Positions 1-64,000 of a stretch of DNA of 64,000 nt are shown in pieces. Each line of letters opens with the position of its first letter. Within the stretch, counting starts at the first letter, position 1. Below the pieces are notes generated by a model. That model searched no databases. It saw only the letters and a program-made list of their open reading frames with translations, and was not told where the DNA came from. Origin of the DNA: Zootoca vivipara (lineage: Eukaryota); assembly GCF_963506605.1 (NCBI RefSeq), contig NC_083276.1:84754001-84818000 (forward strand), written 5' to 3'. The position numbers were made by a program, and so were the translations under genes.

Positions 1-94
1 GAGGGAGGTCAGACTAGATGTTCTCACTGATTATTCTGCTAAATAAAAAAAATCCTTCATTAGCACCTAAAAGACCAACTAAGTTTTTATTTTG

Positions 95-132
95 GTATGA
101 GCTTTCGTGTGCATGCACACTTCTTCAGATAC
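95..132 (-). ncRNA. Minimal type I hammerhead ribozyme motif
   Basis: The minus strand reads GUAU-CUGAAGA-A-GUGUGCAUGCACAC-GAAA-GC-UC|AUAC. The catalytic core is complete, stem I is GUAU/AUAC, stem II is palindromic and stem III is the palindrome AGCU. Confidence 0.7.
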
Positions 133-148
133 ACTTGAAACAGAAGAG

Positions 149-187
<39 letters not shown>

Positions 188-191
188 TTAT
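149..191. repeat. (TTA)n microsatellite
   Basis: Read directly; lies inside the Penelope-like remnant. Confidence 0.95.
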
Positions 192-370
192 TATGCTTCG
201 ACTCAGACCAACACGGCTACCTACCTGTGATTATTCTGCTGTTGCAGACTAGATAGGCATACCTTTGGCTAATCACTGCATTTGGTGTAGCTCATTTGGA
301 TAATTAATTTAACTTACAAAAAATATCCACATTTTGTGTATATGTCTAAGGGAGAATTAAAGTTCCCTGA

Positions 371-543
371 GGCTGCATACATACCACACATTAAAAGCAT
401 CAGACTTTCCCCAAAGAATTATGGGAACTGTAGTTTGTCCCTTGTGTAGCTACAATTCCCAGCAACCTTAACAAACTATAGTTCCCAAGATTCTTTGGGG
501 AAAGTAACATACAGTACTTTCAATGCATGGTGTGTACAGAGCC
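371..543. mobile_element. Palindromic MITE (GGCT...AGCC ends, PIF/Harbinger-like)
   Basis: Long imperfect inverted arms (ttccccaaagaatt..gggaactgtagtttgt / acaaactatagttcccaagattctttggggaa). A related partial copy lies at about 50915-51230. Confidence 0.6.
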
Positions 544-1040
544 ATAGAAACCTGAATCCTTTGTGCTATTACCAAAACAAGAAGATTAATGCTTTTGATC
601 CAGTGGTAGACAGCTGTGCAGTGCAGTACCAACTCTGCTGTCTCTCTACTTCTATCCACTACTGTATATAACTTTGAGCAGCACAAACTACCGTTTCTGA
701 TGATTTGAAAAAGTTTATGTTTCTCATACTTCTGTAAATTTGAGTATGGGAAACCAACTCTGTTCCAGTTCCTCTGTGCTGCTTCATAATTCTCTCCCCT
801 GGATTTGCAGGGAGTTTTGTGCTTCATAATTTCCTCCTCTAGTTTATAGTCACTGACTTTGTATATAGTTGCTGGGACATTGCCTCCTCTTTTCCACCTC
901 TCTCTTCAAATAAGGCCTGTCTTTACTTACTTCCCTCCTCACAGGGACCATCTGGAGGAAGCACCAGGCCTGCCCACTAGCTTGTCATGTGACGACTCCT
1001 TGTGACTCTCTTGTCCCGGGCTGAAGTTGTAACCAAAGAG

Positions 1041-1611
1041 ATGGAGCTGCAGCTGTGTGTTTTGATGGTGGTGTTGGGAGGCCTGCAACTCCAGGTAAGC
1101 AACAAGAAGGAGAGCTGCAGGAGGGTGTTTCTTTGGAAGAAACAGCTGAGATGGAACCATATTAGACTGCCTAGGGGAATTTTAGGGATTTCCTTTTCTG
1201 TTGCTTTAGATTCCCCACTTGCTCTCCCCCCAGTCAAACTGAGCTCAAGCTTCTCCTGGTTCCTTTCCCCCATCTATTATTTTGCCTGTTGTATAGGAAT
1301 GGGTTCATATGTAATCAAGCCATCCTGCTTTTAAAAAAAATCCCATTCAGCCAAGAAAATGGCTGCAAGGCAGAGAGAGAAACTAGCTACATTCCCAAAT
1401 GTCAGATTCTTGGTGAATTGGCCAGTAATGAGGAGTCTGTACTAGTGGAAACAATTTCAGGGGCAGGACAAGGTAAGGCGAACTAAATGACAAAAACTTT
1501 GTTTATGTGTGTGTGAATATTTGCAGAGGGTAAAGCAGAGCATTGGAAGCAGAGATTTGAGTGGCTTCAAATTATGATTTAGTAAATGGGCCACACGGAA
1601 ACCAGTGATTA

Positions 1612-1648
<37 letters not shown>

Positions 1649-4600
1649 TGAGTCTTGGAGGGAGTGGGTCAGACTTGAACCTCAGGTGCAAATCTTGACT
1701 GGGATCTTAGAATTGATCTTCTAGGATCTGGAGAGGGATAATGTCTCATAAATCCAGGAGGATTCTTTTCAAAGCAATCACCCACAAAACAGTCCATGTC
1801 AAACTTACTACCCAGGTTCCATAGCCAGGGAGATGACATAAATATCTCTTTCTTTGGCAGAGGGGCTCCTGCCAACCTAGCAGTTTGAAAGCACGTCAAA
1901 GTGCAAGTAGATAAATAGGCACCGCTACAGCGGGAAGGTAAACGGTGTTTCCGTGTGCTGCTCTGGTTTGCCAGAAGCGACTGTCATGCTGGCTACATGA
2001 CCTGGAAGCTGTACGCCGGCTCCCTCAGCCAATAACACGAGATGAGTGCCGCAACCCCAGAGTCGGTCACGACTGGACCTAATGGTACAGGTCCCTTTAC
2101 CTGTACCTTTATGGCAGAGAGGAAGAGTATGACATTCTCTATTTGATCCTCCCAGCAGGAGTAGGGACGACGTTTCAATTTTATACAAAAAATAATCATA
2201 TTCTCTTTTCCCTCCTGTCCTGAATGCCAGGCCTCCTCAACAGACCGTTCCTTCCGCATTGATTATGTGAATAACTGCTTCCTCAAAGATGGTGCTAGAT
2301 TTCGCTATATCTCAGGCAGCATCCATTACTTCCGGGTCCCACCTGCCTATTGGAAAGATCGGCTCCTCAAGATGTATATGAGTGGCCTCAATGCTGTGCA
2401 AATGTAAGTGACCAGAAGGGGAAGTGTGGCTCTTGGGACTTATTCTGTGCCACAGTGAAGGACAGAGGCTCATGAGTATGCACAGGTGCTCCATTTTTCT
2501 CACTGTACAGTCCTCACTGCAGGCTCTGGCCAACATTTAGAGCAGAGAAGCTTATGCTGTCTGAAAGTGGAGCTGCCCCAAGTACGGGAGGTTATTTGCA
2601 CAGAAAACATGCAGCCAAGATGGCAAATACATAAGCCTGTTCCCGTATGTACAGCTTTCTTTTAAAATGGAATCACCTCCACTCTTCATCCCAACCTGAA
2701 AGCTGAGGGAGAAAGATTTCTGTTCATGCCCCCTCTGCTCCTTGTTATATTGAAATGTTTGGCCATAATAAACTGAAAACCAGTTGAAGATGGATGGTGT
2801 TTCTGGCACCTATAATAATTACATCGCAGAGGAAATGTCAGTGGGGGTAGCTTATTATGCAAACTATACCTACTGAAATTCCCTCTTCTGCACAACTATT
2901 AAAGGTGCAAGAGCTGTGTCCTCTTTTGGATCTGGACAGCCTAGGCCATAATAATGTGTGTGTGTGTGTGTGTAATGTATTTAATTTGTATACCAGCCTT
3001 CATCTGTATATCTCAGGGCAGTTCACAACATAAAATTACAATATAAAAAGTGTAACAAATTCCTGCCCTGTTAATCCTCAAGCATCTCCTGGGGTGTATC
3101 CTCCCTGTCTCAACTTCTTATTTCAAACTGAAATGTGTATTTTCACCCTTCAGCTATGTGCCCTGGAACTACCATGAGCCACAGCCTGGTGTCTACAACT
3201 TTTCTGGTGACAGAGACTTGGAAAAATTCCTGAACTTGGTAGCCGAGTTCAACCTTTTTGTGATCTTGCGCCCCGGACCCTACATCTGTGCTGAATGGGA
3301 GATGGTGAGTGCTGGGCAAAAGATTGAGATGGGCTAAGACTCATTTGCTGTACCTGAATGCTGCACAGTTCACCTTTCACACACAAAGGGTTGCTACCCT
3401 CTCCTGAGTGGATAATTTTATCCTCTTTAACTCCTTACCTTGCCTTACCTTTCTGAGTTTTCAGCTTTGCCTTACCTTTCTTGGTTTTTAATCTTCTACT
3501 TTTTCTCTTCATTCTCTTTCCCAGTTCTTGATCTCTACACATTTTCTTGCTCTCATGGCTTCAGCAACTTTTTTATGATAACAAATCTTGCCTTCTGACC
3601 TTTCCACCATTTCTTATTGATTTGGAGCAGGAGAGGAGCAACTACAGACCCTGACATTATTTGAACTGTTTACCTCTTGGCCTTCTTTCCTAGGGTGGCC
3701 TTCCATCCTGGCTGTTGACTAAGCCTGATATTGCCCTGCGCACAACTGACTCAGGTAAGATAGAACTAGAGGGACGGGGCAGACCCTCTGGATCTCATGT
3801 TCAATTCTGTAGTTTTATTTATTTCATAAAATTTATATACCGCTTGACTGTAGAAAACCTCAGAATGGTTTGCAAAAAGATCAGGGGTGGGGAACCTGTG
3901 GCTCTCCAGATGCTTTTGGATTCCATTTCCCATCCACCCCAGCCATCATTGTTCAGGAATGATTGGAATTATAATCCACAAGATCTGGAGAGTTGTAAGT
4001 CCTAAATGGTTGGGTGTCTTTGTGTGGTTCTGGCTGCTAGAGGGCCAGTCACCTGGGCCTTCCAACTTCCATGTCTCTTCCACAGAATTAAAGCAGCCCG
4101 TGTGAGTGGTATATAACAGCCAAAGGGCACTTCCAGACCTTTTCTCTGTACACAGTACCACAATTACCAATTCTTGCCTTAGCAAGGTGTTGGAAATAGG
4201 GGAAAGGAGCCCCAGTTGTTGGCTGACCAAGCTGATTCATGCTCCTAGATTACCTGCAAGCTATGGACAGATGGTTGGAAGTCCTGCTGCCCAAGATCAA
4301 GCCTCATCTCTACAACAATGGAGGCAACATCATCAGTGTCCAGGTGCGTGCAGCATAGGCACTATTCAGCATAGGCTCCTGTCAAGCATTGTGTGTCCCT
4401 GGGCCTCTGGTTGCACCTTCAGACGTTCCCGGATGTGAAACATGTACCATACAGAGCCCTAAGTAACTTACTATTGGAGTACAAGTGTATAGCTTTTACA
4501 CCAGGCTCTACTTGGTGGATCTCAATATTTCAGTTAAAAACAAAGACAAAAGACTGCTCACCCCTACTTTAAACCACTGCTTTGTGCCTGCCTCCCCCTG

Positions 4601-7600
4601 TGCAGTAGGAGGGACTTGTAAACAATAAAGCCCTTCAGGCACCCTTGGAACTTTCAAGAACAGTATTTTTTCCTCCTTTACAAAGAGCGGAGGTGCACCT
4701 ATTTGGGTGACTAGCCTCCCGTGCAAATTGGGTTGGGCACCATCCTATACAAAGATTTATCACACACCTTTTTCTTTGGGCAGGGTGTGGGCTCTGAGTC
4801 ACCTTTCTTTAATGCCAGCTGTTCCCCAGGCAGGTGGAGAATGAATATGGGAGCTACTATGCCTGCGACTATAACTACATGCGCCACCTACTGGCTGTCT
4901 TTCGTGCCTACCTTGGCGAGGAAGTTGTGCTCTTCACCACAGATGGCACCTCAGTGTCTGAGCTCAAGTGTGGGGCAATGCAGGGCTTATATGCCACGGT
5001 GGACTTTGGACCAGGTAGAGTGATGTTGGATGAGCTCTGATGTGATTGGTAAGAGGTAGGAAGGAATTTTGCTTTGACTTCTGCTCCTTTCTTTGCCCTT
5101 TGACAGAAGAAAACGTGACAGAAGCATTTATGCTGCAGCGACTGTATGAGCCAAAGGGACCACTGGTGAGAGGGTTTGCCCTTTCCATGTAGAATAATGG
5201 CATCTCATGTCTTAAATTTTGCTTACTCTTTCCTTGGCACCCATCTCCAGAAATAATCTGGCTGCATCTTAACTGAGCCATCTTCTGTTTTATTTCCACC
5301 CCTTATACTTGACTGCCATGACCCTTCTGTTTCCAAGGCAGCCAGAGAGTCATGTATGCGAAATCCTCATTTGTCCCAGCTATGAGACTATAGATCTTGT
5401 AGCCCAGTGCTTTCAGGAGCCTCTTGATAGGCTATGAGCTGGCCTGTCTTTGCACGAAAGCAAATTATTCCAGAGCCATAATCCCACTGCTGTGGACCTT
5501 ATCACACAAAAATTGGTTGGAAGTTGCATATTGCCCAGTGTTGCAGTGAAAGCTAGTCACACCACATAGCCTGTCCTGGGCATTATAGGTGTGAGGAAAT
5601 CTCCATCTGGTACAATGAGATTCCAACACAGGGGAGGGAGCAAACTTGGTATTTCCTATTCCCAGTACTTTAGCAGAAGTGATGGAATTGACCTGACTGC
5701 TACTGCTCCATAAATGTTTTAATTCTGCCTTCCTCCTAGGTGAATTCTGAGTTCTACACTGGCTGGCTGGATTACTGGGGTGAGACACACTCCACAAAAA
5801 GTGCTAAGAAAGTGGCTTACAGCCTACAGAAGATTCTAGAAATGGGAGCCAACGTCAACATGTAACCGTGAGGCCATAGGGGAGAGTGGGGCACAAGGGA
5901 TGGTACAAAGAAACAAGAGCTAGATGCCAATCTATGGCTCTTTGCTTCATCTTGTTAACTGTGAACCTCTTGTTTTGCCCTTATGTGTGCACCACATTTT
6001 CACGTCTTTTTTGGCCATTTCCATAGCGGACAAAAATTCCTCTGCAGAACAAGAGTAAGGTGCATGGTCTTAGACAGTGCCCTAGGCCAAAGACTAGCAC
6101 ACTTCTATTCCAAAGCATTCCCCAACTGCTACACCACATTAGTTCACATCTATTTGTTTCCTCTTCCACTGCCTGTCATTGCCCCTTTATTTAAATAGGA
6201 GGGTAACTCTTCCTGTGATATCTGACTTTCTTCCAGGTATATGTTCCAAGGTGGCACCAACTTTGGTTACTGGAGTGGTGAGTTTCTGGCTCCTTAGGGC
6301 AACTAGGGAGACTTAGCTTCTGGCCAGATGATGGAGGTGTTGGGGGGGGGCACATAAGAGGTACTTTCTTCTCACACCTTCTCTATCCAGGTGCTGATTA
6401 CAAGGATGGTTACAAACCCATAACTACTAGCTATGACTATGACGCACCACTCTCAGAGGCTGGAGACCCTACTGACAAGCTGTATATCATCCGCTCAGTC
6501 ATTAGCAAGGTAACAATCCAGCCCTCTTCTATCAGTGGGTGGAATGCAGTTACTGAAATAAAAGGAGTCACTTATTTTATCACTGAGCTTTTAGCACCAC
6601 TGAAGTGGGTGCATGCATGCATACACAGGGTATGGCTTAGAGTTGGATTTACACCAAGCTCAGTTCAGTAACTCATTGCCATATGCCTGGTGCCAACCTT
6701 GTCCGCTTTTAGATGCAGAGCTAAGACATTTCTGATTGCCCAGATTTTTGGTTCTTAACCTATATAGTTCTATGGGTATGATTTATGACCTATTTTTGGT
6801 GCTAATCTTTTAATGAGGTTGAATCATTTTTATTATTGCTTTTGGAAGAAGATCTTCATACATTTTTATTTTATATTTATTCTGTGTACCTGTTTTTTAA
6901 ATGGTTGATAAGTTGTTTGCTATTTTGAAATATTTTGTAAATTGTTTTGAGACATTTTTGTAGAAAGTGATGAATCAATGCAATAAATAAAATAAATAAG
7001 CAGCCACCAGCCAAGCAGCAGATTTGAGGAGAAAGAGGGAACAAGTGTTTGAGAGACTGTGTGTGTGCATGTAAGAGGTTCTAACAGCATAGCATCTTTA
7101 CTCAAAAGTAAGTCCTACTCAGTGGAGCTTGTTCCCTGTTGCACTCATGCCATACATGGTTTGGAAGTTGTAGATGATGTACTTTAGCACAGGCACAGAA
7201 ATACAAGGTGCTTTTAGTTTTCATTATTATTTTTATCCTATCCTTTCTCTAAGCTCTGGGTAGCTTTGCAAGGTTATCCTACCCCCCTTTATCCTCACAA
7301 GATACTGGTGAAATGAGTTAGCCTGAGTGATTGGTCTGCAGCAAAATGTTTTGAGCTAGCTTGCTTCCCTAACTACATGGTTTTGTTTTGTTTTTTTAAA
7401 AACTTCAGTTTCAGGAGCTGCCCGCAGGACCAATGCCACCCCCTACCCCGAAGTTTGCATATGGCTATGTATCCTTACCCCAGGTGAGTGAGAGCTAGAA
7501 ACCATTCCCTTACAAGTGCATGTCTTTGGATGGATGATGGAGTGACTTTGCTCTCTTGTGGGCGCATTCCTGAACTTTCAGTGTGTTTCAGCTGAGGTGC

Positions 7601-10467
7601 AAGTTGGTAAGGCAGGAAAGCAAACTGGGGAGAAGTCTGAAGGAAGTGAAACGGGAGCTGGTGGAAAGCAGAGGAGCCTCTGTGATGATGGTATATGAGA
7701 GACTGCACATGTAAAGATAGGTACAGGGCCTTCTTGGTGGTGGCACAACAGACTCATTTTTAGATTGTGCTTAAAATTTTTATTTCTGAAAGCATTTTAT
7801 GATTGACTCTACAATCTTTATTTGTTTTCTTCTGTTTTTAGTGTTGCTATATTTATACTTAGCTTTGGGGTGATAAGAAAATTAACAGTAGCCATTTGTG
7901 TGGGGAGGGGAGGATACTTAAATAATTTAACAATTTAAAGGCAATAAATGAACCCATCCTCCTTTCTGTAGCGTGTGGCCTTGCTGGATGTTCTTGCCAT
8001 TCTCTCGCCTTCCTTGCCGTTCTATTCCTCCTATCCTATCACCTTTGAAGCTCTGAAGCAGGTAAGAAAGTAGATTAAGAGTGGGTCAGCAAAGGCCCAT
8101 GGCTATTTCTGCTCAAGAGTCCCCAGTGATATCGCAGTTGACACCTCTTGCGGATTCTGTTCTGCATTCCAGGCCCATGGCTTCATGCTCTACCGGACCC
8201 TTCTACCACAGGAAATCGTGGAGTCTGCCTTGCTCAGTGCCTCTGGGAATGGGGTCCATGATCTTGCCTACGTTCTGCTCAATGGAGTAAGGTGGAGAGT
8301 GGGGACCTTCCTAGTGGGTAGGGAAGATTATTACTTAAGTAAACCGAAGGGTATAACAAGTCCTGGGCCCACAGTCTGGTTCACTGCATTTTCATAGGAT
8401 GGGTCAGAGCCTGGAGCACACAGGAGCTTTGCTTCAGCTCTGTATCAGAGCACCAGTTAACCTTATTTCTTTCCTGCTTCAGGTGTACCAGGGGACACTG
8501 GAAAGAGACAGAGTGAATGGAATCAATATATCGGGCCAGCTTGGGGACACACTGGACTTGGTGGTGGAGAGCATGGGTCGCATCAACTTTGGGGCCAATG
8601 ACAGTGACTTTAAGGTGCATTTGAAAAGGGAGCCTGGGGCTACTACTGCCATAATAGTTGGCTGAAGGATCACACTTCCACTATTGTCCATTGGAGGCAT
8701 GCATGTTTGGCATGGACTTAAAGGCTGCTGTCTCATACGCATACAGGAGTAACTATGGAATTCAAACTGTAATACTGTACAGTGATAATCAGCACATTAA
8801 GTCATTAAGTGGTCCACCAAGGCACTTGGCAATTTCCAAGTGGTCTGTGGGGAACCACTGGACTAGAGTCTAATGAAAGAAGTGAGAGCCTTCTCTGTGT
8901 TTTGGAAAATTCTATTGTGCTGCCTTAGGAAATGGGCTACAGTAGAGCTGAAGTGGGGCAGTCCCACTTTTTCGCCACTGCAAGATCTGATGCGACTTAA
9001 GTCAATAATGTAAATGGCAAAATAGATCTAAGAATGAACACTCAGGGGTGTTGGGGTGCACTGCTGTGCTGGTTATTTGCCAGCTATCTACTACACCATC
9101 TCCTCCTGTGCGTGCTTTTCTAACCTTATTCTCGACTGCACATAACCTGCCTCTAACTTATATTTGTGCCCAGGGTCTGATCCACAATATCACATTGGGT
9201 ACCTCCATACTAAGTGACTGGATCATCTACCCCCTGGACATAGACACAGCTGTAGCCCATGCGTGGCCGCCAAGTGCCCAATCAAGCAGTGGGCACACAG
9301 GACCTGCTTTCTATACAGGAACATTCACAACACCGGGCATCAGTGAGGACTCCTACTTGAAGCTCCCAGGTTGGACCAAGGTATTGCAATCCTCAGATTA
9401 ACTCCAATTTTATTTATTAATTAAACTGATAACCGCCAGTGTTCAAAACTCTCATTGCTCTAGGCACATTTTGTGACAGGGAATTTCATTAGCGCAAGCT
9501 AAAATTTCAGATTAAAACTGCAGAGTGGAAGGAAAGGAGGACCATTTTCTGCCTCCCCACTTCCAGCTATTCTCTGAAGACTGGAGAAGAAACCCTCTTA
9601 AGAATATTAGGGGGGTGAGCAGCAGCAGGAGGACTAGACCATGTGAAATGAATGTAATAATTTAGCTGCAGCTCATTCATTTTCAGCTTTGTATTGTTAT
9701 AAAAAAGGGTGTCTAGACATTCCGTTGTTGCGCCCATAACCTAAATGCGGTCATTTAGCTCCTAGCTTTCATTTCTTTGTTTCGAACACTGATACCCGCC
9801 CTTCCTCCTACAGCATCATGAGTAGACCAATCTTCATTGAGACAGCTATGTTCTTTCCCTCAGCTTTTCTGCTGTGTCTAGTTATGGGCAAAAGGGCCCC
9901 TGCCACCCAAACAGCTACCGGGTAGTTGCCACTCTTACACATTGATAATCTTAAAACAGTGGCTGGAGAAAGGGTAATAGTATCAAACTAGTGGTATAAT
10001 AAATGTTAAGACCATGGACATAAAGTCAGTCTGTGCCCACCTACTCCCTAAGAAATTGTGCTTAAAATCAGTGCAATGTGTTTTGAAGGAAACATGTTTC
10101 CCACTGCACCCATCAAGCTGTGTTTGTTTCAAAAGATTTAGGTGTCAATAAGAGTGGATAAAAGTGGCTGTTGGAACCAAGAATAGTAGTGTTTCAGGGT
10201 GCTCCAAAAATGTCGTCTTATAAAAGCCCCTCTCACGTTTTCACCCAGGGTCAGGTCTGGATCAATGGTTTCAACCTGGGCCGGTTCTGGCCAGTTCGTG
10301 GACCGCAGCAAACTCTCTTTGTGCCTGGCTCATTCCTCAGTGGCTCAGCCATCAACACTCTCGTCGTTCTCGAACTGCAGGAAGCCCCGGATAATCCCAA
10401 AGTGCTTTTTGTTTCCCGCCCCCTTCTCAATGTTACCTACACCTACACCCACAAAGATAGGAAGTGA
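1041..10467 (+). CDS. GLB1L: Beta-galactosidase-1-like protein (GH35), 16 coding exons, about 630 aa
   Basis: Exons: 1041-1094, 2231-2403, 3154-3304, 3694-3754, 4249-4343, 4834-5014, 5107-5165, 5740-5861, 6237-6277, 6391-6509, 7409-7483, 7972-8061, 8173-8286, 8483-8614, 9174-9380, 10249-10467. All introns are GT-AG with consistent phase; total 1893 nt. GH35 motifs are present: [34 protein letters not shown] (acid/base Glu), [13 protein letters not shown] (nucleophile Glu), [28 protein letters not shown]. The N-terminus looks like a signal peptide. GLB1L rather than GLB1 is inferred from synteny with ANKZF1/ATG9A/ABCB6. The ATG exon has an acceptor at 944, so the first exon lies upstream. Confidence 0.92.
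1614..1646. repeat. (TG)n microsatellite
   Basis: Read directly from the sequence. Confidence 0.95.
1865..2111 (+). mobile_element. Sauria SINE, 5'-truncated
   Basis: Aligns by eye with the reverse complement of 38742-39093 and ends in an accttt-type tail. Possible TSD tggcagag (1855-1862 / 2112-2119). Confidence 0.85.
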
Positions 10468-11481
10468 GAGGAACTACTGTCCAGCTACAAAGTTGCTGAG
10501 ATCTGCATGTGTTACTCCAAGGGAAAGACTGAAACCATCACAATGTAGGAGGGCAATGAATAGAGGGCACTGTCAGATGAAGGTTCTGTGCTTTTAAAGA
10601 GTAGCCCAGGCAAAACAAAAAGCTAGAAATAGATTGTAAGTATTCAAAACCCTTCAGGGGCGTCTCCTTCACAGCTGCTGCTGTATAGGGCACATTACCA
10701 TGGACAGACTCTTAGTGCCTTAATATGGTGTTTTAGGTACTGGACCTTGGATTAAATATTCATACACCTACCACAGTTCTGCATTGTAGTTTATTCATTC
10801 ATAATACTTTGAGAGGCTGGGGCAGGGGGAAGAGAAAGGTACGGGGAAAGGCAAATAAGTATGGCTCCAGTTGGAAGCTGCCCAAACAGTGCAATAAAAA
10901 TAGTGGTGGCAGCCATCCAAGGGGTGGCAGATATTGGTGACATGGCACAATACCCGGCACCCCAACCTCAATGCAAGATTAGCAGCAAAGGGAGAAATTC
11001 TCTGCACCACCTTAAAAAGGACATTTGTTGTATCTTGACTCATAAGCGTTCTTGTATAACTTGTTTTGCAGTAACTTTTAGAGACACAGTCAGGGCTAGA
11101 GATAGCAGCAGGTCCATGTTACTGTAGCTATTATTTTATTTGAGGAAATAACTGATCAAATAGCTCTTTTCCTGGAAAAATGCTCTCGGTATACTCCATG
11201 AGCTAGCAAAGAAACCAGTGTCTCACCCTCTTCTCTCCAGTCTCTAAAGGGAACCTGTACTCCTTTCCTCATGGAAAGCAATCTTCCAATGCCTCCTCCA
11301 ACCCCATACATAAACTCCTGCTTCTAGTGTTAAAAGGGAGAAAAAGACCTTTTAGAGGTGTCATTTCTCAGCCAGTAAGGTACCAGCTGCCCATGTTAGC
11401 CTCCTCTGGAGTACACGGAAGCAGCTAATATGTTTTTGCTGCACTTTCTCATCTAAGTGACAGCAGTCATAGATTAGATTT

Positions 11482-11487
11482 TTTATT
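11482..11487 (-). terminator. Probable ANKZF1 proximal poly(A) signal
   Basis: AATAAA on the minus strand about 60 nt after the stop. Further minus-strand AATAAA occur at 11135-11140 and 10790-10795. Confidence 0.55.
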
Positions 11488-11545
11488 TCCATTCAGATTC
11501 TGGGAAGTAGATAATGAAGGCCCAAATATATATAAAAAAACCTAG

Positions 11546-14500
11546 CTAGGACAGGGCAGCATTTGCTTGTCGATGAGTTCGCAGACAGTTCGTGGAACAG
11601 AAGGAGAAGTCAAGGTAATGGAAGGGAATGCGGCCCAGTAGCGACTCCCCACATAGCCAACAGCGCCTATAGATACGAAAAAGACAGCATGAGCATGGAG
11701 TCATTGTAGTTGGAGGTCATGCCAAAAAGGAACACACCACTCACCCACCTTACCTAGTATTGGTAAGAGTTGTACTGGAGTCTTTTAGTTGGGAAGCAAG
11801 TCTCTTCTCAGCCGCCAGCGCACGCTAAGAAGCAATGCACACATACTGTTAGGAACAACAACAAAGAACTGTTCCCCAGGGTCTATAGCAAGCTTCTTCA
11901 ACATCGGCCCTCCAGATGTTTTGAGACTACAATTCCCATCATCCCTGACCACTGGTCCAGCTAGCTAGGGATGATGTGAGTTGTAGGCCAAAAACTTCTG
12001 GAGGGCTGAGGTTGAGGAAGCCTGGTCTATATGGATAAGTACCTTCATCCCATTGTACAAAATCCTATGTAAAACAAGCGGTTCACTTAGGAGGATGTGC
12101 AAGGATGTTCCAGAGCTGGGTCAAACTATAAAAGGAATCTGCTTGTATGTCACCAAGTCCAGAGTTAGCCACATTTCTTTTATTCACGGGAGCTTATGGA
12201 AACTAAAAACTAAACAGATTTCACCAGAGATATTCCTAACGGGGAGAGTGTAAGTATTTTAGTAAAATGCAGCAGAAATGCCCTATGATATCTAAGTCCA
12301 TCAGAATAACACACACAGTTTACAGAGCAGGAACAGACTGGTTCAGAGTAGCAGGTTCCAAATTCCTTTCTCAAGGCAACTTTGGCTGTATAGCAAAGAC
12401 TCAGGAAGTAGGACAGATCTGTGAGTTATTCTCTATCTCACGAAGCCTTTCTTAAATATAGGTCATGTCCATGGAAAAGAGAGAGATGCCTACCTAGATT
12501 CAGGACATATCCCAGCATGACAACATTAAGTAGATCTTCAAGATCCTCATTACATTCTAAAACAAAAAGCCCATTCTGGTTGTCTTGCACAGATGGGTTC
12601 AGAAATGGCAACAAAAACACACTAAAGTAGACAATGTTGCCTGGTTCAGGAAAAACAGTGTAAGTTGTCTTATCAAGTGTCTTTCTCAGGAGATGCTAGA
12701 ACTAGGATATCCACACCATCAGGGGTGACCCAATATAACCAACTGTCAGGAGAAGGAGAGGAAACAGCACAATCTTTTCTTTACATGAAACCATAGTTTC
12801 TCTCAGACAACATTGGTCAAACGAGCTCTCTGTGATCAGCACAGCAGATGATGCCATGTATCATATCAGGAAGCTTGTAGCACCAGAAGTGATGCCATCA
12901 TCTGTTAAGCCGCCTTTTCTTCCTTGAATCACCTGAGTCTTAGGCTCTCACCTTCTCACGATCACTCAGCAGGGCAAAACACCGTTTCTCATCCTCTTCC
13001 TGCTCAAGCAGCTGCTGTGCCTCCCGTTTCTCTTTCTCACGCTGCTTCCGCTGGGCCTTTTGTGCTTGGCGGCGTTCTGCCTGTCTGGCTTCCATTTCCG
13101 CTGTTAGGGGTCCAGGCACCTGCAATTACACAGTAGATGTGGATTCAGCAGAAAAGAGCCCAGTCCTGGCAGCATGTAGCCAGAAGAGATCCTGAAAGGG
13201 GCTCAAGTCTCCCTTTGTTCTGTTTATGCTGCTGCCCTACTACATCTCTGGATGCAAAATCCCTAGACACCATCGAAATTCATTTCCTTCATATCTCTGT
13301 TCACTCAAATAGCATATTTAGAGCTGGGAGATTTAAACAAAACACAAAAAAATCCTTCATACACATACTCAAACGTATCTTCCACTTAAATTAATGCCTG
13401 CTTGAGTGAGCATTTGATTAAGAGAAATCCAGGATGCCTTTTGCACTGAGTGTGTGATTCCAGAGAGATATGCAAAGTATGGAAGGGCAACTAAGTTACA
13501 AGGTATGGGTGGCAGGGTCTAAAGAGCCCCCTACCCCAAATAGTTGTTATGTGGGAATTAGTGGAAGGAAGAAAAAAAGGACTCTGGAATTCTTCCTATC
13601 AAGCCTCTCCTTCTGAAATTGCAAGCTGTGCAACTCAAAAACTGTCCAAGGTCAGTAACATACAAGAATAGATAAGGAGTTTTCTGTGGGCAGCTGGCTT
13701 GGCCCAGGATGATCAACTTGCACTTGCCTTCTATTTATTCACAAGTGTAAGCATCCACACCGGACACTTTCCAATTCATCATACATGCATCCAGAGCATT
13801 CTTCATACATGCATCCACCCACCTGGGCCCGGTCGTAGTCATATTTCTCAGGCTGTTCACCCCTAAACCTTCGGAATTCATTACGAGTTTGTTTATTGGC
13901 AGAAACACAGTATGGAGGCTGTTCCTGTCTGTCTCTGGGGAGGAAACACAATGTAGCTTTAATAGTCCAGATCTGTGACCTACACCACAGGCTGCCATAT
14001 GTCCGGATTTCCCCAGACATTACTGGGATTTCAAAGACGGAATTGACGTCCGGGGGGAATTTCCGGAAGGCAGCGCTTTGTCCTGGATCTTAGGCAAGTC
14101 AATAGAAAATTCACTTTTTTTGAGGCTTTCGGGGTGCTCTGGTTTTTACTTTTGGAACTATGGCAACCCTAACCACTGTAGAAGATGACACTGCTTGGAA
14201 ATGGAAGCAGCATGTGCCACATCACTTTTGTTGCTTCTACAACTGGGTACTGGAAGTGAGAGAGAAGCCAAAACCATCCCAGGCTATGAACAGATTTGAA
14301 ATTTGTCCCAGAGAGTGGAATGTCCTCCAGCTTCCTATACTTGCATAGGTACTTGGACAAAGTGGCCCTCAAGTGCTCTGGCCCTTTGAGAACAACTAAT
14401 TTTCAATACCTCTGAAAGACCCGGGCTCAGACTTAATGTGTAACTGAGTCAAGGACAGCTGACACTCAAGAGGAGCAGCTTGAATTTCATGGGGCCAGCA

Positions 14501-17500
14501 GTTCTGACTCACAGAGCAGAAAGGCAACTCAAGAACCAAGTCTTAGGACCCTGGGCATCAATATAGTCTTCTCAAGCTGGGCATTACCTAAGGGATGGGT
14601 CAGCCCCCGTCTCCAACAGCAGCCGCACAACTGTACTCCTTCCAGCTGCTGCCGCCACATGCAAAAGGGTCCAGCCACTCTCATCCAGGGGTGAGTTGAG
14701 CAATTGCTGCGGGGTGATACCATTGCAGTCATCTGCTTTATCTGCTGTGCTATTATCTATCCCCAGAAGATGCTGTAGTGCCTTCAGGTCTCCCATCTTA
14801 CACGCTGTGAACAAGGCATCTTGTAACGATGCGCTAAGACCTAGAAGAAGGAAGGAAGAGTCTCACATTAACCATAAAATATCCATGTTACCTATAAGGG
14901 GAAATAGAATGTCAAGTCTTGGTTTTGCTACTCCCTTAACACAGGCTTCCAACCTACAATAATGGCCCAAATGGCAAGTTGCTGTAGAACCCCTTCTTAT
15001 GAATTGGACTGGGGAAGTGCAGATCTTGCTGGTGCTCACACAACCACCCCCAAACTCACCATCATATTTCAGACAATTCTGGGTCTTGGGTGACTCCTCT
15101 GTTCTGGGCAACAAAGCCTTGGGCTCTTTCACACCTCCTGAAGTCTCAGTGGAGGACTCTGCTTCAAAAGAAAGAACACGCAAGGTGTTTCCTGTCCAAT
15201 TCATTTCACCCACCCCTCTCTCCCAACCTGCTCCAAGTGCCACTGACATCATGGCCAATAGGATGCAGCATGAGGAGAGCAGTCCCAGAGAGCCATCACA
15301 GTTTTGTGATGCGGATACTGTTCCACACAAACAGAAAGATAGGAGAACTGTGGTTCCCTTTTTCTGCTTGGGAACAGCTGATCATGGGGTAAAGACAATC
15401 ATTTCTATCCCTCAACAACACTGCTCTGACTCCAAAGCTGCAGCAGCAGCTCCTGCTTTTAACCTTAAGACTAGAGATGGATGCAGTCCAATCCATAAAA
15501 TTGAGATAGTGCTGATTTAGAAGGGTGGTTTAAGACTTCATTTGCTCTCTCTTAAATCTTTGGAACCATCTCAGCTGACACTGACTTCTCTGGGTCTACG
15601 GTGGCTCCTCTTCAGCCACACAAGTCATCCCATGAAAGGCAGGTAGCATAATGAAATTCAGCACACCTATCAGATTTTGCTTTAAAACCCCAGTCCTCAT
15701 GAGGAAAGAAAGCAGAACAAAGATGTGAAAGCACTGCCTCCTAGAAAGTAGAAGAGGGTGGACTCTCTTGCAGCAAGTACAAAACTGATTTCCCCATAAT
15801 GCAATGCCCCCTCCACCACCTCTGTCTACAGGAATCATGTGTGCTCCATTTTATCATGTTGGTTGCCATTCTTCTATTGCACATTTTTAACCTAGAACAG
15901 ATTACCTAACAGAGACAGCGGTGCTTTGATCAGGCAAGATGTTGCCATTTCTGCAAATGCTGGATGCAGTTCGTCCCAGGGGTTTGCTTTAATGGGAATA
16001 TCCAGTGCTTGTACAACTTCCTTCTCAAACGGGACTGTATTTCAGTTTCTGGGTTGTAGCTGCTGGGTTGTAGCTGCTGACTTCCTGTGAACTAAGGTCC
16101 CTCTAGATTATGGCCCAGGGCCCATCATGGCTTTCTTATCCTGGGAGCCTGCATCTTGATAGGAAGCAGCTGCCAAGGACACCAAACTGTGGGGCTCTGG
16201 TCAGTGTCTCTCAAGGCAGGCAAATAACTTAGCCATTCTAGAAAGAGAATGCACCCAGCATCTGTACCTAATAATAGGTCCATTACCTCAGCCACCTACC
16301 CATCAGAGTTTTCGGTTTCTTCCTTCTCTTCTTGCGATTTAATTTTGGTCCCGCTTCAAATTCTCGGAGTTCCAGTGTACTCAGTGTCTGCTCCACCAAC
16401 TCCAGCTGCTGCAGACTTTCCTCTTCCTCCTCCTCCTCTGACTTTGCTGCAGAGACTGTAAGAAAATGGGATAGTGGTTAAGCCTTCTCAGCTTCTGATG
16501 AACAAAGTAGGGATCATTCAATGAACTTGAGGATTGGGGTAAGGAAAGTGATCCAAATCAGCCTATCAGTCCTCCCTCAGCTGAACACTGTTAGATCACA
16601 TCCTACACATTAGCAGCCATCATCGTGATTTCAACATTTTCCTGCCCGCAACCCTCTTTCAAGGACTCTCCATAAAGCCAATTCCTAGTGGAGGCAGAAT
16701 CCCCTGCTTTACTGCTTTCAGCAGCTCATAGTGGTCTTTCCACCCAATAACCTAGGTGATTATGATGGTCAAAAATGAACAAAGCATCTGCAGTGGATAA
16801 AGGATTGCTACAAGGGCAAGTATGGCAAGACTCTCCAACTCACTAGTGTCTTGACTCTGTGAAGATGCTTCATCCAAAGGAAGGACCTTTTTCCAGTTCT
16901 TCCGAGGGGAGGCAATCAAATCTGCCACTGCTGTGTCTTTGCCTGCCAAAAGAATCAGAATGGCGTTTTCTGGGATGGAAATCCTCTTGGTTCCATACTC
17001 TCCACTCCCACTCCTAATGGCAGATTTCTAAATAGACAATTCACAGTGGCCCAATTCCAGCAAGAGCAAAGGAGCTAAAAGAAGCAAACAAGGCCAGAAT
17101 AGAGATATGGGAGGGAAATGACACACTCTACCCCATCCCTGGGCCTCCACATCTCTAGGCAAAAACCAATATTATAGTCAGAAACAGTATACACAAAGAC
17201 TTTGGAGCATCAATTCAAGTACTTGGGTGGGGATCGGGGACAAAAAGCTGTGCTCACCATATACTTGCACACTGCTCAGAACCCCATGCACCCGTTGCAC
17301 CTCGTGGAAGGTGGCTCTCCGGGTGCTGAAAGGAATGCCCCGGATACGGGGATCATCTCGCTGAAGAGGGCCATTTTTGCTGCCAAAAAACCGAGCTCGG
17401 TTGGTGCGAGGGGCACGAAGGAAGATACACTCTGCTCCTTGCAAATGCCCTGTCCAGCTGGCCAACAACTCCTGAATATCCTGCAGGAAAAGACAAGTAT

Positions 17501-20500
17501 AACGGGTAGGCCCATTGTTGTTGCCTTTAGTGCAGCAGAAGTAACCACAATGAAGTCTGAGTTGTATAGGGTCTGAACGTAACAACTGGTCACCTATTTC
17601 CAAGAGATCCCCAGTGCCATTTATACATAAAATACATCATTTCAAATGAGAGAATGCAGAAACAGTCTGAATGATATGGAAGAGCTTCATTTCTCAATAT
17701 GGAATCTGCAGCAAGAAGGGATTACTTAGAGATACCCAGTGCAATGCCTTCCAGATGTGGTTGGACTCCAACTCCCATCAGCCCCAGCCAACAGGGCCAA
17801 TGGTCAAGGATCTTGGGACTCATTATTGGACTGCATCTGGAAAACACCACATTGCCTGCCCTGGTCTACATCATTAGGACTAGAGCGGTCTATCCTCCTC
17901 TTCTATCACTGTTTTGCTGCATAGACTACTGACAAGAACTGGCATAGACTTGCAGTAAAAGTCAACGGCATCTTTCCTTTGTGAAGGCAGAACAGCTGGG
18001 ACAATCTTACTCAAAGAGCAAAGCTCTCAAATAGCTGGCACCTTTCCATTTTGGGTTCAGCCTTGGTTCTACTAGGGTCCGCACTCACCTTGAGCAAGGC
18101 AGCCTCATTGTAGCGCCGCAGTGTGGCCCCAGCTGATTTTGCCATAGACCCTTGAGCATCTCTCACTCCTTGGGCTGTCCCTCGGCGAGCTCGCACTGTA
18201 TACCGATGGAACGTCTTATGCTCCAGCACATCATTTCTGGGAAGAAAGTGATGGTAAGCCTACAGCAAAGACCAACACCCAGGATCATCATCTTGGCATG
18301 AATGTATTCACTAGGAACAAAGTCGGGTTTTATCCATACCAGGAATGTGGAACCTGAGGCCTTCTAGATGTTGCTGGACCCCAACCACCACTGGTCCCAA
18401 CTAGCATGGCCAATGGTCAGGGATGATGGGGGTCTGTAGCCTGACATAATCCAGAAGGCCACAGGCTCCTCACTCTTTTGTAGGCAATATTGAGATGGAT
18501 GGATCAGATGTCTTTGTCCGTGTTAGGCTGAAGTGGCTTCGGAAAGGATGAAGACCTCTTATCTCACATCCTCAAGTTCACAAAATGGGTTGCTTTATAT
18601 TGCATGCATCCATGAAGACCTCAAATTCCTCCAGGGAGGAGGTCCTGGTGAGTCAGTATTGGGTGGGGGCTGTTTTTGCACACACACATTATGTGGTTGT
18701 TTTTGGCTGAATTTGCTTCGCCTCATGATGATTATGCTTTGCCTCCAACTTTAGCCTTCCTGCCTGCTGATAAACTCCTTGAATCCAGGAGATGGAGAAT
18801 CCGTGGCCATGCAGATGGTGTTGGACTACAGCTCCAACAGCCACCTGAGCATTGGCCATGTTGGCTGGGGATGATGGAGTTGGAATCCAACATCGGGAGC
18901 GCCACAGGTTCCTCATCTGATTTGCACCTTGAATGGGGTCCGACAGATTACAGATGTAAAGCACTCTAGCAAACAACATTCCCCACCCACCCAATCTCTC
19001 TCTTACGTGGACTTCCAGGAAAGCGCTCAGTGGAGACCATGAGATGAGCATCAACACTGGCCTGGAAGCACATGTGGGATCATGGTTTATCAGCCTTCTG
19101 ACACAGTCATACTGCTACAGCTCACAAGTTGGCCCACATGATAGACATTCCCCTCTGTGTTCTTACCCCTTAAAGACAGCTCCTGCAAAATGTCCCCCGC
19201 CAGCCATTAGGATCACCCAGGAGGTTCCTGAACTCTGTCTCTGAAGGGATGCCACTAGCTCTTCAGGCTCCTCCACACTGCCCTGGATGGACAAAGGCCC
19301 CCCTTCAGTTAGTGAGAGGTTACTGACTGAGCAATGAGAGCTGCTCTCAGCCTGGCTGTTAAATAGGGATTGGCAGGGTGTTAGCTGGTCCCAAACCAAC
19401 AAAAGGATTTCAATGACTGTTCCCTTGAAAGTTTCGGAAGTGGGGAATATGCTTCTTTCATCCTGCAGAAATTCAGGTTTCTTCTAAGAAAGCATCAGTT
19501 ACAAAGCAGAAATAATATCTGGAAAGCAAAATGGGCTGGCTTGATGTTAAAAATTAACGTGCAGGGGAAAGTCAGTCAGGTGACTAGATGAACTGTGCAG
19601 GACTCAAGAGATAATCCCTCACATTTATGGCAACAAGCCAACACAATTCCAACTGGCTAAAATTATAATATCTGTTTGGGAGGAAGAGATTGCAATTAAA
19701 GCAAGATAGTAGGTGGGAAAATTAAGACCAACCACTCTTATGCTTATTGCAACAGATACTACAGTACTTCCTTTAAAACCTGGCCACAACACTATCCTCA
19801 GGGTGTGTGTGTGGGTGTTCATGAGACACATTTATCATTTGGTGAGAGACAGCTGGTAACTAAAGCAGGAAGAGACCAAAAGCCAGAAAAGGAATGAGGT
19901 CCAGTAGGCTCTTTGCTTTGTTATCCTGTGACATGCCTTCATAGTGTTCAGCACACAGCGATAGACTGAGATGAGCTGGCCTTCGGCATTTCTGAACAGA
20001 ACCCGTGGGGAGCGTGGACATGGAGAGGGGCTCCGATGACTGCCTTCACTGTTGGGGTAAAATGGTGGTTCAGATTCATTGTCCAAGTCAGAGTCACTGG
20101 AATCCGACCCAGAGATGCTGGAGACATCACCTGTGGACCAAGGTAGTAACAGAAAAGAAAATCACACAGCCAGAGGGAAATGCAGAGAATTTTATATCTG
20201 AAACTCCTGACCATGAGGCAGAAAGACAGAGCATTCTCACGCAAAGAAGATACTCTGGACTGGTAAAGCTGGAAAATTCTCTACTTAAGACAGCTCAGGA
20301 CCAGAGCAGGGAAGAAATATATGTGTGGATCTAGACGACTGAGCTCCTTTGGACATACATTTGACTAATGGAGTATGTTGTCATAGCTAGAATCAAACCA
20401 AAGGGGCTAAAGCATTATTATAGTAATGAACTGTGAAATGAACTAGCATCCCACGCTGGATGAGATTGAGTCTAAGGCACCCACCTGAGACTTATTCTAC

Positions 20501-23500
20501 CCAGTCTGTTAATGAATGGCTGTGAAGCTGGATGCTTGGAATCTTTGTCATGAGATAAGGCAAAATGAGGCTCATTAGGACCACCAGAGGTAACAGAGCT
20601 CTTGAGTAGTATTGATAGAATCATAAATTGTAGAGTTCAAAGGGACACCAAGGGTCATCTAGTCCAACCTGCCTCAATGGAGGAATCTCAGCTATTGAAC
20701 CCTAATCATGTGCCTCTCACCTGCTTGAGTCTTCGCCTCAAATTCTTCAGCTGTGAGCATGCGGTGACCCAGGAGCCGCTGCTTTAGGTTGAAACGATGC
20801 CAATCTAGTCGATAATGCTCAGTCTGAACAGAAAAAGAAAGGGACAGCCAACATAGGCCACAGAAGTAACTGTTTGCCATCTATATCTCGGGCTACATAG
20901 GGCAGGCAAAAGCACCTCTTTGCAATGATATTGAAATACCGAGTGCTTAGGTAAGGACATAAAACAGTATCTGCGTCAGTCCAATATGGAAGTTGCATAG
21001 CTATTATTACTATGAGTATAGGAACTACAATTCCCATCATACAAAATCCTATTTTTGTTGTGATTTGGTAGACTTGAAGTTTTAGAAACATAAGAGCAGC
21101 CCTGATAGATAAGGTTCATCTTAATCCAGCATTCTGCTCTCACAGTGGCTAACTAGATACCTATGGGAAGCCTGCAAACAGGTCCTGAGCACAGCACCAC
21201 TCTCACAACACCACTCTCCCCACTTGTGATTCTCAGCAATTGGTATTTAGATATATTGCCTCCGACAGTAGAAGCAGAACATAGCCATTATGACTGGCAG
21301 CCACTAATAGCCTTATTCTCTATGACAGGGGTGGGGATTCTTCAAACCATGGGTCTAATTGGATCCACGAGGCTGTTTTCTTCAACATGCCCACTTCCAA
21401 ACCTTACTTCATATGTGACATGAGATGTAGAGCAGGTAAGCAGATGCTTACAAAAGAACAATTGGGAGCTTAAAGCGAGTGCCTGATTGTCCCTTTGCAA
21501 GGGAGGCTTGCTGACAGTCCTGAGCAGTACTGTTAATGAGCATCTTTGAAGGCATACTTTGACTGACAGCACACCTTAAAAAAGCCTTGCAGCAAGTCCC
21601 TTTGAAGTCCTTTGCGGGTGCAATTTGAATCCAAACTGCACCTGCAAACAGGCAACAAAGAAGTTTGCCACAAACACAGATTAGCTGCCTAGTAGTTACA
21701 GTTTGGTTAAAGAAATTGGCCTGGGGAGGATGGAGGAATTAAGGATCTGGCCTGCAGACTGGATCCAGTTCCCCACCCCAGAGTTTGTCTAATCCTCTTT
21801 AAGGCCAACCAAGCTTGTGGCCCTCACTACATCCCAGGATAAAAAATTGCATCGTTTTAACTATATGAAGAAGTCCTTTTGTCTGCCCTGAATCTTCCAT
21901 CAACCAGCTTTATTAGATGACTCAGAGTTCTAATATTATTTAATAATTTATATTATTATACTTTGACATTCAAAAAAGCAAAAATGCCAAAAGGAAGAGA
22001 GGGGAGAAAGAATGTGTTATATCAATGAGAAACAATTTACGTACAAAATTATCTCTCACTTTTTCATTCAGTACTAAATAAACAAGGGCAATCAACAAGT
22101 TGCAAGCTGTTACTTTTACCGGTAGCTTCCATTTTATATATTAACTGTGGGAGGAATTCAACACTGATTTTTCCGTCAGCGTAAACATTTCAGCTTTGAA
22201 GTCCCAAAGACCTGCTGATAAATAGGACTTCAAACTGCAGTGCATGGGATCAAACTACACAACACTTTGAAACCCTGATGATCAACTGTTTGTTGGGACT
22301 TTAAAGCACCATATCACCAAAGTCATTGTGATTGAAAGTGGAGGTGGCTCTACCCACCTGTCAAATTTGGCCAGTGCAGAGGGTAGGGTAGGTTATTTGG
22401 GGGGGGGAGTTATTGGGTTGTTTTCATTATATGTTGCGTTTTTATATTGTGATTTTATCCTGTGAACCACCCTGAGACTGCGGGTATAGGGCGGTATGCA
22501 AATTTAATTAGTAGTAGTAGTAATAATAATAATAATAGAGATAAGGATCTGGCCCACTGGCCATATCCAGATTCCTGCCCTTGATCTACTGGATACTGTA
22601 TTTCATTTGAGGACAAGACAAATGGATTTTTGCACCATCCTGTTCCCACAGAAAGCATTGTTCAAAAGCATTCAACAACACCCACCTGCTCCTCTCTATT
22701 GTCAAAGGTTTTTGAGCAGGCAGAGCAGAACATCTTGTCTGACACCTCTAAGATCCTATTAGGTTGATCTGGTCCCTTAGTCACTGTAGTGAACAGAATG
22801 AAAATGAACATAATACAGTTATGTATGAAGGAATGTAAATCTTTATTTAACACAACTCAAATGTATAACACCTCATCAAATTCTGACGGGCTTAAGAATG
22901 TGAAAATCCCAATACTGAAGGCTGCAAATCTCAAACATCTCAAAGAATGAAAACAAAAAAAGGAATTGAGAAATATTGTGTGTGAGAGAGTATCACTAAC
23001 ACCTCAATAGGAAGAATCCTGGATGGAATACACAAACAGCCCCAGTGTTTAGTTTAAACATAACTGGTTTTAACTAATTGACAAATATGCAAAATTACTA
23101 AAGTGGCACAGTGATGATGTCATAAAGTGACACACTAACAAACACAAGAGGAAACCATGGTTTCTCATTACATGAATAAGCCACAGAGGGCCTTCAGCTT
23201 CCTCTTTTTGTGGTCATGAGGATAAAATCAGAAGCATCTGATTCCCATTTTAAACTAAAAGTTTTCAAAGATGTTTGAGCTTTGGGAATTGTTGCTTGGT
23301 CACCAAGAACAAGCCAAGATCAAACTGTGGTTTCAGAGCCTTACGTGTTTTCACCAACCATAGTTCTAAACTCATGAGTCACGAACTCCGCAAACCTGGT
23401 GAACAGTAACCCTTGGCCAGAACCCTTTTCCAGATATATTGCCCTTTAAAAGCAGCACCTGGAATGGCCACTGATGTGACGTCTCCTGATGATTCAGTTA

Positions 23501-23573
23501 CAAGGCAAAGTCCATTGATTAAAGCTGCATTCTGAGCTGCGTCAAACACAGACAAGGTCTCAGCAGGCTGCAT
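11546..23573 (-). CDS. ANKZF1: Ankyrin repeat and zinc finger peptidyl-tRNA hydrolase/tRNA endonuclease (Vms1 ortholog), 15 coding exons, about 702 aa
   Basis: Exons 5'->3': 23573-23459 (donor uncertain), 22783-22686, 20823-20721, 20130-19937 (GC donor), 19282-19167, 18236-18089, 17480-17258, 16942-16844, 16455-16300, 15191-15060 (weak acceptor), 14840-14588, 13934-13823, 13119-12952, 11824-11754, 11666-11546. Motifs: C2H2 finger CSACSKTF...[13 protein letters not shown]; VLRF1 domain [27 protein letters not shown] with catalytic Gln, [11 protein letters not shown]; ankyrin repeat [12 protein letters not shown]; VIM region [12 protein letters not shown]; C-terminal CWLCG...FCSTNCL. Confidence 0.93.
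11889..12024. mobile_element. hAT-type MITE
   Basis: Palindromic core ccctccagatgtttt..actacaattccc / gagttgtagg..aaaacttctggaggg; TSD GTCTATAG/GTCTATAT (7 of 8 match). Confidence 0.85.
13989..14171. mobile_element. Non-autonomous DNA transposon (aggctgccata...tatggcaacccta ends)
   Basis: Imperfect terminal inverted repeats with internal tccgg/ccgga subterminal motifs. Confidence 0.5.
18343..18475. mobile_element. Degenerate copy of the same MITE family
   Basis: Core catggccaatggtcagggatgatggg with decayed inverted arms. Other decayed copies lie near 3881-3985, 17740-17870, 18785-18920, 37860-37945, 43515-43650, 52400-52540 and 58705-58820. Confidence 0.65.
18605..18920 (+). pseudogene. Duplicated ABCB6 exon-end/intron fragment inside an ANKZF1 intron
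   Basis: 18605-18657 matches 58504-58556 at 47 of 53 nt without gaps, including the GTGAGT donor. Patchy similarity continues through the downstream intron sequence and MITE. Confidence 0.85.
21090..21930 (-). mobile_element. CR1-like LINE 3' fragment interrupted by an old hAT-like insertion (about 21326-21780)
   Basis: Resembles the reverse-complemented CR1 3' end (ataagagcagccctg...ccagcattctg...cacagtggc...aatcctcttt). The insert is bounded by caggggtgggga / tccccacccca. Confidence 0.55.
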
Positions 23574-25199
23574 GATCTGAAGGAGAAAGAGAGAGAAAAT
23601 CAACAAGCTTTTTTTGGAAAGGGACCCTCCACTCCTATGGTTAACAACACATCCAGCTGTTATATCTCTATATTCAATAAGGAGTTATGAAAAATCTCCT
23701 TTGTCCTCAAGGGACAAACACAAAAAACAGCCCCCACCCCCAGGGCTGGGTTTCTGTGTCTAACACACACAAAGTATAATTTCTACAATAGGTGCAGCTT
23801 TCTCCTATTTCTCCTATTGACAATGAAGTTGTACCCTTCATTCTCCTTTACATGGGCAGCAATTCTTGGGAGCCATATGATTCTGAGCCTATACCAGATA
23901 TGGCATGTAGGCTAAAGGCATCTATTCCTTATTATAAATACATGGTAGGGCAGCAAGTGGGTTGTTTTGTAAACAGCTTTGAGAGTATGTGTGTGTGTGT
24001 TTTAGCAATCAAGCAATGAATACTTTTTATGAAATAAATAAAATAAAACAAAACAAGCACAACCCTAAATCTGCCCATTTTAGGTCAAGTCAATTATTCT
24101 TGGATACACCTTTCCCCCTCAGGTTCTTGAAAGTGCACCTGCATACATGGTTACCTGGGAAGAACATTTTGTGGATACTGTCACTGAAGTCTCTTATAAA
24201 TCAGGGCTGACTATTCTATTACTGTATTGAGGCCCCACTCCTTTCACATTTTAATATATTTTGGCCCTGGTACAACACTGAAATAAGCAGTTGCTGGGGC
24301 GGAAATAATCAGTTCTATACTACAACAGCATAAGATATTAAATTCTGGGATCAGATGACCAGCACACAGTTGCTCTCAAACTTTCTGTGTCCCAACTAGT
24401 GTCCAAAAGATCCAAAATTTCTTGGCGCCTCTATGATGTTTCAATTTCCTAGTGGTGATTGCAACAGATATCATTACAGTATTAAAAGTCTTTAGTGGTT
24501 AGTCAAGAGTTGGAAAGAGTTAGTCTGAAAAGCTGTGTGTCTACACAGCTATATACTTGGAGAATTGTGCAGTAGTTCATTCACAGCTGTACTGAGGTGC
24601 AACTGTGTATTAAAAACAATGACCAGGTCAAGGAAGGTCAGAAAATGAAGGATACGTCAGTTGTTTCAGCCCACCAAAGGTGAAGGTGGGGCAGAAAGGT
24701 CACCAAACCAGTTGTGCAGGTTACATACAGAGTCCCAGGGTCAAGTATAAGAAGATCACATCATTTGTCTACACTGCAAGCAGCAACCTAACAACAGAGC
24801 AAGAGACAGGGGGGAAACTTCTCCCAAGTAATAATCGAGACACAGAAACCACAGGACAAAACAGGCTAGCTATTATTATTATTTTAATTACTTAAGGCTA
24901 GCTATTGAGTCATAAGGATTACACATGCACAAGAAGTTACAGTAATGGACGAAAAGGCCAGTGCGGGTGGGGGCCGACATGTGTCAAGAAAATCAATCTC
25001 CTTAATCTACTGGTCTTTAACTGGTGGAGCACGTCCAGGGTATTTGTCAGGGTATTTTCTCCCCTCGGAAAAAACCAACAACATCCTTTGACACGCTATT
25101 AAAGTATCCCAAGAATTCTTTGAGATAAGTATTAGTCCTGAGAGCAGAGCCACCATTCACTGCCAGGGGTTCATATGACGGGGTGAACCATTGTTCAGG

Positions 25200-26150
25200 C
25201 GCCGTTTCTGCTAGAAAAAACCCGCGTCAGTTCTCACGTTCAGCAGGGCTGGCGGAGAAATGCAGCGGGGAAAATGACGAGAGATAAGCCGCACGACTCC
25301 GAGCGTTTCAGGAGGCCCCGGGGATGCTGTCGGATCAGGGGGGCGCTTACCACTCTCCGGGCTGGAAAGCACACGAGGCGCCCTCGCTCCTCTCACCGCG
25401 GACCACCTTCGCCCTTTGGTGCACGTCACTTCCGTTTGTCACGGACCCCGCCCCTCGGTCGGAGACAATCCTTTCCCCGCCCCGCCTCCTCCTCTTCCTC
25501 CCCCCCCCACTTCAGCTTTCCCATTGGCCCACCCCGATCCCAACTCCTCGTCCTTTCTCGGCCTCCCATTGGCAGCGGAAAGCGCCCGCCGGTCGGGACA
25601 AGGGAGGAGGCGAGTGGGGCGGGGAGAGAGAGAGAAAGTGAGTGACAGACTGGGAAGTCGCGGCGGCGGAGGAGGCTGAGCCCCGGGTCCGGTTACTAGG
25701 GGCGACTGTCCTGGAGGTGAGCCACGCAGCCGCCGCCGGGAAAGGGATGACCGGGTGGGGAGAACAGGGATGTGGGCCTCCCCCTGGAATCCCCGCCGCA
25801 CCGCCTCCTTCCCTCACTCCCTCCCGCTTCCCAAGTAAACAACCTCCGAGGAAGGCCCCTCCCGGCCCGGCTCAGCCAAAACAAAACAGCCTCGGAGGAG
25901 CTGTCTGGGGCCGCCCAAGGACCTCTCTCTCCGCTGTGCCTGGCAGCGCTGCCTTTCCCACTTGGGAGGAGGGATCTGGCGAGTGAGCTGGTTCCCCTCC
26001 GGCTCAGTCAATCCCAGGGGGTGAGAGGGCCGCCTCTCCCTTGATTCCCTCTCCTTTCATTCGCGGGCGCCGGGGGAGCAAAACCAGCTCCTTCGCTCTC
26101 TTTCTCCCGCCGACGCCAATCAACCCCACAAAAGGGGCCTGGAGCTGGTC
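25200..26150. promoter_or_regulatory. CpG-island bidirectional promoter shared by ANKZF1 (-) and ATG9A (+)
   Basis: Sharp rise in GC and CpG content. Contains GC boxes (ccccgccc), reverse CCAAT boxes (attgg near 25523 and 25568) and an ETS/CRE-like GCACGTCACTTCCG at 25421-25434. Opposing first-exon donors: minus-strand GTAAGC (exon ends 25351) and plus-strand GAG|GTGAGC (exon ends 25716). Confidence 0.85.
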
Positions 26151-26512
26151 CTGTTTCCGGTTGGAGAGTGTTGAGTGGAACCAGTGTTGAGTGGAACCTG
26201 GATGTACATTTCCAAAATCTAAACAAATAATTTGAAACCTACATACAGCAACAGTGCTTTGTGCTGTGTATGGACCTATTAGGTCCATTAATTACCATAT
26301 AGCATATATTCAACACACAAAAACAGCAACAATTTGTTGTTGACAGCTGGACATATAAAGGGCCCCCTTACCTTCAGTAGCTTAGGGCCTCAGCAAACCT
26401 AAATCCGGCCCTGAGTGGAACCAGCAGCCTCCCAGGGTCATTCTGCCAGCCGAATGCCCACATGCCCCTCAAAAGTCCATCTCCAGTGTACATCCTGCCC
26501 TTCTCTTTTCAG

Positions 26513-26612
26513 GCGGGGGGACATTCGGGATCCAAGGCTAGAGATGCCAGTCGGATGCCCAGAGCACAGCACAAGCAGGGGGTTCCTGCAGCACTAGGGG
26601 TAGATGGAGCAG
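26513..26612 (+). other. ATG9A: Probable ATG9A 5'UTR exon 2
   Basis: Strong acceptor ttctcttttcag and donor CAG|GTGAGT; 100 nt; lies between exon 1 and the ATG exon (acceptor at 29527). Confidence 0.65.
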
Positions 26613-26617
26613 GTGAG

Positions 26618-26653
<36 letters not shown>

Positions 26654-26661
26654 TGTGTGTG
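26618..26661. repeat. Compound (CT)n(GT)n microsatellite
   Basis: Read directly; it starts immediately after the donor of ATG9A UTR exon 2. Confidence 0.95.
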
Positions 26662-27173
26662 ACGTGCATAGGTGTTGCTTCAAGAGGGATTTATTTTGCC
26701 ATTTGTTTTGGTCTGTCTGAATTGTGGTACCGTAGCTTACACACCAAGTAAGCTGGGTGTGTCCTTCCTGTAGCTATAGGCACTGCATCTACATGAGTCA
26801 AAGTACAGGGCAAATAAGGAGAAATATTTAAGAATGGGTGTGGTTGTTTTTATTTGCAAAAGTGGCAAGAATATATGTACATTCTCTGAATGAAGAAAAA
26901 TCATTTGACATGCTGTTACAGTATCCCAAGGATCCTTTAATTCAAGTGTGGGTTGAAACTTTGTAGTAGCCCATGGGTGAATCACTGATTTCTGGTTGAT
27001 CTGCTGGTTGGTAGAATTCTTGCCAAGAACATGGGAGTAGGCTAACTCTGGTCTTATCCAACAATGCATGTCTTATCTACTAAGGCAAGAGTGGATATGT
27101 TGGATCACTAGTTAAAAAGAGAGAAGAGGTCACACATGACTGTAGTCTGCCTGTGTTCTAGTCATGACAGACA

Positions 27174-27418
27174 GAGAGCCAGTGTGGTGTAGTGGTTAAG
27201 AGCGGTAGACTTGTAATCTGGGGAACTGGGTTCGCGTCTCCGCTCCTCCACATGCAGCTGCTGGGTGACCTTGGGCTAGTCACACTTCTCTGAAGTCTCT
27301 CAGCCCCACTCACCTCACGGGGTGTCTGTTGTGGGGGAGGAGGGGAAAGGAGATTGTTAGCTGCTTTGAGACTCCTTCGGGTAGTGATAAAGCAGGATAT
27401 CAAATCCAAACTCTTCTT
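27174..27418 (+). mobile_element. tRNA-derived SINE (Squam3-like)
   Basis: Head GAGAGCCAGTGTGGTGTAGTGGTTAAGAGC with A box and B-box-like GGGTTCGCGTCTCC, body gggtgaccttgggctagtcac, L2-like 3' end and CTT tail. Confidence 0.8.
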
Positions 27419-27575
27419 AAAATTTCTAAATACTGTATCCTAAATGATTGTGCTGTAGAACATTTGATCGTGGAACTTAATTGAGGAGAGGCTACCCTGA
27501 ACTTACTCCTAAGTGGTGCCAGAACTATGTGTGATATTTAAGTGTTGTTGAACTAGTTGGAAACAGTGACCAGAG

Positions 27576-27712
27576 CAGGCATCCCCAACCTGCGGCCCTC
27601 CAGATGTTTTGGCCTACAACTCCCATGATCCCTAGCTAACAGGACCAGTGGGTCGGGGATGATGGGAATTGTAGTCCAAAACATCTGGAGGCCTGAAGGT
27701 TGGGGATGCCTG
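27576..27712. mobile_element. hAT-type MITE
   Basis: TIR CAGGCATCCCCAACCT / AGGTTGGGGATGCCTG and perfect 8-bp TSD GACCAGAG. Confidence 0.92.
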
Positions 27713-29567
27713 GACCAGAGAGTTAACAAATTCAGCATTTATGTAATTGCTAAGGATGTCCAACACAGTCACACTTGACTTCAAAAAATGAAACCTCAAA
27801 AATCAAATGATTGGTTGAAAGTCAAGTTGAAAGGGAAAGACTAGAGGTTCAAATCTCTCCCAAGCATATTGGTGTTATTCAAAATCACAAGAATAGAAGC
27901 ATAGCTAGAATGTATACTGCAAGTCAGGGAAGATGCTAGTGTAATAGAAGCAAGGAAGCTGTTAGAGGCAATAAGGCTTCTTCCTTCCTTTCACAAAATG
28001 GGAGGTCTTGCTTAATTAAGGAGAACAAAATGGAACACATGCTTGCAAAACAAATTCAAAAAAGAAAGTAAGTTTTGAGGAGCATATAGCTAAAAACATT
28101 AAGATCAACAATAAAACATACTATTAAAAGTGTGTATGACAGATGTAAAAAGGGAAAATTATGTGCCAAGGATTCTGTCTGTCACATCCCAAAATAGGAT
28201 ACTGTAGAGCTCGAAAAAGTGTGGAAAAGGTAAACCAAAAACATTGGGTAATTTTTTAGTTTTTTAAAAAAGGTGAGTAAATTCCCCCACTGATGATTGC
28301 CTTTCACTCCACCAAGATGCCACTAAAATCCTCCTCATTATATCATTAGACCCCTTACTTGTACGTGCCAGACTAGAGATTCCCCAGACCTTACTTTAAG
28401 GTAGTTTGAGCATCAGTCTGTGTCTTTCAGTTGCCCCTGCAACAACTGTCCATGCAACTCCACGTCACTCTCCAGGTACACCTGTAACACAGTGCTGGGT
28501 GCCATATCAAGAAGCCTGGTAAGGGTTCTGTCACCCAGCAGAGTTGAAGTCACAAGGGCATAGAATTCCTGGCCCTAGTTATGGTCTTGGTCTTAGTCTT
28601 TTGCATACTTGCATCCACAGAGCTGCAGGAATTTCTCATCTGAGCCTCAGTAGATCACCTTTGGCAAATTCTATCTTCCCGGGGTCCAATAGCTCCACCA
28701 CTTAATTTTACACCTTGTAGCATAGGAACTCTTGCTTTTCTCTAGACTAGAAGTTTGAATGTGTTAGAATATTGGCTTTAAAATGCACCTTTGAGTTTGC
28801 ATATATGTTGTGCTGTACTATGAATCTATTTTGAAAATGTGCATATGAATAGATGCATACACAGGCTCTCAGATACAAAAGAGCATGTGGTTGTGGCACT
28901 GTGGGAACAGGATACTAGACTAGATAGTTTTTTTTATTTCTCTTTTTTCATTATAATGTATTTTTTACTTCTAGTATAGAAAGAAAGCTAGAACAGTAGG
29001 CTAAAATGAAAGTGAAGCTGAATAGAGTTCTTGTAAACCCCAGCTAAGTAGGTTTCCTTTAGTTGAAACGTTGTACTTTCCTTTGTATGTGGGGAGAGAT
29101 TGATATACTTGCAAGGGTATGTATCAAGTACCTGCTCTGCCTGTTCATGAAAATGAAATTAAATGTATTTAAATAACAACAACAACAACAACTTTGTTGC
29201 AGACAACAGTTTGTAAATATGATGTAAAGCAAAGTCTCAAAACCAAGAATAGCATGTTTCATGATCAGGCAGTGTTTCCTGCAATGCTCTCACTACCGAT
29301 CATTATTTCCTATCTCTTAATTTGTGCTGCTTTTCTCTCCTGCCACTTTCCTCTCTCCACTCTTTCACTCTTTTCCTTCCTTGCCCCCTGCTATTTGGTC
29401 CCCACCAAAAGCTTCCAGTTCCCTTTAAGGGTAAATTTAAATGAAATGAGTCTCCCAACCCAACTGATGCCTTCGAGTTATGTCTTAAGTGCTACTTTTT
29501 TTTTTACCCTGTCTTTCCGCCTCTCAGAGCATGTGTGACTTTGGATGACGCCCAGCTCAGTGACAAC

Positions 29568-32500
29568 ATGGCTCATTTTGATACAGAGTATCAGCGGCTG
29601 GAGGCCTCCTACAATGACTCTCCCCCGGGAGAAGAGGACCTGATGGTTCACATTGCTGAGGGCAGCAAATGTGAGTACAGCTGTGAGCGGCCAGCCTTGG
29701 GGCCAGGCACCCCACAAATCAGTGCTGATGGTGCCTGGGATTGGTGAAAGACTAATCTGAACAGGAAGTGGAATTGTGAGATTCTGGCTCTGTTTCTGGA
29801 GAAACTGCATTTGGTGTGCAGCATGTTTTCAAGCATGCCGGTTCCTGGGAAGCAGCAGTAGTAGGAGAAGGCAGCTGCATTCTTGTATTGCTTGTGGATT
29901 TCCCAGAGGCATGTGGGACTAGACGGGCCTTTGGTCTTAAGTTCTTAGTACATTCCCACTAAATTGAGCAAGGCTTTTTCTCTAGAAATTGTGTTTAGGG
30001 TTCAGCTTTAAACTAATGTTCTTAAAATATTGGGCTTGGATGTGCCACAGCTCCCTCCCCTCTGGCTTCTTTCTGCTGTGTTGAATTTTAGGATTCTTTT
30101 TTCACTTTGTCTGTCTTGCAGCTCCCTGGCACCACATTGAGAATCTGGACCTCTTTTTCTCTCGTATATCCTTACCTGAAGGGCAGGGATGGTTGGATCC
30201 CAGTTGTCGGGATTGGGGGTGGGGCTCGGTAGCAGCAGAGCTGGGAACCCTTTACAAGGTTCCTTGTGGCCCATTAAACACTCCAAGAGGCAAGGGACCT
30301 TTCAGTATCAATTCAGGAACAAAAGATAGCATAATCAAGAACCAGCCTCTGGAACCCATACAGGTTTACAGGCCAGACAGCAACAAAAGCAATACAATGA
30401 GATTTGCAATCACCCCCTCCGAAAGTTACTGACTCTTTCCTCCTGATGGTGGCTAATCGTGACTTATCTTATAGCATGGCAGGTTGAACTGGAAAAGGAG
30501 ATGCTTCCTGCTAATGGGAGACTAGTCTCTGGTAAAACTAAGGGTGGGTCTGCAACCAATATTCTGAGCAATTCTCTTTGACTGTACCCCTCACGTCTAT
30601 AACCTGCACCAGAAGAATGGCTTCACCTGTATGCTCATCAGTGAGATCTTTGAATTAATGTGAGTATGAACTCCATGTCTCTTCCTGTAAGACGGGATTG
30701 GAAGTGGACATTTGTTGTATTTCCATGGGCACCTTGCAAGAGGTGAAAAAAAGAGTTCTGGTTTCATGCTGGAACTAGTGATCCTTCCCTGGCCCCAATT
30801 CCCTGCCATTCAGGTTGATAGGAAAACAAATCCTATTCCTGATTCTCTTTATGCAAGATGTCTCTGATATGAAGGATTCAGACAGCTGGTGCCTTTTGCT
30901 GGCCCAGATAATTTGAAGATGGGAGCGGGGAAGGCTGAGTGCCTCCTAGTGTGACACATCTTCTCTTCTCACAGGCAGTTCATCTTTGTTGTGGCCTTCA
31001 CCACATTCCTTGTCAGCTGTGTTGACTACGATATCCTGTTTGCTAACAAGCTGGTGAATCACAGCCAGCATTCCAGTGACCCCGTCAAGGTGACCCTGCC
31101 AGATGCCTTCCTGCCTCCCAATGAGTGCAGTGCCAGGTAAAGTTAGCAAGGACTATCCTTTCCTAAATTTGACCACATCCTAGCCCATCTTGGTGGGGTC
31201 TAAAATCCAAGAGACCTCCTGGATGTGGAAGATCCTCTACTTTGCATTTTAAGTCACACTTAATCATAGCTGTAGGCTCGGAAATGTAGTTCTTGCAAGG
31301 TGAGCGTTGCTGTCAAAACTGCTTTCAGGTGTTTGCTTCTATATCAGCCAAATCTGGGGTCTCCAATGTTAACCTAATCTCAGTGATAAAGTTGGGCCCT
31401 TGACGAGCTAGCTGGTCTTTTAATATACTGTACTAGAAAATATTTGGACCCTCAGTGTCTTGTGGATTAACTGTGAGAGAAAGCTTTGTGTTCACATTTG
31501 TAGCTGTACCCATCTTCTCTCAGGTTTTCCAGCCCAGTTGCCCATTAGTACAGTTTAATGCATCTCAGCACTGCATAGCCTTGCACAAACCTGAAGTGCC
31601 TGTATTCTAGCAATCTGAGGAGGGGTTCACACATGCTTTGGAAAGAACTGTAACAACCAGAAGGGAGGTAGCTGCTTCTTCCTTTCTGTGAGTCCATCTT
31701 TCTCACAGGATCCAGGCCAATGGCTTTCTCATCTCCATCCTGGTGATCGCGGGGGTCTTCTGGATCCATCGGCTGATAAAATTCATCTACAACATTTGCT
31801 GCTATTGGGAAATCCACTCTTTTTACATCAACGCTCTCAAGATTCCCATGGTAAGCTGCTGTGGTCTGGGAACTGTTAGACATGCATGCACAAATCTACA
31901 TACTGTGCTATTGATAGGGAATGTTGACACCTTAGCAATATAGTTCTAATTACCTGATTTCAAGCAAATCAGTACTGCCATATTCTGCCCCCACTTTTTT
32001 CTGCAACCTTCCCAGAAGCATTTGACTGACTGTTACTGGAGACAGAATGCTGGAACAACATTTGGTTTGACCCAGAATAACATTTGGGTTGATCGTGCAA
32101 TTCAGTTGTTATACTCTTTTCGAAGCAGTCAGAAGCCTGCAGATAAGACCTGTTGCTTCTTCTGCTTTAAGAGAAAAATCTTCCACTCCCGAATCTTCCT
32201 CTGTCCCTTATTGACCTTCCTTCAGAGTTACACACTGCTGCTGCTCTTTCTGGTCTGCTGCTAATCCCATGTATGCTCAATCTGACTTGCTTGGTTGAGT
32301 GGCAGGGCTAGTATGTTCTGCAGCTGCCATTGTCTGGTTTGCCAGTGTTTGTTATTTGGTCCTTGCCCAAGAGTGTTAGAAGTTGAGTCTCTGCATAACA
32401 AATTCCCTCCCCCTTTTTCAGGATTGGGGAAAGTTTTTGTTTGTTAAATTTGTTAGTCACTTTATCTTTCCCAAGACAACTCAAATCAACAAACAAACAA

Positions 32501-35500
32501 CCAAATGGACAAAAAAAACCCCCACCCCCAGATACATTAAAACCACCGGGGGGGGGGAATACATTAAAAACCTACCCACTTCTAAAAGGCCACAGATAGT
32601 TAAAGGCCAAAGGCCTGAATGTGGAGGAAAGTTTTTGCCTGGCACATAAAGATATATAATGATGGCGCCAGATGAACCAATTTGTGGAGAGCATTCCACA
32701 AATGGGGAGCCACCAAAGAAAAGGCTCATCTTCATGTTGCTACCCTCTAGACCTCTTGTGGAGAGGGAACATGAAGAAGCACCTTATATGATGACTGCAG
32801 GGTCCAGGTTAGTTCATATGGGAAGAGATGGTCCTTAAGGTATTGCGGCCCTGAGATGTTTGAGGCTTTATGTGTCAAAATTGGGCCCAGAAACTAATTG
32901 TCAACCAGTGCAGTCAGGCCAAGATTGGTGTTACATGCTCAAACTGTCCTGCCTTGATGAGCAACCTGGCCACTGAATTCCACAACAGCTGAAGTTTCTG
33001 AAATGTCTCAGAGGCAGTCCCATGTGCATTGCGCTAATCTAACTTAGAGGTTGCCAGAGCATAGACAAGAGAAGTTAGTCTATCCCTGTCCAGATAGGGG
33101 CACAGCTGGGCCACCAGCTGAAGCTGATGGAAGGCACTCCACCTGAGGCCACCTGAGCCTCAAGTGACAGCAATGGATCCAGAATTATCCCCAAGTTGTG
33201 TACCTGCTCCTTCAGAAGGGAGTGTATCCCCATCAAGAGGATTAGCCTTGTCACAGCACTAACCTTACCATCCCTCTCTTTGCCTGCAGTCCAATTTGCC
33301 CTACTACACATGGCAGGAGGTGCAGGCACGGATTGTCCAAATCCAGAAGGAACACCAGATCTGCATCCATAAGAAGGAGCTGACAGAACTGGACATCTAC
33401 CACCGCATCCTGCGTTTCAAGAACTACATGGTGGCCATGGTGAACAAGTCGCTATTGCCTATGCGCTTCCACCTTCCCCTACTGGGCGATACAATCTTCT
33501 ATACGCGTGGCCTCAAGTACAACTTTGAGCTCATCTTCTTCTGGGGCCCTGGCTCACTCTTTGAGAATGAGTGGAGTCTCAAGGCCGAGTACAAGCGAGG
33601 CAGCAACCGCCTGGAGCTGGCTGAAAAGCTGGGCACCCGTATCCTCTGGATTGGCATTGCTAATTTTCTGCTCTGTCCACTCATCCTCATCTGGCAGATC
33701 CTCTACGCCTTCTTCAGCTACACAGAGATGCTGAAGCGAGAGCCAGGAAGCTTGGGGGCTCGTTGCTGGTCCCTCTACGGCCGCTGCTACCTGCGGCACT
33801 TCAATGAGCTGGACCACGAGTTGCACTCGCGCCTTAGCAAGGGCTACAAGCCAGCCTCCAAGTACATGAACTGCTTCATTTCACCTCTGTTCACTGTCGT
33901 GGCTAAGAATGTGGCCTTCTTTGCTGGCTCCATCCTCGCTGTCCTCATTGCCCTCACAATTTATGATGAAGACGTGCTTGCTGTGGAGCATGTCCTCACC
34001 ACAGTCACCATTCTGGGCGTGGCTGTCACTGTCTGCAGGTGAGTTGAGATTGGCTGTGAACAGAAGGGCTTTTGCTTTTGTTCTCTGAGCCTTGGCATCA
34101 ACGGGGTGGTTGCCATTACTATGGGGAGCACCCAACCAGAGAATTGACAGGTGGGAATTAAAAGCATTCTGCTGACCAAAAATTGCATTAAGCTACAAAA
34201 GTTGTTCTGCTGTGTCTCCCACTGAGTAAGTTGCTGGGAGATGAATTGCCTGTGCTGCCTTTTCCTTCTGTGGCAATGATAGCTAGGACACTTGAGCAAA
34301 TTGATTAAGCTTAACAACCCATGTCTTTCAGCTCTGCAAAACAGGTCATTTCCCTGGTTTAATGATCTTAGTGATGGTGGTGCCTTGGAGTTGTTTAGAC
34401 TGTGACACCTGCAATGAGAGGGCCTCTGGGATGGTACGAGGCAAAGCCTGGTTTTTCTAGAATAGTGCAACCTTAGACTTACCTTTCAGTTTTTGCCTGG
34501 ATCAAGCAAGGACAGAGCTTCTAGCTGTCTATGAAGAATGTGACAGGCACTGCTTGAAGGTAATACTCTGGGGCGAGTCACAAACTAGGGTAAGCGGACA
34601 GAAATGGGGAATAAAGGAGTTGGAAACAGCAGCTCAGCTTGATATCTGAGAGGTGAAACAAAGGTGGGGGTGGTATAGCGTGTATAGCTACTGGTTAAAC
34701 AGAGTTAGCTGTGCTGTATATTGATGTGCAGTAAAAATCAACCTGACATTTCCTATGTTGTAATTGACATTTTAGATTGCTGTAACCTGCCACTGACTTA
34801 ATGTCAGTGAAGACTAGTGGTTGAACAGGAGTCTAAGAAATCTAGGAATTTGGCTGATCACAGAGTCTGTGAGGAATTGTTGCAAGGCTGCTTTAGAGGC
34901 AAACAGGCACCACACATTTTATTACTCTGATCAAAGGCTGCAATCTGAACAGTTCTGTACTGCAAATAAGGATATAAATAAATACAGAAATGTGTGAAAT
35001 TAACATCTTCCTCCACAGTGAACCAGTTCGTTAAAGCTGAACCTGCTATATCTGACCCATAAATAGTTTGTCTCATTACACTCCTCTGTGTTCATCTTTC
35101 CATGAAGAGGGAACACTGGGGCTGGGGACCCCTAGAACATAAGGTGCCTGTCTGCTTGCTTTTATGAAGGAATGTAGCTCTCGTTGACACCTGTCCCATC
35201 TGTCCTGCAGATCCTTCATCCCAGACCAGCACCTGGTCTTCTGCCCAGAGCAGTTGCTTCGGGTGATTCTGGCGCACATCCACTACATGCCTGACCACTG
35301 GCAGGGCAACGCCCACCGCTATGAAACCCGAGATGAGTTCGCCCAGCTCTTCCAGTACAAGGCGGTGAGGTGGGGCAGGGTAGGGTGGGAGGAAATCGTA
35401 TAAGAGCTGCCCTTTGCATAGACCCTGACTAGATCCAAGCATGTATTGTCCCTTGAGTTCCCCCCCAAAATGGGGGAGGTTCTCTGACCCCAGGGTATGT

Positions 35501-38500
35501 GGGAGGAAAGAATTACTGATATTTCCCCCAATTATTCTCCCCAGTGCCTACAGTCATGTCTTGAGGCTGTGCAGTGGTTTCACAGGTGATACGGACCCGT
35601 GGCAGTTGCTGAACTTAATGCCTTTGTCTCCTTTACTTAAGGTATTCATCCTGGAAGAACTGCTCAGCCCCATTGTGACTCCCTTGATCCTCATCTTCTG
35701 CCTGAGGCCCAAAGCTCTGGAGATAATTGATTTCTTCCGCAACTTCACTGTGGAGGTGGTGGGCGTGGGAGATACCTGCTCCTTTGCCCAGATGGATGTG
35801 CGGTGGCATGGACACCCAGCGGTAGGTCCCATTGAGGGGCAGCATCATGGGCCCGACATGCCTTGCTTTGTCCTGGTCGCAGACACCCTGCAGTGCCCCT
35901 GCCCTGCCCCAGCATGGAGCTGTGATGCTGCTCACAGGCCAGGTTTGCAGTGCCCTTGTGTCAGCTGGCTGCTCCTAGTCCCAGAAGAATGGGCACATCT
36001 GGAGAGAGGTTTAGCTCTCGGATCTGCTGTTTGTTTTGGAAAGATCACTTTCACAAGGGACATTTGCTATGGATTAGTCTCTTTGTTCATTATTTTCTCT
36101 CTTTTTAATGAGGCAGCTGCATGGTGTGAACAAAACACTCAAACACCCTGTCCGTCTCTTGTTTTGCAGTGGATGTCAGCCGGGAAGACGGAGGCTTCCG
36201 TTTACCAACAGGCCGAGGATGGCAAGACTGAGCTGTCCCTCATGCACTTTGCTATCACCAACCCACACTGGCAACCTCCTCGGGAGAGCACGGCTTTCAT
36301 TGGCTTGCTTAAGGAACGTGTGCACCGTGACAGCAGCCTGGCTCTGGCCCAGCAGGCTGTCCTGCCTGACAATGCGCTCTTCACCTCCATTCAGTCCCTG
36401 CAGTCAGAATCAGAGGTATTGGCCCTGAGGATGGAGAGAACTAGTGTGTGGTAGATCAGGACATAATCTTGGTTTATCATAGGGAGAGATGCAGAGTGAA
36501 CTGTTTCTTTTTTGTGGGATGGGGATAATGTCTCTATGTGGGCCTCTAGGCTCAGTGTGGAGTCATTTGAGTGCCATGGTAGTATGGCTGCCACTGTCTT
36601 GTGACCTAATTAGACTACCTTTCTCCTGCCAGCATGCTACTTCTGTGTCCAGTTATCTCTTCAGCAAAAGTTAGTCATACTCCCCTAAAAGTTGGCACCT
36701 TCAGAGTCTCCGCATTACCCATCCTCTCTCCCTTCTCCTTTATTTCCCAGTTCCTTTCCCTAGGATATTTTATTGCTTTTATTTCTGTATATTTTTATTG
36801 TGAAAGTTTTAAGCTTATGGAAGACTCAAAGGTTGCAAACATGGAATTGTAATAAATCAATGAGATTCCTATTGATATGAATTGATATTGGAATCAATAT
36901 GATTCAGTAAGATGCACAAATAACACTCAAGTGTAAATAAAGTTAGACATAAATAAGCAACATCCCACTCACCCACCTCCAGAAGGTCCTTGGTTTCTTG
37001 TAGTTACACTATTTCAATTTCACTTATCCAACTACATACAATCAAAAACCTAAGGTCCTTTTGTGTTTAGGATATCTTAATGTGATTAACAATCTGTTTC
37101 TCACTGAATCACTTGTCTTCCCTATAAAAAAAGTCCCCCAACACCTGTGGCATCTTCTCTTCCAAGTGTCACCGTTTAGAAAGCATTTGAATTGCTGGGG
37201 GCTGGAGATGGGTGGGCTAATTTCCAAAATGTGGAGAGAATTCAGGATCCCCATTGCAAAGGCACAAGTGAAAATATTTATTTTTATTACAGTATTTAAT
37301 TTCTAGACCGCCCTTCATCCAAGAATCACAGGGTGGTCTGCAAAGTTCAGTTGTGGTGGTGAAGCATTGAATGTAGATAGATGGGGGCAGGCCTTGGATC
37401 TTCCTGCCTGGGTCACACCTCCCTCCTCTGTTCTCTCCCTGCAGCCACACAGCCTGATTGCCAATGTGATTGCAGGCTCCTCAGTCCTGGGCTACCAGGC
37501 AGTCCGTGATGGGCAGGCCTCGCGGCATCTCTCGGCTGTGTCTGAGGTAGCATCTGCCCTGCGTTCTTTCTCTCCTCTTCAGTCAATGCAGACAGCCCAC
37601 AGGAGTTCCCACACAGAAGGTTCCCAACATCGGGGTCCTGGCACAATGGCAGGCTCAGGGTAAGAAGCTGCATGTTGTAAGGGGCTAGAGGAAAAAGCCA
37701 AGAATTGAGCACCTCACCAGAACTTTACCCAGAGTGCTCTGAGGACTATTTCATGAGGCTTTCCCCAGCACAGGTATACATTACTGTGTGTTAGAGCAGG
37801 AAGCAGCCTCCTAGATGTGCCTTTGAAGCAGTAGCGAGAGCTTTTTATGCCTTTTTTTTGCCTCCCTCCTATTGGACTCCCAGTTCCCATCAGTGCCAAC
37901 TAGCATGGCCAGTGGCAAAGACTGGTCACAAGCTCCCCACCCTTGGCTTAGGGTTTCCTTGTGTTTGGAGCTGTGGTTATGAGGGATAGCAGAAAGCTAT
38001 CCAGTTCTGCAAGGCTTCCCAAAAGATTGCTGTGTGTTCTAAACACACACTTTGCAATCCTTTTAGTTAGCAGGCTACAGCAGTAGTATGGTTGATGTCA
38101 CCCTTTCTAGGCTCAGACTCGGAGGGGGAAAGCTGCTGCAATCATACTATTGGGGTGTGGAGTGGCAAGAAGGTGCCTTCTGGACTCCAAATTACTCTTT
38201 CTAACACATCTTGACTCTTCTCTCCCTTCTGACTTGCAGGGTTGATGCCAGGACAGCTAGTTCTGGGAGTAGTGCCTGGGAGGGCCAGCTTCAAAGCCTG
38301 ATCCTTTCAGAATATGCCTCTACTGAGATGAGTCTGCATGCGCTCTACATGCATGAGGTGAGCTGAGCATCAAGAATCATGCAGGCCTTTGCAATGGGCC
38401 CTGAAGGTTCTGTGTAGACCTTCATCTTGAGACATGTATACCTGAATGAGCGCAGCAAAGGAGGATCGAACAGGCCTCTGTACTGTGATATAGCTCCTAA

Positions 38501-41332
38501 CCTAAGAGATAGGCCCTTCATTATACAGAAATCAGGCTGGGAGCAAAGGCTCCCTTCACTGGGCCATGATTTATGACAATTTGTGCACAACTGGACATGA
38601 GTGGAGAGTCCTTAGGCTTGCAGGATGTGAGTGAGACTTGCATGGATGCAGGTGATGACTTGCATTTACCTGTGTAAAAGCATGTGAAATTTAGGCTGTA
38701 AATGTGATATTTATGTGGAGGCCTGTGATACTTGGATTGTAAAGATAAAGGTAAAGGGACCCCTGACCATAAGGTCCAGTCGTGACCGACTCTGGGGTTG
38801 CGTGCTCATCTCGCATTATTGGCCGAGGGAGCCGGCGTACAGCTTCCAGGGCATGTGGCCAGCATGACAAAGCCGCTTCTGGCAAACCAGAGCAGCACAT
38901 GGAAATGCCGTTTACCTTCCCGCTGTAGCGGTTCCTATTTATCTACTTGCATTTTGACGTGCTTTCGAACTGCTAGGGTGGCAGGAGCTGGGACCAAGCA
39001 ACGGGAGCTCACCCCGTCACGGATTCGAACCCCCAACCTTCTGATCAGCAAGCCCTAGGCTCGGTGGTTTAACCACAGCGCCACCTGGGTCCCCTTGGAT
39101 TGTATCAGGAAACTTCGATACTTGGATTGTATCAGGTCCCAAACTGGGCTTGCTTGGGACACATGTCAATGTCACCACAGGGTTCTAGTTGGCTGCTCAT
39201 TAATACTCCATGCCATTCTCACAGCTACACAAGCAACATGCCCAGTTGGAGCCTGAGCGGCACTTGTGGCACCGGCGAGAGAGTGATGAGAGTGGTGAAA
39301 GCGCTCAGGAGGAGCCCGATGCTCATCAGGGGACCCCAAGCAGTGCCATTCCCCGCTCAGCCAGCTATCCTTTCGCCTCGCCTCGCCAGGCTGGAGATGA
39401 GACAGCTGCTCTGCAAGCCGGCTTCCAGCGCCGATATGGTGGTGTCTCAGGTATGTTTCAGGAATGCCAAACTCAGTGCTTCCATATTCCTTAGCCAGAA
39501 AAGGCTTTATTTCCTGCCAAACCCTGCACATAACACATGCTGGCAATTCTTGTTAACTACAGGGCAACTAGAGACAAAGATTAGATATCAGTCTGACATG
39601 CTGCTTGGCAGTTTTGGTGAACCCTTTTGATGACATGGCCAGTGCATCATATGTAAGAGGCAAGCCTTAACCTATGCCTCAGATTGCCTCAAGGCCAACC
39701 TCAGTGCCTTCACTCCTTGCTGATCAGCAGAGGTATAAGCAAGTGCTTGCAGTCAGGTTTGGAGTACTGGCTAGCAGTGCTACAAGAGTGGCATTATGAG
39801 TTTGGGAAGTTCAAAAGTCAATTTTTCTTTCATTGCTGCCATTTCAGAAGGCACCATTTTCTCTGTGATTTGGGCTCTCGTTTTTTTTTAAGTTTCGATT
39901 TCCAGAAGGCTCGATTTTCTTTGGTTATGAATTTCCAGAAGGGTAACCATGTCAGTCCATGAAAGCATGTGGTACCTTAAAGACTAATTTATGACATATT
40001 CATACTTCATCAGATGGAGTAGACTATGGTTCATAATAAATTTATTAGTCTTTAAGGTGCCACAAGACTCTTCGTTGTTCTGGTCTTGAAGCTATCAATA
40101 TACTTATTTCTTTCAACAAGGGGCATGGCCGAAGCTGGCAGGATAGGGTGTTGCTTAATGGACTTGGTTAGAGTAGCAGGTGGGAGCAAAAAGACCAAGA
40201 GTACTTGCAAAATATTATACTTCCACTTACGCCACTGCTTCCCAGCTACTGTATCTGTGTTGGGTGGCTGGTAATCGGGAGCAGAGCAGACTAGAAGCCC
40301 CAAACAGATTTTGCAGCAAACTGATCTCATTTAATTTTGGCTGCCCCATCCGGTGGTTTTCTTTTCCTCTTTGTTTTCCCACAGACCCTGGCATTGTGCA
40401 CAGAGCCCCATCACACTTCGCTCGGCTGCCACTTGGGGGGTGGGCTGAAGATGGCCAGACTGCTCGGCACCCAGAGCCTGTGCCGGAGGAGAGCTTGGAA
40501 GATGAGTTGCCACCTCAGATACACAAGGTACAGCCTGGTTGGTACTTGGGCACTGGCAATGGCAATGGCTGTGTCATGAAACCAGAGGAATCTGCAGTTT
40601 CTTTATGCAGCTATATGTATTACTGCACTATCCTCACCAGGAACTACCTGGCCAAAGACTAGTTAGTACAAAAATAATTTGATTTTGTGTTTGGGAAGGC
40701 TCTACTGATATGAACTAGTCGGGCTTTCAGGAACTCATACACAAAGTAGACCAAATAAATCAGGAAAGCCTATCCTGTAAACTGCCCCGTGTTTCTTGGA
40801 TGAAGGGAGAAATTTAAATTTATAAATTAAAGAAAGAAAGCCATGTTCGGGTAGACTCCCCCCACCACCAAAGTGTCATCTCAGGGTAAGAGGAAAAAGA
40901 GTAATATGAGAAGTTGAGAGAGTAAGCTATGGAGGGACAAAGAGCAATGCCAGGCATGCTGTGAAAGATCTCTAGCTTCAGTGTGCTAGCCACACACAAA
41001 AGAAGGCTGGGGGCATTTTCTGCCTTGGAAAGGGGAATTTCAGTATATGCAGCATTTCTTCCCCTCCATCAGTTGTAGCTGTCAAAATGTTCTCTTCCAC
41101 ATGGCTTTTGAAGGTGAAGGATCCTTATTCTCCTTTGCATGTGGTCAGCTGATATTGCTAAATGGCCTACAACTTGCTTAAAAATAAATACTGAAAGTTT
41201 CAGGAGGTGGGATCTTTGTTTGGCATAAAATCTGGAGTATTCAGAGCTTCGCTTTGACCAAGTCTTTCTCCTCACTGTCCCCTTCCCAAATACCGTAACT
41301 TCCTTTGCCTTACCTATCCCTTCCAGGTGTAG
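29568..41332 (+). CDS. ATG9A: Autophagy-related protein 9A (lipid scramblase), 14 coding exons, about 850 aa
   Basis: Exons: 29568-29670, 30122-30165, 30595-30659, 30975-31136, 31709-31850, 33290-34038, 35211-35364, 35642-35821, 36170-36415, 37445-37659, 38240-38357, 39225-39450, 40385-40527, 41327-41332; total 2553 nt. Starts MAHFDTEYQRLEASYNDSPPGEEDL, includes WHHIENLDLFFSRVYNLHQKNGF, LDIYHRILRFKNYMVAMVNK and GKTELSLMHF, and ends ELPPQIHKV*. These match the vertebrate ATG9A sequence as I recall it. Confidence 0.97.
30166..30594 (+). other. ATG9A: U12-type AT-AC intron of ATG9A
   Basis: Begins ATATCCTT, has branch site TTCTCTTTGAC at 30572-30582 and ends ...CTCAC. Removing it joins FFSR|VYNL exactly. 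Confidence 0.93.
32740..33245 (-). mobile_element. L2 LINE ORF2 fragment
   Basis: The minus-strand translation LKEQVHNLGIILDPLLSLEAQV is typical of the L2 RT C-terminal region; the frame is disrupted. Confidence 0.75.
38742..39093 (-). mobile_element. Full-length Sauria SINE (lacertid POM-like)
   Basis: tRNA-like head GGGACCCAGGTGGCGCTGTGGTTAAACC...GGTTCGAATCC on the minus strand, (ACCTTT)-like tail, and 11-bp TSD CTTGGATTGTA (38731-38741 / 39094-39104). Confidence 0.9.
39940..40085. mobile_element. Decayed Penelope-like terminus pair
   Basis: Inverted arms gtggtaccttaaagactaat / attagtctttaaggtgccac with a residual cttcatcaga core. Confidence 0.55.
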
Positions 41333-43995
41333 CTGTGAAGGCTGAAGATCCTGTGTGGGCTCCACATCGGGGGCCCACTTCAGCTGTTGGGACATTGGGT
41401 TACCCTGCCCTACGAGGTATGGGTTGGCTCAAGTCTCCATGTCCTGGACATCAGTGCCAGAGTGAGGAAGGTGTGAAGACAGCAGTGCCTTCATCGTGGG
41501 CGGAACTCTATCCAGACATGCATCATGCCGGTGGCACGCTAGCTGGGCATGGGCTGGATGTGTGTGTGATTACATATATTTGTCCGTGTCTGCATCCGTG
41601 TCGTCCATGTTGGAGAACCATCTGAGACTTGCACAGAATGCCACGGAGCACACTGCAGTGCAGGAGACTGGCATCCACGCTTGCCCTGCCTGAAATGTCC
41701 TGTAGCAGCAGAAGGAGGACCTGCTGTGTGGACCCCCGTTCAGAAACAGGAAGAGCTATACCACTGTCCAGACTACAATGTGTAATTAAAGATGCAATCA
41801 GGCGATAGATTTGGACTCAGGAAAAGAAGGGCTGCAAGAGATTATTTTTGTAAGGGGAATGGGGCACAGGCTTCCTCCAGTAGCAGAGCCTAACTTGGAT
41901 AGAAGCTTTTCACACACAAGAAGGGTGTGTATCTTCCTCCCTGCTTTACCATTCACTCACAAACTTTGAAGCCAAGCCAAAAGAGGCACGCTTGCAGTGC
42001 CATCGCCACTCATGCTGCAGGATTTTGTCTTCCTGTGGGCACAAATGATTCTACTGTTTGGGGCCATGTTTATTTTGCATCCCTCTTGCAGTATCAAAGC
42101 ACAGGTTTAGCAGGGTATTGCTTCACAGCCAGTACCAGGGTTTGCTTGAGGCAATATCTGAAATGACCAAAGTCTCCTTACCAAATGGCACCCAGCTCCA
42201 GACCGATGGCTCCATTCTGAGGTAGCCCCTTGCTCTCACCTTGTTCACCCTGCAAGGATTTAGGATCAAGTACAGTATGAGGCTCTGCCCCAGGGATGGG
42301 TGGAGGAAGGCAATACTTGTCTGCCCCCACCCCCATCATTCTATTTAAATATTTCCCAGATTCCCCATACACTGCTTGGGTTCTTCTCCAAGCTGGTGGT
42401 GCCCTCCTTGTGATGTCTCTTTTCTATGGATGCCTTAATGGTAAGCATCCAGATCTTGTGGAAGTGCCAGCAAGAGAAGAGTTCCTATATGCCAAATATA
42501 TTACCTGTCACAATCTTAAGAATTGGGGTGGGCTTCAGGTTCTTGTTGAAAGGGCTGAACCTCTCGCCTGGCTAGACAAGGCGTTCTCTTTAACAGTCTG
42601 CAGAAGCTCTGCTGGTTCCCCCACTTTATTACTAAAGAACACCATGCCATCGGCTCCACTGTCCTCCTCTAATTCTTATGGGGTATCTGGTCTTAGCACA
42701 ACAGCAAAATACTTTTATGGTTTGCATAGCAAACATCACAAAGACTACTTCCCAGACTGCCCAGTGAAAGCATTGCATCCCAAGAGGGTGTGGTACAATC
42801 CAGCCAATCATTGCATAGGGTAATGCTAGCACTCTCATCAGAGCTTCAGGTCCCAATATGTCTTGGTTAACCCTGTGGTTTTTACTCCTTTCTCTTCTCT
42901 GTGGGGTCTTTTTTTTTTTCAGTGGCTGCTGCAACCTCCAGTAGCTGCTTGTCAAAGCTCCTGTTGTGCATAGGAAAAGCAGCTTGCCATTACTGTCGCA
43001 GATAAAATATGCATCCTTCCTCTGTGGGCACAGGCCTGGTTGCATGGAGATCCCTATATGACCTTGGAACTGACATTGCAGGTCTTGGGAACCAGGACTC
43101 TTGGGATTTCTTTTCTTCTTTGCCCTCTTTCAGAATTGAAGAGATTATTTGTACCCAGCAATGAATTGATTACAGCTGGTAGTTGACCTGCTCTAGAAAG
43201 ATTATGCCTGAAAAGGATACTGTACTTCCCCACTCCCTAACCTAGTTTAACAAAAGGGTGGTCATTGGTGTTGTGGGGTACATGCTACGAGGGAAGTTGG
43301 TGAGCAGCAGCTTCAAGCTGTCAGTAGTTTAGATGTATGGCTGGTGCTGGGATTTCCCCCAGTTCTTCAGATTACTGGTGCATTTTAAGGAATTCAAAAC
43401 AACCGATGGTAAAATATTAATTTGCTGTCTTTCCTGCAAAATACACATCCCCTGGAGTGTAGAAAGAAGAGCTTCATAGACTGCAACTTTGATTAGTGCT
43501 GGTTATGTACTGTTGGGATGGGGAACCTGTAGTTTGTGAAACTTTACTATATTACAACTCCTATCATCCCTGACCATTGAGTGTGGTGGCTGGAGCTGAT
43601 GGGATTTGGAGTCCAACAGCATCTGGAAAACTACAGGGTCAGTGTCCCTGCACTACAGCGACCAGCTGCAGAGCAGTCCCATTGGCAGAGATTAGCCTGC
43701 TGCATCCTAGTGGAAATGTTACTGTACCCCTGGTCTAGCAATGAATAAAGGGAGCGTTCTCAGCTAAAACATGGGGTGGATGGGAATTCCAGCTATCATG
43801 TATTATGCTTGTCTTGATTTTGCCCCCATCTTTTTGTGCATGGTACAGCCACCTGTGGCCTCCTGTTTCGTTTCTGACACTAGAGGCTGGCCTGTGAGTT
43901 ATGTGGAGCACTGCAAGTGGTTTGTAAAACAGAGCTTATGTCTGACATCCTGTACAGTACTGTATCTACTGAATAAAGAGGGATGTTCCATTCTT
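41333..43995 (+). other. ATG9A: ATG9A 3'UTR (about 2.6 kb) with poly(A) signals
   Basis: AATAAA at 43744-43749 and 43972-43977; the second is followed by a GT-rich downstream element. The 3' end is approximate. Confidence 0.6.
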
Positions 43996-45699
43996 TGATG
44001 GCTGTGGCCGTGCCTATGGAATTGTCTTTCATTGTGTGTGGTGGGATAACAGCCTGCTACCTACAAGATGAATCCAGGTGGATCACAGGATAGTTGGCCA
44101 TCATCAAAATGCTTGTGGCACTACTGGGGTAGTTACTATCTACTGGATTTTTGTACATATCAATACATGCACTGCTACAGTGCAATTTTTCAAAAGAGGT
44201 ATAGGAACTCATCACGAACACCTTGTGTTCTCTTACAATGACAAAGGCACCCACCTGAGAGGTGCCAGAACTGATTGATTTCTGACAAGTTCCATCTGAA
44301 AAAAGCCCTAGACTGCTATAATATCCAAAGAGGCACATCTTTTCTGGCTCCTCTGAATGCTGAGAAACGAGTGTGTCATGTCTAGGAACAAAAATATATT
44401 TAGCATTTACCATGTGCTCAGGGACTGGTTTGTTTGTTTGTTTTGTATAGGGAACATAGCACCACTTTGGAAGAGTAATTGCAGTGAGTACATTTAAAGG
44501 TGAGTGCTAAATGCATTCTGGTACTTTTGGGTTTATAATTCTATATAGCCAAATACTGCTATGAACTCATATGTAGCAATACATATTTTGTATGTGAATG
44601 CAATTTTAAATTGTATTTCAATTTTAAAAAATGTCAGGAAGTGGGGGAGCAGGGAGGGTCAGAGGGCATCTGTGCTAAATTGTGGCAATGCTCTTGACCT
44701 AGACAATTTCCCTCATCCCCATCTCCATCTTTAATCTGAAGGATTAGACCGTCTTTTCTGAGGCAAGCCACAAGAAAGCCTGCCAATACAGGGAAAGAGC
44801 TGTGTGTGGGAGTACATATACTTTGTGTCATTACTAAGATTTAAAGCTCTGGTTTCTGGTTCTGGGAAGCTGGGGCAAGTTATGTGGACTAAGTCTCATT
44901 CCAATGCGAAGGCACAATTTCCTTTTTGTTGATAATCTTAATTAAACTTTCTTTATTTATAGTTTTAATATTTATTGTAAATTGCTGAGTTTTCACTCCA
45001 AGCAGTACATAAATTTTGTTAAATAAAAATCCCATAGTATATGCATACAATGGAACTGTAAGACAAGCTGATTTTAATACATAACTAGCAAATTAAAACA
45101 AAACAAACTACTAGTCATTTTTACTGCTTAAAAATAGTCCTAGGAAATCTTTGTATCAGGGTTGCGTCAGGATCTGAAAAGAGGTATAACTCAATACTAT
45201 GAATATCTACTCAAATTTAACTAATAATAATAATTTATTTATTATTTCAGTGAAAGTTACTGACACAATTGGGTTTGTTTGTTTGTTTATTACAACATTT
45301 ATATCTTACTGTATACTGGTGCCAGGGCACCTCTCAGCAGCTGACAATTTAAAATTATTGGTTTCATAAAACTAAGGCAGTTAACTCTTGTCCAAGATGA
45401 AATTCGTAATGATGGATACATACTGGGTAGTGACAGCAGCAAAAGGTACTCCTAAGGTTTTCACGTGCACTCTGTTCCTTTCACTTCTTAGATATTTCAG
45501 AGCAGAGACTTTATAAGCCTTGGCTCAATTAAACTTTGAATGGAGTGCGACAGTTATAGTCACAGCGGTGCTCTGCATGGTATCCTCTCACAACAACCTT
45601 GTGAGGCAGAGAAAAAGTGATAGGCTCAAGTTCGCACACTTTCCCCCGAGGCTTCTTTTTTTGCTGCCGCAATACCTTTCACAGCAGCGTTAGCAAACT

Positions 45700-46600
45700 G
45701 AACCCGGATTCAAAGCCACACTCCGACGCACGCTCGTTTGCGACGTGTACACATGATTAGGATCGTGCTGACTCATTCCAGTTCGGAATCCTTGTTTTAG
45801 ATTGCGGAGGTACAAATGCGGAGGAGCGGGATCGGGGTGACGTGCTGGCCCATTATAAATGTTGAGGGCAGCCCAGGACCTGCCCTTCGCAACCCGTGTC
45901 GTGCGCTCTTGCTTGGCGGGAAATAAATAAGAGCAACGGCCCGGAGCTTGAGCGCCTGTGTTGTAACCCGTGGGCGCTAGGACCCAGGAGGAATCTGCCT
46001 AACAGTGTTGGGAAGGCGGCGCTAGGACCCCGGGGGCGCCAATCGGGCCTGCCGCGGCTCCCGCGGCGCAGCGAAGCTCGGCTGCGGACGCGCCGCTGCG
46101 CATTGGCCGAGCCAGCCGGGCGGTGGGGAGAGTGGGTGGGCTGGACTGACGAGACCCGAGCAGGCAAGTAGACGTTGGTGGGAGAAGGGGGCAGGCGGGT
46201 GGGATTGAGGGGAAGCGGGTGGCAGCGGCCCCTTTGCTGTGCCCTCGCCGGCTGGCAGCACAGAGAGGAGGCAGGGGGCGGGGGACAACACAGCCCCACG
46301 GCTTGATCTCCACCTCCTCCTCCTAATATGCCCCAAGCCCATTGCCAAGCAGCCAGGCCTGTTGCCCAAAGTGTGTGGGGTAACAGGCGTAGGCAGCGAG
46401 GGTGGGTGCTCAGCACCGTCTCTTCCTCGCTGTGCTCCCCGGGGTGCCCTTGAATCAGGAAGCTGGCGGTTTCTGCCTGGGAAAGTTCACCGCTTGGAAA
46501 GTGGGAACACACAACAGCTGGACCCGGGGAGGGCAGGAATCCAAGGCGCTACTCGAGTGCGCGAAGTGTAGTCATAACAACACGGTGATGATGTGCTATT
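45700..46600 (+). promoter_or_regulatory. ABCB6: ABCB6 CpG-island promoter and non-coding first exon (ends 46163)
   Basis: CpG-rich. Contains TGCTGACTCAT (45766-45776), GTGACGTGC (45837-45845), TATAAAT near 45854 and CCAAT motifs near 46039 and 46101. Donor CAG|GCAAGT at 46163/46164; acceptor tttctgcag at 48399, 16 nt before the ATG. Confidence 0.75.
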
Positions 46601-48135
46601 TTGATATCGTGCATCAGAAAGAACGAATTTAAAAAGCAAAGCAAAACCCACGGAGAGGTGTGGAGGAAGGCATCAGAAATATCCGCTGAGGATATTCATG
46701 GAGGAAAAGGCTGTATCAGTGGCCCTTAAAAAAAAGAAGACGACAGGTTTCTAGCATTTGGGAAAGTAGCTCAGGGCTTATTTGTGTATTAAAAGCTGTG
46801 GGGCAGAGGGAAGATAGCTGAGCAAAAACTACAGTGCATAGCATCCACTGTAGTAGCACAGTGGCACAGTAAATTATGCCAGGCGGCAAATCGATGCAAA
46901 TATGTTTTATTTTATTATTTTATCGAAGTCTCAGCTATCGAAGTCATACGAGGAGGTTAAACATTAATGGAACTCAAACTGAGGAGAAAGCAGTAAGGTG
47001 CAAAAGGTTATGGAGTGTGGCAACAAGGAGTCAGACAGTGCACGTGTTTTCAGAAGTAAGCCCCACTGGGCTCAATGGGGTTAATTCCCCAGTTAATGTG
47101 CATACTTGCTAAAACAGCTGACCTGTGAAACTCAATGATCTAGGATCACGCTATTGTACGCACACAGCAGGCTTCGAGCTTCTGTTTTGTTTTTAAAGGA
47201 TCAATTTCATTAGAAGAGTCTATCAACATCTACGGAACTGCCATCCTAGGGGCCAAATGTTTCTGGTAGGCAACCCACAGCACTAATGCCACATCCTGCC
47301 CCCAGTTTCATGTGGGTGACAAGGGGGAGGGGGTGTTGGGATTGCAGGAGAGGAAAAGGGTCATCCCACCTACCTTTGGCCCTACCTACTGCCTCAAATA
47401 TATTCCTCTTCCCCCAAAGCAGCCCTTGACATATGTAAACCCTTCCCATAAAGGAAGGCTATCTACTTGCCAGCATATGGCAGATCATCCCAAATATTCC
47501 AGAGCACTGTGCCACAAGCACAGAATATCTGCACCACAGAAAGTGTCTGCACAAAAATTGCTGCAGAAGACTTAGGAAAGCAAGCCGTGTTAGAAGGAAA
47601 AGAGGAGTGGGGGGCAACCTTCCCCATGGCTAGTGGAAAATCTAAAATCGTGAAAAAAAATCCTACCTGACCTAAAACATAAGTAAACAGATAGGCCCTA
47701 AATATGAGCAAAATCTATCCACTATTCTGAAAAGAAAAATGTTACCAAGATTCAGCTCCTCCCCACGCAGCTGTCACTCTGATTTTAAGTGTGACACTTC
47801 TTGATGCCTTGTGCTAAGCAATTCCTTAAGCTAGGAGGTGGGCTGAACATTAAGGTGAGATCTCTGCCCCAGATACTGTGTGGTTTCTTTTGCGTTTCCC
47901 TATGAAGTGTCTCTCCCTGCCTCTTTTGGTGGGGAAGCATATTGAGCAAGAAGGATTAAAAAAATTGTCCAAGATTGGTGACTGCTCTCATGCCTGCATT
48001 GTGTGTGTGTGTATGTGTGTAGCACCATGTGGTATGTTTACTTCTGCACTTGCATTTAAGCCTGTGAGAACATCATATGCCTGTGGGTTTGCATATATTA
48101 TATATAACATATTTGCAGACAGCACTGAAATATAA

Positions 48136-48345
48136 AGCCAATGTGGCAAAGCAGTGTGTTGGACTAGGACCTGTGAGACCATGGTTTTGAGTCCCCACTT
48201 AGCCATGAAGCTCACTGGGGGACCTTAGGCCAGTCACTCATTCTTAGCCTAACCTATCTCACAGGCTTGTTGTGGAGGAGGAGGAGAATTACGTATGCCA
48301 CCTTGAGCTCCTTGAAGGAAAGGTGGGATATAAATCAATAAAATA
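48136..48345 (+). mobile_element. Older degenerate Squam3/MIR-like SINE
   Basis: Shares gggggaccttaggccagtcac...cctaacctatctcacaggcttgttgtg...ggatataaat with the copy at 27174. Confidence 0.6.
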
Positions 48346-48415
48346 GTAGCCCAAACATATGTTCTAATTTCCTTGTTTCTTTCATCTGTGTTTCTGCAGC
48401 TCCCCAGCCGGCAGG

Positions 48416-63775
<15,360 letters not shown>

Positions 63776-64000
63776 TAACCTACTCCACAGGCTATTTTGT
63801 TCTGTCGTGTTGGTTAGGCATTTTGAGAATGCAGAGAGGAGTGTGTTGATGAAATTTGAGGGACTTTCTCCATACACAGAGAGATTGCAAAATTGGACAG
63901 TGTTACATGATATCCTGTTCGGTGCAATGTCTCCATGCTGCTACCTCCCAGACTGAGGTCTGCCCAACAGTAAAGTACCACTACATAGAGGGCTACAAAA

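Follow-up and report, generated by a model that had tools for sequence, protein, structure and literature searches.

How a piece of one gene came to lie inside an intron of another, how far it extends and whether it has any role there are the questions raised by a 64,000-nt stretch of Zootoca vivipara DNA (the window). The original prediction placed a fragment of ABCB6, consisting of an exon end, its splice donor and part of the following intron, within an intron of ANKZF1, between two MITEs. Both host genes were named correctly, the exon being coding exon 4 of ABCB6 (Table 1). The coding exons of ABCB6 lie on the plus strand, from position 48416 into the next 10 kb, and ANKZF1 occupies the minus strand from 23573 to 11549.

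The core of the match comprises positions 18605-18657 and 58504-58556, which are identical at 47 of 53 nucleotides without gaps (E = 4e-12 in a self-search within the window). The peptides proposed for the two loci were reproduced, and the splice donor GTGAGTCAGT is intact in both. Similarity past the donor was also borne out: alignment of the intron-only part (18658-18787 against 58557-58710) gave a score of 51, compared with 20.9 ± 3.8 for shuffled sequences, none of 500 being equal or better. The exon end, donor and intron are thus present, but the copy is longer than proposed, reaching leftward to about 18476 and including a splice acceptor and an exon 5′ half affected by a deletion. The full copy covers approximately 18476-18919, about 440 bases, and consists of the end of intron 3, exon 4 minus 22 nt, part of intron 4 and a MITE. 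About 310 bp separate the left MITE (MITE1) from the right one (MITE2), and identity to ABCB6 is about 70%. Within the exon, 54 of 71 aligned columns match (17/28 in the 5′ part and 37/43 in the 3′ part). The duplication runs from ABCB6 to the ANKZF1 intron, as it is the exon in ABCB6 that is coding and conserved. The motif TGAGTCA, a candidate AP-1-like site, occurs within the copied donor (18649-18655) and the ABCB6 donor (58548-58554); it is common in GTGAG donors.

Table 1. Features of the copy in the ANKZF1 intron and of the donor locus in ABCB6 (window coordinates).
Feature	Positions	Strand	Basis or remark
ANKZF1 host intron of 930 nt, removed in one piece	18237..19166	-	RNA joint 18236-19167, CT..AC
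Left outer 8-mer ATCCATAC, candidate degenerate TSD	18332..18339	+	
MITE1, old hAT-type palindromic MITE	18340..18477	+	28/127 columns off family consensus
Decayed terminal part of ABCB6 intron 3, acceptor AG included, state without hAT element	18478..18576	+	anchored extension
Copy of ABCB6 exon 4, 71/93 nt remaining, 22 nt deleted	18577..18647	+	alignment
Copied splice donor, 10/10 identical	18648..18657	+	no use seen
Copied start of ABCB6 intron 4, 81/113 columns match	18658..18785	+	alignment; shuffles
MITE2, donor-MITE junction and orientation	18786..18919	-	right limit of detectable homology
Right outer 8-mer ATTTGCAC, candidate degenerate TSD	18920..18927	+	
Donor locus: ABCB6 intron 3 upstream of hAT element	58013..58076	+	alignment
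Second hAT-type element, 336 bp, in ABCB6 intron 3	58077..58412	+	own 8-bp flanks AATTAAGG / GGTTATGG
Donor locus: ABCB6 coding exon 4, 93 nt, intact	58454..58546	+	tblastn with lacertid ABCB6
Donor locus: start of ABCB6 intron 4	58547..58700	+	alignment
Donor MITE in ABCB6 intron 4	58701..58821	-	28/110 columns off consensus

When a hAT-type element located in the donor intron is omitted, the 129-base stretch that separates MITE1 from the core is collinear with ABCB6 intron 3 followed by the 5′ portion of exon 4. For an anchored left extension made in this way, scores as high came from 2-25 genomic controls and from 10-38 shuffles, each out of 1000, compared with 256-773 of 1000 when the element was retained, and a local alignment to intron 3 was equalled by 17-26 of 2000 shuffles; several tests were run under two gap settings, and the p-values and control ranks are uncorrected. 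Detectable homology ends at a MITE terminus on both sides. Leftward of MITE1, positions 18290-18340 align with 57885-57935 at 36 of 43 columns, with 9-14 of 2000 shuffles as good; however, 173-687 of 3000 real genomic controls scored as high, and a continuation of the copy in this direction was not accepted. Rightward of MITE2 there is no anchored extension (299-654 of 1000 controls as high). A collinear block there ranked at 25 of 1000 in a narrow window but at 552 of 1000 in a wider test, and a rightward continuation was dropped because the wider and anchored tests failed. A derivation of the spacer from the DNA right of MITE2, by duplication and then deletion, was likewise discarded (67 of 300 shuffles as high).

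MITEs of one family adjoin both loci, as proposed, in equal orientation and with junctions agreeing within 1 nt, and the second MITE upstream of the copy is present in the orientation opposite to the other. The family gave 50 matches in 264 kb, 27 of them near full length. It combines terminal inverted repeats, 8-bp target site duplications (TSDs) in young copies and a high copy number, and the labels hAT and MITE are assigned on this anatomy. Its targets are TA-centred 8-mers (central TA 0.92 in 23 elements), and young members show strong hairpin folding (z = −12.6). Old and young waves of the family occur side by side; young members at 11884-12031, 27572-27713, 51030-51176 and 51664-51804 carry perfect 8-bp TSDs and form near-perfect hairpins. 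Between MITE2 and the donor MITE, 35 of 107 columns differ and two derived changes are in common, no more than between unrelated copies. A closer relationship of MITE2 to the donor MITE than to other family copies was rejected, there being no excess of sharing; the family members had been selected for resembling MITE2, so that the distance of MITE2 from the consensus is biased. Because only these two derived changes are in common, copying likely took place soon after MITE insertion, while the copies were near-identical, and the family was likely active at that time. No counterpart or footprint of MITE1 was found at the ABCB6 donor, where the right MITE stands alone.

The two 8-mers outside the pair of MITEs, ATCCATAC and ATTTGCAC, are identical at 4 of 8 positions, and the remaining four differences are transitions (lnLR 2.2, about 8-fold). 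Among unrelated flank pairs, 23 of 812 do as well as this value, which depends on MITE ends read by eye; among true pairs, 7 of 29 do. The flanks of MITE1 itself match at 3 of 8 positions, and ATTTGCAC matches the right flank of the donor MITE at 5 of 8 (lnLR 1.4). Grouping the outer 8-mers as one TSD has an advantage of 7-11 ln units over a clean later MITE1 insertion, of 1.7-4.5 over a later MITE1 insertion with an adjacent deletion and of 1.5-2.6 over two unrelated targets. One old TSD around the whole two-MITE unit may be regarded as a weak candidate.

The element in ABCB6 intron 3 belongs to a second, multi-copy hAT-type family (40 of 1614 candidates scored, with ends set by alignment). 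Since the copy does not carry this element, it would predate it, and the element likely entered intron 3 after copying; a composite of this element and the donor MITE is ruled out for the same reason. The second family, about 340 bp long and with similar termini, has two copies in ABCB6 introns (58077-58412 and 54265-54469) and many genome-wide.

Whole-genome searches returned one donor and one copy, or the query alone, among the best-scoring candidates, so that more decayed copies could escape; the further copies for which the original prediction proposed a search did not appear among these. An origin of the spacer from another genomic place was dismissed, as a search of the same genome returned the self match only. 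No remnant of an ABCB6 exon other than exon 4 was found in the 264 kb around the locus and the gene order is undisturbed, which speaks against the other origin suggested earlier, a scar of a larger rearrangement such as a gene-scale duplication or inversion. AN1 zinc fingers of the ZFAND2B type lie downstream of ABCB6, about 26 kb past it, on the minus strand. As this order agrees with the human one, ABCB6 followed by ZFAND2B-type zinc fingers, no rearrangement is indicated. The same 264 kb contain 22 two-copy matches; they were set aside as a base rate, since only a minority had been compared with the whole genome. About 15-46 kb upstream of the window, blocks of 936, 159 and 243 bp that are 85-97% identical form an inverted pair. 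One of them ends in a C-terminus that we take to be alpha-tubulin-like; the blocks are likely head-to-head tubulin paralogues. The acidic C-terminal tail of ABCB6 (about 73,440-73,720 in window numbering) is long and lineage-variable in squamates and is missing from the bird and turtle records.

The copy is common to two other organisms. In organism B, a DNA contig spans 18433-18774 and shows 29 substitutions and a gap of 5 nt; in organism C, a contig of low depth spans 18563-18713 and shows 10 substitutions. Corrected intron divergence is 0.37 between the copy and ABCB6 and 0.09 between the window species (organism A) and organism B. The ratio of 4.1 suggests that the copy is about four times older than the A/B split. 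The crown age of Lacertini is given as 15-47 Ma, with 37.6 Ma in the study itself (PMC6733905, text excerpts); if organism B is another Lacertini genus, the event would be, very roughly and from few sites, 60-190 Ma old.

Mismatch between the copy and ABCB6 amounts to 28% in intron 4, to 31% in both intron 3 and the MITE, and to 21% (17 of 81 columns) in the exon together with the ten donor bases. The ABCB6 exon lineage is held by selection, so that changes can accumulate freely in the copied exon alone; an exon value of about half the intron value, and hence a difference between exon and intron, is therefore expected. The better preservation ascribed earlier to exon and donor applies to the 53-nt core but not to the whole exon with its donor, for which 17 of 81 mismatches have a P of 0.65-0.97 under one-lineage neutral rates of 0.14-0.20. 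Under these rates even the core is not clearly better kept (P 0.07-0.37). Its last 39 nt, 18619-18657, contain 2 mismatches (P 0.009-0.075, uncorrected for scanning), and the contrast of 47/53 in the core with 17/28 in the exon 5′ part gives a Fisher p of 0.008, with the boundary set post hoc. At 18625 and 18644, two of the six core mismatches, organisms B and C have the ABCB6 letter among the rows listed, and the common ancestor of A, B and C may have had a stretch identical to ABCB6 at 18619-18657. Both changes arose on the organism A line, matching the neutral-rate prediction. Between A and B, at least 3 of 53 core positions and 26 of 284 positions in the rest have changed (p 0.59). At 18644, organism A RNA reads (run X23, one start) have G versus C in the window, and the site may be polymorphic. 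The preserved core is more simply explained by chance combined with ascertainment, or by an old conversion patch, than by function; a later conversion patch or past selection on the core is possible. The copy as a whole has likely been decaying without function since insertion.

Transcription was followed in stranded raw reads of runs X21, X22 and X23 (about 6 in 100 of each), in which coverage was low, the ANKZF1 exons having a depth of 2-10. Among the 15 of 43 joints listed, the one that removes the host intron in ANKZF1 sense was seen in 11 reads of X21, 3 of X22 and 0 of X23, and in a contig of X17. The suggested use of the copied donor in an antisense transcript found no counterpart in the reads: no plus-strand read came from the copy in the approximately 6 in 100 of each run, a depth at which rare use is possible, and the exon/intron contrast behind the suggestion is expected without function. 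X22 has zero plus-strand reads in 18556-19096, and the single plus-strand read of X21 carries ABCB6 letters at six differences and is best interpreted as cross-mapped mRNA of ABCB6. Three ANKZF1-sense reads of X23, all with one start, pass through the copied donor unspliced, and the organism C contig crosses both the copied acceptor and donor sites unspliced. No joint was listed in 18432-19300. Exonisation of the copy into ANKZF1 was rejected, as a protein insert at this junction appears in 0 of 15 lacertid records and in 0 of the 30 readable among 32 wider matches. A search of the copy against Rfam gave no match. Elsewhere, X22 and X23 contain plus-strand reads, at a depth of about 1, over the ANKZF1 3′ UTR (10982-11522). 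They suggest some read-through from the tail-to-tail neighbouring gene, which we take to be GLB1L-like, with a contig end near 10765.

We lean, with some reserve, towards an origin in a single event, in which one ABCB6 copy of about 440 bases arose when a break was repaired, or replication switched template, at a MITE in the ANKZF1 intron; this copy would since have decayed without function. A DNA break or stalled fork would have occurred at the hairpin-forming MITE resident there, and one broken end would have annealed to the ABCB6 MITE 40 kb off, whose arm was near-identical. Synthesis would then have run from the ABCB6 MITE through exon 4, and rejoining at the resident MITE end would have needed short or no homology. 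The expected outcome would be two MITEs around an ABCB6 piece, with one old TSD outside; the second hAT element would have reached ABCB6 intron 3 at a later time. One donor and one copy, 40 kb apart on the same chromosome, speak for repair, and the size of the copy is within the range given for repair-mediated duplications (PMC2671141, in the sections available) and for gap-filled single-copy Pack-TIRs (PMC8277862, likewise). This is the simplest account that needs no lost element, the donor being without MITE1, although two whole MITEs, not halves of one, are not a textbook gap-filling product. A processed retrocopy had been excluded from the start, and rightly: intron 3 and 4 sequence is retained on both sides of the exon instead of being gone, and there is no poly(A) tail. 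The template may have been unspliced RNA, which is compatible with retained introns (PMC5110952, in excerpt).

A capture by hAT/MITE elements, as suggested earlier, keeps in its favour that homology stops at MITE ends and that a weak TSD candidate exists, but no further copies were found and the donor has no left MITE. In its explicit form, two MITEs flanking exon 4 would have moved together by a transposase, as a macrotransposon or through end bypass, and the left donor MITE would have been lost or never fixed. Besides the MITE termini and the candidate outer TSD, the left junction at a TA-centred 8-mer resembling the family targets and the probable activity of the family agree with such a move. 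Precedents are described, as far as the quoted sections of these papers go, for Ac macrotransposons (PMC9910405), neighbouring insertions (PMC8903248) and P-element end bypass (PMC8277862). We nevertheless think this composite move unlikely: the donor site shows neither a left MITE nor a footprint, no other copies were found in the genome, the excised ABCB6 exon would need restoring, and repair predicts an identical TSD. It is similarly doubtful that the locus is a fossil vertebrate macrotransposon of a lacertid ancestor, made of two hAT MITEs and an exon, with a 40-kb hop, an 8-bp TSD and a core later gene-converted from ABCB6.

The copy could instead be a repair insertion independent of MITEs, or the relic of a longer duplication, with MITE1 arriving later together with an adjacent deletion and the right MITE boundary being an artefact of decay. 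The left block beyond MITE1, significant against shuffles, the collinear block right of MITE2 in the narrow window and the small disadvantage of a later MITE1 with deletion (1.7-4.5 ln units under outer-TSD grouping) fit this proposal. Yet the left block is matched by many genomic controls and the right one fails the wider and anchored tests, while the 264 kb hold no second ABCB6 exon remnant and the zinc fingers stand downstream of ABCB6 as in the human order; we consider it improbable. Least credible, and very unlikely in our judgement, is that the copy is a functional element, either an antisense plus-strand exon over ANKZF1 or a regulatory site. The copied AG and GT are both intact, the 39-nt core has few mismatches, and transcription is described for some Pack-TIRs and for one exon duplicated by repair in the text sections consulted (PMC8277862, PMC2671141). 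Against it stand the lack of plus-strand reads from the copy in X21, X22 and X23 at low depth, the unspliced ANKZF1-sense reads and organism C contig, core changes at the neutral rate on the A line with no core-versus-rest difference between A and B, and the empty Rfam search.

Among known systems, the locus resembles repair-mediated duplications as characterised in the available part of Pace et al. (2009, PMC2671141): it is a single-copy, same-chromosome insert of at least 50 bp with one intact donor and one acceptor, and it keeps introns and has no poly(A) tract. Duplications of that kind include cases of the form intron/full exon/intron and partial-exon cases, with no coding constraint, and they mostly lie less than 5 kb away, with 58 of 1,136 further off on the same chromosome. 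The present copy differs in its distance of 40 kb and in having two near-full-length MITEs and not one split TE, the splitting of one TE into two fragments being the detection marker in that work. The same-family TIR elements around exon-containing DNA from a donor in cis recall gap-filled single-copy Pack-TIRs (Tan et al. 2021, PMC8277862, in excerpt), and the host DNA between them lies within the 100-5000 bp of that definition. The Pack-TIR screen demanded at least 90% identity and left out donors with a TE within 100 bp, whereas this copy is about 70% identical and its donor has a MITE at 58701. With Ac/Ds macrotransposons and neighbouring-insertion Pack-TYPE elements, as portrayed in parts of PMC9910405 and PMC8903248, it has in common hAT-type ends outside host DNA, an 8-bp TSD candidate and a local move. 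Unlike them, it has a donor without the left element, no amplification and a weakly supported TSD; both elements or a footprint are not present at the donor, and additional copies with different TSDs, typical of mobile multicopy Packs, were not found. Class 2 templated sequence insertions (PMC5110952, in excerpt) are similar in being patches from another locus with no poly(A) and an intact donor, but this copy is fixed and ancient, not polymorphic, and its donor is nearby. We therefore class the locus as an ancient local duplication of the repair type and not as a Pack-TIR, because two whole elements, a TE at the donor and low identity do not agree with the screening definitions.

Among the literature matches listed for ANKZF1, ABCB6 and lizard there is no paper on this locus, which is not proof of absence. 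Hundreds of exon-containing short repair duplications are documented in vertebrates (PMC2671141, PMC8277862, as far as the sections seen report), and the animal Pack-TIR screen states that a composite route could be missed (PMC8277862, in the same extracts). The event is most likely of a known and ordinary type and of little importance. The importance would be greater if outgroups showed a true two-MITE composite hop. The locus itself is serviceable as a presence/absence marker for squamate phylogeny, and it orders three events: MITE insertion, then the duplication, then the second hAT insertion.
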